Of a DNA stretch of 64,000 nt, positions 1 to 64,000 are shown in pieces. The notes under the pieces are model-generated. The model was not told where the DNA came from. It did no database searches and saw nothing but the letters and a program-made list of their open reading frames with translations. The stretch is taken from NCBI GenBank assembly GCA_001661245.1, contig KV454015.1, positions 310,001-374,000 on the forward strand. Direction: 5' to 3'. The position numbers and the translations under genes are program-made. This DNA is from Pachysolen tannophilus NRRL Y-2460 (taxonomy: Eukaryota). Every line of letters starts with the position of its first letter. Positions within the stretch are counted from its first letter, which is position 1.

Positions 1-249
1 CTATTATCAGATCTAACCCTATCCACCTATCCACCTATGAATGTCAAGACAATAAGTCAACTTCAACTTATATTATGAAAAGTTCAATATTATCATCAAT
101 ATTAAATCAATTTTTTTATTATTATTAAAATAAATATATGTAAAAAGTGAAAAAAATAATTAACTAAAGAAAATGAAAAAAAATTGAAAATTGAAAAATT
201 TAAAAAAAATTTTGTTAGCAAAAAAATCATCAAAAAGTTCAACAACTTT

Positions 250-1779
250 CTATTGATAACCGACTCTTTCAAAGGCAAATGCCAAGTAGAAACAGCTAGC
301 TTCGTATTCATCACCTTCGATTCCATAAGTTCCATCACTTCTTCTTATTCCTTCTAGTAGTCTTCTGTTTAATTTGTAAAAATAATTTGGGATTTCTTCT
401 TTAAATAAATCTCCAAAATTTTTTTTGTATCTTAAAGATAAATCGTATTCTTCGGCTATACTTCTAAAAGCTTCAAATGGGACAACGTACTCAGGAACAT
501 TGTCAACAGCATCTTTTAAGAAATATGTGTACATGTTGCCGTATGGTTGGGTGAAATAACCATCTTTTGGGGGTGGATGTTCAAAATCAACACTATATAT
601 TGAATTCCCCCATTTTGTTTCACCTTGTGGTAAATTCTTAATTTTATCAGCAATGAAATCAGATGATGGTATGGTACCTATGAAATGACCTCCAATCTTC
701 AAAGATTTGGAGACATTTGAAAGCATTGTTCGAACTATTTCTTCAGAACGAAATCCATAATGCATACAAAATTGCATAGAACATATATCTACTGGCATCA
801 ATGTAGTTATCTCTGGGAATGGCAGAAGAATCTCTGTGATACTATTTCCAAAGCAATCTGCAGTTATAAAGAAAGATTGAAAATTAGCCTGATTTCTGGT
901 TGAAATTGTCTTGTACCTACGAATGGCTTCAGTGATGGAATCAGATGAAATATCAAGACCAATATAAGTTGAAACATTTGCTAAAGCCCATTTCTGTAAA
1001 TCTCCACCTTTACCACATCCTAAATCAATGACAGAGTCATTCAGTTTACCAAACTTGTTAATCAATATATATTTAATACAATTGTTGAAATTACGTAATT
1101 TAATGATGGGTGAAGTTCTTCTATTTTCACGTCTCGCCAAATGCGTTCTTTGATTATAATGCTGCTTCACTATATCATCAACCTCTAACTCTCCTGAATT
1201 AATCAGTTGTACTCTCTTAAGATTCGACTCTATCATTTTCTGTTCTTTTAAATCTTCTCTTTGACGAATCAATTCTGCTTCTTTTAATTGATCTTCAAGA
1301 TTTCCTCTTCCTTTCCTTTTCTTCAACTTCCTACCTTCATTGTTCGTAGTGGTAGTTGCCTCTACCCGTTGAGAAAATTTGGCAAATTCATCATCTTTCA
1401 TCCAAGCAGGCTTATTAGGAGCCAGTCCTACCAGTGTTGTAGGCAGTTTTGGTAACTCCTCTTTCTCATCATTTTTTTCGTTATTTATATCCAAATCATC
1501 TCTTCTTCTTCCCATCAAAGCTTCTTCGTTATTCAGTCTCTTCATATGATTTTTCTTCCTCTCTTCATCTCTATTACGAAGCGAATACTCCTCATATAAC
1601 GAATCTTTAGTACCTTTTATAAGCATTCTTCTTCTAGGTTTTGAAAGTTCACTAGCTGTAGTTGTTCCCGCCTTAGTTTCCACTTTTTCCACTTTTTCCA
1701 CTTCTGTCTTCATGGCAATACTGTCTTCTGGCTTACCATTATCAGCCAAAACCTCATTTTCTCCTCCTTCATTCGACAT
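250..1779 (-). CDS. ABD1: mRNA cap guanine-N7 methyltransferase
   Basis: 509-aa ORF with SPIIKLRNFNNCIK, SAM-binding VIDLGCGKGGDLQKW, MQFCMHYGF, GGHFIGTIP and AVDNVPEYVVPF motifs. Confidence 0.95.
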   Translation of the reverse strand: MSNEGGENEVLADNGKPEDSIAMKTEVEKVEKVETKAGTTTASELSKPRRRMLIKGTKDSLYEEYSLRNRDEERKKNHMKRLNNEEALMGRRRDDLDINNEKNDEKEELPKLPTTLVGLAPNKPAWMKDDEFAKFSQRVEATTTTNNEGRKLKKRKGRGNLEDQLKEAELIRQREDLKEQKMIESNLKRVQLINSGELEVDDIVKQHYNQRTHLARRENRRTSPIIKLRNFNNCIKYILINKFGKLNDSVIDLGCGKGGDLQKWALANVSTYIGLDISSDSITEAIRRYKTISTRNQANFQSFFITADCFGNSITEILLPFPEITTLMPVDICSMQFCMHYGFRSEEIVRTMLSNVSKSLKIGGHFIGTIPSSDFIADKIKNLPQGETKWGNSIYSVDFEHPPPKDGYFTQPYGNMYTYFLKDAVDNVPEYVVPFEAFRSIAEEYDLSLRYKKNFGDLFKEEIPNYFYKLNRRLLEGIRRSDGTYGIEGDEYEASCFYLAFAFERVGYQ

Positions 1780-2339
1780 TACAAAGTCACTTTATTATAT
1801 ATTAAAATTATTGAAAAATAATACTCACACCAGTTTTATTATTATGGCTTCTAAAATTTGATGGACATTCAAAATGGAGAGAGGTAGTGTAAATTGAAGC
1901 CAAACAAAAAAATGGAGAGAAGCAAATGGCAGCGACAACGACGGTGATAACGACGGTGATAACGTCTGTTTTAACGGCTGTGTCAACCATTTTGTTGACA
2001 CTATAGAGTAGGGGGGTCATTGTCACAGCTTAAAAAAGAAAGAAAGAAAGAAACTAGGTGGATGAGATGAAATCATAGATATCTCTCTTGCGAGATCTGA
2101 TGATATTGGATAAGACAGTTTACACCATTGTCGTTAAGTTGACAATTGAAATAGATAATGACGATGGCAAAATTTATTATTATTGTTGTTATTCTTATTA
2201 GTTTAACAAGAAAAAGAACTGGTTCATTCGTTGTTGTCATCTTCTTTTTTTTTTTTTTTTTGATATACATGATGCTAATGAAGAGTTTTTATCAAATTAT
2301 ACTTTTTTCCAAGTTAATTCTAATTCTATAATTCAAATT

Positions 2340-4463
2340 CTAAATTTGTTTAAATTCTGCTTTTTTCAAACTCGGTGTATATTCCACATAATTAATATGA
2401 TTTCTAACCATAAACTTACCTGGATTAATGGTATGACATCCTTCGTAAGTGACATCGAATGATGGGCATGTCACATCTGTTAGAATCAATACTGTTGGTA
2501 AAGGTGACATTGTTAAATAAAAATCCTTATCCCAAGTAATTGGTCTAATATTTAATGCAAAGGGAGATAAATGACCTTGATCTAATATTGTCTTGACAAT
2601 TTTTCTTGATTCCAATAAAGATGGAGAAATAATCGTTCCATTTTTGTCTTTGTTAGTTAATTGGGTTAAATTAGGTGTTTCAAGTTCAAGATCATCAACT
2701 TCAATTGGATCTTCATTTTCTTTCCCATTTCCATTATAATTTGTTGTATTAATTGGGAATAATAAATTATTTCTTCTAAATCTTGCACTTAAATCATCTC
2801 TAACAATTAAAATTTCTTGTGATAAATAATTTAATCTTGTAGGATTTGAACACCAATAACAATTTTTAACCAATCTTGAAAGTCTATTAGTGAAAATTTT
2901 AGGTATTGGAGATTGTGGGAAAATAGATGAACTTCCTTGATGAAGTAAAGAATTCCATGGATCATTATCACCAGGAATAAATAATAATGATATCTTTTCA
3001 CAAAGAATTGGAAATTTTTCTAATGTTGATGCCAATGTATCAAATAAATTTTTATAAATAGCTGATGAAGATGATGATGCCAGTGATGCAGTTGAATTAT
3101 ACGATGATGGAACAAATGGAATATCAATAAACGGTCCATTAAACACAATACAAAAGGGATAATTATAATCATTGTTATATTCTAAATCATTTGAAAGTTT
3201 AAGAAATAATTTTTTTAAACCTTCAAATGTTTTAAAATCATTTAAATTACAATCTCCACCTAATATAATTAATTTATGATTAAATAATTCTTTTTCTAAT
3301 ATTTGTAATTTTTTTTTCAATTCTTTACTAACTCTAGTTATCCCATTTGCAGAAGTTGAAGTTAAATTTTTATTTGTATTATTCATTGTAGAATGAACTC
3401 CTAAAAAATCAATATTACCATAAGCATCTAAAGTTATATCTCTTCTTTCTGCAGGTGGATGACCCATTGTAGAAACATAAAATTTCCCACTATTTGAATA
3501 AATACCTTCAACAACAACGAAGAAACCTGGACAATAATAAGATCCTTCTGTTGGTATACATTGAGAAATTTCTAATTGTATTATATCACTTTCATCTTGT
3601 AATGAATAACCACCCATATTATTTTTAAATAATAATCCAAATAATACAAATCTTTGACCATGTCTACCTAATAAATTTTTTATTGGAGTTATTACAATAT
3701 TATTTGAACCACTATTAGTACTCATTTTTAAATTTATAGAATTTAAAGATGAAAAAGTAGGAGGTTGAAAACTTTGATTACGTGATAATCTATGTTGAAT
3801 TATTGAATATCTTGTTGAAAATAAAGAAATATTTGATTTTAAAGATGGAAGACGTATTAAACCATCACTATCATTTTTCATCATTTGATCTTTTTCATAA
3901 GTTTTCCTATATTTATTAAAAATATAACGCGGTTGATTTCCAGAAGTTATCACTCTGAAAAAATCCATCCATTTCAATTCAAGATCATCATTTTTTATTT
4001 CTTCATCTTTCTTTGATTCCAAATGTATATTATCATCTTTATAAATTTCCACTCCATTATTATTACGATCATCAACTGTTCTTATCAAATCACTTAATTC
4101 TAATTTTTTACCATGACCAATAATTGAACCACTTACATTATCTTTAATTTGAGATTTCAAATGATAATTTTCTGATACATAATTCAACTCTCTTATTACA
4201 GTTTCAACTCCTTCAGCATCTAAAAAAATATTTCTACCTTGTTCCTTCCATAACTTTCCCAAACTATCCAAAAACTCTTGTGCCTTGGCTCCTTTCCAAT
4301 TATTTCCAAACGTCGTTCCAATATAATTCGCCAATATCTTCAACGCTTCAGTTTGTATATTTAATCCATGTTTCTTTGAAAGAATTCTATATGCTATTGG
4401 CCTAAGATTCGAAGCATGCAACTGAACAGAAAGCTGAATAGGCTTACTTGCCGGTACATCCAT
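2340..4463 (-). CDS. DPB2: DNA polymerase epsilon subunit B
   Basis: LRPIAYRILSKKHGLNI, MGHPPAERR, FIPGDNDPW, SNPTRL and TILDQGHLSP motifs. First ATG (MDVPAS) is at 4463; the ORF track starts at an upstream TTG. Confidence 0.93.
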   Translation of the reverse strand: MDVPASKPIQLSVQLHASNLRPIAYRILSKKHGLNIQTEALKILANYIGTTFGNNWKGAKAQEFLDSLGKLWKEQGRNIFLDAEGVETVIRELNYVSENYHLKSQIKDNVSGSIIGHGKKLELSDLIRTVDDRNNNGVEIYKDDNIHLESKKDEEIKNDDLELKWMDFFRVITSGNQPRYIFNKYRKTYEKDQMMKNDSDGLIRLPSLKSNISLFSTRYSIIQHRLSRNQSFQPPTFSSLNSINLKMSTNSGSNNIVITPIKNLLGRHGQRFVLFGLLFKNNMGGYSLQDESDIIQLEISQCIPTEGSYYCPGFFVVVEGIYSNSGKFYVSTMGHPPAERRDITLDAYGNIDFLGVHSTMNNTNKNLTSTSANGITRVSKELKKKLQILEKELFNHKLIILGGDCNLNDFKTFEGLKKLFLKLSNDLEYNNDYNYPFCIVFNGPFIDIPFVPSSYNSTASLASSSSSAIYKNLFDTLASTLEKFPILCEKISLLFIPGDNDPWNSLLHQGSSSIFPQSPIPKIFTNRLSRLVKNCYWCSNPTRLNYLSQEILIVRDDLSARFRRNNLLFPINTTNYNGNGKENEDPIEVDDLELETPNLTQLTNKDKNGTIISPSLLESRKIVKTILDQGHLSPFALNIRPITWDKDFYLTMSPLPTVLILTDVTCPSFDVTYEGCHTINPGKFMVRNHINYVEYTPSLKKAEFKQI

Positions 4464-4610
4464 ATCCAAAAAATTAAAACCTATCACAGTTCTATTTCCC
4501 AATTATTCCTCTATATCGCTATAAACAATGAAAACCAAAATTCATCTCTTGTTATTAATAATAATAATAATAATTAATACTCATAAAGATTTGATATTCC
4601 TCTCCAGCAG

Positions 4611-4628
4611 CCGCGTAAAAGAACGCGT
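4611..4628. promoter_or_regulatory. MCB (MluI cell-cycle box) elements upstream of DPB2
   Basis: ACGCGT at 4623-4628 and CCGCGT at 4611-4616, about 150 bp upstream of a DNA-replication gene in CpG-poor DNA. Confidence 0.7.
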
Positions 4629-4883
4629 CAAAATGAAAATTGTATGCGTCAATTTTTGATATTTCACGAACGACTTTTGAGGTGATTTTAATGAGAGATG
4701 GGATGGTTCATTTCTCTCTTTTTTATTGATAACGACAATGAGAGGATGATGATAGTCAAGAGAAGGAAGAAGTAGAGAGATTGTAGGTATATAGTGAGTG
4801 TGATTAGTTGTATTTTTTTTTTTTTGTTATATATATATATATAAGATTTATTATATTTATTATAAGTAGAGCAAAAAAAAAAA

Positions 4884-6728
4884 CTAATACAATGTGCTAA
4901 ATGGATCATTATACAATTGTCTATTTCTCGAGCCCAAATATACTTGGTTGTTAAAATTTTTGTCGTCGATGTTATTGAAGTTGATGATTGGCATTAGGAT
5001 TCCACTAGTATTGTTATTTGGGTTTTCCTTATGCTTGAATGTAAATCCTACGAAATCATTATTTTTAGCATTTCTTCTATCGGCCATTTTTTCTACTTGT
5101 TCTTTCTTTAACATGACTTCTTTATATTTTTCCATATCTTTTTCATTTGAGAAATCATCGAAATAACCGGCATCTTCGTCATCATCTAATTGAGGTGTGA
5201 ATGGAGCAACACGGTCGCGTAAGTTATTGAAATCAACTTCTTGAAAATATTGACTATTTATAATTTGATTAAAATTTCTATAACGAGATGAAGGTGATGC
5301 AATTAATTTTATAATGAAATTCCAAGTTCTATCTGAAAAGACATATTTACCATCTTCGTAACGAGGTCTTTTCAATACTTCTTTCCATCTACGTAAATTA
5401 TGATAAGTTTCATCTGGTGAAGCTCCAGAAAATGGTGGATAACCAACTAAAGTTTCAAAAAGCATACAACCCAATGACCAATAATCAATTGTATAATCAT
5501 AAGGTCTTCCTTCTAATACTTCTAAAGCCATATAATCTGGTGATCCAACTATAGAATTTGCTAAATGAACATCTTTCAGCCTTAAAGATCTATATAAATT
5601 TTGTCTTTCAGAAATTGTTCTTTCTTTTGGTCTATATTCTAAATCTTTAACTTGATTTAATCTTAATTTCATACTTTCAATTCTTTCAGTTGATACAGTT
5701 CCTGCAGCAAGACCAAAATCGGTTAATTTTATATGACCTTTTGAATCAATTAAAAAATTCTCAGGTTTTAAATCTCTATGAGTATAACCTAATTCATGTA
5801 ATGCATTTACTGATGCAAACATTTCACTTAAATAAAATCTTGCATGAGGTGGAATTAAAACTCCTGTATTATTTAATAAAGTTCTATAATCTCCACCAGG
5901 AACAAATTCCATTGCCAAGAATAAACTATCAGTATTTTGGAAAGCATATAATAATTTAACTAACCATTCACTTCTAGTATTTGTTAAAATATCTCTTTCT
6001 GTAAGAACATGTCTTGTTTCATCTAATTTCATTAAAAGTTTTTTACTTAATATTTTTAAAGCAACAATTTCTCTTGTATCTTTCTTTTTAGCTAAATAAA
6101 CTTGACCATAACCACCTTGACCAACTTGTGTAATAAGATCAAAATCTTTATTTTTAGGTTTAATTCTTCTTTTCCTTAATAAAGCTCTTTCTCTACCTAC
6201 ATAATTTTTCCAATTAATATTTCTCTGTTGTTGATCATTTAATTGATTTAAATTTGATTCAACTTGTCTCAATCTATTTCTACGATTAATAATATAATCA
6301 AAATAATCACAATAATAATCTAAAAAATACATTTCTGCAACAGTAACTAATCTTTTAGTATTTGCAGAATTTGCCTTATTATAAAAATCTCTTGTTAATC
6401 TTGTTGTCTTTGGAGGAGATGAAGGCTGAAGTTGTAAATTTGAAGATAATGGAGTATTTTCTTTATTTAAGGTGGAATTATTGATACGCTCAAGAAATCT
6501 CATTGGTTGTTGTAAAAAAGAATTATCACCAACCAGCAGACTATTCCTCTTGATATTATTACCAGCAGGTGAACACTCAAAAGTAAAACTATCATTACCA
6601 GTGGACATAAATGATTTGTTTTGGTTTCTTGTCGGTGTAGATATCTCGAATGATTCCATATTTCTACTTAAATTCTCCACATCGTCTAATTGTAAATGAG
6701 TCTTTGAAGAACTCTTGAAAAAGTTCAT
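4884..6728 (-). CDS. DBF2: NDR/LATS-family mitotic exit kinase Dbf2/Dbf20
   Basis: MYFLDYYCD Mob-binding region, GQGGYGQV, HRDLKPEN, DFG, NSIVGSPDYMALE and the hydrophobic motif FVGFTF. Confidence 0.95.
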   Translation of the reverse strand: MNFFKSSSKTHLQLDDVENLSRNMESFEISTPTRNQNKSFMSTGNDSFTFECSPAGNNIKRNSLLVGDNSFLQQPMRFLERINNSTLNKENTPLSSNLQLQPSSPPKTTRLTRDFYNKANSANTKRLVTVAEMYFLDYYCDYFDYIINRRNRLRQVESNLNQLNDQQQRNINWKNYVGRERALLRKRRIKPKNKDFDLITQVGQGGYGQVYLAKKKDTREIVALKILSKKLLMKLDETRHVLTERDILTNTRSEWLVKLLYAFQNTDSLFLAMEFVPGGDYRTLLNNTGVLIPPHARFYLSEMFASVNALHELGYTHRDLKPENFLIDSKGHIKLTDFGLAAGTVSTERIESMKLRLNQVKDLEYRPKERTISERQNLYRSLRLKDVHLANSIVGSPDYMALEVLEGRPYDYTIDYWSLGCMLFETLVGYPPFSGASPDETYHNLRRWKEVLKRPRYEDGKYVFSDRTWNFIIKLIASPSSRYRNFNQIINSQYFQEVDFNNLRDRVAPFTPQLDDDEDAGYFDDFSNEKDMEKYKEVMLKKEQVEKMADRRNAKNNDFVGFTFKHKENPNNNTSGILMPIINFNNIDDKNFNNQVYLGSRNRQLYNDPFSTLY

Positions 6729-7142
6729 TTTTTGTTATTTCTTGTTTTTTTCTGAGTCCTCTGTTCTGTGTTTAAAGAAAAAAAAAGCCAAAAAAAAAAA
6801 AAAAAAAATTAAAATAGAAACACAACTAAATAAGCAATAACTAATATTTTTTTAAAGATAGACTAACCTTTAGATGAGAGATGAAGAGGTTTTATATTTC
6901 AGTAAACAGATAGAGAGAGAAATAGACAGAGAAAAGATGCACACATACAAGTTTTTATTGTTTACTTCTTTCCCAATGAGGAAACACTCGTAAAGAGAAA
7001 ATTTCTCCTTCCTCATTTGGGATTTGGTTTAGTAATACACTACTTTTGGGTTTTTTTAGGGTCTTTGAAGCATTGATTGCATTATCTTGAAAGTTCTTTT
7101 TTCCTTTTTTAAATTCATCTCTTTTCTTTTGATTGATTAAAG

Positions 7143-8021
7143 ATGTCTCAGAAGAGATTATTTCTGAAAGAGGCTGAGTCTGGAGATGAGCAAGATTGTG
7201 TACAGAAAAAAAAACCTAAGAGAAATGGTAGTGATGAAGGTGAAGAAGGTAATGATAATATAGATTTTGGAGTTGATGAACAAGACCAACAATATGTTCA
7301 AGGTCCATTAGATCCTTTGTTTGGACAGCACCGTGCTTTCCCCATAGATATTGATATAGATGCTATAGTAGCCAGTGGTGGGAATAGTGGGAATAGTGGT
7401 GAGTTTCCCAAAGATGTGCATACGTATTTGGCTATGGTACGATTGGAAGCTGAAAAATCTGATGGGTTTATGTTTACCAAGAATGAAACAAAGAGTATTG
7501 ATAATACTTGCGATTCAGATCTTAAAGAAATTGAATTTAAAGATTCCAATTCAAATTTTAAAGAATTTGAAGCATGGCGTGGAGAGGCTGTGGAAAAATA
7601 TACTTTTTTAAAGATAAAATTTAATTCGAAAAAAATACAGGACAAATTTTCTATGCCTCAAGATAAATTATTAAATTTAATGCCTTCTTCAGTTAAAGAT
7701 TGGAAACTGATGGTAACGGGACAAAATCCAAATTTACAAATTTTATATAATTTAGACTTGTCTTATAAATTCAAGTTAATAAATTATTTTCAAAGATGGT
7801 TAAACAGATCTATTAATAAATTTTTCATAAAATGGGTTTTCACCTTATTACTCTTGATTCCAAGTCTATTGGACTATAGTAACATGGCAATATTAAGATC
7901 ATTGGCTAAAAAATCAAAAAAATTATTAGAATTTGTAACTAATAAAGAAACAAAAGTATTAATGGATTGGATTGTAACTATAGCTGCACAAGTATACGGA
8001 CAAAAAGATTTACTATTATGA
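7143..8021 (+). CDS. BRR1: Brr1/Gemin2-like snRNP assembly factor
   Basis: DPLFGQHRAFPI, YLAMVRLEA, helical WVFTLLL..LRSLAKK and C-terminal YGQKDL, typical of the Gemin2/Brr1 family. Confidence 0.7.
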   Translation: MSQKRLFLKEAESGDEQDCVQKKKPKRNGSDEGEEGNDNIDFGVDEQDQQYVQGPLDPLFGQHRAFPIDIDIDAIVASGGNSGNSGEFPKDVHTYLAMVRLEAEKSDGFMFTKNETKSIDNTCDSDLKEIEFKDSNSNFKEFEAWRGEAVEKYTFLKIKFNSKKIQDKFSMPQDKLLNLMPSSVKDWKLMVTGQNPNLQILYNLDLSYKFKLINYFQRWLNRSINKFFIKWVFTLLLLIPSLLDYSNMAILRSLAKKSKKLLEFVTNKETKVLMDWIVTIAAQVYGQKDLLL

Positions 8022-8649
8022 ATCTTGCCAAAAGAAACAAAAGGTAGTGCGTGATGACCCTATGTATTCCAAACATGGAGAATTGATTGGTCGTGCACTA
8101 TTTTTTGTTTTAGGTTGGTTTTTTTTTATTTTTTTTTTCTTTTCCTAAACTTGGCGGGGAAAAGAAATTAGTTAGAAAAAAAGAAAGAAAAAAAGAAAGA
8201 AAAAAATTCTAGAAATTCAACTGGCTGAGTTTTTAGGGCAAAAAGTTCAGTTAAGGGCAAGGCAACATGGCGAGGCAACAAACAGGGCAATTTTTTGTTT
8301 GATTTTTTCTTTTTGCCCTTGCACCCGCCCTCTTTTCCTTAACAAGGGAAAGGTAAGTCTAGAACCAAACCCTGCACCCCCCGGTGTGCGGTTCCCAGAG
8401 GGTCGCCAGAGACCGAACTTGCCAATTTTTACTGTTATTATTATACCTTTAGGAAAACTGGCGGGCACCCACTCACACGCAGTCACTCGTACTCACACGC
8501 AATCACAAACGAGAACACTCCCTTCTCCTAATAGGCCCATGCCTATTAGTACGACGTGGCAGCCCTTTTTCTTTTTTTTTTTATTTACTTTTTTTACCAA
8601 CTCCTCGTGTAAACCGGACACGTCATCTCCAGCGTCCAGCCAACACTTC

Positions 8650-8708
8650 TATTATTATTATTATTATTATTATTATTACTACTATTACTATTATAATTAT
8701 TATTATTA
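8650..8708. repeat. (TAT/TAC)n microsatellite
   Basis: Trinucleotide run visible directly; it produces the poly-Tyr of spurious ORF 8299..8718. Confidence 0.9.
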
Positions 8709-9052
8709 CCCAGTATAAGTAATCTCTCTCGTTTACTGTAATCGTAACCTATCACTTATTTATCTATATATATCTATATATATATCTCAAACTATTCATT
8801 ATAAATTATTAATATAAAAATTGTCAATTTTTTTAAACACTTTTCATCTTTTATATTTTATACTTTATATTATATATATATATATATATATATAATTGTC
8901 TCATTAGGTAATAATTTTTCATCATAGTAACAGAAAGCATATTAAATTTTATACCGATAGTTATTGAAATTATTTAGTAATAAGAAAAAAAAAAAAAAGA
9001 ATACAAATAATTCTTTCAATTTTACTATTAGGTTCCTATATTATAATTAAAA

Positions 9053-10726
9053 ATGTTATCAGTTAAACGTTCATCATTATCAAAATGCTTGGTTTCCCGA
9101 ACTGTGGTTATACGTTATCAAAGTTCTTGTTCTGGTGGTAATAAGGGCCAGGCGGGCCGGATGGGCCAGGCGGGGCAGGCGGCGGCGTCCGCGGCAGCTG
9201 CTGGTTCAGCTTCATCTGGCGGCCATTCGTCTGGGGCTTTTCTTGCAAGACGCTCGCCTCCATTGGATGAGTTAGATCCAATAATCTTGGACCGTATTTT
9301 CCACAAGAATAAGCTGCAATCTGGGTATACAAGACCGTTACAGAATGGTGGGAATGGTGATGGTAACAATAACAGCAATAACAGTAACAACAGCAGTAAT
9401 AATAAAAATAACGATTTGTCGGTAATAGATGAAAATTTAAAACATTTTAAATCAAATATACCTGTTAATTTCCATTACTATTTAAGAAATTTAAATAATT
9501 TAAATACTTTTAAACAATTACCATATAAATTTGGTGAAAATCAAATAATTGAAAATGGGAAACAAGATTATTTAAAATCAATATTATGGGAATTTGATGC
9601 ACCAATAAGGTATTCTTTTGGTTATGGATCTGGAGTATTTGATCAAGGTATTAAATCAGATAAAAAACCTCAAATTGATTTAATTTTTCTGGTTACATTT
9701 CCTGATCATTGGCATTCTTTAAATTTACATCAATTTCCAAATCATTATTCTGGATTAAGATGGTTAGGTTATTCACTGATTGCAAAAGTACAAAAATATG
9801 GAGCAGGAGTATATTTTAATCCATATGTTAAAATGGGTCCTGATAATACTCAATTGGTCAAATATGGTGTTTCTTCAGTTGATAATTTAATGAGTGATTT
9901 AATTAATTGGGATACTTTTTATTTAAGTGGTAGATTACATAAACCAGTTGCAATAATAAGAAATTCTCCAAATATTGCATTATTAAATCAATTTAATTTA
10001 ATTAATGCAATTAAATTATCATTATTATTATTAAATGAAAAAAAAATTTCTGAATATCAATTATATGAAATGATTTCTTGTTTAAGTTTTAAAGGAGATC
10101 CAAGAATGAGTATTGGTGCAGAAAATCCAAATAAAGTTAAAAATATTGTTGATAATAATTTGAATAGTTTTAGACACATGTATTTACCATTGTTGGAAAC
10201 TTATTTTGCAAATCAAGTAATTATTAATAAAAGAAATGATAAAGTTGTTGAAAATTTACAAATTGATGTTTCAAATGAAACAAAATCTCAATATATTGTT
10301 GAATTACCATTTAATTTTAGAAGAAAATTATATCAAATTTATTCAAAAAAATATAATAATTTTTTTGCTAAAGATTTAATTGCACAAAATGTTGTTAATA
10401 ATCCAACATTAATTTCAAAAGAAGATTTTGAAAAATCAAAAAATTTATCTTATAAAGATTTAAGTTCTATTGATAATTTAGATACAAATGTTGTTGCTAA
10501 AAAAGATTATGAATATTTACCAACAAATTTAAAGGCTAATTCAGAATTTATTCAAAATATAAGTAAAGATGATAATTTAATTAATAACTTGACCGTTGTA
10601 TTAAAAGATATAATTTATAAACCTGCATTGACTCAAAGTTTTAAAGGTCTTTTAACTGCAGGTTTTTCCAAGAGTTTTGATTATGCTATACATAAAAGAA
10701 CTAAATATAATGACGGTTTAAAATAA
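9053..10726 (+). CDS. TAM41: Mitochondrial phosphatidate cytidylyltransferase (CDP-DAG synthase)
   Basis: FGYGSGVF, GAGVYFNPYV, KYGVSS, YLSGRLHKPV, GDPRM..GAENPNKVKNIV and QSFKGLLTAG motifs; Arg/Ser-rich presequence. Confidence 0.93.
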   Translation: MLSVKRSSLSKCLVSRTVVIRYQSSCSGGNKGQAGRMGQAGQAAASAAAAGSASSGGHSSGAFLARRSPPLDELDPIILDRIFHKNKLQSGYTRPLQNGGNGDGNNNSNNSNNSSNNKNNDLSVIDENLKHFKSNIPVNFHYYLRNLNNLNTFKQLPYKFGENQIIENGKQDYLKSILWEFDAPIRYSFGYGSGVFDQGIKSDKKPQIDLIFLVTFPDHWHSLNLHQFPNHYSGLRWLGYSLIAKVQKYGAGVYFNPYVKMGPDNTQLVKYGVSSVDNLMSDLINWDTFYLSGRLHKPVAIIRNSPNIALLNQFNLINAIKLSLLLLNEKKISEYQLYEMISCLSFKGDPRMSIGAENPNKVKNIVDNNLNSFRHMYLPLLETYFANQVIINKRNDKVVENLQIDVSNETKSQYIVELPFNFRRKLYQIYSKKYNNFFAKDLIAQNVVNNPTLISKEDFEKSKNLSYKDLSSIDNLDTNVVAKKDYEYLPTNLKANSEFIQNISKDDNLINNLTVVLKDIIYKPALTQSFKGLLTAGFSKSFDYAIHKRTKYNDGLK

Positions 10727-11135
10727 AGGAAATTATTTTGTTAATTTGGTGGAGATTTTTAAAACTTTTTATATAAGATCTTGGTTTGTAATTTTTTTTG
10801 ATTTTTTTTTTTTTTTTTTTTTTCTTTTTCTTTTTAAGAAATAAAATGATTATTCAACTTATGCTGACTTGTTGAGTTAACTTACTTGTTAGCTACTCTT
10901 CTTAAGATTTGTTGTTGTAAGATTTAAAATTAAATATATCTCATAAAATAATTAAAATTAAAATTTATAAAAAAAAAAAAAAAATTGTTAAAACTCGTTA
11001 GGGACGTTTGTATATAATTGTATAAAAGAATAAAGAAAAGAAAAGGAAAAAAAGAAAAAACAGAAATATTATATCATAAAACAATTGAATCTAATCAAAT
11101 CAAGTCAAATGGAATTGGAAATGGAAATTATTGAT

Positions 11136-12647
11136 TTAATCTTTTGGACCAATCATTTTTTCTGGTCTAACCCATTCGTCAAATTCTTTTTCACTCAAGA
11201 CACCTAATTCTAAAGCAGATTGTTTTAAAGTTAATCCATGTTTATGAGCATATTTTGCAGTTTTACTAGCAGCATCGTAACCAATTTTTGGGTTTAATGC
11301 AGTAACTAACATTAATGATTCATGTAATAATTTATCAATTTTTTCTTTATTTGCCTTAATACCATCAACACAATGAATTCTAAATGAATTTGAACCATCT
11401 GCTAATAATCTAATTGAAGATAATAAGTTTGAAATTAATACAGGTTTAAAAACGTTTAATTCGAATTGACCAGAAGCACCAGCAAATGTGATTGTTGAAT
11501 TATTACCAAAAACTTGAGTAGCAATCATTGTTAAAGCTTCATTTTGAGTTGGATTAACTTTACCAGGCATAATTGAAGAACCTGGTTCATTTTCTGGTAA
11601 TGATAATTCACCATAACCACATCTTGGACCTGAACCCAAGTATCTAATATCATTTGCAATTTTAAACAATGATGCAGCAACTGTATTTAAAGCACCTGAA
11701 GCTTCAACAATTGCATCATGAGCAGCCAATGCTTCGAATTTATTTGGTGCTGTATAAAATTGTAAACCAGTTAATTTAGAAACTTCTTTTGCAATTGCTT
11801 CAGGGAAACCTTTTTTAGTATTTAAACCAGTACCAACAGCAGTACCACCTTGAGCTAAAAATCTTAAATGTTCTAAACAATTTTCAACTCTCAGAATACC
11901 ATTTGTTAATTGTTGAACATAACCAGAAAATTCTTGACCAAGAGTTAATGGAGTTGCATCTTGTAAATGAGTTCTACCAATTTTAATAATTGATGAAAAT
12001 TCTTTTGATTTTTCATTTAAAGAATCTCTTAATGCAATTAAAGAAGGTAATAAATTATTTGAAATTTCTGTAACTGCTGCAATATGCATAACAGTTGGGA
12101 AAGTATCATTTGAAGATTGAGATAAATTAACATGATCATTTGGATGAACAGGTTTTTTAGAACCTAATTTACCACCAAGTATTTCAATTGCTCTATTAGA
12201 AATAACTTCATTTGCATTCATATTAGATTGAGTACCTGAACCAGTTTGGAAAACAACTAATGGGAAATGATCCAATAATTTCCCCTCATAAACTTCTGTT
12301 GCAGCTTGTTTAATTGCATTTGCTAATTTTGGATCTAAAGTACCATTAGCTTCATTAACAGTGGCTGCAGCTTTTTTCAATATACCAAAAGCATGAATAA
12401 CAGGTTCTGGCATTTTTTCTCTAATACCACCAATTTTAAAATTTTGATATGAACGTTGAGTTTGTGCACCCCAATATTTTTCATCAGGAACTTCAATTTC
12501 ACCAAAAGCATCAGTCTCAGTTCTTAATAAATAAGAACTAGAATGTAACTCACGACATGATAAATTTTCAATTCTAGAAATTTTAGAAATTTTAGAAACC
12601 CTAGAAACTTTAGAAGCAATTGAAAATGATAATGAACCTCTCAACAT
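11136..12647 (-). CDS. FUM1: Fumarate hydratase class II with mitochondrial presequence
   Basis: [39 protein letters not shown] and the signature [14 protein letters not shown] (MLRGSL) at 12647. Confidence 0.97.
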
Positions 12648-13263
12648 TTTTTTCCCCTTCAATACTCTTTTATATATATATATACACTTATCTATCTTAT
12701 TCACAAAGAATAAAACAAAAGAAGATAAAACTTTTTTTTTTAAAAAAAAAAAAAAAATAAAATTGAATAATCAATACTAGTAATTTATTGGCAAATTCAA
12801 ATATTATATAAATTCCCAGTTTCCGTCTTGTTCTTCTTGCTCTTCTTCTTCTTCTTGTTCTGCTTACTTTTTGACCCAAAAAGCTTTAAAAACTCTTAAA
12901 AAAAATGACTTTTTTGCATTTTCATACGGATCCGAGAAAAGAAAAGTAAAAAAAAAAATACAAAAAAAAAAACGGGCGGAAAAACGGGCGGAAAATTGAA
13001 TGGGCGGGAAAATCAAACGGTCGGGCTTTGAAATCGGCCTTTGGGGGCGGCGGCGGTCTTTTTTTTTTTCTGGGCTTTTTTTTTTGGGCTCTTTCTTCTA
13101 GGCTATTGGGCGGCTTACACGACCGCCTATTTCCTTGGTCGTTAGCCCCGGTAATTGGTGGTGATGATGGTGGACAGAAGAGAAGAGAAGAGAAATTAAA
13201 GAAGTAGTCATCTCTCATCACCAGCGACAACAACAAGCAAGTAAATATATATTGGTTATTGGT

Positions 13264-14724
13264 ATGGATAAGGATATTTTATTTTCTATTGATCATTCTG
13301 GTGGGATTCACTCGATTACCAAGGAGTTGAGGAAAGATTCTAGGTCTCTTCGAAATCGATTACAATCGATAATTTTTGATTCTAAATTTATTATTAATAC
13401 TGTTAAAGTTCTTTATAGTGGAAGACCATTAATTCCAAATGAAAGATGTGGGTTATGGTATGTTTCACCTGAAGAAATGTATGATTCGTGTTATTTTAAA
13501 TCTACTGATGGACATACTGGACAATGGAATTTTTCAACAAGAAGATTAAATTCTCATTTATTACCAATTATACAAGAAAATAATGGTATTATAATTGTTG
13601 ACTCTACACGTCGTGGTAAAAGTATGCCAGATTCTTTATCTAAAACTGTACCAATATGGTGTGCTGTAATCAATTATATAATGTTTGGTGAAAGGAAAAC
13701 TACAATAAATAATAATGGAAATGAAAATTGGTTATATATTCCACCAGAAATTATTTCAAAATCTGAATATTCACAAATTAATATATTAATTCCAAAATTT
13801 GCTGAAAAATGTTTAAAATTAAGGGTTTTCACAAAAGAAGAATTAATTAATATTTTAAATAATAAACCATTAAGACCTTTTTGGTGTCATCCTAAACAAT
13901 TACCTTTTGAACCATTTGATTGTAAAATTGAAAAATTTCATCCAATTATATGTTGTACTGCAAGTTTAATGTGTCAAGATGGAATAAAAATTTTTAAAGA
14001 TTTTACTTATGTTCAAGGTGCAGCAGATGATCATGAATTATGGTCTCCATCACCATTATTTAATTCAAAAATTTTTTGGCAAAATATTGATTTTTTCCAA
14101 AATTCTTCAATTTTAACAAATGAACAATTAATACAAAAAATTGAAGAATTAATCAAAATAAATAATTCACAACAACAAAATTCATTAATTATTAAAGATT
14201 TAATTCATTTAATTCCAACAAATATTTATTATGGAGAAATTTGTGGTGAAATTATAAATAAAAAATTATTAGAAAATTATGATTTATCAATAATTTTTAC
14301 AAATTCTTTTAAAACAGATTTTTTAAATAATTATCAATATCAACTGATGATAATGGAATTGGAAAATGAAAATTTTGACAAACTACCAAATATCATTTAT
14401 ATTCCATTCTCAAATAATAAAAAAAATTATAAAGAATTCCGTAACATTGTGCCCATCTTAGTCAACATATTTGAAAAAAAATTACACCAGATAACAAATA
14501 GCAAATTCCTAATACTCTCAGAAACTACTCAGGATCTATCCATAGGATTAATCTTATGCATCTTATGTCGAAACTACAATCTACAATGGGAACTCCAAAA
14601 TTTTCCAACAACAATCACAAAAGATATCATCAGACAACACCTAAACTCCATAACAAAAATCAAAAGAGTCAACCCAAGCAGAGCCATCCTCAACAGCTGC
14701 AACTCATTTCTATTCCAACCCTAG
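13264..14724 (+). CDS. RIT1: tRNA A64-2'-O-ribosylphosphate transferase
   Basis: NERCGLWY, YFKSTDGH, VDSTRRGKSMPDSLSKTVPIW, YVQGAADDHELW and NPSRA motifs; adjacent to AEP2-GPI12-CAT8 as in S. cerevisiae. Confidence 0.93.
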   Translation: MDKDILFSIDHSGGIHSITKELRKDSRSLRNRLQSIIFDSKFIINTVKVLYSGRPLIPNERCGLWYVSPEEMYDSCYFKSTDGHTGQWNFSTRRLNSHLLPIIQENNGIIIVDSTRRGKSMPDSLSKTVPIWCAVINYIMFGERKTTINNNGNENWLYIPPEIISKSEYSQINILIPKFAEKCLKLRVFTKEELINILNNKPLRPFWCHPKQLPFEPFDCKIEKFHPIICCTASLMCQDGIKIFKDFTYVQGAADDHELWSPSPLFNSKIFWQNIDFFQNSSILTNEQLIQKIEELIKINNSQQQNSLIIKDLIHLIPTNIYYGEICGEIINKKLLENYDLSIIFTNSFKTDFLNNYQYQLMIMELENENFDKLPNIIYIPFSNNKKNYKEFRNIVPILVNIFEKKLHQITNSKFLILSETTQDLSIGLILCILCRNYNLQWELQNFPTTITKDIIRQHLNSITKIKRVNPSRAILNSCNSFLFQP

Positions 14725-15081
14725 TCATCGCCATTACCATTACCATCTCCATTACCATCTCCATTACCACCACCATCTTCGCCATCTTTATCATTAACGT
14801 CGGATGCATAGGTCGTGTACATTTGCTCAAATAGTTTTCTTCTTTTTTTATTTTTTTCCGGTAAAAATTTTCGATTTTTCAATTGGTTTTTTTGAAAAGT
14901 TGTTAAACAAGGGGAAAAATCCTAATGTAGAAGAACAACGTAATGAAAATAAAATAAAAAGGTATAAAAAGTTTAATACTAGTAATCGAATAGAATAAGA
15001 AGAAGAATAGTGTTGAGTATTCTCTGGTGTGGTAGAAGGAGGATATATATACATACATATATATATATAAAAATATATTAG

Positions 15082-16830
15082 ATGTTGTTGTTATTTTCGT
15101 CGTCGATAGTAACAACAGCCAAATGTTGTTGTAGGAATTTTCCTAAAAGGAATGTTTCTTCAGCTATTTCAATACCTTTAGAAGTAGTACCCAATCATGA
15201 ATCTACATCGTTAAAGAAAAAAGATTTTATTTCGAAATTGAATATGAATTCTAATAAAGATTTAGAGTCTGGAATTAGAAATAATAATCTTGAGCATGAA
15301 GAAGAAAAAGAAGGTAGTTATACGGAACTTGTATCTAATTTATTTCAATTTAATGATGTTGAAATTTCATCAATAAACAATTATAATTTACTTGGTCAAA
15401 GACCAAAAAATTTCATTAATGAACATCATAATACAGCAGGTTTAATTACTAAAAAATTAAAAGAATATTTATTTACAAATAAATTTGAATTATTATTAAA
15501 AGAATTTGATGAATTAATAATTGGTGGTACAAATAAATTAGAATTTATATCTACAGATGAATTAAATCTTATATTACTTAAATGTATTGATTATCAATTG
15601 AGTCAGTTGAATACACATATTTATGAAGCTTATTATAAAGAGATACCAAGATTTAATAAAAATAATGCATTAATAAGAAGTCAAATTAATAAAATATATG
15701 ATTATATTAAACTGCAAGATAAACTTGATTTAATTTCAATAAAAAGTTTTGAAAAATTGATTGAATTACAAATTAAAAATTTTCATTTAAATTATGGAAT
15801 TTCAATTTTAAATGATTTTGAAAATTTAACAAATTTAAAACTTAATACAAATTTATATAATTTAAAATTACAATTAATTGGTGGTGCATTACCAATTTTT
15901 TGGGATTCAAATCATCTTTTCATGAGTAATAAAATTAAAGATTGTTCACCAAGACAACAGATTGATTCTGCAGCATTATTGAAAACACTTACAGAAAATA
16001 AATCAATTATACCTGATTTAAAAACATATGAATTTTTAATTTTAAGTATGGGAAAATCAAGAAATTTACCATTATTAAGACAATTTATTTTTAAAATATG
16101 GGGGATAAATAATAATAATAATAATAATAATAATTTTGAAATTGAAAAAAAATTATTATTAAATAAAAATTCAATTTTTTATCCTGATCATAAAATATTA
16201 AGAGCAATTTTAAATTCATTTAGTTATAATAATGAATTTTTTGAAGGTATAAATTATGTTAATATTTTTTTAAAAAATTATAAATTAATTAATTTACAAA
16301 ATAATCCTAATTTTTGGTTAAATTTATTTAAATGGGGGAATTTGTTTTTAAGAAAACAAAAACTTAATTTGAAAAAAAAGCAAAGAACTAAACTTGTAGA
16401 TGATTTATGGTCATTAATGATAAGTTTAAATACTAAACCAACATTATCCTTATATAAAGAAAAATTACAATATTTAAAATTTGAAACAAGATTAAAAGCT
16501 ATAATTGATACATTACCAGAAATATATGAACTTTATATAGCAACAAGAATGTCACCATTACATAGAGCCCATGAAAATTTATTGGTTCGTTACTTACATG
16601 TAATCATTATGATTCAAGTTAGGAAAAGTGGATTACAACCTCATAAATTTCATGAACAATCAAGATTATTAATTGAACATTGGTGTCCTTTAAAAATGAA
16701 ACTGGATATGATTGCATTTTGTGAACTGAAATATGAATATTTCGGGAAACAATTCAAACTTAACGCACTTAGTAGGCAAAAGAAAATGTTTGAAGATGAT
16801 GATGAAGAAACGTTTTTAGGATTATGGTGA
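15082..16830 (+). CDS. AEP2: Mitochondrial ATP9 mRNA translation/stability factor Aep2/Atp13 (PPR-like)
   Basis: Helical basic protein with IWGI, YP....L.AI..SF and acidic C-terminus DDDEETFLGLW; lies between RIT1 and GPI12. Confidence 0.75.
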   Translation: MLLLFSSSIVTTAKCCCRNFPKRNVSSAISIPLEVVPNHESTSLKKKDFISKLNMNSNKDLESGIRNNNLEHEEEKEGSYTELVSNLFQFNDVEISSINNYNLLGQRPKNFINEHHNTAGLITKKLKEYLFTNKFELLLKEFDELIIGGTNKLEFISTDELNLILLKCIDYQLSQLNTHIYEAYYKEIPRFNKNNALIRSQINKIYDYIKLQDKLDLISIKSFEKLIELQIKNFHLNYGISILNDFENLTNLKLNTNLYNLKLQLIGGALPIFWDSNHLFMSNKIKDCSPRQQIDSAALLKTLTENKSIIPDLKTYEFLILSMGKSRNLPLLRQFIFKIWGINNNNNNNNNFEIEKKLLLNKNSIFYPDHKILRAILNSFSYNNEFFEGINYVNIFLKNYKLINLQNNPNFWLNLFKWGNLFLRKQKLNLKKKQRTKLVDDLWSLMISLNTKPTLSLYKEKLQYLKFETRLKAIIDTLPEIYELYIATRMSPLHRAHENLLVRYLHVIIMIQVRKSGLQPHKFHEQSRLLIEHWCPLKMKLDMIAFCELKYEYFGKQFKLNALSRQKKMFEDDDEETFLGLW

Positions 16831-16948
16831 ATTAAACAAAAAAGTAAAAGTTTTTTTTTTTTTTATATTATTTTAGAAATTATATATAGACTTTTTTTCT
16901 TTTTTGCTTTTAAAAAAAAAAAAAGTAAATGTCTTTTAAAAAAAATTT

Positions 16949-17947
16949 TTATAGATTGACTTTAACCAATTGATTTGAATTCAAATATTTACTAAAAAAT
17001 AACCAACCGTATCTAAACCAAACCATTTGAGAATAATGACCATAAGTCATTGATGCCATACTTACAAACCACATGTTCAAATTAGAAAAAATCCAAATTG
17101 AATCATTTTGTTGTTTTTGTTTTATATCTAAAAAAAATGATGGTAACCAATTTTGAGAATTTAAAAATGGTTTTAATAAATTTTTAAAATAAATACGATT
17201 TAATAATTGAAAATTTGTTAATGCTGTAAAACTATATTTTATTAAAAAATTCCAAGTTTTCAAATTCCACATTGGTAAATTATTTTCTTTAGAAAATTTT
17301 AAAGTAGCATAATAAATTGATTTATGATTTGGATGATTTGAAATACCAAATTCATCAAATGTAATTAAAGTTATCTTTTCATTTTTTCCAATTTTTCCAT
17401 TTTTTTCAGAAATTATAATTTTTTTTAATTCTAAATATATTTCATCTTTATCCCAATTAATTTTAATATCATCTTTAAATCTATTTTCATCATTTATTAT
17501 TATAGTATCATTTATACCTAATATTCTATTACTTTTTAATAATTCTTTTTCTCTTAAATTTCCTAAATTCATAAAATTTCCATTTGAAAAACAAATTAAT
17601 TTAACAATATTATTATATTTAAATTTTGTTAATTCTATTATAGATGGACTGAAGAACATAACTTCATCATCTGGATGAGCTGTGATAACATATATAGTTG
17701 AATCCATAAGTTCCGGTTCTGCAACAATTGATCTTTCATTTATATCTAATAACCAAAATTTTCCATCACCAGTACCACTACCAGTATTAGTACTACTAGT
17801 TATAGTTGAAAGCTTTGTATAATCAGCATCATAATTTTTCCTTGTTAAAAGTGCAGGAAGTACGGTAGAAAGAAGAATCCACAGAAAATAGCATATTGGC
17901 AACTTGCACAGTAACTTATGACAAATTTTTTTAATTAAAGCTACCAT
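16949..17947 (-). CDS. GPI12: N-acetylglucosaminyl-phosphatidylinositol de-N-acetylase (PIG-L)
   Basis: N-terminal transmembrane segment, AHPDDEVMFFSP, TFDEFGISNHPNH and HYSQMVWFR. Confidence 0.93.
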   Translation of the reverse strand: MVALIKKICHKLLCKLPICYFLWILLSTVLPALLTRKNYDADYTKLSTITSSTNTGSGTGDGKFWLLDINERSIVAEPELMDSTIYVITAHPDDEVMFFSPSIIELTKFKYNNIVKLICFSNGNFMNLGNLREKELLKSNRILGINDTIIINDENRFKDDIKINWDKDEIYLELKKIIISEKNGKIGKNEKITLITFDEFGISNHPNHKSIYYATLKFSKENNLPMWNLKTWNFLIKYSFTALTNFQLLNRIYFKNLLKPFLNSQNWLPSFFLDIKQKQQNDSIWIFSNLNMWFVSMASMTYGHYSQMVWFRYGWLFFSKYLNSNQLVKVNL

Positions 17948-18162
17948 TTTCCCCTACCGCTGTTTAAATTTTTTTTTATTTAAATCAAACAAAAAAAAGA
18001 GAATCTTATTATTAACAATTTTCCTTTTATTTACGTATATGCTTTGAAATATGCAGTATTTTAACATAAAAACGATTTAAACGAAACAAAAGAAAAGAAA
18101 AGAAAAGAAAAATTTTGATAAAAATATTTGCACGACATAGCAAAGTAAAAAAATTTACGTCC

Positions 18163-18245
18163 TGCACCATCTACACCATTTGCACCATCTGCACTACCTG
18201 CACTACCTGCATCCTACACCATTTACACCATTTACATCCCACACC
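18163..18245. repeat. Degenerate 9-bp tandem repeat (TRCACCATY)n
   Basis: tgcaccatc tacaccatt tgcaccatc tgcactacc tgcactacc tgcatcc tacaccatt tacaccatt tacatcc cacacc. Confidence 0.85.
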
Positions 18246-18582
18246 TCGAGTTTTTTAGCAGAAACTAAAAAAAAAAAAAAAAAAATTTTTCCTATTTTTA
18301 CAGTACTATAAAACATAAGCAATTCATCAAAGTTTTGTCTCAAGTTTTTAAATTAATTTTAAATAAGTTCCCACCATATTGGTTATCAATTAATTCTACA
18401 AATTGACGGGAAAAGATTTTCCGTACAACCATTAAACCAGATATAAAATTAGTATATTTAATTATTAAATACTACAACAATCTAATAAGAAAACTAAGAA
18501 AACTAAGATTAATTTTTAGAATTGTTGGGATAAATAACTGGGATCTACATACAATAAGTAATTTAATATAATAATATCCTTT

Positions 18583-18716
18583 CCCCGGTGTATAATAGTA
18601 CTTAACTTATTTTCACGTTTCTACAAGATGAGATAACAAAGCAAATTTTTTAGTGGTTGATTATATGTGGGGTGATTGACACGTATATGAGGTTATCCTA
18701 ATTTCCCCAGGTTTTA
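18583..18716. promoter_or_regulatory. Mig1-type GC boxes upstream of CAT8
   Basis: TTATATGTGGGG (18661-18672) and CCCCAGGTTTTA (18705-18716) match WWWWWN-SYGGGG; weaker CCCCGG at 18583. CAT8 is a known Mig1 target in other yeasts. Confidence 0.55.
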
Positions 18717-19195
18717 TTAATATTATTAACGGCGCTTAGCAATACATTGATATTATAGATATAGATATAATAGATGCCATATATGAATTGAGTTTCCATC
18801 ACATGTGTAGCATCAATGTGTTAATGATAATTCTAAGCACAACAAAGAATCAGATCATTTATTTTCATTGTTTTTTTTACTAGATAATTTTTTTTGAAAT
18901 TTTTATATTAGTTTTTGTATCTGCCATTTTTTTGTTGTCGTTGTTGTTGTGGTTTTTCAAAGAAGAAAAAACCTTTTTTTTCTGCCTGACTCACTCACTC
19001 AGTCAATTTTTACTTTTTCTTTTTCTTTTTCTTTTTGCTTGAATATAATTCTCTCATTGCTGTATTGATAACTAACTAAACTACTAATTAAAAGTGATTT
19101 GATTTATACAAGATTTATTGGCGGTTACTTTAAATAGTGGATTTTTTCCTTTTAAATTTATTTATTTTAATCGCAGAGTGGTATAGTATCTGATT

Positions 19196-22100
19196 ATGGT
19201 GGAAAAAAACCTGAAACTGCAAACTCCGTATGTTTTAAATTCATTTATTTTTAAATTGAATATATAATATAAAAGCTTGTTTAAATTTCTTTGTCTTTCT
19301 TTATTACTAACAATTGTTTATATATTTATAGGAAAACAATAAAGACTCCTGGTTCTTCTATAGAACGAGTCAGTCAGGCATGTGATCGATGTAGGGCGAA
19401 AAAAACTAGATGTGATGGGAAAAAACCTTGTTCTCAATGTGTTGCTGTTGGTTTTGAATGTAAAATTAGTGATAAATTATCTAGAAGAGCATTTCCTAGA
19501 GGTTATACTGAAACTTTAGAAGAAAGAATAAGAGAATTGGAATTTCAAAATAAAAAACTTCAAAAATTGGTTGATTTGAAAAATGAACAATTTGAACTAA
19601 CTCAAAGAATGGATAAAGATCAATTGACAAATGAAAATTTAAGACTTTTAAACTCTGGTGGAGTATCTTCAAATATTTCTTCTTCTTCTGCTGCAACTGC
19701 TGCTGCTGGTCTTCCTCCTCTCCGAGGTACTGGTGCCACAGCTGGTTCTACTACTTCTAATCCCCTTGAAACTAGAGGTTCTAATGCTGCTATGGGCTCA
19801 ATGTCCGAACATTCAAATGTTCATGAACATGATCATGAAGGGCCGTGTTGTTGTAATAATTACCCACACTCTGTCCATGAAAGACCAGTTTCCATTGCAG
19901 GTTCTGTGGATTTTGATACAGCTGAATTGAGTGATGATGAATCTTTATTAAATGATCCAGTTGGTAATAATCGTCATTTACAATTTCAAAATGATGGATC
20001 ATTGGTAAATTCTTTAAGAAGAGATAGATATAATTCTGGTTATAATATTTCATTTGAACAAATAAATGCTCCAGGTGCTGCTGCTGCTATATCAATTCAA
20101 AATAAAATGCAAAATAAAAATTTTATTAACTTGTCAACATTAGTAGCAATGTCAATACCAAGAACTACAGAAGAAACTTTATTTATTCCAAGTTTATTGG
20201 CTAAAATTTGTAATGTTCATGGTTTTAATTCAAAAGCTGCTTATTTAACTGCTAAATCAATTGCAGGTTTAAAAGAAAGTTATCAAGAAGCAAATGATAA
20301 TTCTGAACAATTTGAAAAAATTATTTCATTTAAAAATATTAATTTTAATAGATTAACAAAACAACAATCATTAGAATTTTTCCAGAATTTAAATTTACCA
20401 AATCAAATTAATTTAGATTTATTTCTAACACATTTCTTTGATAATTGGAATAAAGTTATGCCTGTTTTAAATAAACAAAGTTTTTTAAATAAATATTTCA
20501 AATTTAACAAAAGTAGAGAAGTTAATTTCCAAGATGGTGCTATGTATGGTGATGAAAAATTTGCAGAAACTTTAATCTTGATTATAACATTAGTTATGTT
20601 AAGTCAAGAAAGAAGTAATTCATCTTCAACACTTAAAAGAGAAGATACAAATAATAATGGTGAAAATATAAAAAATCAAACATCTGGTAAAAATCTGTTG
20701 AATAATTCAGATCCATTTAATTCTCATTCTGATACTTTTTTAAATTGTCCTAAAATTTTTAGAGATAATAGTAATTTTGAAATTTTACAATATTATGATC
20801 ATATAATTCATGAATTTATTATTTCGAATATTTCAAGTGTTAGTTCATTAACAACTTTACAAAATCTTTCTTTAGAATTATTATATTGTTTAAGTATTGG
20901 GGATTTAACTACTTCATATGAAATTAGAGGAAAATTAATTACAATGGGTCAACAGTTAAGATTACATAGATGTCCATCAGCTGTATTGGGAAATAATGGT
21001 TCTACTGTTAGTACTTTACAACAAGGTGAAAGAAGAATTTTATTTTGGTGTATATATACTTTGGATACTTTTAGTGCATTGATCTTGGGAGTTCCAAGAT
21101 TATTAAAAGATTATGAAATTGAATGTGCTTTACCATTTAGTAATGAAGATAATTTAAAAGAAGGGCACCTCAAAAATGGGAATCAAGATGGACAAAACAT
21201 GCAAAGCGTACAAAATACTGGTAATGATACTGATGAAACTAATATGGTTGTTATTAATAATAATACTTTATCATTAGTTGGTAAAGTTTGTAATTTAGCA
21301 TTGGCAGTAATGAGATATTCTAAAATCTTGGGTAATATTGTTGATTCAATTTTTAGAAGAACTAATATTGATGATATTAATTCCAAAAAAAAATTTTTAC
21401 ATGAAGAGTCATCATTAATATATGAAAATTTATTAGATACTTGGAGAAAAAATTTACCTCCAACTTTAATATTTGAACTTGATTCTAATGGTATTTTGAA
21501 AAATAATGAATATAGTAAATTATCAGAAAAACAATTATTATTAGTTTTTTTATATTATTATGCCAAAATTTTAATTTATTTACCAATAATGTCAACTGAT
21601 GATAATTCAACCAAAGGTTCTTCATCTTATATAATCATACAACAATCAACAGGTGCATTATTAAATATAACAAATATTCTTTCATCTCATCAAAAAAATT
21701 ATTATTATTTACCATTACCTTTAAATTTATCAAGAGAAAAAGCAAGATTTGCATTATTATCTGCAAAGGGAACTTTAGAATATACTAGAGGAGGTGCATT
21801 ATTTCAAGATTCTAAAGCTTTATTACAAAGTATCATAAATGAATTAAAAATTGAAAACGGTATTGGTATGTTAGGATGCCTTAGTGATAATTGTATCGAA
21901 ACTTTGGACAGTGCTATTGAGGCTATATTAAGTTCACCTGCAAAGGATAATGTGAATTCAAATTCAAGTAGAAGAGGTTCAATTAAGAAATCGTCAAAAA
22001 CACAAATGGGACATTCTGTTTCACCTTCCAGTGCTATAACTGTTCCTGCTAGTAATGAAACATCATCCTTGAATAAGCAAAACTCTGATATCAAGTCTGA

Positions 22101-22788
22101 AAACACCGATACTGTGCCTGGTGACGTTTTCAAAATGCCTCATACACCTAATAATAACAATATTAGCAACTCGCCTACTTCTAACATTTTACAAAGAAAC
22201 CTTCCAAACACAATTCAAAGCCAACTGAGGTCTTCGTCGTTTTCTCAATCCCAGCATCAACAATCACCAGTGAACAGCAACAACTACCCTTCTTTAAACA
22301 ACTTTGTATCTACAAATTCATTAAATGGAGTTCCTGTTCTGCAGCAGCAACAGCAGCAGCAACAACAACAACAACCACAACAACGCCAACAATCTTTGCA
22401 GCAAAACCAAAAAAACGGATATAACAACAACAATTTATTCAATAATAACCAACTAATGGACTTCATAGTGGATGGGTCCTTAGGTTTACCGTCTCTTTTG
22501 GATTTTGATTTTGATTTTGATTTCAGCCGCAGTAATAATAACACTTCGCCAATGCCGCAGCAACTACAGCACATTGGCAGCGGCAACAGCAACTTCAGTG
22601 ACAGCACACCATCTTCCTACCCAAGTGCAAACAACGACTTTGGCAAATTCGAAGATGACGATCACGAAATGGCAGACATAAAACCGGATCACCTGGAGGT
22701 TGAAGTAGCTCACAGAAGTGGAAGTTTATTCAGCTGGCAACAGCAATCTGTTCCCCAACAGTCCCAACAACAACAACAACAACAATAG
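19196..22788 (+). CDS. CAT8: Zn(II)2Cys6 transcription factor Cat8; two exons 19196-19227 and 19332-22788 (about 1162 aa)
   Basis: [21 protein letters not shown].....[23 protein letters not shown] and [10 protein letters not shown]. Intron GTATGT(19228)..TACTAAC(19305)..TAG(19331) joins the ATG at 19196 in frame. Confidence 0.92.
19228..19331 (+). other. Spliceosomal intron of CAT8 (104 nt)
   Basis: Canonical GTATGT donor, TACTAAC branch point and TAG acceptor; phase-2 join (cc|g) restores the frame. Confidence 0.9.
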
Positions 22789-23290
22789 ATAGATTAATAG
22801 ATACATACATACGTACATACATATATAGCCCCCATAACCTATGACACATTGTGCCCCCGTTATTCTTTTATGTTCTGTAGTCCATTTCTTCCTCATGTCA
22901 ACGTTGGATCAGTTGTTGCACATTCCATTTAGCACACTTCCTAATCAGGAATTTTCTTGATTTGGATATTTCCTCTTTTGGTCATTTCTGAGTTTTTCCG
23001 ATTTTCTTGTTCTTGTTCTGCTTGCGACTATTATAAATAATACCAGGGAAATTAAATATTACCATTCTTTTTTTGTTAAATCGAACTAAATAAGATTGAA
23101 GTTAGCATTAATCGATAAGGTTTAAATCTTTTGGTATTAGATAGCATTGTTAGATTGCTTTCATATAATATATAATTTTTGTTATATTCTATTAATTGTT
23201 TGATTATTAAATTTTTCAAAGTTGTTATTTCAGGTGATTTAAGTTTAGAAAGAATAGTTTAATATTGTTTCTTTTATCTATAGATAAGCT

Positions 23291-26200
23291 ATGCCGTATA
23301 CACCACCAGCTGGCAATCATAATATAAGTGACTATCAAAAGATATTATTTAGAAACAAGAACAATCGAAGTAATGAGTCATTTGCCAAGCATCTTGAGGA
23401 GTGTAATGGTAATGGTATAGGGAAGAACGATAAAACGGATAGTGGTCAATTTAAGATGGATTCTGATTTTGATTATTTTACCGGAGCTCTTGATGAAAAT
23501 AAGCCATGTCTTAATGGAAATGGCAATGGGAATGGGAATGGGAATTCCAATAACCAAAAGTTCCAAAGCCTACAAAATTTGCCGAATTTACTGTTTGATC
23601 CACCAAATGCAGCATTTAGACTCACAGACAATAATACCAATAATACCAATGATAACTGTGTGGTTGATAATAGATCAATAAATCCAGTCATGGGCATATC
23701 GAATACGGATTTATCTGAAATTTTGAGATTCCCAAGAGAATCACCTCAAGCTTATTCGTATGCGCAATTGTCTCCAAACTCTTTAGCTTTAAGATTAAAC
23801 GTTTTGAAAAGATCGTTGGAGATAATGATTGAGAGACCAGAATTGTTTTCATCTTTAAGCAGTATTCATCAAGAAAGTGCATCCAAATCAGTTAACAACT
23901 GTAATAATAATAATAATAATAATAATTCATTAAACGGCATAACGGGAGCAGAAATGATAAAATCTCCTACAAGAAATAGCATATCAAACATATACGAAGA
24001 AGATGGGAATACCGTTAAAGTGGAGTCAGGTGCATCGGCAGCTGCTTTATCGGCATTATTTAAACAACATTTACCAAACTACAGTTCGAGACCAGGAACT
24101 CCAACTCCAAGTCGAAAAGTTTCATTAGATAATGGATTTGGAAAATCTGTGGAATCTTTGAATGAAACTACTTATGATTTAAAAGATGTTATTAGACTAT
24201 TGGAGAATAAGCAGATTATAGATGTGCGGAGATCAAATTCTTCAGGAATGGTTAACGAGTTGCATGATTTGTCTCTATCAAATTTGAGAACTGATAATTC
24301 AAGGCAAATTGACTTACAAATAAGATTATTACATGCTTTAGCAACACCATTCCTCGAAAATGTCGTTTCATCTACCCAATCGCAATCATCTAATGCTCGT
24401 CGTCAGTTATACTCTTCAAGCACATCTACTTTAGCTTTATCATCTCTACAACAACAGCAACAACAATTACAAGAGAATCTGAGCATGCAGTCACCAACTA
24501 ATCTTTACTTTCATTCAATGTCAACAAATAAAAAGACAACACCACAAGCCATTTTTACTTGTGAAGTCAAAGATCCTTGGACCATGAAAGCCGCAAACGA
24601 TATGGCTTGTCTTATGTTTGGAGTTTCTAAATCATCGTTAAAGTCATTTAGACTAATGGATTTGATAGCGCCAAGATCAAGAGATTTTGTTAGATCAAAA
24701 TTGTTGAACCATAGAGGAAATCAAGTTTTCACAGGTGAAATAGTAGCCATTGCAAGACCAGATAATGCAATGGCTTGGACCTCCTTATGGGCTAAAATAA
24801 AGAACGATTTGATTATTCTTATCTTTGATCAAGTTCCGTGTGATTCGATTGATATAGTCATGGAAAGAAAGAAAGGATCTATCTCATATGTGATTAAGTC
24901 CTATATTGAAAAATCGGGTGATTCTTTATTTCATGCGGAAGAAGTCTGTGGTAAAAATGTTGGTGAAATTATTAATTGCATTGACAAAGATATAGAAGAA
25001 TTGGAATCCGGTGTGGGATGTCCATTTCTGAATAGTAATGTTGTATCATCTAAGATAAAGGAAACAAGATATTACACACTTTCTGTAAATGATATTGCTA
25101 TTCCGTCTGTCATAACGTCAATTACCTTAGATGATGGTTACGATACAGAATCATCTTTGGTGAAATTGAATATACATGCTTTACATTATATGGCAGGTAC
25201 ATTTGTTATATCGTCCAGAGATTTTTCTATTTTGTCTTATAATTCAGCAATCGCTAAAAACTTGTTTGGCCATGGGGAATTATCAAACAAATCAATAGAT
25301 CACTTATTACCAAATTTTTCAGCATTATTGAATGAAGCTTTGGCAAGAGAACCAAGCTTAAAAGATCAATGCGGTTTGGTATTACCAGAACATTTTTTCA
25401 GAAAATTATCGGCTCAAATATCAAGTGGATTTGACGAAACAAAAGCTGAGTATTTATTTTTGAATTCAAATGGTATTGACGGTTTGCATAGAGATGGAAA
25501 AATCTTTAAAGTTGACGTTCAACTTAGGGTCTGCAACAGTCAATCATTTGTAGTTTGGATCACCTACTCTAGAAGCGTCAGTGCTAAATCTTCTAAAAAT
25601 GATAACCAGCGATCGGAAAAACCTCGAATTCACTTCGATAATGTTGTGGGTGGTAGAAGTAATTTTTCAGATATAGGAGAAGACTGTGCAAGACAGAACA
25701 TTAATGGTCGACAAACTGATCGAGAAATTGACTTACCTTCTCAGATGGACTTATTTCCAGAGAATGACAACGAAATAGCCTCTTGTGGGTCATCGAATGA
25801 TGCACTAAGTAGAAGTAATAGCACAAAATTGGAAGATATACACAAGCCAAATACTTCATTTGATTTGAAAATAGAAAAATTAAAACACAGGCATTTATCA
25901 TCATCAGATTCTTCAACTACTACTTCTTTAAATAAAGCTTTATCGTCTTTGAAAGTCACACCGAATTATAATCGCAGGGTGCCATCTTTGTCAAATTCTA
26001 CAACCAGCAGTGATCAGTCTGTTGGTTCTACAAGATTATCTCCTTCCAGTTCAAGTGATGCGGTTGCAACAACTAAAAGTATGGTATTATCCAATATTGA
26101 GCACAGTAATAAACAGCAACAACAACAGCAACAACAACGTGATATGAAATTGGTTGAATTAAATGGAAAAATTTGTCCAATTTACAACGAATCAGAGTTA

Positions 26201-27175
26201 TTGGAGATGGAAAATGAAGAGCTTAAATCTATCAAATCAAAATCGTCCTTATGGCCAAAAGAAGTAGGTCTCAAAAGAAGGGAAAAGAAATTATCAGATT
26301 TTGTTATATTGAAGAATATGGGTGAAGGTGCTTATGGTAAAGTAGTTCAAGCTCAACATAAAGATGATCCTTTTTATAAACTAATTATCAAATGTATCGT
26401 TAAAGAAAGAATTTTAGTTGATACTTGGGTGAGAGATAGAAAATTAGGTACAGTACCCTCAGAAATTCAAATAATGGTAACTTTAAACCACAACCCTCAC
26501 CCTAATATTATGAGAATAGTAGATTTTTTTGAAGACCAGCAGTACTACTATTTGGAAATTCCACAGCATGGAGATCCACCAGCAATTGACTTGTTTGACC
26601 TCATTGAAATCCATTCATCAATGATTGAACTTGAGTGTCGTTACATCTTTAGACAAATTGTTAGTGCTATGAACCATTTACATAAGAATGGTGTTGTTCA
26701 CAGGGATGTAAAGGATGAAAATATAATTGTTGATACAAAAGGAATAGTTAAGTTGATTGATTTTGGTTCTGCAGCCTATGTTAAAAATGGTCCATTTGAT
26801 GTCTTTGTTGGTACTATTGATTATGCTGCACCAGAAGTTTTGAATGGTAAACCATACGAAGGTAAACCTCAAGATGTCTGGGCTACCGGTGTTTTGTTGT
26901 ATACATTACTCTATAAAGAGAATCCATTCTATAATGTTGATGAGATTATGGAAGGAGAATTGAGGATACCGTATGTGGTTAGTGAAGGTGCAACTAGTTT
27001 GATCAAAAAAATCTTGAACAGAGACATTGAGAAAAGACCAACAATGCAAGAAATTCTAGAACATGAATGGTTAATTTCAGTAAAATTATATAACGCCTTT
27101 CCTTTTCTTCCCATTACTTTTTTTTTTTTTTTTTTTTCATGTGTTTTCTTTTTGTTTAATTTCATTTGTTCATAA
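23291..27175 (+). CDS. PSK1: PAS domain Ser/Thr kinase (Psk1/Psk2); the C-terminal ~30 aa are doubtful
   Basis: LSPNSLALRLNVLKRSLEI, PAS-like AANDMACLMFG, kinase GEGAYGKV, KERILVDTWVRDRKLGT, HRDVKDEN, DFGSA and GTIDYAAPE. Confidence 0.92.
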   Translation: MPYTPPAGNHNISDYQKILFRNKNNRSNESFAKHLEECNGNGIGKNDKTDSGQFKMDSDFDYFTGALDENKPCLNGNGNGNGNGNSNNQKFQSLQNLPNLLFDPPNAAFRLTDNNTNNTNDNCVVDNRSINPVMGISNTDLSEILRFPRESPQAYSYAQLSPNSLALRLNVLKRSLEIMIERPELFSSLSSIHQESASKSVNNCNNNNNNNNSLNGITGAEMIKSPTRNSISNIYEEDGNTVKVESGASAAALSALFKQHLPNYSSRPGTPTPSRKVSLDNGFGKSVESLNETTYDLKDVIRLLENKQIIDVRRSNSSGMVNELHDLSLSNLRTDNSRQIDLQIRLLHALATPFLENVVSSTQSQSSNARRQLYSSSTSTLALSSLQQQQQQLQENLSMQSPTNLYFHSMSTNKKTTPQAIFTCEVKDPWTMKAANDMACLMFGVSKSSLKSFRLMDLIAPRSRDFVRSKLLNHRGNQVFTGEIVAIARPDNAMAWTSLWAKIKNDLIILIFDQVPCDSIDIVMERKKGSISYVIKSYIEKSGDSLFHAEEVCGKNVGEIINCIDKDIEELESGVGCPFLNSNVVSSKIKETRYYTLSVNDIAIPSVITSITLDDGYDTESSLVKLNIHALHYMAGTFVISSRDFSILSYNSAIAKNLFGHGELSNKSIDHLLPNFSALLNEALAREPSLKDQCGLVLPEHFFRKLSAQISSGFDETKAEYLFLNSNGIDGLHRDGKIFKVDVQLRVCNSQSFVVWITYSRSVSAKSSKNDNQRSEKPRIHFDNVVGGRSNFSDIGEDCARQNINGRQTDREIDLPSQMDLFPENDNEIASCGSSNDALSRSNSTKLEDIHKPNTSFDLKIEKLKHRHLSSSDSSTTTSLNKALSSLKVTPNYNRRVPSLSNSTTSSDQSVGSTRLSPSSSSDAVATTKSMVLSNIEHSNKQQQQQQQQRDMKLVELNGKICPIYNESELLEMENEELKSIKSKSSLWPKEVGLKRREKKLSDFVILKNMGEGAYGKVVQAQHKDDPFYKLIIKCIVKERILVDTWVRDRKLGTVPSEIQIMVTLNHNPHPNIMRIVDFFEDQQYYYLEIPQHGDPPAIDLFDLIEIHSSMIELECRYIFRQIVSAMNHLHKNGVVHRDVKDENIIVDTKGIVKLIDFGSAAYVKNGPFDVFVGTIDYAAPEVLNGKPYEGKPQDVWATGVLLYTLLYKENPFYNVDEIMEGELRIPYVVSEGATSLIKKILNRDIEKRPTMQEILEHEWLISVKLYNAFPFLPITFFFFFFSCVFFLFNFICS

Positions 27176-30100
27176 TCTTTACATTAATAATTTCACAAAT
27201 CTGTCTAGGTTTTAGGATATTTTCATCAATTTTTTATTATTATTATTATTATTACTTCAGTTGAGGATTTAAAATTTAGGTCATGAAAAGGTTTTCTCCA
27301 TTGCAATCAATCTCTTTTTGTTTCAAATAGCAAATCATATATTCAAATTCTTTTTTATTTTTTTTTTTTTTTGGGAACATATTCTTCTTCTTTAAGTTTT
27401 AAGAGTTAAAGAATCAGGAGTAAACTTGCTTTTTTCGATATTTGTGTTTAGTTATTAGGGATTATTCTTGATCATTAGTGAAATAATTGTATATTCAAAA
27501 AGCTTTATCGACATGGGTTAGCTACATATTTTCTTGATTGCTCTATGTGAGTAAGTAGGTAGTAGTGAGTTTAAAAAGCATTTCATTACAATTAATATAT
27601 AGTACATAATAATAATAATAATAATAATAATAATAGTATTGAATCACTTCTATCACTTTATTACATGAAAAGTTAATATTGTTACTCAAGATGAATTCTT
27701 TTACATGGCATTACTTGATCTAAGATTTAATGTTGAAGTAGCTGTGTTATTGAGCAGATCTTAAATTGAAACCTACAGAATTAGGAGCAGCAGCTATTTA
27801 GAAGTTCAGGCAGGTAGTAAGTAAGTAAATCATAGACATGTGTAGTATTATTTAATTTGTCTAAAACTTTTCCTTGAATGAAAAAAATTTAGACCATTCA
27901 GCAGTTGGACAAAGCTTATATTTGGCTATAATTGTGATTTATGACTTTTTTCTGATTTTAATTTACTAGAATAGGGTTGTTGAGTTATGCAAGCATCGAC
28001 AAGGGTCTTTAAAAATTTTTTGTTTTTTGTTTTGTTTTATTGTTTTTAAACGATTTACAATTGATATATCAACTGCTAATTGGGTACTTACTTTCCATTA
28101 CCATAGAAGAGGAGAAAAAAAGGTCTGAATGGGTCCGAAAGTAATTTTCTAGTATTCACTTTATTATGAACGGTAAAGTCAATTAAATTTTTGTTACGTC
28201 GAAATCATAGGTAAGTGTATGTAACAGAGTTTGACAGTACAGAAAAATATTTGCAAGGTACTTATGTTTAATACTGCAAAAATTAAGATGAGGCAGCAAA
28301 CAACCCGACAAAAGTATATTAAAATATTTTTTATCTTATTTTTTATTCATATTACAGATGACAGGTACAGATTGAAGATGATTTATAATTAGTAAAAAAA
28401 AAAAGGTATGATGTACTTTATTAATAAATCTGTAATCTTAAGATTCTTGGTACTAATGATAATTATATCACTTAAAAAATTGAAAAAAAAAATTTTTTTT
28501 TTTCAACCGTTTAATTAGTTAAAAATATATTGAGCTAAGTTGTAAATGAACTTGTTAATTATTGAATCTCTACCATGTCTTAATTCGCGTTATTCACCTG
28601 AAATACGTAATGGGAAAAAATGAAGGAGAAGCCATTACATGGATTAAAGAAATTTCAGCCTTAACGCGTATAAATACAAATATTATGAAAATTGATCTGC
28701 GCTGCATGAATGCATATTGATATGCAATTTAACTTGATGATGTAAATCTTTTTATGATCCATGAATAATACCCTAGAAACAATACTACCGATATCCTAAA
28801 TAGGTAGGATCTAATCAAGATTTACTCTTTTCTAGATTTATCTTTTCGACGAAAATTCAATTTTTGTAATATGAGCCATTTTTTTGAATTAGTTTATTTC
28901 AAAGAAGGGAAAGTGAAAGAGTTAGAAAGAGAAAAAAAGTTTACAAATAATTAAAGATTCCTTGCAATGAAAACTAAGCATAAATAAAACTATCTTTAGT
29001 ACTAATTATAGTATTATTTATCTGTCTATTATTATTATTATTATTATTATTATTTTTTTTAGTCTACATAACTGCTTTGTATCGATCTGACACGTTCACT
29101 ATTATAACTAGCACATTAGAATTCTACTAAGCTTGTCTCGTATTAACAATTGTATGCCAGCAGCTTATCTCGACTGAATCTTACTTTTCAGATCTCATCT
29201 TTCTGTATAATAAGGCGTAGCTTAAGTACTATAATTATCAAAAACATAAACTAAAAGGGTACAAACGTAACAAATAATAATGTGGCCTATATTTTTATTT
29301 ATCTTTTGATGACGACTTTTAAGAAACTCAACATCTAATTACCTAATTTAATTCAATTTACGTACTGCTTACAGATAGATAAAGAGAGAGAAAGAAAAAA
29401 AAATAAAATTAAAAATAAAAATAATTGAAGAACCCTAGTAAGTAAACAAAGCAGTGACAATCTAGAAATGAATTTCAGCTTACTTCAGCAAAAAGAAAAC
29501 AAAAAAGACCCCGACAATCAACTTGAACTTGATTGGAATATTACGGCTTATTTGGTCAAAAATACCAGGGAAAACAAAACAGTCGTGTAAACCGAGATTT
29601 AAATTCATGGTATTATTGATTTACATGCATTATTTTGCATACGCATGAATGCATATGCATAAACAATAATTTACAAACAGGTTCGTACTACGACGTAAAG
29701 GGGTTATATCAGAATGTATTTTACACCATTTTTGGAACCTAAAGTACCTTGATCGATCTTTTCCTTGTTCCTTTTGAATTATTAGAAAAGTAAAAATGCA
29801 CTCAATCGAAGATCTTCTTTGCTTTTTTCGAAAATGATAAAAGAAAAATACCTAGACGGGCAAGCATGGTTAGTTTGAAACCTGAATGAATGAATAATCC
29901 CATACCTTTCTATATCCATAGTTTTGTTGATGGTATAAATATAAAACCTTAACTCTTTCCTCTTTTTTAGTTTTTGGTTACAATTTTTGTTTCTTAACTC
30001 GCTAAAATAAAACAAAAAAAAAAGAGAGACTAAGACTAATAAGAAGAAACTTCTCAAGAAAGAAATATAGACTGTGTTACCCAAATATTTAGATTAGATT

Positions 30101-30202
30101 CAAGTTTAATTTTTAATTTTAATATTTTTATTAGAGAAGTTTGTTTTTGTTTTTTTTCCCTTTTTTTTTTAATTTGTTTTTCATAATAATTAATTATTGA
30201 AG

Positions 30203-31165
30203 ATGAAGTATTCCGTTTTAGTGTTTTCCTTATTACAAACTTTGAGTTTCACCAGCGCTGCTGCTGTTGCAGCTGGTGCAGGTGTCGATATTAGTGTTGG
30301 AGACATTGGTATTGATCTTACTGTTGGACTGGATACAGTCACAGTTACAGACGATGTGACCGTCACTGATGATGTTACCGTTACTGATTCTGTCACAGTT
30401 ACAGATTCAGTTACAGTTACGGATTCAGTTACTACTACTGATTTCCCAACAACTGCAACACCAACAACTGCAACACCAACAACTGTAGCTCCAACAACTG
30501 ACGTTCCAACTACTCAAGTTCCAACTACTGATGTTCCAACTACTGATGTTCCAACTACTGATGTTCCAACTACTGATGTTCCAACTACTGATGTTCCAAC
30601 AACTGACGTTCCAACTACTGATGTTCCAACTACTGATGTTCCAACTACTGATACTCCAACAACTCAAGCTCCAGCACCACCAGTCACCGTAACTACTACT
30701 TTGACTCATCATTTCCCAACTCCACCAGGATTGACTACTAGAAGTCCAATTATTCCTTTTACTTCCTACTTCAATTCTTCATCAGTGGCACCAACAACCT
30801 CATCATCACCAGTTCCACTCCCTGACACTACAACTACTAATCCAGGAGGTCCAATTGAACCTACAACATCTACTAACCCAGGTGGTCCAATTGAACCTAC
30901 TACAACTTCTCCGGATACAGGTTTCCCAACTACAACTTTAACTACTCCAGGAGCAACATTTGATACTACTACATCAGCTGCAGTTGCAATTGGTTTCCAA
31001 TGTGGTGGTTTCGGATTTGATGGTAGCACTGATTGTGTTAGTTCAGCTACTTGTAGTACTTTGGACCCATACTATGCTCAATGTGTTGAGACATCTATTG
31101 CTGATCTCGGTATTCCACCAAGATGGATCCGTAGACGTGGGGAAATTGCAAATGCTTTGTTCTAA
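30203..31165 (+). CDS. Secreted Thr/Pro-rich repeat (mucin-like) protein with a C-terminal CBM1 cellulose-binding module
   Basis: Signal peptide MKYSVLVFSLLQTLSFTSAAA; VTVTD[D/S], PTTDV and TNPGGPIEPT repeats; QCGGFGFDGSTDCVSSATCSTLDPYYAQC has the CBM1 cysteine spacing. Confidence 0.85.
   Translation: MKYSVLVFSLLQTLSFTSAAAVAAGAGVDISVGDIGIDLTVGLDTVTVTDDVTVTDDVTVTDSVTVTDSVTVTDSVTTTDFPTTATPTTATPTTVAPTTDVPTTQVPTTDVPTTDVPTTDVPTTDVPTTDVPTTDVPTTDVPTTDVPTTDTPTTQAPAPPVTVTTTLTHHFPTPPGLTTRSPIIPFTSYFNSSSVAPTTSSSPVPLPDTTTTNPGGPIEPTTSTNPGGPIEPTTTSPDTGFPTTTLTTPGATFDTTTSAAVAIGFQCGGFGFDGSTDCVSSATCSTLDPYYAQCVETSIADLGIPPRWIRRRGEIANALF
30337..30667 (+). repeat. Intragenic minisatellites: 18-nt (VTVTDD/S) units followed by 15-nt (ccaactactgatgtt, PTTDV) units
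   Basis: Near-identical tandem units read directly in DNA and protein. Confidence 0.9.
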
Positions 31166-32282
31166 AGTGTTTTTACTTTACTACTACTAAGATTATTACA
31201 ATCAAATTTTAAGTTTTCAATTTCTTTATATACATTGGCAAAATTGATATTATTTCAGTTTTTTGTTTAATGACTACTGGGAAAAATTTCATGGTTCATG
31301 ATTACAATTTTATTCAATTTATCAAATGTTAACGTTCACATGATGATATTATTCCAATCAATTTTTCAAATGATTTTTATTCATTCTTATTTGGAACAAT
31401 TATTCAATATAATGTTCCATTTTTAATTCAGTTCTATCATTTCTTTCTTTTTTTTTCTTTTTAACTACAGAAAAGAATTTTTAGATTCAGATCCACCCTT
31501 ACTTTTCACTTCTTCTTAATTACTTGTATTTCTTCTATTTCATATCAATTTCTGGCATTTTATTTTTTTTTTAAAAAGAATTTAGATAATACGGTTCGTA
31601 TTTTTCTTTTCTTTGCTTTCAACAACATTTTCACATCAACTTTTATTATTATTTTACTTGATTCCAAAAAAATTTTCGTGCCCATTGATTATCAATTAAT
31701 CGGAAGGCTTGATTTCATGACTTCTGATGTTGCTGCTATTCTTCTTTTCAATTAGTTTATAAATTTTTCTTTTTAACTGGATTCTTCTTTTGAAGCATTA
31801 ATTTTTTTAAAAAAAGCTTTATCTTTATATATTCAGGCTTGCTTATGTACATGCATATATATATATATATGTATTTAAAGCATACCTCTTACTTTTGATA
31901 AGTACGGGACGGGTTAATTTATACAATTTGCAAATTGCTATAATGATTAGTAGATGTAGATTTTGTAAAATTTCAAAACAAATTCTAGAAAGTGGCAAAG
32001 TTATATTCAAGTCTAAAAGTAGTAAACTTCTCTTATTTAGATAGAATTAAAAGTAAAAATGAAATTAAAATGAAATTAAAAGAAAATTAGGGTATAATAG
32101 AAACAAAAATGAAACAAAAATGAAAAAAAAAAAAAAAAAAAAATGATGCTAATAACAATATAGCAAGATCAAGGAATAATTAAAACCTAATTAAAACCTT
32201 ATTAAAAGTAAAGTAAAGTAAAATGAAAAAGAAAAAATAAAAAATTAACACACAAATATATATATATATATATTATACTGGT

Positions 32283-33269
32283 TCATGGTAATCCTTTGGC
32301 AGCTCTTTCCCAATTTTTATGAATAATCCAACCAGCATTGATAACTTTAATCAAATCTTTCAAATTCATTGGATTTCTTAATGTTTTATTTTTAAGAACC
32401 AAATTATTATACACTATTGAATAATCTTTTGTAGAGACAACATGTTTTAATTCTTGTTCGGCAAGTTTTTTCTGTAATTTCAATTTCCCATTAACAGTTG
32501 AATTTTCTGGTGAAGGAATTAACCATTGTTTATTTTGAATTTCCCATAATTGTTCCCCTAAGATAAATGGATCATTACCGTTCTGTCTCCGTAATTCCTC
32601 AGCTTTCTCAAAGATATCTATATTTCTAATATCATTATTTTTAGAAAACTCACTAGGAGATTCTTGCTGTTGTTGTTGCTGCTGCTGCAGTGTTGTTAGT
32701 ATAGTTGTTGTTGTTGGTGGTGGTGGTGGTGGCATACCCAACTCCAGAGTCTGGTCAAGTAATTCAGATGGTATCGAAGACGAATCTGTATCACAAAAAA
32801 TCTCTCTTTCAATTTCGTCCGATGAAAGAACTTCGTCGGATATAAATCTTAATCTTGTTAAAAATAGTGAAAGATTAAAAGAAATCCTTATAAATAGATT
32901 CTTAATCCTTCTTGCAAGTGTCTTTTCTGAATTTGTTTCTTGAATATTATTATTATTATTATTATTTTTGATATTATTATTATTGGTATTACTATTTGCT
33001 AAAAGTGGGGGTTGTGTTTGTCTTGTGATATCTCGCCCAGAATTTTGTAAAATATTTTGATTATTATGATGTATTTGTGAGTTGATATTTCCAGTACCTA
33101 TCACAGAACTCTTGGCTGATACCACCGGAGCGACTGTAGTTTTACTATTATTGATTGGTGTATTATTATTACTTGTTGATGATGGTGATGTCAATTTTTC
33201 TCGATCTTCACTTTTCAATGTTATCTCTTCCTCCGTAGTAACCCTTGGTAAACTATTCACTGTTGCCAT
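32283..33269 (-). CDS. DUF4050 / YLR407W-like protein
   Basis: C-terminal GEQLWE....W ... VYNNLV..NKTLRNPMNLKDLIKVINAGW..W motif; near RPL31/DUS4 as YLR407W is in S. cerevisiae; ATG (MATVN) at 33269. Confidence 0.65.
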   Translation of the reverse strand: MATVNSLPRVTTEEEITLKSEDREKLTSPSSTSNNNTPINNSKTTVAPVVSAKSSVIGTGNINSQIHHNNQNILQNSGRDITRQTQPPLLANSNTNNNNIKNNNNNNNIQETNSEKTLARRIKNLFIRISFNLSLFLTRLRFISDEVLSSDEIEREIFCDTDSSSIPSELLDQTLELGMPPPPPPTTTTILTTLQQQQQQQQESPSEFSKNNDIRNIDIFEKAEELRRQNGNDPFILGEQLWEIQNKQWLIPSPENSTVNGKLKLQKKLAEQELKHVVSTKDYSIVYNNLVLKNKTLRNPMNLKDLIKVINAGWIIHKNWERAAKGLP

Positions 33270-33917
33270 ATTAATTTTATACAAGTTTTCCTTTTTCCTC
33301 AAACAAACAAAAAAAAAAATTAAGGAGAATAGAAGGTCAAAGGAATATGGAATCAAAACTTATCTCTCTCTTGTTTTAAAATATTGAATCTTAATTCAAA
33401 GTAAAAAATTTTCTCTTAAAATTTTACTTTTTTTTTCTTTCTTTTTTTTTTATATATTTTTATTTTTCCCCCAAATTAAACTAAATTCAAATATATATAT
33501 ATAAATATAAATATATATAAATATTTATAAAAAAATAAATAATAAAACACAAGAGAAATAATTCCTATATTCCTATCTTCCTCTCCTCTAAATAAAAATC
33601 CTAAATATTAAAAAAATCTTATTGTATTAAAACCTTTTTATATTAATAGATTTGATAAGATCAATACAAAGAAAAGATAGTGATGTAGATGACCTTGTTC
33701 TAGAGGTTTGTTTTCTTACAAAGAACGGCTAAAAAGAAAAGAATTGGTACTAATTCAAACGACTTTTGTTTTTTGAGTATATTCAAGATTCAACAAAACA
33801 ACGACGTTAATCGATTTAGTTACAAAAAAAACAAAAAAGTGTATGAAGATATCTATATAATGCGTAGTTACCAGCCATCCCACCTTCGCTTATAAAGGTA
33901 CGGATTCTCTTTTTCAT

Positions 33918-35316
33918 TCATTCATCGATTGTGGTGTTGTTGGTTGCATTGTGCATGCTGACTTCAGCAATAGTTGTGTCATCATTTTTAGTAATATCCT
34001 GGATTATAGTATCATCTGGATGATGAGATCGAGATTGGTAGTCTCTGTAAATCTTGCTAGGATCAGACATCATAGAAACTGTCTTTGTTGGCTTTGTATC
34101 TGATATTTCCTTCCAATCTTTGGATTGTGCATTATCATTTGTTAATTTTTTCTTATCTCCAATTTTAATACTATTTGTTTTACCAAATGCATTTTTTTCA
34201 AATGTCCAAGAACCTAATGAAGAATTTTTTTTATCAATTGTGTTAATAGACAGAGGTAATTTATCTCTCAAGATTTTATCATCTTCTTCCATTTTTTTAC
34301 GAATTAATGCCACATCAGCTAAAAAATCTTTTTTAACTGTACCAACATTTGTATCTTTAAAACTATCATTAAAATTACACCATTTCACATTATATATGGA
34401 AATTGATGCACCATCATGATTTGAAAGCCAACTTCTAGAATTATAGTTATTTCTATAAGAACCTTGATATTTTTGTAAAGCTGGTAATATGATTAAAGTA
34501 ACAATTAAATCACCTTCTGTTGTTGGATTTTCTTCATTATCAAAAGGTAACAAATTTTGAATTGATTTTAAATTATCAAGATTCCCCGGTGTTGAAGATA
34601 TAATTTCAGATTTATCAATAATATTTTTAAAATTTTTAAACGGAGATTCAGAAGGTATAACACCACAATGGTATAATATAGAAACAATATCTGAATCATC
34701 AGTATATATATCTGTTCCCCAAATACTTCTTTTAAAAACATTTTCATTATTTAAAATAGCATGATAAGGAATTTTAATATCTACCAAACAATTAATATAA
34801 TTTTTCAAATAAGGTGGAAGTAAAGAAATAATCTTGGAAGGTTTATTCTTCAACTCTTTTTCATGCTTTATTAAATATTCTTGATAATCCAATTCATCTT
34901 CTTTAACTCTTCGTTCATCTTCTTTTGTCAATCTTAAATTTCTAACCACAGTATCTCTAGTTGGAAATTGTTGATATATTATTGAACCAAGATGCTTCCT
35001 AGGAAACAAATTTGCATCTTCCAAGACAGATTTATTATTGATAATAGTTTTAGGTTTTTTGAAAGGAACAGGATTTAAATCCTTAGTACTAATATCTATA
35101 TCAGCAACTCTTTTCCAATAAACTGGGGTCTCTGCAGATTGAGATCTATGACGCAGATGACTCGACAGTCCACCTGGACGAGAATAGTGGCGATGGTGGT
35201 GATGATGGTGATGATGGTAATGTATAGGCGGCCGCTCTTGTTCTTTGTTTTGAACTTGTAATTGATACTCTGCAGCCAGCAGTAGCTGTTCCAGTTGTTG
35301 CAGCTGCAGCAGCTGC

Positions 35317-35353
<37 letters not shown>

Positions 35354-36665
35354 GCTGTTGCTGTTGCTGTTGCTGATGAACAAACAGCAGTTGTTGCAGT
35401 TGCTGCTGCTGAAATAATTGATAGTTCAATTGTCGTTGTTCCTCCATCATCGCTTCTTGGCGTTGATGTTCTTCTAAAGCTCTGTGCCTTTCCAGTTTCA
35501 GGTGCTGTTCGTATAAGGCCTGTTGCAGTTCTTGTTCCTGCTGCAGCTGCAGTTGCAGCATCAGTTTAAGCATTTTCTCTCTTTCTCTTTTTTCTTTATT
35601 TTTACGTTTCCGTTCTTCTTTTATTCGTTTTTCCTTTTCTTCTTCTTCGAATCTTATTCTTTCTTGTTCTTGTCTTTGAGCTTCTATTAGTTGTAATTCT
35701 TTTTCTCTTTGTTCTTCTAAATCAGGTACTATATTTTGTCTTCTAATATCAATACCTAGCTGGACAGGAGTTGGTAAATTGTATAACATTCTCTTGTCCT
35801 CGGAACCTGCATTTTTCGTATGAGATTGTTGAGACAGTGAAGAAGCTAGCGAAGTTCGTGGCAGTGGAAGTTGCAGTTGCAGAGGAGGTTGCAGTTGCAG
35901 TAGAGGCAGCGATGCCAGCGATGCCAGCAGCAGCAGCAGCAGATGATGGTGGTGATGGTTATGGTGTTGGTGATTAACATCTTCCAATTTGATAGGGTTT
36001 GTATTTGCCAAACTGTTGATGTTGGGTAACCTCGAAGACGACGATTGCTGTGATTGTTGTGATTGTTGCGGGTGTTGCGGGTGTTGCGTATGCTGCGGCC
36101 CGTTGTTATTCCCAGAACTATTATTTCTATTATCATTTATTGCCGTAGCAGCACCAGGAGTACTTTTGTTACCATTTCCAGCTCCAAAAGGCACAGGTCC
36201 AGGTACGGGCACAGGTCCATATGGAGAAGTTGCCGAGCCTAATGGAGGTAAATGGACCCCACTTCCAATACCTGAGGAGGAATGCCTGCTATGTGTTTGA
36301 GTATGAGTCTTAGGTTCTTGTTGTTGTTGTTGATGTTGATGCAGTGCAGCTGGACCTTTATCGCTACTGTTATGAACATCACTGCTTGGTGACAACAAGT
36401 TTGAGAGTCCCATTGTGGCCGACGAGTTTGAAGGCCTTGTAAAAGAATTTAATAGAGAAATTGGAGCCAACCTAATACCAGATCCCGAACCAGATCCAGG
36501 ACCAGACGCTTGTCCAGACCCTGAACCGCTGTTATTGGCGGTTCCATTATCTTCATTATTCCCATTCGAATTATTCTTCCCAACATTCCCAGAAACGTTG
36601 CCCTGTGAAATAGAAGGCAAGCGCACACCACTGCTTGTGTTATTATTGAGCGGTAATTGAGACAT
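33918..36665 (-). CDS. RXT3: Rpd3L histone deacetylase complex subunit Rxt3 with a long low-complexity N-terminus
   Basis: IWGTDIYTDDSDIVSILYHCG, YQGSYRNNYNSRSW..HDG and FPRKHLGSIIY; near RPL31 as in S. cerevisiae. Confidence 0.88.
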
Positions 36666-37151
36666 TTCTTTTAAATCATATAATTATTTCTAGTGCGATG
36701 ACCAACAACAATTTAATAGAGCATCGAGTTTTTCAATAATAAAATAAAATTAGTTTAAAGAAGAAATAAAAAAAATAGAAAAAATATATTAGCAAATTAA
36801 ACAATTGAATATGGATTCAATCCAATTTTAATTTAAATTAATCAATTCTTTTTATCAATGATTGATTGATTGATTGATAATAATAATAATAAAAACAATA
36901 ATAATAATATTATTATTATTATTTTAACTATATTGACTATTTTAGCTTCAGTTTTTAAAGATTAATTTTTAAAATAAACAAAAAATTTTTGTTTTCAGGC
37001 GCTAACAAAAATTGATAAAAATGAATTGAGAAGTTGAGCGCACGACTATTGATTCTCAGTAGGGTGTTTAACAAAAGTATTGAATTTAATGGAATCTTAT
37101 CAGTAAGAGATAAAAGATAGATAAATGGATAGATAGATAGATAAAGAAGGT

Positions 37152-38528
37152 ATGTCTAGGTATCCGACATTACTTAATTCTAGTACGTTTATTTCGTTGC
37201 CTAGTGATGATGATGAAGATTTTTTAATGGAGGAACTTTCTGTTAAAGGTTTGGTTAATGTAATAAATAATAAAATTGATAATCAATTAAATAAATATTT
37301 AAAAATTTGTTCTTATATACGGGGACTTTTACTTTCTGTTGAAGGAGCAAAATTATCTTTAAAAGAGATTTTAAAAATTTGGGAAATTCGATTATTATGT
37401 TTATTATTTTTCAGTAATAATGAACCAATTGAATTAAACTTAAAAAATTTAAAAAATGAAATTATTTTATTTAAGATAGATAATGTTTCTATATTAAGGA
37501 AAGAAGTTCAACTTTTAATTCCTGAACTTTATAAGATTAATAAGTTAAGAAAACAACATGGTAATTCAGTTAGTACTGATCAATTCCCATCAGAAGTATC
37601 AATATCATTTAAATTTTTATTATTAAGATTAAGGTATGGACCAAATATTTCATTTATAAATGAATATTATAATCAACTTTGGATTCTTAGAAGTCGATAT
37701 ATACAAATAGATGATGACAATGAAAAGATTGAAATTAATAAGTCAATGGAAAATTTATCATTTAGTATAAGTAGTATTCTTATTGCTAGGCAAGAATATT
37801 TAACAGCAAATAATTTTATAATTTCTATAATTTTTGAAATTGAATCTTCCAATAATAATAATAATAATAATAATGATAATCTGATTATAGGATTGAAATA
37901 TATTTCGAATTTAATGTTATTATCATCAATTGTTTCAATAATGAAGATTAATAAAGAGAAACAAGTACAAAGTCCCAAGATTTTACAATCAACATCTTCA
38001 TTTTCCAAGCAAGATCAAGATCAAGATAAAGATCAAGAACTGCAACTGCAACTGCAGGCTTTTGAATTAACAGATAAAACTTCTAGTGATTCAAGTACAG
38101 TTCCAACCCATTACTCGAAACTGTTTAAATTATTCACTTCAATAAAAGATACTTACCCTTTTATAAAACTAATAAAAGTACTAACCAAGACATCCCTGAT
38201 ATATAACGATCCAAGTTCTTTCCCATTAAAACCAGAAGAAATCGGTTTAACTTGTGAAAAAGGATCTTCACCTGAACAAGTTTATACTTTAAATAATTTC
38301 CTCAAGATATTAACAATGGTTGATGATTTTTTAATAACTGGAAGAATTTTATGTTCTATATGTGCCGAGTTTGAATTACTGAACGATTACGGAGAAGAAG
38401 AAGAAGAAGAAGAAGAAGAAGTTGACCAGATAACTGGTCAAAATATTGATCAATTGCTTGAAAAATCACTACTAAAGATTCAAAAAAATTGGTGGTCAAA
38501 TGATTCCAAGTACTATGGGTTTGAATGA
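37152..38528 (+). CDS. Uncharacterised helical protein (weak resemblance to fungal TRAPPC12-like N-terminal region)
   Basis: 458-aa ATG-initiated ORF with coding-like composition; WEIRLLCL and FKFLLLRLR segments. Family assignment uncertain. Confidence 0.6.
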   Translation: MSRYPTLLNSSTFISLPSDDDEDFLMEELSVKGLVNVINNKIDNQLNKYLKICSYIRGLLLSVEGAKLSLKEILKIWEIRLLCLLFFSNNEPIELNLKNLKNEIILFKIDNVSILRKEVQLLIPELYKINKLRKQHGNSVSTDQFPSEVSISFKFLLLRLRYGPNISFINEYYNQLWILRSRYIQIDDDNEKIEINKSMENLSFSISSILIARQEYLTANNFIISIIFEIESSNNNNNNNNDNLIIGLKYISNLMLLSSIVSIMKINKEKQVQSPKILQSTSSFSKQDQDQDKDQELQLQLQAFELTDKTSSDSSTVPTHYSKLFKLFTSIKDTYPFIKLIKVLTKTSLIYNDPSSFPLKPEEIGLTCEKGSSPEQVYTLNNFLKILTMVDDFLITGRILCSICAEFELLNDYGEEEEEEEEEVDQITGQNIDQLLEKSLLKIQKNWWSNDSKYYGFE

Positions 38529-38560
38529 ATAAATGAATAAATATTCAATAGACTCTCTTC

Positions 38561-38593
38561 TTAGGGTTACTAACCCTAACCCTAAAACCCTAG
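38561..38593. promoter_or_regulatory. Palindromic TTAGGG (Tbf1-type) element upstream of RPL31
   Basis: TTAGGGTTA-C-TAACCCTAA inverted repeat plus two more ACCCTA units, about 440 bp upstream of a ribosomal protein gene ATG. Confidence 0.7.
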
Positions 38594-38804
38594 ATGTTGT
38601 TATGCTCTTATGTTTTTGTTTCCAGCAGTCACAATTGCGAACTTCCGTTTCAGGTAATGGGAGAAATAAGCGATCTGCCAATTTTCTTCTTAACCTGCTA
38701 GTGAGTTAAGGTTTTTTATTTTTTACATTTTTTGCACTTTTTCCATTAATTAATTAATTATGGTTAAGATTTTTTCCCGTGCAAATAAATCCTTACCAAA
38801 TTCG

Positions 38805-38844
<40 letters not shown>

Positions 38845-39020
38845 TTTTTTCACACAAAAAATCTTGAAAAATTGAAAATTTGAAAAATTCTATTGTGTGT
38901 TCACCTGTATAATATTATTAAAACAACCTTTTTATTATATTTTTAATTCTTCCTTATTTTTTTTTTTTTTAAAATTTTTTAAAGAATATTTTATATATCC
39001 ATCATTCAAAAGGATTAAAA

Positions 39021-39650
39021 ATGTCGACAAACAAGAGATCATCTTTGAAAGAGGTTGTTACCCGTGAATATACCATTAACTTACACAAGAGAGTATGTGT
39101 GATATTTTTATAATAATTTATTTTATTTTATTTTTTATTTTTTAAATGAGAGTAAAGTGAAAAAAAAAAAATACTATTAGGGAATTAAAGATTGAATGAA
39201 TATATGTTTATTTTTCTGAAAAGTGTTGAATCATTAATCTCTCAGATAAAATAAAAAATTTTTTATTTTTTAATTCTCGAATGATTTGGAATTTAAACAA
39301 GTTAGTTTTTTTATATGTTTTATTTGATATTTGTACTAACAACAACAAAAAAATTTTTATTTTAGTTACATGGTATTCAATTCAAGAAAAGAGCTCCAAG
39401 AGCTGTTAAGGAAATCAAGAAATTTGCTAAATTGCACATGGGTACAACTGATGTTAGATTAGATCCAAAATTAAATATTGAATTATGGAAAAGAGGTATT
39501 CAAGGTGTTCCTTACAGATTGAGGTTAAGAATTTCAAGAAAAGTTAATGAAGAAGAAGACGCAAAGGAAAAATTATTCTCATTTGTTGAACCGGTTAATG
39601 TTCCATCGGTTAAAGGTTTGAACACTGTTGTCGTTGAAGATGAAGAGTAA
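39021..39650 (+). CDS. RPL31: 60S ribosomal protein eL31; exons 39021-39092 and 39366-39650 (118 aa)
   Basis: Exon 1 [24 protein letters not shown], exon 2 [27 protein letters not shown]...; GTATGT/TACTAAC/TAG intron. Confidence 0.97.
39093..39365 (+). other. Spliceosomal intron of RPL31 (273 nt)
   Basis: GTATGT at 39093, TACTAAC at 39334-39340, TTTAG ending at 39365; phase 0. Confidence 0.95.
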
Positions 39651-40566
39651 ATAAAAGCAAAATTATAAATTATATTATATAATTAAACCCAAAAAAATAA
39701 ATAAATATTAAGTGTGTTTTCGTACTTTTTTTTTTTTCTTCATCTCTTTTTTAATCTTGTTATAATAATAATATATATTGGGACTTTGAAAGAGATTTGT
39801 AATAATCTATCTTTTTAATAGAGGTTTATATAAAAATGTCATTAAAAAAAAAGTAAAGGGCAAGTACAAGTCTACATTTGATTTCAAGAATATTAAAACT
39901 GGTTTTTTTTTTATTATAGTTTTTAAGTATAAAAAGAAGAAAATTTGAAAACTAGTAAAAAAGTTTGTTAGTATTAATGTTAATTGTAAATTTAGAACAA
40001 GATTTAATTCTTCTAATGGGGAAAAAGTATATGAAAAACAATTAAAACAATTAAAAAAAAAATAAAACTCCTTCACTCCCTCCTCCTTCCTTTTTGAAAG
40101 ACCAATTGTAGTTATTTTATGGATCAGTGTAACTATGACAAAATTACCAATCATTACAAAAAAGAGATATACCAAGACGGTAATACTCATATTTAATTTT
40201 GCTCACTAATGGTAAAAAAAAAATAAAGTTATCATCATATCTAAAATCTCTCTTTAATGCATTTTCTACTCGTTTTTCCTCTAAAAAAAAATCCCATTCT
40301 AAATTAAAAAAATCAATACAATTACACTTACATTTACCTTCTTTTTGATTGATTAAAAAAAACCATTGATAATTTAAATAAATATTATATATATATTCTA
40401 AAAATTAGAAAAGAAATTTTTTTTCTCTTGTTTTTAACTTTTTTTCTCATTTAAATATTTTTTAAATGAAAAAAAAAAAATTTTTTTTTTTTTGCCGTTT
40501 TCGGTTTTTGAGTGAAATTTCAACGACTTTCTATGTTGAGTTTCTCTCACTTTGTGAGTTTCTTCT

Positions 40567-41610
40567 TCATATATGTGACATTTCAAGTCTATTTTTTCTA
40601 CTTGGGATTTCTATTCTTTCTCCAAATCCTGGTTCATTGTTTCTTTTAAGATCGAAATTCTCATCAAACCAGTCAACCATTTCCACTGTTGATTTCAAGT
40701 CCATTAGTTGTAAATGTAAGGCTTTATCGATTTGACCTTCTAACATACAATCCATATGATGTTGTAAAAGTCTAAATGGTAATCCATATGAAGAAGCTAA
40801 ATCCCAAAATTTTTCAATAGCTCCCCATGGGGTCTTGGAGAAACCAGCAAATAGTGCTGGGTTCAGTAATATTCCTCTAACAGCCATAATACCATCAGCA
40901 TTAGTATAATTTGCTATCTTATAGGCATCTTCTAATGAAAAACAATCACCATTTGCAACAACGGGGCAACTAACATTTTCTTTAATTAATTTTATTGCAT
41001 CAAAATTTGCTGGTTGTGAAGACCTTGTTGTCTTTGTTCTTCCATGAACTGTAATAAAATCAACACCTGCTTTTTCTATAATTTTAGCAAATCGTACAGT
41101 TTCTTGTAAATCATCATGAATTCTAATTTTTGTTTCCATACATAATTTATCTCCATATTTTGATTTTACTGCAGAAACAAGTTCTGCAACTTTTTCAGGT
41201 GTTGACATTAAAGCTGCACCAATTCCTTCTCTAACTTGTTCTTTAACAGGACATCCACAATTTAAACCTATACCATCAACATAAGGATAAATCATTTCAC
41301 ACATTCTTAATAAATCAGTTACATTATTACAACCTATTTGTACAATTAATGAACGATCTCTTTCATTTGTTGTAAAATCAGAATATCTAGCAATATCATT
41401 TCTAACAAATTCTCTAGCAAGAATCATAGGTGAATAAACAATATCACATTTATATTGTCTTAACAACTCTCTAAATGGTAATTTCGAATACCGAACCATA
41501 GGACCAGCAATAAATGCAGGTCTTTTCTCTTTCTTACATCTAGCCAATATAGCTAATGGATTATGTTCTGGATTCCTCAGTGGTAGTGTAGAAAGATTTG
41601 GTTCAATCAT
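40567..41610 (-). CDS. DUS4: tRNA-dihydrouridine(20a/20b) synthase
   Basis: AGPMVRYSKLPFR, LNCGCP, GIGAALM, ITVHGRT and VANGD motifs; ATG (MIEPN) at 41610. Confidence 0.93.
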   Translation of the reverse strand: MIEPNLSTLPLRNPEHNPLAILARCKKEKRPAFIAGPMVRYSKLPFRELLRQYKCDIVYSPMILAREFVRNDIARYSDFTTNERDRSLIVQIGCNNVTDLLRMCEMIYPYVDGIGLNCGCPVKEQVREGIGAALMSTPEKVAELVSAVKSKYGDKLCMETKIRIHDDLQETVRFAKIIEKAGVDFITVHGRTKTTRSSQPANFDAIKLIKENVSCPVVANGDCFSLEDAYKIANYTNADGIMAVRGILLNPALFAGFSKTPWGAIEKFWDLASSYGLPFRLLQHHMDCMLEGQIDKALHLQLMDLKSTVEMVDWFDENFDLKRNNEPGFGERIEIPSRKNRLEMSHI

Positions 41611-41948
41611 ATTAATACCCAATAATGATTTATCTTGTGAAAATAATAATCTACCAAGATGGAAAAACCTAAATGACTTTTTATATAATAAAAATAACAC
41701 TTTCAACAACAACAACAACAACAACAACAAACGAAAAAAAAAAAAAAAAAATTTAACTGATAAGAATAAGAAACCTACGAATAAACAAAAAAAAAGACAA
41801 CAAATATGAAAGAAGAAAAGAAAGAAAAAAAATTAAAATTAAAATTAAATTAAGATAATACTTTAAAAGATTAACATTAATCAAAAATGGGTTTCCTCTT
41901 TAGGTAACTGTATGCGATGTCTTCTCGGAAAAACAAAATTGCAAAAAA

Positions 41949-42264
41949 AAAATTTTAAGATGAGCTAAAAAAGGTAGTGCGCAACAGCAAACTATTAAAG
42001 AAACTCAAAGTCGTGTGTGATAAGGCTGTATTGTCCTGAAACGGAAATTTTTATATAATACACTGTCTTTCTTTCTTCAACTTCTAGGTCGTGCGTTATA
42101 TATTGGTATCTTCTAAAACAGGAAATTTTTGCTTTCTTTTGTATCTGCTCGTATAAGTGGTGTGGATGGTGTGAGTGGTGTGAGGTGTAGCGTTTTGAAT
42201 TTTTTTTCTTTTTTTTTCTTTCTTTTGGTCCGCTCATCTCTAGAGGGAAGGAAGTGAAAAATTT
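41949..42264. promoter_or_regulatory. PAC and RRPE motifs in the divergent DUS4/DUS3 promoter
   Basis: AAAATTTT next to GATGAG (41959-41964); GCTCATCT (42232-42239) next to TGAAAAATTT (42255-42264). These are typical ribosome-biogenesis regulon motifs. Confidence 0.65.
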
Positions 42265-42349
42265 CTGTCGGGCGGTAGAATGGTTCAAGAGTATTAATGA
42301 ACGTGAATTAATTTTTTTTTTTTTTAGTGGTGTTCAGTTTCGTTAGAGG

Positions 42350-44173
42350 ATGTCATTAGAAGTTTCGCAAGATATGTCAGGTGAGGGTTTGTCTCTTAAA
42401 AGACTGGGTTCAGTGACGGAAGAAGTTGGAGCTGTACTGATTAAAAAACAACGTCTGGATCAAGTTTCTGAGGGTGGTATTAAAGATAAGGGTATTGCAT
42501 TGATTAAGCCTGAATTTATTCTTGAAAAGCAAGAGAATATAATAAGTTATGACGATGATGAAGCTGAATCTGCTAAAATGAAGCCAAGCAATAAAGGTGA
42601 TAATGATAGCAATCGTAATGATAGTAATCGTAATGGTAGTAATTCAAATGAAAGTAAGAGAAGTAAAAGGGGAAGAGGTCAAAATAAAAATCGAGATTTA
42701 AAACAAGAACATGAAGAGATAAGATTGTGTTCTTCGTTAGTTGATCCAGAAGACAACTCGAAGGTTTGTAGGTTTGGTCCTGAAAAATGTCGAAATGAAC
42801 ATGATGTTACCAAATACCTTTTGAATAAACCATCAGATATTCCAGGAATTTGTCCAGTTTTCCAAGTAATTGGATATTGTCCAGCAGGTTTGAAATGTAG
42901 ATGGTTAAATTCACATTATGACAAGGAACATAATAGACTAATCAAGGGAAAAGATTTTACAAAAGAAGAATTAGATGATACTATGAAGTTAAAAGAAGAA
43001 ATTAATTGGATTAACCCAAGAGATAAAATGTTATTACAGAAAAAAAAATTTAATTTTGAAATATCAGAAAAATATATTCCATATTTAGATTCACTTGTAC
43101 AATCTGAAGCTACACCTTCTAAAAAAGAATTGGAAGATCAAGGTAAGACTCATCAAGATTTTAGAAAAGAAAATGAAGCACAATATATTGAAGCACCATT
43201 TAAAATTGGTGAAAAGAAAAAATTATATTTGAAAAAAGCCAAGATTCTTTCACCCTTAACAACTGTTGGAAATTTACCATTTAGAAGATTAATGAAAACT
43301 TTAGGTGCAGATGTAACTTACTCTGAAATGGCATTAGCCTTGCCACTTTTACAAGGAAATAATTCTGAATGGGCACTTCCAAAAGCTCATAAGTCTGAAT
43401 ATCCTGGTTTTGGTGTACAAATAGCTACTTCAAAACATTGGCAAGCAGCAAAAGCTTGTGAAGCTATTTCAAAATTTACTCCAAACGTTTCAGAGATAAA
43501 TCTTAATTGTGGTTGTCCAATTGATTTGTTATATAGACAGGGTCAAGGATCTGCATTAATGGAACAGCCTCCAAGGTTATTAAGAATTTTGGAAGCCATG
43601 AATGCTTGTTCTAATGATATACCTATCACTGTTAAATTAAGAACTGGAACCAAGCAAGGACATTTGGTAGCAGATAACATTGTTAAAAGAGTAGTTGATG
43701 CAAATGTTGCAAGTGCTATAACTTTGCATGGTAGAACAAGACAGCAACGTTATACAAAAGAAGCTGATTGGGATTATATTGCAAAAATTGGTAGTATAGT
43801 TAAAGAGACAAATGAAGAAATGCTAGATAATAAAGATTTAACTGATAGATCTGAACCTGTTTGGTTTATAGGTAATGGTGACTGCTTTAATTATGAAGAT
43901 TGGTATAAAGCAGTAGAAACTCCTGGAATTGATAGTGTAATGGTTGCTAGGGGTGCCTTGATCAAACCATGGATTTTTGAAGAAATTGAAGCTCAACAAT
44001 ACTTGGATAAATCAGCTTCAGAAAGATTATCAATTTTAGAAAAATATGCAAAATTTGCCGTTGAACATTGGGGTTCTGATGAGTTTGGTATAAACAATGC
44101 AAGGCAAGCTGAAAGCTTATCAAAAGATTACGAAGAAGTTAATAACGAAGTTAAATCCAAGAAAAAGGCTTAA
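42350..44173 (+). CDS. DUS3: tRNA-dihydrouridine(47) synthase Dus3 (aa 1-585) fused in frame to a 22-aa Yet3/BAP31-type C-terminal tail
   Basis: CCCH fingers, LSPLTTVGNLPFRR, LNCGCPID, TLHGRTRQQRYTKEADW, VMVARGALIKPW and EHWGSD; then an abrupt switch to QAESLSKDYEEVNNEVKSKKKA. Confidence 0.93.
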   Translation: MSLEVSQDMSGEGLSLKRLGSVTEEVGAVLIKKQRLDQVSEGGIKDKGIALIKPEFILEKQENIISYDDDEAESAKMKPSNKGDNDSNRNDSNRNGSNSNESKRSKRGRGQNKNRDLKQEHEEIRLCSSLVDPEDNSKVCRFGPEKCRNEHDVTKYLLNKPSDIPGICPVFQVIGYCPAGLKCRWLNSHYDKEHNRLIKGKDFTKEELDDTMKLKEEINWINPRDKMLLQKKKFNFEISEKYIPYLDSLVQSEATPSKKELEDQGKTHQDFRKENEAQYIEAPFKIGEKKKLYLKKAKILSPLTTVGNLPFRRLMKTLGADVTYSEMALALPLLQGNNSEWALPKAHKSEYPGFGVQIATSKHWQAAKACEAISKFTPNVSEINLNCGCPIDLLYRQGQGSALMEQPPRLLRILEAMNACSNDIPITVKLRTGTKQGHLVADNIVKRVVDANVASAITLHGRTRQQRYTKEADWDYIAKIGSIVKETNEEMLDNKDLTDRSEPVWFIGNGDCFNYEDWYKAVETPGIDSVMVARGALIKPWIFEEIEAQQYLDKSASERLSILEKYAKFAVEHWGSDEFGINNARQAESLSKDYEEVNNEVKSKKKA

Positions 44174-44560
44174 ATGTCAAAAAGAAACCAGTTTTTCTTT
44201 TTCTTTTTTTTTTTTTATTTTAATTTTTATCTTTTATGAGATATAATTAAGAGTTTGATAAATAATTTTATTATTAAATTTATTGATGCACTTTTTAATT
44301 TTGTTTTCTTATTCTCTTGATTCAGAAGAATAAGAATTACTTTTATGTTTTGGTTCAAATGAAAATCCTTTACCAGCTGGACCTAAAAACATTTCAGATA
44401 TTTTAATCCAATCTTTGTAATCACTTGAGCCTAACAACGTTTCTAATTCATTTCTTCCTTTCCACAGAGGTGGTCTTTCATTTAACTTTGGTGGAAGCCT
44501 TTCTAAGATACCAATTGGAATATATCTATGAGTAAAAGACATGAATTCACATAAAAATCT
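44105..44560. other. Inverted segment carrying the 3' ends of DUS3 and YET3 and their intergenic region (breakpoints +/- a few nt)
   Basis: Reverse-complementing this segment gives ...[15 protein letters not shown]... (complete Dus3) and ...AILKE-QAESLSKDY...KKKA (complete Yet3). Confidence 0.9.
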
Positions 44561-45190
44561 TTCTTTTAATATAGCAATAGTATCATTTCTCTCTCCTAAA
44601 GTACGCTTCAATGAAGCAACCTCGTCGCTATCAACACTCGAACGCTTTTCAGCAGAAGTAGCTTGATCTTTAACAAGTAACAATTCAGCAACTAAAGCAT
44701 AAGTTCTATTTAATATCAACGTCAAAAATAAAGTAAACCCGCATAGATACATATTTCTTTGAGCATAAAACTTTCTGGCTTGAATCTCTGCCCTACTATC
44801 TGGTGCAATAGCCGAAGGAATGATACCACTAGTGATTCCACCACCTTTACTGGAAGGACCCAACTCTGCTGTAACTCTAAAGACTCTATTGACGGAATCA
44901 ATGAATAGAACTAGTATGAAACCTAATATGCATCTGAATGCAATTTGAACCTCTTGAGAACGCAAAGGCTTACTAACCGTTGAGAGCAATGGTCTTCTAA
45001 ATCTTCTAGGTAATGGTAATGATAGAAGAGTGAAGAGTCCCATTTCAATTACCAATAGAGAAAATACCTAAAATATACATAACAATTGACAATAACATGT
45101 TAATAATGCTTCCTTCACAATTATTTTCGAAATCAAAAAAAAAAAAAAAAAAAAAACTAAGAAACTTACTAAACTGTAATACAACGCCAT
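44309..45190 (-). CDS. YET3: BAP31/Yet3 ER membrane protein (aa 1-176; exons 45190-45170 and 45067-44309) fused in frame to the 83-aa Dus3 C-terminus
   Basis: Spliced start [55 protein letters not shown]; then [47 protein letters not shown]. Confidence 0.9.
45068..45169 (-). other. Spliceosomal intron of YET3 (102 nt)
   Basis: GTAAGT donor at 45169, TATTAAC branch-like site at 45105-45099, TTTAG acceptor ending at 45068; phase 0. Confidence 0.85.
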
Positions 45191-45785
45191 TTTTCTTTTC
45201 TTTGTTGCTTTTCCTTTAATTCACTATCAGTATACTAGATCAAACAATATAATAACGAGTAGACGATGGCAAAAAGAATATAATGAGCAGAGTTATTAAA
45301 TGAAGTGATGACTAGTTCATATTAAATGCAACTATAGATAGCAAGTAAAATCAAAATGTCCTAAACGGGACATTTTGGACCATTTAAGTACTACGGCTAA
45401 CATCTTGCACCATTTGCACCATCTACACCATTTGAATCAGTTATGCCGTTTACATCAGTTTTACGGTAAAAAGTAATTCACCATTTGAGTATATTCCATT
45501 ATAAATCTACTTGGAATAATTTTTTGTAACTCTTTTACTTTATAGAAATTTCCGAAATGACTCAATCAAATGTATATGTATTATCTTCTGCCTATTTTGC
45601 AGAAGTATAGATTAATTAAAATTATCAATAAAAAATAAATAAGTTATATATGGAAATGCAAAAGTGAAAGCAAATAAAAAAAAAAAGAATAACAATAACA
45701 ACCAAAGAATGTAACATTAATAAAGAATAGCTTTTTTTTTTTGTCTCTTTCATGTAAAACCAGAGTCTAAAATATAAATATAAAA

Positions 45786-47747
45786 TTAGTAACCAAGAGA
45801 AACTTTTAAAACATAAGTCGTCAAAAATGGTAAGCTAATAGCCAACACCGGATATTCAAATATATAAGTTAAAGCCAAATAGTCCATTTGGATATGTTCA
45901 CTACTTTCCAGTGGTGTATAGAAGGCTGTAAGATAAATTAAACTTGTTGCATTTGGTAATCCAAAGTTAATTGAACCAATAAATTGGAGCATTTTATCTC
46001 CACCAAACCAACCAATCTTGTTTAACCTATGATTAAATAAGACTCCAATAATTGGTAAAATAATTAATCTTAATAGAGTTAAACTTAAGGGGACTTTCCA
46101 ATAGCCTTTTGGCATTTTTCCAACACTTAATCTTGCTAATGTAGCACCTAATAATAATAAACCTAGAGGAACACAAGCTTCTGAAACATAAGTTGCAAAA
46201 TCCATAAGAAATGATAATGGTGGCATACCATCTGGTGCATTTGGCAAAGAAACCTGGGTAGTGGTTACAAATAGAGCCTTTACCCATGGGATCATTGAAA
46301 TTGTAATACTGAGTATTAAAGAAACAGAAGGAGGTCTTTTACAATTTTCTAATACTAATAGCAATGCATTCAAAAAATCACTTAACCCCCATTTGTTGGT
46401 TCTTGATTCTTTTTCCTCATCATCATCATCTTCTTCTTCCGAATCACGTGGTCCTCCATCTTCATCTGATCTGCCCATTGGTCTTGATATAGTACTTATT
46501 GATGTTCTTGCAGATCTTGTTGTACGCACTGGCCTTACATCTAAATCACCTAATCCAACAACTGTTGCTTCATGTGTTCCACTTCTTAATTTTTCAACTT
46601 GTGAATACTGATTCACTATATCATCTATATTTTGTGATGGTAATTTTCTTAAATCCAAATTTCTAACAGATGATGAAGTTGTCATAACAGAATTTGAAAT
46701 AGATTGTGTCAGGCTTAATCTTCTTGATTTTGCTCTATTAACACCACGTAAATTTCCTAGATTCAGTTCCAAGAATCTTTCATGTTCTTTATCTTCGTTA
46801 TTATTAGAAGATATAGTTCTTGATTTTGATACACCACCTTGTCTATTTACCGTTGGATGATTTGATGATGATGATCCTGGATTTTCTTCATTATTTTGTT
46901 GTTGTTGTTGTTGTTGTTTTTCAATTTCTGAATGATTATCCAAAGATGAACTCAATGAAGAAATGGAATCCCTATCATCAAAATCATGATCCAACTTAGA
47001 TTCAGAGTGTTCACTTGAACTATTATTATTTTGACCATTTTTTACGCCAGTACCAATTGGATTAAGATCATTTTTGGGGGTAGTATTATTTGTACCATGT
47101 ATAGTTCTACCACGATTTATATTTGAAGAGTTTACAACACTAAAATCTCTTCTTTGTACTAAATCATCATCAGAATCAAAAATTGCATTTTCAGAATTTT
47201 CAATTTTATTTTCAATATCAATACATCTTTTAATTTCATCTTTTAAATCATATTCTATCATTCTGTACATTCCCAAATTGAATTGAAAGATTGTTTGTAC
47301 AGCAAGGTATATACAAACATAGGCCACACCTTTATCACCTTCATCTTCAGTGAATAAAGAACCTGTATCTAATGTTTGTACATATGCAATAGGTAAATCC
47401 GAAATATTGGGGAAAAATCCAACTGAAAGACATCCTCCCAACCAATTTTTTGGAACAGGAGTTATAAAATAACAAATCAAACTACCTATAAGACCAGCAA
47501 AATATAATAATACTGCAGTTAAACAAATAATACCAATTTGTTTTAAATCACTATTATCTATATTAGTGACAATCTTACTAAAAATTAAACAAGGTAAAAG
47601 AGTAAACAATATAATATCAGAAATATTTCTTGTAGTATCAACTGATAATAAATTTTTTTTCCCTAAAAAATATCCAACTCCTATAATGATATAAATTTTA
47701 AAAATTGGTTTAACAGCTGTATATATGATAGAACCTAATGAAACCAT
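45786..47747 (-). CDS. Ecm3/YNL095C-like auxin-efflux-carrier (PIN-like) family membrane transporter
   Basis: AVKPIFKIY, LLPCLIFSKI, FPNISDLPIAY, VPLGLLLLGATL, LRLIILPIIG and LPNATSLIY; two transmembrane blocks around a long hydrophilic loop. Confidence 0.88.
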   Translation of the reverse strand: MVSLGSIIYTAVKPIFKIYIIIGVGYFLGKKNLLSVDTTRNISDIILFTLLPCLIFSKIVTNIDNSDLKQIGIICLTAVLLYFAGLIGSLICYFITPVPKNWLGGCLSVGFFPNISDLPIAYVQTLDTGSLFTEDEGDKGVAYVCIYLAVQTIFQFNLGMYRMIEYDLKDEIKRCIDIENKIENSENAIFDSDDDLVQRRDFSVVNSSNINRGRTIHGTNNTTPKNDLNPIGTGVKNGQNNNSSSEHSESKLDHDFDDRDSISSLSSSLDNHSEIEKQQQQQQQNNEENPGSSSSNHPTVNRQGGVSKSRTISSNNNEDKEHERFLELNLGNLRGVNRAKSRRLSLTQSISNSVMTTSSSVRNLDLRKLPSQNIDDIVNQYSQVEKLRSGTHEATVVGLGDLDVRPVRTTRSARTSISTISRPMGRSDEDGGPRDSEEEDDDDEEKESRTNKWGLSDFLNALLLVLENCKRPPSVSLILSITISMIPWVKALFVTTTQVSLPNAPDGMPPLSFLMDFATYVSEACVPLGLLLLGATLARLSVGKMPKGYWKVPLSLTLLRLIILPIIGVLFNHRLNKIGWFGGDKMLQFIGSINFGLPNATSLIYLTAFYTPLESSEHIQMDYLALTYIFEYPVLAISLPFLTTYVLKVSLGY

Positions 47748-48275
47748 TATTCTTAAATTTTTCCTCCAAATCTTTTTTTTTATTCTTTTTTTCTTTCTTT
47801 CTGAGTAGTTAATTAATACCAGTACTCCAAATTTTTTTTTTTTTGCAATCCAATACTTGCAAAGAGCATTTATAATAATAACAAAAGTATATTTCCCATT
47901 GCAACTTTTATTAAGATTTGCTAAGAATAGTAAACTAAGTATATTTGTATGAATTAACTTTACAATAAAAAAAAAAGGTTCCTTGGTTCCTTGGTTCCTT
48001 CTTCCTTTTTGTATTGTATGTATATTTGATGATCGTATAACGTGGGATACAAATAAACGGTCGTGTGTTTCTCAACCAAATCTTCCTGATTTAGAACGAA
48101 TTTAAATTTAAAATTGAATTTGAAATTGAAATTAGCAACAACTTTTATCCCTTTTAATCAATTAATCAGTTAATCAATCAGTTAATCGGTTGATAAATCT
48201 TTTAAAAATGAATAGTCAAAACAACTAACTAGAAAAGAAAAGAAAAAAAAAAAAAAAAGGAAAAAAAAGTAAAAA

Positions 48276-48710
48276 NNNNNNNNNNNNNNNNNNNNNNNNN
48301 NNNNNNNNNNNNNNNNNNNNNNNNNNNNNNNNNNNNNNNNNNNNNNNNNNNNNNNNNNNNNNNNNNNNNNNNNNNNNNNNNNNNNNNNNNNNNNNNNNNN
48401 NNNNNNNNNNNNNNNNNNNNNNNNNNNNNNNNNNNNNNNNNNNNNNNNNNNNNNNNNNNNNNNNNNNNNNNNNNNNNNNNNNNNNNNNNNNNNNNNNNNN
48501 NNNNNNNNNNNNNNNNNNNNNNNNNNNNNNNNNNNNNNNNNNNNNNNNNNNNNNNNNNNNNNNNNNNNNNNNNNNNNNNNNNNNNNNNNNNNNNNNNNNN
48601 NNNNNNNNNNNNNNNNNNNNNNNNNNNNNNNNNNNNNNNNNNNNNNNNNNNNNNNNNNNNNNNNNNNNNNNNNNNNNNNNNNNNNNNNNNNNNNNNNNNN
48701 NNNNNNNNNN
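48276..48710. other. Assembly gap (435 N) flanked by poly-A tracts
   Basis: N run in the sequence. Confidence 1.
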
Positions 48711-49298
48711 AAAAAAAAAAAAAGAAAAAAAAAAGGAAAAAAAAAATAATCTATCTTTACATATTACAACTTTATAATTTAAATAATAAAAATAAATTAA
48801 GTCGTGTTTTGTATTACACACAAGAGTAACATCATCATGATCATCATCATCATCGTCAATCAATCAATTTTATCGATCAATTTTATCAATTTTAGTCTCT
48901 TGCCAATTTGGGGCCGTTTTGTGGTTTAGTGAACTACTTTTTAAAAAGAATTTTTAATTTTTAATTTTTTCCTCTTTTGTCGTTTTGTGTTTTTTGACCA
49001 CTACTTTTGTATTTCCCTTTTTGGCGATTGCGTAATCGTCGATGATTTTGAGCTAATCTTTAGTGAAAAATGCGTTATGCATGAATTTTTCACCTTTTGG
49101 TGTAAACATAAAAAATTTTCCAGGTATCGAGGACAACTATAGAGAAACTGAAGATGTTAGAAAGAGAGAAAATCATACTATTTGTTTCTATCTGGGGATG
49201 TTTAAAGATAGATAGATTTCTATTTGATTATTTATATATATAAGAAATTATAAAGTGCCACAATCTTTAGAAAATACAAGATTTTTGGTAAAAAATAG

Positions 49299-49331
<33 letters not shown>

Positions 49332-49391
49332 TTAGAATCTTAAGATAGATTTTATAGATAAAGTGGCTAGTATATATATGGTTATATTATT

Positions 49392-50609
49392 ATGAGTGCA
49401 TCTTTGAAAAGATTTCCTTTGAAAGAGACAAATTTATTCAAGCCGATAAAGCTTGGGGAATGTCTTGCTCAACATAGAGTTGTACTTCCTCCTTTAACAA
49501 GATATAGGTGTGATAATTATACACCTACAGATTTAGTTGCTGATTATTATGAGCAAAGATCTAAAAGACCTGGAACTTTTATGATTTCAGAAGGAACTTT
49601 TATAAGTGCTCAAGCAGGTGGTTGTATTGGAGTTCCTGGGATATATGATGATTCAAGACAAAAAGCATGGTCAAAAGTAATTTCTAAAATTCATAAAAAT
49701 AATTCTTTTATTTTTATTCAACTTTGGGGGTTAGGAAGACAAGCTGATCCAGTATTATTACTGAATGAGGGAAATTATCCATTTGTATCTCTGAGTGGGA
49801 TATATGAAAGTGAAGCTTCTAAAATTGCAGCTATAAAGGCAAATAGACCATTAAGACCATTAACTAAAATTGAAATAAATCAATATATTGAAGATTATGT
49901 TTCAAGTTCAATACGTGCAATTAAAGCAGGTGCAGATGGTGTTGAAATTCATTCTGCAAATAGTTATTTATTAGATCAATTTATTCAAGAAATTTCCAAT
50001 AAGAGAACTGATGAATATGGTGGTTCAATAGAAAATAGATCAAGATTATTATTAGAAATTATTGATAAAGTTATAAATGAAATTGGTAGTCATAGAGTTG
50101 GTGTAAGATTTTCACCTTGGGGAAAATTTGGTGGTATGGGTTGGTATAATCAATCACCAATTCCTCAATATTCTTATATTTTAAAAGAATTAGAAAAAAA
50201 AGCTCAAATGGGAAAAAGATTAGCATATGTTCATTTTGTTGAACCAAGAGTTTCAAATTTTAAATTAGTTTCTTCAGAAACAGAAGGTAGTAATAATTTC
50301 ATATATGATCATTGGAAAGGTAACGTTATTAGAGCAGGAAATTATACAAATGATTATGAAGCTACAAAGAGAGATGTTAATAGCAACGATAGAACGTTGA
50401 TTGCTTATGGTAGATTCTTTACCTCAAATCCAGATCTTCCAAATAGATTGGAAAAAGGTCTCCCATTAACTCCATATAACAGAGATCAATTTTATAAATC
50501 AGGTCCTGGTGGCTTTGGTTATACCGATTATCCAACTTACGAACAAATCATCATGAATGAGGAAACTCAAGCCAAAAAAATTAGCATAGGTTTAACCAGT
50601 AATTTATAA
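49392..50609 (+). CDS. Old yellow enzyme (NADPH:flavin oxidoreductase / ene-reductase)
   Basis: LFKPIKLG, PPLTRYR, QLWGLGR, GADGVEIHSANSYLLDQF, RTDEYGGSIENR, GRFFTSNPDL and GYTDYP. Confidence 0.95.
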   Translation: MSASLKRFPLKETNLFKPIKLGECLAQHRVVLPPLTRYRCDNYTPTDLVADYYEQRSKRPGTFMISEGTFISAQAGGCIGVPGIYDDSRQKAWSKVISKIHKNNSFIFIQLWGLGRQADPVLLLNEGNYPFVSLSGIYESEASKIAAIKANRPLRPLTKIEINQYIEDYVSSSIRAIKAGADGVEIHSANSYLLDQFIQEISNKRTDEYGGSIENRSRLLLEIIDKVINEIGSHRVGVRFSPWGKFGGMGWYNQSPIPQYSYILKELEKKAQMGKRLAYVHFVEPRVSNFKLVSSETEGSNNFIYDHWKGNVIRAGNYTNDYEATKRDVNSNDRTLIAYGRFFTSNPDLPNRLEKGLPLTPYNRDQFYKSGPGGFGYTDYPTYEQIIMNEETQAKKISIGLTSNL

Positions 50610-50764
50610 ATTTATGAAAAAAAATATATATATATTTCAAATAGTAATATTTTAGTAAAGAAAAAAAAAAAAAAAATTTAAATAAATAAAAAAAAATTTT
50701 CAATAGCATATATATATATATATTAAAGTAATAGTTATATAAAATAAATCTTTTTTTACTAGTC

Positions 50765-51799
50765 ATGGAACGTATACTTGGAGGGCTATATATATCATCT
50801 ATTCAGCCTTTACTTGATAAAGTTGATTTTAAAAAAAATTATAACATAACTCATATATTATCAGTTCTTCCAGGCCCAATACCGAATGAAGATGAGTATT
50901 TAAAAAATTATGTTCATAAACAGATAGAAGTTGAGGATGATGATTTAACCAATATAATACAATTTTTCCCAGAATGTAACAAGTTCATTGATAGTGTGTT
51001 ATTTCCACAAGGTTTCAATGCTAAAGAGAAGAAACCTCAAAAACATCTGGGTGCTGTATTGATTCACTGTGCACAAGGTTGTTCTAGATCTGTTACAATT
51101 GTTTGTGCATACTTGATGAGAACATATGGGTTAGATGTAGAGAAAGCTTTATTTGCTGTTAAGCGTAAGAAACTGGATATTTCACCAAATGATAATTTTC
51201 TTGAACAATTGAAATTATACGAGTTTTTATTAAATAAAGATGATTTTTTAAATGATAAAATTTATAGACAATGGTTATTAATGCATAACGTTAAATTAGA
51301 TCCAACTGGTTCACAATTGATTCAAGAAAAAGATTTTTTCAAAAATGATACTGGAATACAAGAAAATGGGATGGGAAAATTTATTGAACTTCGTTGTAAA
51401 AGATGTAGACAACGTCTTGCTTCATCAAATACCTTTGTCCCACATGATCCACCTTCATCTTCTTCTGAAGATAAGCAATCTTTATTTATTAGAAAAGCTC
51501 CACATTCAAATAGAATAATAAGTATGGAACAAGGTGCAAATTTTTGTTCTCATTACTATGTGGAACCATTAAGATGGATGCAGGAAGAATTATTAAAAGG
51601 TGAATTAGAAGGAAAATTTAAATGTTTGAAATGTGATCTGAAAGTAGGAGGTTATTGTTGGCAAGGTTCTCGATGTTCTTGTGGAAGATGGATGATTCCA
51701 GCTATTTATCTACAAAGCAATAAAGTCGATGCATGTGAAGTAAAGAAAGATATTATACATAGTGTGAGGGTAAACTCTAATAATGATAGTATAAGTTAA
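50765..51799 (+). CDS. YVH1: Dual-specificity phosphatase with C-terminal zinc domain (DUSP12 orthologue)
   Basis: HCAQGCSRS catalytic motif; RCKRCR, CSHYYVEPLRWM and GSRCSCGRWMIPA. Confidence 0.95.
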   Translation: MERILGGLYISSIQPLLDKVDFKKNYNITHILSVLPGPIPNEDEYLKNYVHKQIEVEDDDLTNIIQFFPECNKFIDSVLFPQGFNAKEKKPQKHLGAVLIHCAQGCSRSVTIVCAYLMRTYGLDVEKALFAVKRKKLDISPNDNFLEQLKLYEFLLNKDDFLNDKIYRQWLLMHNVKLDPTGSQLIQEKDFFKNDTGIQENGMGKFIELRCKRCRQRLASSNTFVPHDPPSSSSEDKQSLFIRKAPHSNRIISMEQGANFCSHYYVEPLRWMQEELLKGELEGKFKCLKCDLKVGGYCWQGSRCSCGRWMIPAIYLQSNKVDACEVKKDIIHSVRVNSNNDSIS

Positions 51800-51891
51800 A
51801 TATTTTATATAGAACGGATAAAAATAAACCCATATTTATTAATAATAGCAGAATGGAAAAAAAGAGATTTTTTTTTTTTTTTTAAGCATTT

Positions 51892-52580
51892 TCAATCATC
51901 ATCAATGACCATATCAAAATCAGATTCATTTTCGTTATTACTAGGACTACTGCTAAAACGTACTTCGTTTCGTAAATGAGATCCGCCACTTATAACAATT
52001 GGACTTGAAAAATTCTTGTAGTATCTTAAATCGTTATGATTTGTAGAAGGCAATGATGGTAACGATGACCCTGAAGAGACAGTTGTAGGGCTTGTTGATA
52101 TTGTATTTGCAGCCATTGTTGTGGACGCGGCAGTCGCTGTTGTTAAACCTGAATTGTTTGTTCTTGTTGTCTTTGACCTTCTCAAAAGGCCAATAGTATT
52201 TTGTTGACCAGGGTTAAGTATTATTTCTGAATCTATTGAATGGTCATCCTGGTATTCTTCCTCATCCATAAAATCTCTATCATCATCATCTTCGTCATCA
52301 TCTTCTTCGTCATCCTCATCTTGGGCGTTGCTAATGTTGTTGATATTGGTGTTGTGTTTTCCGTGATGCTGATGCTCATGCCTGTTGTTCTGCAAACGGT
52401 GCCCATGAAATTCGTACTGGTCATTACCTTGATGGTACTCATCATCATCTTCATCATCAAACGAATCCCCAAAGGCCTCAGCAAGATCTTCCCTCTCTTG
52501 TTGTTGAACATCACGTAAATGCATTTCAGGATCCGAATCAAACCTTCCACTATCTGTACTGGCAGTAGCTATATCATTAA

Positions 52581-52616
<36 letters not shown>

Positions 52617-53232
52617 GACGGTTTCTCTGGTGCTCATTTAAAATATTTTCCGTACCACCTGAAGCCAAATCTATATCTCCTCTATCCATACTTAGTCCAC
52701 TACTATTATCACTAATATCTTCTTCATTTATAAGTACTAAATTGCTATTGGTATCTCTAGCTTCAATTTCTTTTAACCGCCGTTGCTCTTCTAATTCTTC
52801 TTGTTCTTCCGAAAGTTGTTGCATTGTCTTATCAACACCAATTGGTCTCAAATAATCATACCCTAAAGAACTAAGGTCATCCAAATAATTTGCATTGGCA
52901 AAAACTTTATACAATAAGCTAATATCAATTTTTTTGGAATAAATTAAAGAACTTAAATTATTACTATTATTCCCATTACCACCAAATTTTCCCCCATTAC
53001 TTCGACTTTCAACTTTAGATATATCCACCGCTCCAGGGAACTCTGCAGAATATGACGATAAAGGAGGTGCAAAAAATGCACTTTGTTGTTGAAACTCATT
53101 TATTGAAGTTGCTCTATGATTATGATAATGGCGGTTACCATGATTAGACTCTTCTTGTAAAAAACCACCATTATCATCACTATTAAGCCAAAGATGATTC
53201 ACATCCTTCGGCGCTAAGTTCGGTAAATACAT
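51892..53232 (-). CDS. MND2: Apc15/Mnd2-like anaphase-promoting complex subunit
   Basis: LGYDYLRPIGVDKTMQQ motif followed by an acidic low-complexity tail; convergent with YVH1, matching the MND2-YVH1 adjacency in S. cerevisiae. Confidence 0.7.
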
Positions 53233-53737
53233 CTCCTTCAACCTCTATACTCTATCAAACAATACCTCGTCGTTATATTTATATATATTTATAAACATAT
53301 GTTTATCTTTTCTTTATCTTTTGAGAGAGCTTCATCTCGCTGCTTTTTTTTTGCAGTTTTTTTTTTAAAGAAAAAAAAAATTGTTTTTTCTCCGTTTCGG
53401 AGAAAACAATTTCTCCTCCGAAATGGATAAATGTGGAGAAGTTTTCTTTTCCTTTTTGGAGAAGATTTCGGTGTTAAAAGAATTTTATATTGTATGAATT
53501 TTTTTAATAGAAAAACTATTAAATTCTAGAGTTTATCAGTTAATTCTGTTTCTACAAATTGAGTTATTATGAATAGTATCTGATAAGAATGTCTTCTGTT
53601 GTATATATCTATCTACAGGATAACACCGGGTAAAATAAAGAAAATAAAGAAAATAAAAAAAATAAAAAGAGGAAGACGAAAAAACAAGAAGAGTAGGATA
53701 AATTTCTTTTTTTTTTTTTTAAATTTTATATTTTCCA

Positions 53738-55159
53738 TCAAGCCAAGATCAGTTGCAGGTTATTATCAAGATTTTTTTGTTCTTTTGATTTATCTTTACT
53801 AAATAATCTATCCCACTGGCCACTTTTATGTAACATTGCTAGAACCAAGACTCCTGGTAAGTACCATACACTTGCCCAAAATAATTTTTTTGCATAAATA
53901 TTTGTCAATTTAATACTTTCTTTTGAACCAATAAAAGTATTTGTTATTTTATCATAATTACGTTCTTGTTGTCTCCAAAAAATAAATGCCCAATATGACA
54001 TCCAAGCTGTTAATATTGAAGAATCAAAACAAAAGATAGGATCTGTTATATTATAATATGATAATCCAAAACATATTGGGAACATCAAGAGAGAATAACG
54101 TAAAGCAACTCTTGCATTTAATCTTGGATTTTCAAAAGCAGTCATAACATATCCTGCTTTTTTATATTCATCTTTAATATTATGTGAAAGGGAATTAAAA
54201 TGTGGGAATTGCCATGCATATAATAAAGCAACAATACACCAACATCCTGGATGATTTAAAGAACTTGATGCAGCCCAACCCATTAAAGGTGGAATTGCTC
54301 CAACTATAGCACCAACCCATGTATTAGAAATTGATTTTCTCTTTAAAGATGTATATACCCATGCATACAAGACTATATTTAAAAAACCTAAACTTGCAAC
54401 AGTTGGGTTAACACCATAAAGTAACATTGTACATCCAATAGATCCAGTTATTCCAGCAAATGTATATGCTTGAGTTGGAGTTATTATACCACGTACCACT
54501 GGTCTTGTTGAAGTTCTTACCATTTGCCTATCAAAATCAGATTCTCTTGCCATATTTATAGCATTTGCAGAACCTGAAGCTAAAGTTGTTCCTAAAGTAA
54601 GAAAAATTAATTCTTTAATTCCAACTGTATAAGGTGATAATGCATAAGAACATATAGAAGAAAGCATTACTAATATAGTTAATTTTGGTTTTGTTAATAC
54701 AATATATGGAGTAATTATTTTTTTCAAAGTTTCTTTTTGGGAAAAATTATTAGATTCTTTAATTTTAACTTGAAATGGAATATGTGAATTATTAATTTTT
54801 GTATTAATTGAATTTGATTCACTTTGACAACTTAATGTCTTTTTAGCAACATTAGCTAATAATGAATTATCATTTAAAGTATTTGAATTCTCATTTGAAA
54901 TTAAATTTTGATTTCCAGAATTTCTTGTTGAATATAATTTATTAAATTTTAATAAATATTCATTATTAGTAAATTGTATATTTATTGATATCCCATTTTT
55001 TTTTCTTATAAAATTATTAACCATCAATTTCCCATAATTCCCATTATTTGAAAAATAAAACCTCTTAGTATCACTCAATATTCCTAACCCATTTGGAATT
55101 ATATTCTTAATGAAAAATTTAGTAGAATCAGTAGATGAAATCGGCCTCACAATATTCAT
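53738..55159 (-). CDS. COX10: Protoheme IX farnesyltransferase (heme O synthase)
   Basis: LTKPKLT, SANAINM..E..FDRQMVRT..RP, YTSLKR, NTWVGAIVGAIPPLMGW and WQFPHFN. Confidence 0.96.
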   Translation of the reverse strand: MNIVRPISSTDSTKFFIKNIIPNGLGILSDTKRFYFSNNGNYGKLMVNNFIRKKNGISINIQFTNNEYLLKFNKLYSTRNSGNQNLISNENSNTLNDNSLLANVAKKTLSCQSESNSINTKINNSHIPFQVKIKESNNFSQKETLKKIITPYIVLTKPKLTILVMLSSICSYALSPYTVGIKELIFLTLGTTLASGSANAINMARESDFDRQMVRTSTRPVVRGIITPTQAYTFAGITGSIGCTMLLYGVNPTVASLGFLNIVLYAWVYTSLKRKSISNTWVGAIVGAIPPLMGWAASSSLNHPGCWCIVALLYAWQFPHFNSLSHNIKDEYKKAGYVMTAFENPRLNARVALRYSLLMFPICFGLSYYNITDPIFCFDSSILTAWMSYWAFIFWRQQERNYDKITNTFIGSKESIKLTNIYAKKLFWASVWYLPGVLVLAMLHKSGQWDRLFSKDKSKEQKNLDNNLQLILA

Positions 55160-55586
55160 AATTAAAACCTATTTCAAAATAAATGATATTTTTTTTTATT
55201 TTTTAAAAAATAACAAGAGAAAAGAAACAACAAAAATTTATAATCAACTATTACCTATTTATTAACTTTACTTCTATCCTTACTTCAACTATTCCAACAG
55301 ATATATAGATATATAGATATAGATATATATATATAGATTTAATTTATATATTCGAAACAAAACAGTCGATTTTTTTTTCTTTTTTTTTCTTTTTTTTCTT
55401 TTTTCTTTTTCTTTTTTTTTTTTTTTTTCTTCAAAAAGATACACATTTAGGCACAAAAAAAAAAATTTAAAAATTTAAAATGAAAAATGAAAAAGAAAAA
55501 ATGAAAAAATTATGGAGCACTTTCGGCGATAACGACAACAGCAGGAGGAACAGGAACAGGAACAGGAACAGGAACAGGAAGAAGAT

Positions 55587-56702
55587 TTAATTTTTATCTG
55601 TATCTTCTCTTTGTTCTTCTTCTTTCTTCTTTTCAGATGATTCATCTTCATCTTTTTCTAAATCTATATCACCATCTTGATCTTTTTTCGAATTTTCATC
55701 ATCTCTTTGTTTATTTTCCAATTTATTATCGATTAAATCATGGAATGATATGATTGATCTTACTAAACTACTTATATAAACCATCATTAATTCATCATTT
55801 GTCTTTGTAATAAATGATTTCGCCAACAGATCTGATTTATTAAATCCTAATAATTTATTATTATTATTTTTTAAATTTGAATCAATATCATTATCATTTG
55901 ATTGATTATTTGATGGTACCAATACATTAATTAAATTTGGTAATAAATTAAAAATATCTTGTAATTTACCTAATATAACATTATTTATTGGTAATTCATT
56001 ATTTAAAATTTTATTTAAATAATTTATAATATTTAATAATCTTTCATCAAGTGATTTTAAAGATTTAAAATTATTTGTTAATCTAATTGATAAATTACCA
56101 CATGCTTGATCTCTAATATCTCTTAATAAATGTTCAACTCCAATTTCTTCAGCTTCTTCAGCTTTAATAATTGAAGGTAAATGAATAAAAGATTTTTCAG
56201 CAGCTGTTCCATCATCTTTAATTTCTTCAATAGCTAAATAAGAATCTGTTGGAATATCAATAATATCATTAGAATTAACATTAACTATTAATAATAATGG
56301 ATTAGAAGTGAATTTTTTAAAAAGTTCATTAATTTTTAAATCAGATTGTTTTAATTTAGGACCAGAATGATACCAACCAATTAATTTTTCCTTTGCATTA
56401 ATTTTTTTAAACATTTCTAACATTGAATCAATAAAATTATGATCTAAAAACCAAATATCAGGACTTTTCTCATCTTCTTCAAAAGGTATAGCAAATGAAT
56501 TAGTAACTTTTATAGAATCTTTACTACTATAATTATCACCTAATATAACTCCTAATACCCTTTTATTAGAATTATTAAAATTTGAATCTGAATTCTTATT
56601 AATAATTCTTTCATAATGATCAACAACTGATAATAAAACTAAAGGCGCAACAGTAACAGAAGTATTCTGTAATGATGCTTCATTAGTTATAATGGATGGC
56701 AT
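55587..56702 (-). CDS. RPN8: 26S proteasome lid subunit Rpn8 (MPN domain)
   Basis: [35 protein letters not shown] and [16 protein letters not shown]. Confidence 0.96.
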
Positions 56703-56793
56703 ATTTTCAATCTCAATTAATTCTTCTTCCTATTAATTCTTATTCTTTTGTTATCGTCGGTTTTGTTCTTCTTTTAAATCATTTGTTTGTTCT

Positions 56794-56805
56794 GGATGGC
56801 AAAAA
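56794..56805 (+). promoter_or_regulatory. PACE-like (Rpn4-type) element variant
   Basis: GATGGCAAA has one mismatch to GGTGGCAAA and lies about 90 bp upstream of RPN8. Confidence 0.35.
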
Positions 56806-56946
56806 GACACTCAAAAATTTGGATGTTTTGTAAACACGACCGATTTTTTTTTCTTTTGTCCAGTTCAAAACAGCGGTTAAATCATCATCTTTATTATCAA
56901 CAACAACAAGAACAAGAAGAAGAAGAAAGTGTGGATTAAGTTAGTT

Positions 56947-57297
56947 ATGGCGCCTTCTCAGTTAAAGATCAAGGTTAGTGCCTTGAATAGGCTTTTGAAA
57001 GATGAGTCTTTATACCATATAGAGTTACAAGAACAACACCAGTTAATTTCTGGACTTGAGCTGAAGATTAATGATGAAGCTGAATTAAATAAAGAAGAAA
57101 TGGGTTATGAATTGAAGAAACAATTACAAGTTTTGGATGAAACTGAGAAGATGATACCACAGTTGAGATTAAAGATTTCGGAATTTACAGAAAATTTGAA
57201 AACTTTTATTGAAGAGAAAGAATCTTCAAGTTTTAATGCTATAGAATTAGAAGAAGCTAAAAAAGTTATTGAAAATGCAGAAAAATTGATTAGTTAA
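56947..57297 (+). CDS. RBL2: Tubulin folding cofactor A
   Basis: MAPSQLKIKVSALNRLLKDE..Y, YELKKQ..VLDETEKMIP. Confidence 0.9.
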   Translation: MAPSQLKIKVSALNRLLKDESLYHIELQEQHQLISGLELKINDEAELNKEEMGYELKKQLQVLDETEKMIPQLRLKISEFTENLKTFIEEKESSSFNAIELEEAKKVIENAEKLIS

Positions 57298-57322
57298 TTA
57301 GTTAAATTAAATAGATAATTAA

Positions 57323-58426
57323 TTATTTGGTTATTTTTTGCCATTCTTTAAGTGCTTGTTCATAATCTTGTTCAACGTCCAAAGGTTTTTGTTGTAATTT
57401 TTCCAAAAGATTTGATCTTTCTTTTAATTCTATAGAATCATATTTTTCCTTTTCATCAACCCATCTTTCTTGAATATCAATATAATTATTATTTAATTTA
57501 TTCTCTGTTAAAACGCTTTGCCAAATATTATCTCCACCAAGTTCATTTGTACCAAAGACATACCCATTTGCCTTATCTATTATAGATAATATATTAATCA
57601 TTGATTTTTTATCTTCAATAGATAATACTTCAAATGAAATTAATCCAAAATCTTCAATTAATTCAGAAATCAGTTTTGTTAATTTGTTATAATTTTTATT
57701 AAATTCTAATTTTGATTGTAAACAAGAATTATAATTATTTTCTTCATTATTTAAATAAGGTAAAAGATATGAAAGATCTTGTACTTGAGTATAATAATTT
57801 AAATCAAATGGTAATCCATTTTTGAATTCTTCATCATCATCATCACCATCTTTATAAACTTCTTGTTCAATTAAATTCTTTAATAAATCAATCTTACTAA
57901 AAATATTAACTTGTGGTAAATCTAATTGTAACATTGATCGAAGTGTTAATAATAAAATACTAATATATTGTGAAGGTTTAATAATATTAATACAATCTAC
58001 TAATGAAACAACACATAATCTCATATCTAATTCTTTAACCAAATGATTAAATAAATGATTGAAAACATCATTATTGGTGAAAAGTTCAACTTGTCCAGGA
58101 CAATCAAATATTAAATAACATGATTCTTTATCATTTATTAATTTTTTAATTTGTTTTGTAAATAAATTTATCTTAGATCCAAATATTTCAAGAGCATATA
58201 TTAACCCACCATTTGGACCTAACCCTTCTTGATCCATTATCTCTTCCAAAGTAATATAATCCCGAATATCAATTTCAACATCATAAGGTAACCTATCATT
58301 AGCAGGATCTAAATTTATAACAAATGACATTCGTCCAATAGAATTTAAAAACTGGTTCATACCATTACAATAAGTGGATTTCCCGCATCCTGGGTGTCCT
58401 ATAACAACCTGACCATATGGAGCCAT
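57323..58426 (-). CDS. GPN2: GPN-loop GTPase 2
   Basis: YGQVVIG.PG.GKSTYC, NLDPAND, LGPNGGL, FDCPGQVELF, SKIDL and IDKANGY. Confidence 0.93.
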   Translation of the reverse strand: MAPYGQVVIGHPGCGKSTYCNGMNQFLNSIGRMSFVINLDPANDRLPYDVEIDIRDYITLEEIMDQEGLGPNGGLIYALEIFGSKINLFTKQIKKLINDKESCYLIFDCPGQVELFTNNDVFNHLFNHLVKELDMRLCVVSLVDCINIIKPSQYISILLLTLRSMLQLDLPQVNIFSKIDLLKNLIEQEVYKDGDDDDEEFKNGLPFDLNYYTQVQDLSYLLPYLNNEENNYNSCLQSKLEFNKNYNKLTKLISELIEDFGLISFEVLSIEDKKSMINILSIIDKANGYVFGTNELGGDNIWQSVLTENKLNNNYIDIQERWVDEKEKYDSIELKERSNLLEKLQQKPLDVEQDYEQALKEWQKITK

Positions 58427-58680
58427 CGCCTAACCGTCTTCAAACTTGTATAGTTTCCTTTGATTTAACTTCAACTCTTCCTCTTATTAATAAATTAAAA
58501 AATTTTAAATAATTTAAAGACAAAAAAAAAACAAAAAAATTTTGATCTAAATAGAAAATAACATCAATTTATCTTAAAATATTTATCTTAAATATTAAAT
58601 CGATAATTCACTATATATCAAGTGTCTGTGTGGTTTGGTTTGTTTTGGACTTTAAGATTAGTTTCTATAGTTGATTAAAG

Positions 58681-61665
58681 ATGGGACAGCAAAAAGTTGA
58701 AGATTTGGTTAGTCTTATGGGTGCCAGTGATGAGACAATAAAGGGTCTAGCTGCAAAGATTACTAGTAATGGCAGTGAGTTATCAGAAGAAGAAACATCA
58801 AAACTCAACAGTTTGGTGAAGTTGATGAATTTGTTGGATTTGGAGAATGATAAGATAAAGTCTAGTGGTGGTACAGATGGTGGTAATATCGACGATGCTG
58901 AGACAGAAAATGAAGATTTTGTTGAAATTAGAGAGGAGTTGGATGAACATGATAATATTACAAGTGCTGTAATTAGGCCACTGAAAACACTTGTTGCAGA
59001 GACTGTTAATAATAATGTTAGTACTGGAAATATAACAGGAACCAAGGAAGAAAGATCAAGTGATTTTCCAGGTGTTGATACAAGGGGGAAACTAGATGGA
59101 AAAAATGAAGAAACTATTAAGGATGAATTACTGCCACAAACTAAGATTTCTAGTTTAAAAATTGAAAACCTGAACCAAAAAATTGATGAAGATGATGATG
59201 ATGATACAGAGAAACAAATTAAGGAATTACTTCAAGAAATGTATATAACAGATGAAAAATTAAATCAAGAAAGTAGCAATAAAAATGATGAAAAGAAAAA
59301 ATTATTGACTGATTTTGAAATGAATTTAAAGGCTAAAATGTTTAGGAATACAAGAGCAGCTAATGCTAAAAAGGAAGAAGAGGAAATTTTATCAAAAGAT
59401 AAAAAAGATAAAATTATCCAAGAGAATAATTTGAATAACAAACATGTTACTTCTGTGGAAAAAAATTTAGAGGAAATTGAAACTCAATCGTCACCATCAA
59501 TTCCAGAAAATGCATTATTGGAGTTGGAATTAATAGCTACTGAAGAATTACTGGACAGTATGAACCAATTTGAAAATGAAGAAGAAGATAGTAGTTTTAA
59601 GTATGCTGATGATGAAGAATGGGATTTTGACTTTGATGAAGATGATGATGTAGATGATGATGATGACTACGATTATGAATTTTTCAAGAATGATAGTAAT
59701 GCTGATAATATGTTATGGAGTCAAATTAACGCCTTACGTGGAGCTAAAATAAAAGACGAATCTTCTTCTAACTCAAAAGCTAATCTGGTCTCCTCTGACT
59801 CAATTGAAGAAGTTTTGTTTACAAAAGAACCTGATACAAATAAAGTACCCAAGAAATCAAATTTAAAACAACCTTCTGAAACCAAAGAATCAGATCCAAA
59901 GAAACAGAAGAAACTGGTTTCATTTCTGGGAAATTTACAGATCAAAGAAATTGAAAATATAAGTTCGGAATTGAAGAATTACAACTATGAATTAAATGAA
60001 AATAATGAAAGTTATAGTTATGGTTTTGTTGATGACAATAATAGTAGCGATATCAGTTTCCATAATATGTTGTGGAATCAAATTAATACTTTACATAATA
60101 ATAATTCCTTTAAAAATGAACCAGATTCTGATGTCATTGATGTTCCCTCAGATATCGGATCAAGAAACATTGATTTATCAAATGGAGTTCATACACCACT
60201 GTTTAAAATCCCAAGCTCAGAATCATCTTCTTTCAAAAGTGGATCTCAAGAAAAGGTTAAAGCAGCTTCTTCTGCTGTAAACTTTCAAATTAAAGAAGTT
60301 GAAAACTTAGACGCAGCAAAATTAAATGATAATGATGATCATAAAGAACCAAGAATCTCCAAATTTAGACAAGCCAGATTAGTTAATCATAATAAACATG
60401 ACAAGAATAACAATCACGATAAAGTTGCTGATCATAAGATCATTGCTGAATCCTCTGAACCTGAGACTCCAATATTAGAACATGTCGTAGAAAGACCAAT
60501 AGTTGAAGATCCAAAATTAATGGAGAATTTGAATAATCATCATCAGGTTGAAGAATATTATGGTTTGAATAATGGTAACTCGACAACTGCCCATAAAACT
60601 AAAGATGCAAAGAAACAGTCCAGGTTCAAGCAAAGTAAGAATATGAAACTGGAGGCTATGTCTGGTTTTAGGAACCAAGAGTTAAATGATTTCATTCCTA
60701 CTCAATTGAGACTGGAAAATAAGATCCCAATTCTTGATGGAAAATATGAAGAACAATTTCAAGATGAAGAAAAATCCAAGGTTTCTCTGTTCAAACAAGA
60801 AAGTTTAAATAATAAAATTAATAATAATAATAGTATACCAGAGTTGAAACTAGGAAATATTTCTAAATTTTCTAAAAATATGAACTCGTTGAAGCAACCC
60901 AGTTTAAAACAAAAACAAGTTTCACAAAAGACCAACAATACTATTTCTGTTCCTGCTGTGGAACCTGAATGGAAAAAAAATGAGAAATCAGAAGAAGATA
61001 CCCATGGTAAAGGACAGTTAAAAAAAGTTGGACCTAATAGACCTGGAGCGTCAAATTCAAAAACAAATTATGTCACCACAGATGTCGTAGAAGTCATAGA
61101 ACCACCATTAAACTACTCAATGTTACAGGATGACATGGACGCTATGGCTAAAGCGTACGTTTCGGGAATGTACGATGACGATATAAAAGTCGATGGTGAA
61201 GTCATTGAGAAAATGGAAGATTTTGAAAAAGTTAATAAAATTATTGAAAAAAATGAAAGAAGGCCAATAAAAAAAGAAAGTGAAGAAAATAAAAGTGATG
61301 AGATTTATTATAATGACGATGATCAGGATAAAGTGGAACCTGAACTAGACGAGGACGACGAAGATGCAGAGGTTATGGTTGATCAAATCCTTGAACATGA
61401 ATTTAGTGATCATGACGATGAAATCGATGAGGACTTATCATTAACTCAAGATTTTTTGGCTCAAGAAGTTTCAATTGAGTATTCCAAGTTAAGGACAAAA
61501 ATGATTATGGAGAAAAACCAAAACTTTAAAAAATCTAAAGATGAAGAACAATTTATTCCAATTGATGAAATGGGTAACGATTTGAAAATAAGTAGATTCA
61601 GATCTGCCAGATTGGTTTTAAAAGATGATATCGCTAAAAATACTAAAAATACAGGGAATAACTAA
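58681..61665 (+). CDS. BUD27: Bud27/URI-like protein (acidic, DUF3835-type C-terminus)
   Basis: FVEIREELDE, MLWSQI, MAKAYVSGMYDDD..GEVIEK.EDF, repeated SRFK/SKFR motifs and terminal KISRFRSARL. Confidence 0.7.
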   Translation: MGQQKVEDLVSLMGASDETIKGLAAKITSNGSELSEEETSKLNSLVKLMNLLDLENDKIKSSGGTDGGNIDDAETENEDFVEIREELDEHDNITSAVIRPLKTLVAETVNNNVSTGNITGTKEERSSDFPGVDTRGKLDGKNEETIKDELLPQTKISSLKIENLNQKIDEDDDDDTEKQIKELLQEMYITDEKLNQESSNKNDEKKKLLTDFEMNLKAKMFRNTRAANAKKEEEEILSKDKKDKIIQENNLNNKHVTSVEKNLEEIETQSSPSIPENALLELELIATEELLDSMNQFENEEEDSSFKYADDEEWDFDFDEDDDVDDDDDYDYEFFKNDSNADNMLWSQINALRGAKIKDESSSNSKANLVSSDSIEEVLFTKEPDTNKVPKKSNLKQPSETKESDPKKQKKLVSFLGNLQIKEIENISSELKNYNYELNENNESYSYGFVDDNNSSDISFHNMLWNQINTLHNNNSFKNEPDSDVIDVPSDIGSRNIDLSNGVHTPLFKIPSSESSSFKSGSQEKVKAASSAVNFQIKEVENLDAAKLNDNDDHKEPRISKFRQARLVNHNKHDKNNNHDKVADHKIIAESSEPETPILEHVVERPIVEDPKLMENLNNHHQVEEYYGLNNGNSTTAHKTKDAKKQSRFKQSKNMKLEAMSGFRNQELNDFIPTQLRLENKIPILDGKYEEQFQDEEKSKVSLFKQESLNNKINNNNSIPELKLGNISKFSKNMNSLKQPSLKQKQVSQKTNNTISVPAVEPEWKKNEKSEEDTHGKGQLKKVGPNRPGASNSKTNYVTTDVVEVIEPPLNYSMLQDDMDAMAKAYVSGMYDDDIKVDGEVIEKMEDFEKVNKIIEKNERRPIKKESEENKSDEIYYNDDDQDKVEPELDEDDEDAEVMVDQILEHEFSDHDDEIDEDLSLTQDFLAQEVSIEYSKLRTKMIMEKNQNFKKSKDEEQFIPIDEMGNDLKISRFRSARLVLKDDIAKNTKNTGNN

Positions 61666-61919
61666 TTATATGATCTTCGAAATTGCATAATGTCCAACCA
61701 GATGTATATATATATATATATTTAAGTAAATTGTAATAATAAAAAGAAAAAAAAATATTAAATTGTTATAAATAAAGAAAAAAGACTAAAAGATATTAGA
61801 TATATGAAAAACATGAATGAAAGATAGAAAAAATAAAGTGATTGTACAAAAAAACTCCATTCCAACCCAAAGGAAAGTTCAAAAAGAAAAGAAAAAAAAA
61901 AAAAAAAAGAGGCATTAAA

Positions 61920-63281
61920 TTATGAAATGCTTCTGTTGACTACCCGCAAAGTTGTATGATTGGCCTCGTATCCAGGGAGCATAAAAGGTTCTTGTTTTAT
62001 TCTAAATGGTGTTTCTTCTATTGGAGTTAAATCTCTCTTTTGATTTGTCTTTTTAACTTTATTTTTTGGGAGAAATAATGTAGGAGAGTCGTTTGTTGAA
62101 ACACTTGAAGTTGATGAAGCCGAGAAAGATGACGTTAAAGAGTTTGCTGATGATAAATCTTTAAAAGACGATGATATTGAAGAAACTGGTGATGAGCCAC
62201 TAGAGTTTGTGTGTTGACTTCTATTATTCATAGAGCACTTTCTTGTAAATTTTGAGAAATCTATATTTTTATCAACTTCCTTTTTTATTAAAGATTTATC
62301 AACAACTTTTCTATAATTTATTTCTTTTGGTGTATTTTCCAGCTTTTTAGAATGAGTAAGTTTAGGGATTCCATGATTCATAAGGTTAACTTTATTTGTT
62401 GTTGGACTATTGCTATAATTCCTGAAAGAAGCCTGTGACAATCTTTTTACTGGAATATCTGGTAATGGCTTATAATTTCTTGCTCTTCTCTTTTGATCTT
62501 CAATTGATTTAAGATCAATCCTATTTAATTTTTCTTCATCTTTTTCATTAAAGGAAAAAGTTTCAGAGTTTGTATCTTCAAACCAGCCCTCAGCATCTTG
62601 AACACTAGAGGAAGGAGATGATGAACTGTAATTTAATTCAGGTACAGCAGTTAAGTCTGGTATTTCAGTCAATTCCGGTGTTAATGGTGTCTTTTCACCC
62701 ATATCACTATAATTATCTAGTATCTGGTTCAACAATTTTAAAGATTCTGAACTTTGTCTGAGTGTTTGTGATCTGTTTCCATATACCGGATTTTGTTGTT
62801 TTAAGAAATCTTCAGAATATACAGAAGATGACTTTCTCATATGAGATGGTGAAAAAGGTTTCTTAAGGACATCTTGTTGAAATATACTAGACGATCCTGG
62901 ATCACACATTGATGTAACTCTTAAACCTTTCTTTGAATGGTTTCTGTTTTTTGTCTCAAGATTATTTAAAAGATCAACTTGTGGTAAATTTGGTGGAGTA
63001 GATAAATCAAGATCATTTGTTAAAAAATTTGGCATGCAGCTAACCACTCTTCTCCTATCGTTCTTATTAAGTTTTTCTTTTCCTTCATAAAAACCAAACT
63101 TGATAAACGCAGGATTATAAAAAGATGCCGATAAAATTTTCCCCTTAGGAACATCCAGAGTCGTAATCTTGGATGATCTATGGTTATTAATGATAGTTGA
63201 TGAAATCCTCTCCAAACTCACTAATGGATCTTGGAAATCCTCCTCTTCGTTCAACTTTTGACCAACAAACTTTCTTCTCAT
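61920..63281 (-). CDS. Ser-rich uncharacterised protein, possibly Dse3-like
   Basis: 453-aa ORF. Start MRRKFVGQKL resembles the recalled Dse3 start (MPRKFLG), and DSE3 neighbours GPN2/RBL2 in S. cerevisiae. Identity tentative. Confidence 0.6.
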   Translation of the reverse strand: MRRKFVGQKLNEEEDFQDPLVSLERISSTIINNHRSSKITTLDVPKGKILSASFYNPAFIKFGFYEGKEKLNKNDRRRVVSCMPNFLTNDLDLSTPPNLPQVDLLNNLETKNRNHSKKGLRVTSMCDPGSSSIFQQDVLKKPFSPSHMRKSSSVYSEDFLKQQNPVYGNRSQTLRQSSESLKLLNQILDNYSDMGEKTPLTPELTEIPDLTAVPELNYSSSSPSSSVQDAEGWFEDTNSETFSFNEKDEEKLNRIDLKSIEDQKRRARNYKPLPDIPVKRLSQASFRNYSNSPTTNKVNLMNHGIPKLTHSKKLENTPKEINYRKVVDKSLIKKEVDKNIDFSKFTRKCSMNNRSQHTNSSGSSPVSSISSSFKDLSSANSLTSSFSASSTSSVSTNDSPTLFLPKNKVKKTNQKRDLTPIEETPFRIKQEPFMLPGYEANHTTLRVVNRSIS

Positions 63282-63740
63282 CCCTCTTTCTTTTGCTCAA
63301 TAAGTAAAACAATTGGAAAAAGAAACAATAAAAAGGCCTAAATTAAAATCAGGATCTTCTCTAAAATATATATTGAGACTCATCACAAATCATGAAAGAA
63401 CTGATGTTAAATGTATCTTTATGCAACTAAAGGTGGTTGGACTTCCAGGTTTTACCTCTTTTGGAATGTTTGCTATTTCTGAACACGACATTTTTGGTGT
63501 TCTGATAAGCAATTGTGTTCTGATATTCTGGTATTCTGAGTTTTTAGGTTTCGGAATGTATAAATGTCGGAATATCGGAATGTGATTTTTCATGTATTCT
63601 GAAATTTCTTTTCTTTTCTTTTCTTTTCTTTTTTTTTCTTAAAAAAAAAAAGAAACTGAAAATTTTTATAGTTGAAACATTTCCATTAATCATCGTTATC
63701 GTTATCGTTATCGTTATCTGCTACAACTAGTTTGAGTGAG

Positions 63741-64000
63741 ATGATGAAAGAGGAGGATATTGTAGCAGAGAAGATATCATCTTTGGGGTTGCAAGATGTG
63801 GAGACTTTGGACGTTAAGCCGAGTCTAGACACTAGAATAGGGAAAGACGATCCATTTGTATTTGGTCAAAGATTTTTAGAAAATGAAGATGATGTCTTTA
63901 GTCATAATGCTTGGGATCATGCGGAGTGGGGTGAAGAGCAAAGGCAAGAAGCTGAGCTGAAGATTCTGAAACAGTACGATGCTCCAGTCGATGAATTTGA
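63741..64000 (+). CDS. ABP140: tRNA m3C32 methyltransferase Trm140/Abp140, 5' part (runs off the window)
   Basis: Not in the ORF track. Manual translation MMKEED...RIGKDDPFVFGQRFLENEDDVFSHNAWDHAEWGEEQ... contains the METTL2/Trm140 FG.R.L....V..HNAWD motif. Confidence 0.88.
   Translation, partial: MMKEEDIVAEKISSLGLQDVETLDVKPSLDTRIGKDDPFVFGQRFLENEDDVFSHNAWDHAEWGEEQRQEAELKILKQYDAPVDEF

Follow-up and report, generated by a model that had tools for sequence, protein, structure and literature searches.

The exchanged 3′ ends of DUS3 and YET3 in the Pachysolen tannophilus reference probably reflect a 458-bp orientation error

In the reference genome of the yeast Pachysolen tannophilus NRRL Y-2460, two convergent genes, DUS3 and YET3, each end in the C-terminus of the other. 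Does the organism carry two hybrid genes, or does its draft assembly carry a short block the wrong way round? The window analysed here is a 64,000-nt stretch of that assembly (GCA_001661245.1, contig KV454015.1, positions 310,001 to 374,000), which Riley et al. 2016 is said to describe; all coordinates below are positions within the window. A first-pass annotation, made from the letters alone, had proposed a reciprocal, in-frame swap of tails between the two genes.

Two convergent genes with exchanged ends

The DUS3 frame, as called, runs from 42350 to 44173 on the + strand (607 aa) and ends in a C-terminus of Yet3/BAP31 type, while exon 2 of the YET3 frame runs from 45067 to 44309 on the − strand and ends in the conserved Dus3 C-terminus. 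The 5′ part of DUS3 (42350..44103, + strand; codons 1-584 and two bases of codon 585) encodes CCCH zinc fingers and the Dus catalytic domain. It abuts a block of 458 bp (44104..44561), which comprises both 3′ ends together with the intervening spacer and whose orientation is opposite to that in read-derived contigs. Within the block, the 3′ end of YET3 (44104..44173, + strand) consists of the last base of a Glu codon, the 22 codons QAESLSKDYEEVNNEVKSKKKA and a stop, and is in-frame with DUS3; the spacer of the convergent genes follows (44174..44308), with a T-rich tract at 44187-44237; and the 3′ end of DUS3 (44309..44561, − strand) consists of 83 codons starting RFLCEF and a stop, plus a single base left from the broken Arg codon, and is in-frame with YET3. 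Beyond the block lie the 5′ part of YET3 exon 2 (44562..45067, − strand), which encodes the Bap31 transmembrane region together with the coiled coil's first half, an intron of 102 nt (45068..45169, − strand; GTAAGT...TTTTAG), the splice of which matches the public model P0121, and exon 1 (45170..45190, − strand), with the seven codons MALYYSL. Counted from the first ATG of exon 2, the − strand open reading frame (ORF) spans 44309..45043 (244 aa). Towards its C-terminus the + strand ORF reads ...EHWGSDEFGINNAR and then QAESLSKDYEEVNNEVKSKKKA, and the − strand ORF reads ...NDTIAILKE and then the Dus3-type 83-aa tail RFLCEF...PKHKSNSY.

A Pfam scan of the + strand ORF matched PF25585 (DUS3L-type CCCH zinc fingers) over two stretches (E 1.6e-16) and PF01207 (Dus domain) at residues 300-573 (E 8.3e-46), giving the order of zinc fingers and then catalytic domain that is typical of Dus3. 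The C-terminal extension, contiguous with the catalytic part in the family, is found in the window on the opposite strand (44309-44561), whereas the read-derived contigs show it joined directly to the remainder of DUS3. The Dus match covers positions 2-251 of the 311 in the profile; a reading of this short cover as a truncation of DUS3 was dropped because canonical orthologues look alike (2-244 and 2-251).

The − strand exon-2 ORF matched PF05529 (Bap31 transmembrane region) at residues 1-129 (E 1.9e-36), as expected of the membrane part of a Yet3/BAP31 protein. PF18035 (Bap31_Bap29_C) is present in Yet3 orthologues (at 146-185 in P0128 and 150-182 in P0136), but the same scan gave no match to it in the window YET3 ORF at E <= 1. 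The 22-aa tail of the + strand ORF corresponds to the second half of this Bap31_Bap29_C coiled coil. The family's coiled coil with a basic KKxx-like end, KKxx being an ER retrieval signal, is detached from the membrane part in the window and contiguous with it in the read-derived contigs.

Both tails could be placed by alignment. The 83-aa − strand tail matched residues 553-631 of the Kuraishia capsulata Dus3 (P0003) with 64 of 79 residues identical (E 2e-46), and showed 74-80% identity to all six aligned Dus3 orthologues, with 48 invariant columns. The 22-aa + strand tail matched the very end of the Yet3 orthologue P0122 (residues 188-200; 10/13, E 2e-05), and aligned to the C-termini in 6/6 Yet3 orthologues. 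Judged by these alignments, the matches of each tail to the other gene are far beyond chance, placing each tail with the opposite gene and the block in an inverted state relative to the family-typical gene pair. The first-pass annotation had described the + strand Dus3 ORF as ending in a BAP31/Yet3-type tail and the − strand Yet3 ORF as ending in the conserved Dus3 C-terminus, and had named alignments of each tail with its present N-terminus as the result that would speak against a swap. Both descriptions hold, and each tail aligned with the other gene's family, which upholds the swap. Its further claim, that flipping the block restores a 668-aa Dus3 and a 198-aa Yet3 in frame, was reproduced by script: reverse-complementing the block in silico yields a Dus3 of 668 aa and a spliced Yet3 of 198 aa.

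In other yeasts, the orthologues of DUS3 and YET3 all have the unflipped structure. The two genes bear consecutive locus tags in at least six other yeast species, adjacency here being read from the tags. A full-text literature search found no paper naming both DUS3 and YET3.

Read-derived contigs and breakpoint anatomy

Among seven public sequencing runs, five contain the stretch 43500-45200; these come from two studies, and none is recorded as RNA. The word share was 0.87 in all five, and none of them contained additional words, for instance those of the window's own junctions. Logan contigs were compared at the locus for four runs, of which X1, X2 and X3 derive from one sample and X5 from another sample and study.

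All four runs gave the same picture. One contig follows the window from 43500 to 44103, where it switches strand and goes on from 44561 down to 44238. A second descends from 45123 to 44562 and then, likewise on the other strand, ascends from 44104 to 44186; the repeat at 44187-44237 was skipped in the comparison. The joints 44103->44561 and 44104->44562 have zero shared and zero inserted letters, and the uninverted joints are spanned by 83 to 255 letters on each side. Contig word depth was about 177-180 for X1, 93-123 for X5, 16 for X2 and 67-68 for X3. The window's own junctions occur in no contig piece of the four runs, contigs showing the majority form only, such that a rare form could be hidden. 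In a collection of metagenome contigs neither the window's left junction (38 nt) nor a control stretch taken from within DUS3 had a match; the locus is absent from that collection, which therefore speaks for neither form. Within the compared pieces no letter differs from the window. The only other difference is an extra T behind 44291 in 4/4 runs, inside the block and in its spacer, where the contigs have T6 and the window T5 (44292-44296). The runs thus disagree with the reference at both junctions and agree with it elsewhere but for one 1-nt homopolymer difference, as is expected of an assembly error.

The difference of a single T amounts to one event across 458 bp, as against none across about 1,100 compared flanking bases, and is weak alone.

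The contigs also correct the anatomy of the breaks. The first-pass annotation had put the block at 44105-44560, about 456 bp, with breaks at codon boundaries; an inverted block with swapped tails stands, but its limits are 44104-44561, one base wider at each end (458 bp), and each break interrupts a codon behind its second base (in DUS3 after nt 1754 of the frame, phase 2). The swapped third bases are synonymous, exchanging AGG and AGA for Arg and GAA and GAG for Glu, so that the protein-level picture is unchanged by the corrected boundaries. On the nature of the event, where the annotation had left a real inversion and an artefact side by side, the artefact is now favoured and a biological inversion has become the minority reading, given that the contigs of 4/4 runs are uninverted. 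Reads supporting only the uninverted arrangement had been named beforehand as the result that would speak for a misassembly, and, as far as the contigs of these four runs and two studies show, the uninverted junctions are the only ones present.

No recombination substrate is visible at the breakpoints. Of 156 inverted pairs in 43600-45100, the 25 longest include none that brackets the block, and complementarity at the breaks is 4/20 between the outer flanks and 7/20 between the inner ends. Within 40 nt either side of the breaks, exact inverted matches do not exceed 7 nt, a length reached by 54% of shuffles. A Pfam scan of the 27 other window ORFs of at least 110 aa found no recombinase family among them, and, in what is a coarse test, no cut or split matches of the inversion type in the 24 that had a hit; the remaining three were without a match.

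The public reference and the origin of the flip

The flip is already in the public reference. A protein search with the + strand ORF (8000 candidates scored, 2125 homologues at E <= 0.001, the best 120 of 2125 listed, with Dus3 names) returned as its best match P0001, the product of PACTADRAFT_85914 of P. tannophilus NRRL Y-2460 itself. P0001 shares 561/561 aligned residues with the window ORF, the 35 other columns being gaps from two skipped in-frame stretches, and it crosses the hybrid junction ...GINNAR -> QAESLSKDYEE, which places the flip in the public assembly. The last 14 residues of this model are encoded at 44617-44658 on the + strand, antisense to YET3; this segment is a spurious terminal exon, added by annotation after the hybrid junction. 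The YET3 model P0121 (PACTADRAFT_59135), on the same scaffold of 1,269,836 bp, is marked ‘partial’: it has 137 aa and ends before the junction, and it supplies the spliced YET3 N-terminus. Neither the exact hybrid 607-aa ORF nor an uninverted 668-aa P. tannophilus Dus3 is among the best 120 of the 2125 matches, so the protein collection is no independent witness for either orientation; among the matches listed, the hybrid junction occurs only in the reference's own gene model.

According to an excerpt of a published account, GCA_001661245.1 is a scaffold-level assembly of 12.60 Mb; its contig N50 falls in the 10^4 bin, and N makes up slightly less than 2% of it (PMC13232491). The only N-run in the window, 435 N at 48276-48710, lies 3.7 kb from the block with poly(A) on both sides, and resembles a scaffold gap at a homopolymer.

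Since the contigs from two independent studies show the uninverted form only, in DNA otherwise identical to the window, we favour an orientation error, made locally during assembly or finishing of this draft, scaffold-level reference, and regard this as the probable explanation. The true locus would be an ordinary convergent pair, with DUS3 (668 aa, a tRNA-dihydrouridine(47) synthase) facing YET3 (198 aa, a BAP31-like ER membrane protein), and the public NRRL Y-2460 draft would carry the 458-bp block 44104-44561 the wrong way round. The two in-frame ‘chimeric’ ORFs would be by-products of that error, both breaks sharing a codon phase by chance, a 1-in-3 event as the first-pass annotation had also reckoned. 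While the flip itself is present in the public assembly and the contigs of both studies are unflipped, its origin in the assembly rather than in cells is what we infer.

Several further observations were counted in weighing an error. On its side were the scaffold-level state of the assembly, the 435-N gap nearby, the breakpoints without an inverted repeat and the unflipped orthologues, together with the one T missing from the block, which adds a further local mismatch of the reference with the reads. Counted on the other side were the seamless junctions, set in unique sequence that contains neither N nor repeat. Since assemblers normally write a junction only when reads carry it, a perfectly reciprocal flip would be unusual as an error.

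The same joints, seamless and reciprocal with no base lost or gained, would be hard for an assembler to invent, and are what a real, balanced 458-bp inversion would leave behind, one that was very recent, private to the culture sequenced for the reference and absent from the other sequenced samples. Such an inversion is unlikely, and so, to the same degree, are the hybrids that it would have made: the Dus3 catalytic part with the Yet3 coiled-coil, KKxx-like end, and the Yet3 membrane part with the C-terminal 83 residues of Dus3. Both reading frames do remain open, and a strain of this kind could live, given that DUS3 and YET3 are non-essential in Saccharomyces cerevisiae; but open frames at the two joints would arise by chance one time in three and do not require selection, and no inverted repeat or microhomology is seen at the breaks. 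The uninverted form in 4/4 runs from two studies, with no differing letters at the compared bases except one T, and the lack of extra words in the five runs containing the locus, both argue against it, as does the finding that the exact 607-aa hybrid is not among the matches listed, where the junction is confined to the reference's gene model. The four runs may or may not include the reference assembly's own data; if they include none, the reference isolate could truly differ.

A programmed, reversible switch that swaps C-termini, comparable to flip/flop inversion in yeasts or to bacterial inversions that alter genes, is close to excluded. The tails do lie tail to tail, as in such switches, and P. 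tannophilus does have one programmed inversion, at MAT, according to an excerpt of its description (PMC6692504). At the block, by contrast, no inverted repeats mark the boundaries, and the contigs of 4/4 runs hold the uninverted form only, although a rare form could hide; were both forms common in one sample, contigs should break at the boundaries, but they run through the uninverted joints in all four runs. The tails are unrelated to each other and each is conserved with its own gene across yeasts, and the 27 other window ORFs of at least 110 aa include no recombinase family. Excluded as well, unless the public protein record stems from elsewhere, is a flip introduced by data handling after the window had left the public record. 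A clean reverse-complement of a block is just what software would do, but the public NCBI/UniRef protein P0001, a prediction from the public assembly, has the hybrid junction, and the YET3 model of the same scaffold is ‘partial’. Together, these comparisons leave the orientation error as the preferred reading, and the two hybrid genes most likely have no biological reality.

Consequences and comparison with known systems

If the block is an orientation error, the public record of P. tannophilus NRRL Y-2460 contains two incorrect gene models: PACTADRAFT_85914 would be a Dus3 that has a foreign tail and, after it, a spurious last exon, and PACTADRAFT_59135 a Yet3 cut to 137 aa. Orthologue sets, phylogenomic matrices and proteomics databases that use these models would inherit the fault. 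There would also be a caution for scans that work from sequence only, in that an apparent ‘gene fusion’ in a draft assembly, however clean and in-frame, needs a read check before it is taken for biology. If the inversion were true, the locus would be a natural reciprocal exchange of exon tails between convergent genes, a strain-private curiosity and not a new kind of system.

Three known systems invite comparison. The flip/flop MAT locus is a DNA inversion in the same species as the window block; as described in the excerpt of its account, the inversion is inducible and turns an 8-kb region with flanking 2-kb inverted repeats (PMC6692504), whereas the block measures 458 bp, has no inverted repeats and appears in a single orientation in the runs. 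Closer to the block are the orientation errors of draft assemblies, where likewise a short stretch disagrees with read-derived contigs in a scaffold-level assembly of short contigs. Among scaffold errors, small inversions form a recognised class; a passage of a review names them for Hi-C scaffolding, which is another type of data and so only a general parallel (PMC6550390). Compared with the usual mis-oriented contig, the window block differs in its junctions, which are seamless and free of N and of repeats.

The third comparison is with the canonical convergent DUS3-YET3 pair, for example in Kuraishia capsulata (P0003/P0128) and Millerozyma farinosa (Piso0_003836/Piso0_003835). As given, the window departs from this pair in that the final 83 codons of DUS3 have changed places with the final 22 of YET3. 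Once the block is re-turned the architecture is the same, with Dus3 ending in ...PKHKSNSY and a few further residues, and Yet3 in its coiled coil and basic end.

A homopolymer difference and the public DUS3 model

Comparison of the window with read-derived contigs revealed a length difference in a T-run at 44292–44296, which has five T in the window versus six T in the contigs from all four public sequencing runs. The run lies within the flipped block, the segment inverted in the window relative to those contigs, and is a short way downstream of the DUS3 stop codon.

The public NCBI DUS3 model for this strain (PACTADRAFT_85914) omits two in-frame stretches of the + strand window ORF, 42386–42463 (26 codons) and 43142–43168 (9 codons), treating them as putative introns. 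All three CTG codons of the DUS3 ORF fall within the first omitted stretch.

A second Dus-family gene beside DUS3

The − strand carries another member of the Dus family at 40567–41610 (PF01207, E = 1e-75, profile positions 2–292 of 311). This gene and DUS3 are divergent and 740 bp apart, with the gene on the upstream side of DUS3, so that dihydrouridine synthase paralogues stand side by side here.

Other features of the window

The sole N-run of the window (48276–48710; 435 N) is flanked on either side by long poly(A) tracts, and looks like a scaffold gap at which contigs had broken at a homopolymer.

CTG codons were much commoner in the Rxt3-domain ORF (33918–36665, − strand), with 34, than in adjoining ORFs (0–11), and many of them, read as Ala (table 26), sit within Ala- and Gln-rich runs.

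A repetitive Thr/Pro-rich ORF on the + strand (30203–31165) carries a C-terminal fungal cellulose-binding domain (CBM_1, E = 5.4e-09). Its predicted product is apparently secreted, and the domain seems not to be one expected in a budding yeast.

Follow-up and report, generated by a model that had tools for sequence, protein, structure and literature searches.

CTG codons in a 64-kb window of a budding-yeast genome are placed as alanine codons, in agreement with the known CUG-Ala code of Pachysolen and its relatives

Translation of CUG as alanine in Pachysolen and its relatives is a known code, in print since 2016 (PMC4937558, PMC5951914). According to Mühlhausen et al. 2016 (PMC4937558), the Pachysolen tRNA with the anticodon CAG groups with the alanine tRNAs, carries the G3:U70 pair and A73, and is without the long variable arm of the serine tRNAs; LC-MS/MS data presented in the same paper place alanine at the CUG positions of Pachysolen. 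A second report on the CUG-Ala code, also of 2016, is given as reference 12 in Krassowski et al. 2018 (PMC5951914). The latter study describes an Ala clade (Pachysolen, Nakazawaea and Peterozyma) that splits within the Pichiaceae from the Leu2 clade, to which it assigns Kuraishia, Komagataella, Ogataea and Pichia. The Ala clade has been raised to the order Alaninales, for which CUG = Ala serves as a diagnostic character in the description by Groenewald et al. 2023 (PMC11182611). In the taxonomy this order holds a single family, the Pachysolenaceae. The second of the two 2016 reports is that of Riley et al. (PNAS). CTG stands for Ala in NCBI translation table 26, which bears Pachysolen's name.

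In the genomes that follow the CUG-Ala code, CTG is rare, stays off the conserved leucine sites and is found at conserved alanine sites. The same holds for the stretch of DNA analysed here, 64 kb in length and referred to below as the window, in which no feature was found that distinguishes it from the known code. The CUG-Ser codes (translation table 12, and the Ser2 clade with Ascoidea and Saccharomycopsis) share with it the loss of CTG from leucine and the depletion of the codon at conserved leucine sites, whereas the residue to which the window points is Ala (decoder scores of +7.9 for Ala and -2.4 for Ser, described below). Finally, ambiguous decoding of CUG is reported for Ascoidea asiatica in PMC6041473.

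The window has a G+C content of 28.7% and contains 29 open reading frames (ORFs) of at least 100 amino acids under the standard code. Pfam provided a name for 26 of the 28 ORFs that were scanned, all of which correspond to ordinary housekeeping genes of a budding yeast. The products include a cap methyltransferase, subunit B of DNA polymerase epsilon, kinases, Tam41, fumarase and Rit1, two dihydrouridine synthases, an old yellow enzyme (OYE), a Yvh1-type phosphatase and a Cox10-like UbiA prenyltransferase, as well as Rpn8, TBCA, a GPN-loop GTPase and a Bud27/URI-like protein. The ORFs and codons that matter for the argument are collected in Table 1. CTG is a rare codon in the 29 ORFs, with a count of 107 among 14,903 codons (7.2 per thousand). 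A preliminary description of the window had cited five CTG codons (at 49761, 49791, 51638, 9689 and 59926) in favour of an alanine reading; all five are indeed CTG, lie in frame and have the flanking residues that were quoted for them.

Table 1. Positions in the window of the ORFs and CTG codons discussed in the text.
Feature	Position	Strand	Remarks
Abd1-like mRNA cap guanine-N7 methyltransferase ORF	250..1779	-	PF03291, E 6.8e-114; seven CTG codons
Tam41 (mitochondrial phosphatidate cytidylyltransferase) ORF	9053..10726	+	PF09139, E 4.8e-108; CTG at 9314, 9689 and 9776
Rxt3-domain ORF	33918..36665	-	PF08642, E 8.7e-24; 34 CTG codons
Dihydrouridine synthase ORF	40567..41610	-	PF01207, E 1e-75; two CTG codons
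OYE ORF (NADPH dehydrogenase, OYE2/3-like), 405 aa	49392..50609	+	PF00724, E 1.5e-95; two CTG codons
CTG codon, OYE aa 124	49761..49763	+	homologue column mostly Ala
CTG codon, OYE aa 134, Y(V/D)SAS motif	49791..49793	+	homologue column mostly Ala
Yvh1-type dual-specificity phosphatase ORF	50765..51799	+	PF00782 and Yvh1-named homologues; CTG at 51047, 51173 and 51638
GPN-loop GTPase ORF	57323-58426	-	PF03029; CTG is aa 252 at 57671..57673, motif KLTK[CTG]I
Bud27/URI-like ORF	58681-61665	+	DUF3835 at C-terminus; 11 CTG codons, one after VSF at 59926..59928

The OYE gene offers the clearest view of how CTG is used. Its product is a full-length member of the family, with PF00724 matched over profile positions 1-341 of 342, and it has 7547 homologues at E <= 0.001; OYE chains in the PDB match residues 8-388 with E-values of 1e-117 to 1e-118. 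In a MAFFT alignment of 120 sequences, consisting of the window protein and 119 proteins listed by the homology search, the column of aa 124 contains A 90, K 24, Q 2 and one each of V, T and S, and that of aa 134 contains A 110, P 6 and S 3. Both codons had been described as lying at conserved alanine positions, and this is borne out by the 90 and 110 alanines among the 119 homologues, with Leu in neither column. Only 21 of the 388 well-aligned columns have an Ala content of 70% or more, and the chance that a random pair of sites would both fall into them is 0.0028.

Being about 50% identical along almost its entire length, and having the same Pfam domain, the window OYE is much like OYE1, OYE2 and OYE3 of Saccharomyces. 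It differs from these in having one residue inserted ahead of the Y(V/D)SAS motif and is otherwise an ordinary member of the family. Because of this insertion, as placed by the multiple alignment, the stretch FVS[CTG]S lines up with Y(V/D)SAS. The alignment of this stretch in the preliminary description therefore holds in the multiple alignment, but a different alignment leads to a different outcome: when the protein was aligned pairwise with OYE1 and OYE2 by HMMER, a comparison rejected as a guide for aa 134, the CTG came to stand opposite S or beside a gap, with a shift of one residue around the indel. The closest OYE relative among the matches listed (P0002, 76% identity; the named homologues listed reach at most 54%) has K and P at the two CTG columns, so that not even this nearest of the relatives listed conserves the CTG sites. 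A run of 435 N (48276-48710) lies upstream of the OYE start codon, at a distance of about 680 bases, and a promoter or small gene at that place would be unreadable.

For Yvh1, Tam41 and the cap methyltransferase the CTG codons were entered as X in the queries, because the alignments had to stay unbiased. Alignments were made with 119 listed homologues for Yvh1, with 119 for Tam41, and, for the cap methyltransferase, with the 125 of 150 listed representatives that did not exceed 700 aa, the other 25 being left out. Together with OYE, the four aligned genes have 15 CTG codons, and for 11 of these the column is filled in half or more of the sequences. In Yvh1 the column of aa 95 is variable (K 35, Q 17, R 12, H 11, S 10 and L 6 of the 119 homologues), that of aa 137 has P 50, S 23 and A 20 of 119, and that of aa 292, which corresponds to the CTG at 51638, is a small-residue site (S 50, A 26 and T 18 of 119). 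The CTG at 9689 in Tam41 had been assigned to a small-residue site, and the column of aa 213 agrees with this assignment (G 86 and A 25 of 119). Elsewhere in Tam41, the column of aa 242 contains A 55, V 25, L 12 and F 11 of 119, and that of aa 88 consists mostly of gaps. All seven CTGs of the cap methyltransferase are at variable or gapped positions; the four columns that are occupied by at least half of the sequences are variable, with Leu at 11% at most.

Six further CTG sites were checked against single solved orthologues or paralogues, and at none of these was Leu found opposite the codon. In the GPN-loop GTPase, the CTG is opposite the Ala of KLTKAI in a solved chain of GPN-loop GTPase 3; this match belongs to a second HMMER stretch with an E-value of its own of 0.96, and the match of the motif is clear. 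The CTG of fumarase is opposite Q in the yeast structure and T in the human one, and that of Rpn8 is opposite N in the PDB. In the NDR-type kinase, for which only paralogues were matched, K of Cbk1 is found opposite the codon; in TBCA there is a gap, the CTG lying within an insertion; and in the Dus enzyme the opposite residue is W of human DUS2, a distant paralogue. The Dus site is uninformative because its solved relatives are distant paralogues only, and the structure comparisons for Dus, the NDR-type kinase and TBCA may be read only as 'not Leu'. For the VSF[CTG] site of the Bud27-like gene, the codon and the frame are as had been stated, an outcome that covers the codon alone.

The meaning of the codon was then scored by summing column log-odds over the 11 CTG columns, which resulted in +7.9 for Ala, -2.4 for Ser, -6.9 for Thr and -17.9 for Leu. 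This decoder recovered the standard meaning of 38 of the 39 other codons for which eight or more columns were available (the exception is GAG, which was called D), and when 11 columns of Leu, Ala or Ser codons were drawn at random it was correct in 997, 998 and 998 of 1000 draws, respectively. When each gene was left out in turn Ala came first every time; without OYE the score was +3.0 for Ala as against +0.5 for Ser (a margin of 2.5). Among the 43 columns that are at least 70% Ala, two carry CTG and none carries another Leu codon. In this respect CTG (2 of 11) differs from the other Leu codons (0 of 136; p = 0.005) and does not differ from the GCN codons (20 of 60; p = 0.48). The median Ala fraction is 0.168 in the CTG columns and 0.392 in the GCN columns, a difference that falls short of significance (p = 0.095). 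Variable columns account for six of the 11 well-aligned CTG sites and tell only 'not Leu'.

Under the standard code, CTG would be a rare Leu codon in an AT-rich genome and its matches with Ala would be coincidental. A low frequency of CTG is expected at the G+C content of the window, and some Leu is present in the CTG columns (12 of 119 at aa 242 of Tam41, and about 10% in two Abd1 columns). The distribution of the codon nevertheless speaks strongly against leucine: the median Leu fraction is 0.008 in the CTG columns of the four genes, whereas the 136 remaining Leu codons in these genes have a median of 0.464 (Mann-Whitney p = 2e-6), and 0 of 11 CTGs but 54 of 136 other Leu codons fall in columns that are at least 70% Leu (Fisher p = 0.007). 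The 66 columns with such a Leu content contain TTA 40 times, TTG 8 times, CTT 4 times and CTC and CTA once each, and CTG not at all. Considering also the log-odds of -17.9, the low chance (0.0028) that both OYE CTGs would end up in Ala columns, and the lack of standard-code translations in the public collection (0 of 3 ORFs), a leucine reading is almost certainly wrong. A serine reading, as in Candida and Debaryomyces (Ser1) or in Ascoidea and Saccharomycopsis (Ser2), would explain why CTG is found at small or polar sites, and Ser is indeed the second-best decoding. Two Yvh1 columns even lean slightly towards it, aa 292 (S 50 versus A 26; log-odds 1.71 versus 1.12) and aa 137 (S 23 versus A 20; log-odds 0.94 versus 0.86), and several of the high-ranking Yvh1 matches come from Ser1-clade yeasts, e.g. 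Debaryomyces and Scheffersomyces. Yet the summed score of Ser is negative where that of Ala is positive, and Ser is never first in the leave-one-gene-out series. Ser occurs only 1 and 3 times in the OYE columns that have 90 and 110 Ala, and only once and about 3 times among the 119 sequences in the G/A and A/V/L columns of Tam41. Moreover, the Ser fraction of the CTG columns is below that of the columns of true Ser codons (p = 0.004), CTG is absent from all 31 Ser-conserved columns, and none of the three ORFs that were looked up is on public record in a table-12 translation. We consider it very unlikely that CUG is read as serine in this genome.

CUG could also be ambiguous, with two competing tRNAs that would insert, for example, Ala together with some Leu or Ser, as in Ascoidea asiatica. 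The many CTGs at variable positions that tolerate substitution would at most be compatible with this possibility. Two CTGs, however, occupy columns in the core of a conserved enzyme where Ala makes up 76% and 92%; this argues for faithful decoding as Ala and makes ambiguity unlikely, to the point that we regard it as extremely improbable. Taken by itself, the window thus argues firmly that CUG does not stand for Leu, and on the basis of few columns it favours Ala over Ser. The tabulation of orthologue residues, which had been suggested as a genome-wide check and was run here on four genes, agrees with alanine decoding in that the CTG columns are neither mostly Leu nor best decoded as Ser.

The public protein records of this genome already follow the alanine code. 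In an exact look-up of the Yvh1, Dus and Tam41 ORFs in NCBI, UniRef and nr (and, for two of the three, MetaClust), the translation by table 26 was found for all three, and those by table 1 and table 12 for none. Likewise, the public OYE record (P0001) has Ala at both CTG positions. The table-26 records show that the depositors had already annotated the genome with CUG = Ala, which settles the question of novelty. These public translations are the assumption of the annotators and no independent biological proof. The earlier remark that CTG is mis-called as Leu in the supplied translations holds for the standard-code translation and not for the public record, in which these residues are Ala.

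Alanine as the meaning of CUG in this genome, which had been inferred from the sequence at the outset, is supported by the orthologue columns and by the public annotation, and the relatives would fit it. Very probably, the source of the window is a budding yeast that belongs to the CUG-Ala lineage (Alaninales, Pachysolenaceae) and whose nuclear genes follow NCBI table 26. By analogy with the published work we infer that in this yeast, too, a tRNA derived from a tRNA-Ala gene would carry the anticodon CAG. If such a tRNA retains G3:U70 and A73 as its alanine identity elements, it would on that account be charged by alanyl-tRNA synthetase and decode CUG, and the peptides would be expected to carry Ala at the CUG positions. 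Most of the present-day CTG codons would have arisen after the reassignment, which would explain why they are never located at conserved Leu, and why the positions that they occupy are either variable or those of Ala or a small residue. Within the 64-kb window ARAGORN found no tRNA genes, in the default mode or with introns allowed, and there were no Rfam matches at the gathering thresholds.

The placement of the window among the yeasts can be approached through Tam41. The best named relatives among the matches listed are Kuraishia, Komagataella, Candida arabinofermentans, Brettanomyces and Ogataea. These Pichiales matches have 43-50% identity and 441-495 bits, as compared with at most 357 bits for further records and at most about 308 bits for the Lipomycetes. 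That the nearest named relatives among these matches are Pichiales would fit a lineage neighbouring the Pichiales. Named proteins of the Alaninales are absent from the homologue matches listed, which makes the placement in this order an indirect one.

The main importance of these results lies in correct annotation, and no open question is advanced by them. A standard-code translation puts Leu in the place of Ala at about 7 codons per thousand, and some of the miscalled codons are part of conserved enzyme motifs, such as Y(V/D)SAS in OYE. As to method, a single 64-kb window is sufficient for rejecting CUG = Leu and for preferring Ala.

The Rxt3-domain ORF accounts for 34 of the 107 CTG codons in the window and has an equal number (34) of GCN alanine codons. 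Its CTGs are clustered in low-complexity tracts rich in Q and H, with a (CTG)6 run following a His run, alternations of CTG and CAA, and CTG pairs on either side of a run of 30 CAA/CAG codons. With CUG = Ala these tracts read as poly-Ala and AQAQ repeats. It is conceivable, though we think it rather unlikely, that instability of CAG/CTG trinucleotide repeats has produced new CTG (Ala) codons in bursts after the reassignment. If so, the reassigned codon would spread via low-complexity regions rich in Q and A and not via point mutation at Ala sites. More boldly, one might suppose that tracts of the Rxt3 type tolerate, or even exploit, a residual ambiguity in the decoding of CUG.

Some other observations concern individual ORFs and records. 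Among the Yvh1 homologues, P0139 (50% identical to the window protein) is labelled as part of an Asgard archaeon metagenome-assembled genome, and is probably a eukaryotic (yeast) contamination of the Asgard bin. The PAS-kinase-like ORF at 23291-27175 (+) has, beyond the kinase domain, a Phe-rich tail at its 3' end, FFFFFFSCVFFLFNFICS, which looks like non-coding read-through, either into a T-rich 3' region or past a missed intron or stop. In the ORF at 44309-45043 (-) the match to the Bap31 family begins at profile position 16 and spans residues 1-129 of 244; a first exon may be absent upstream, and the C-terminal half may be in another frame or past an intron. Finally, the ORF at 30203-31165 (+) has a hydrophobic N-terminus, long Thr/Pro-rich tandem repeats (units VTVTD and PTTDV) and, at the C-terminus, a fungal cellulose-binding module (CBM_1, E 5.4e-9), a domain that is uncommon in budding yeasts.
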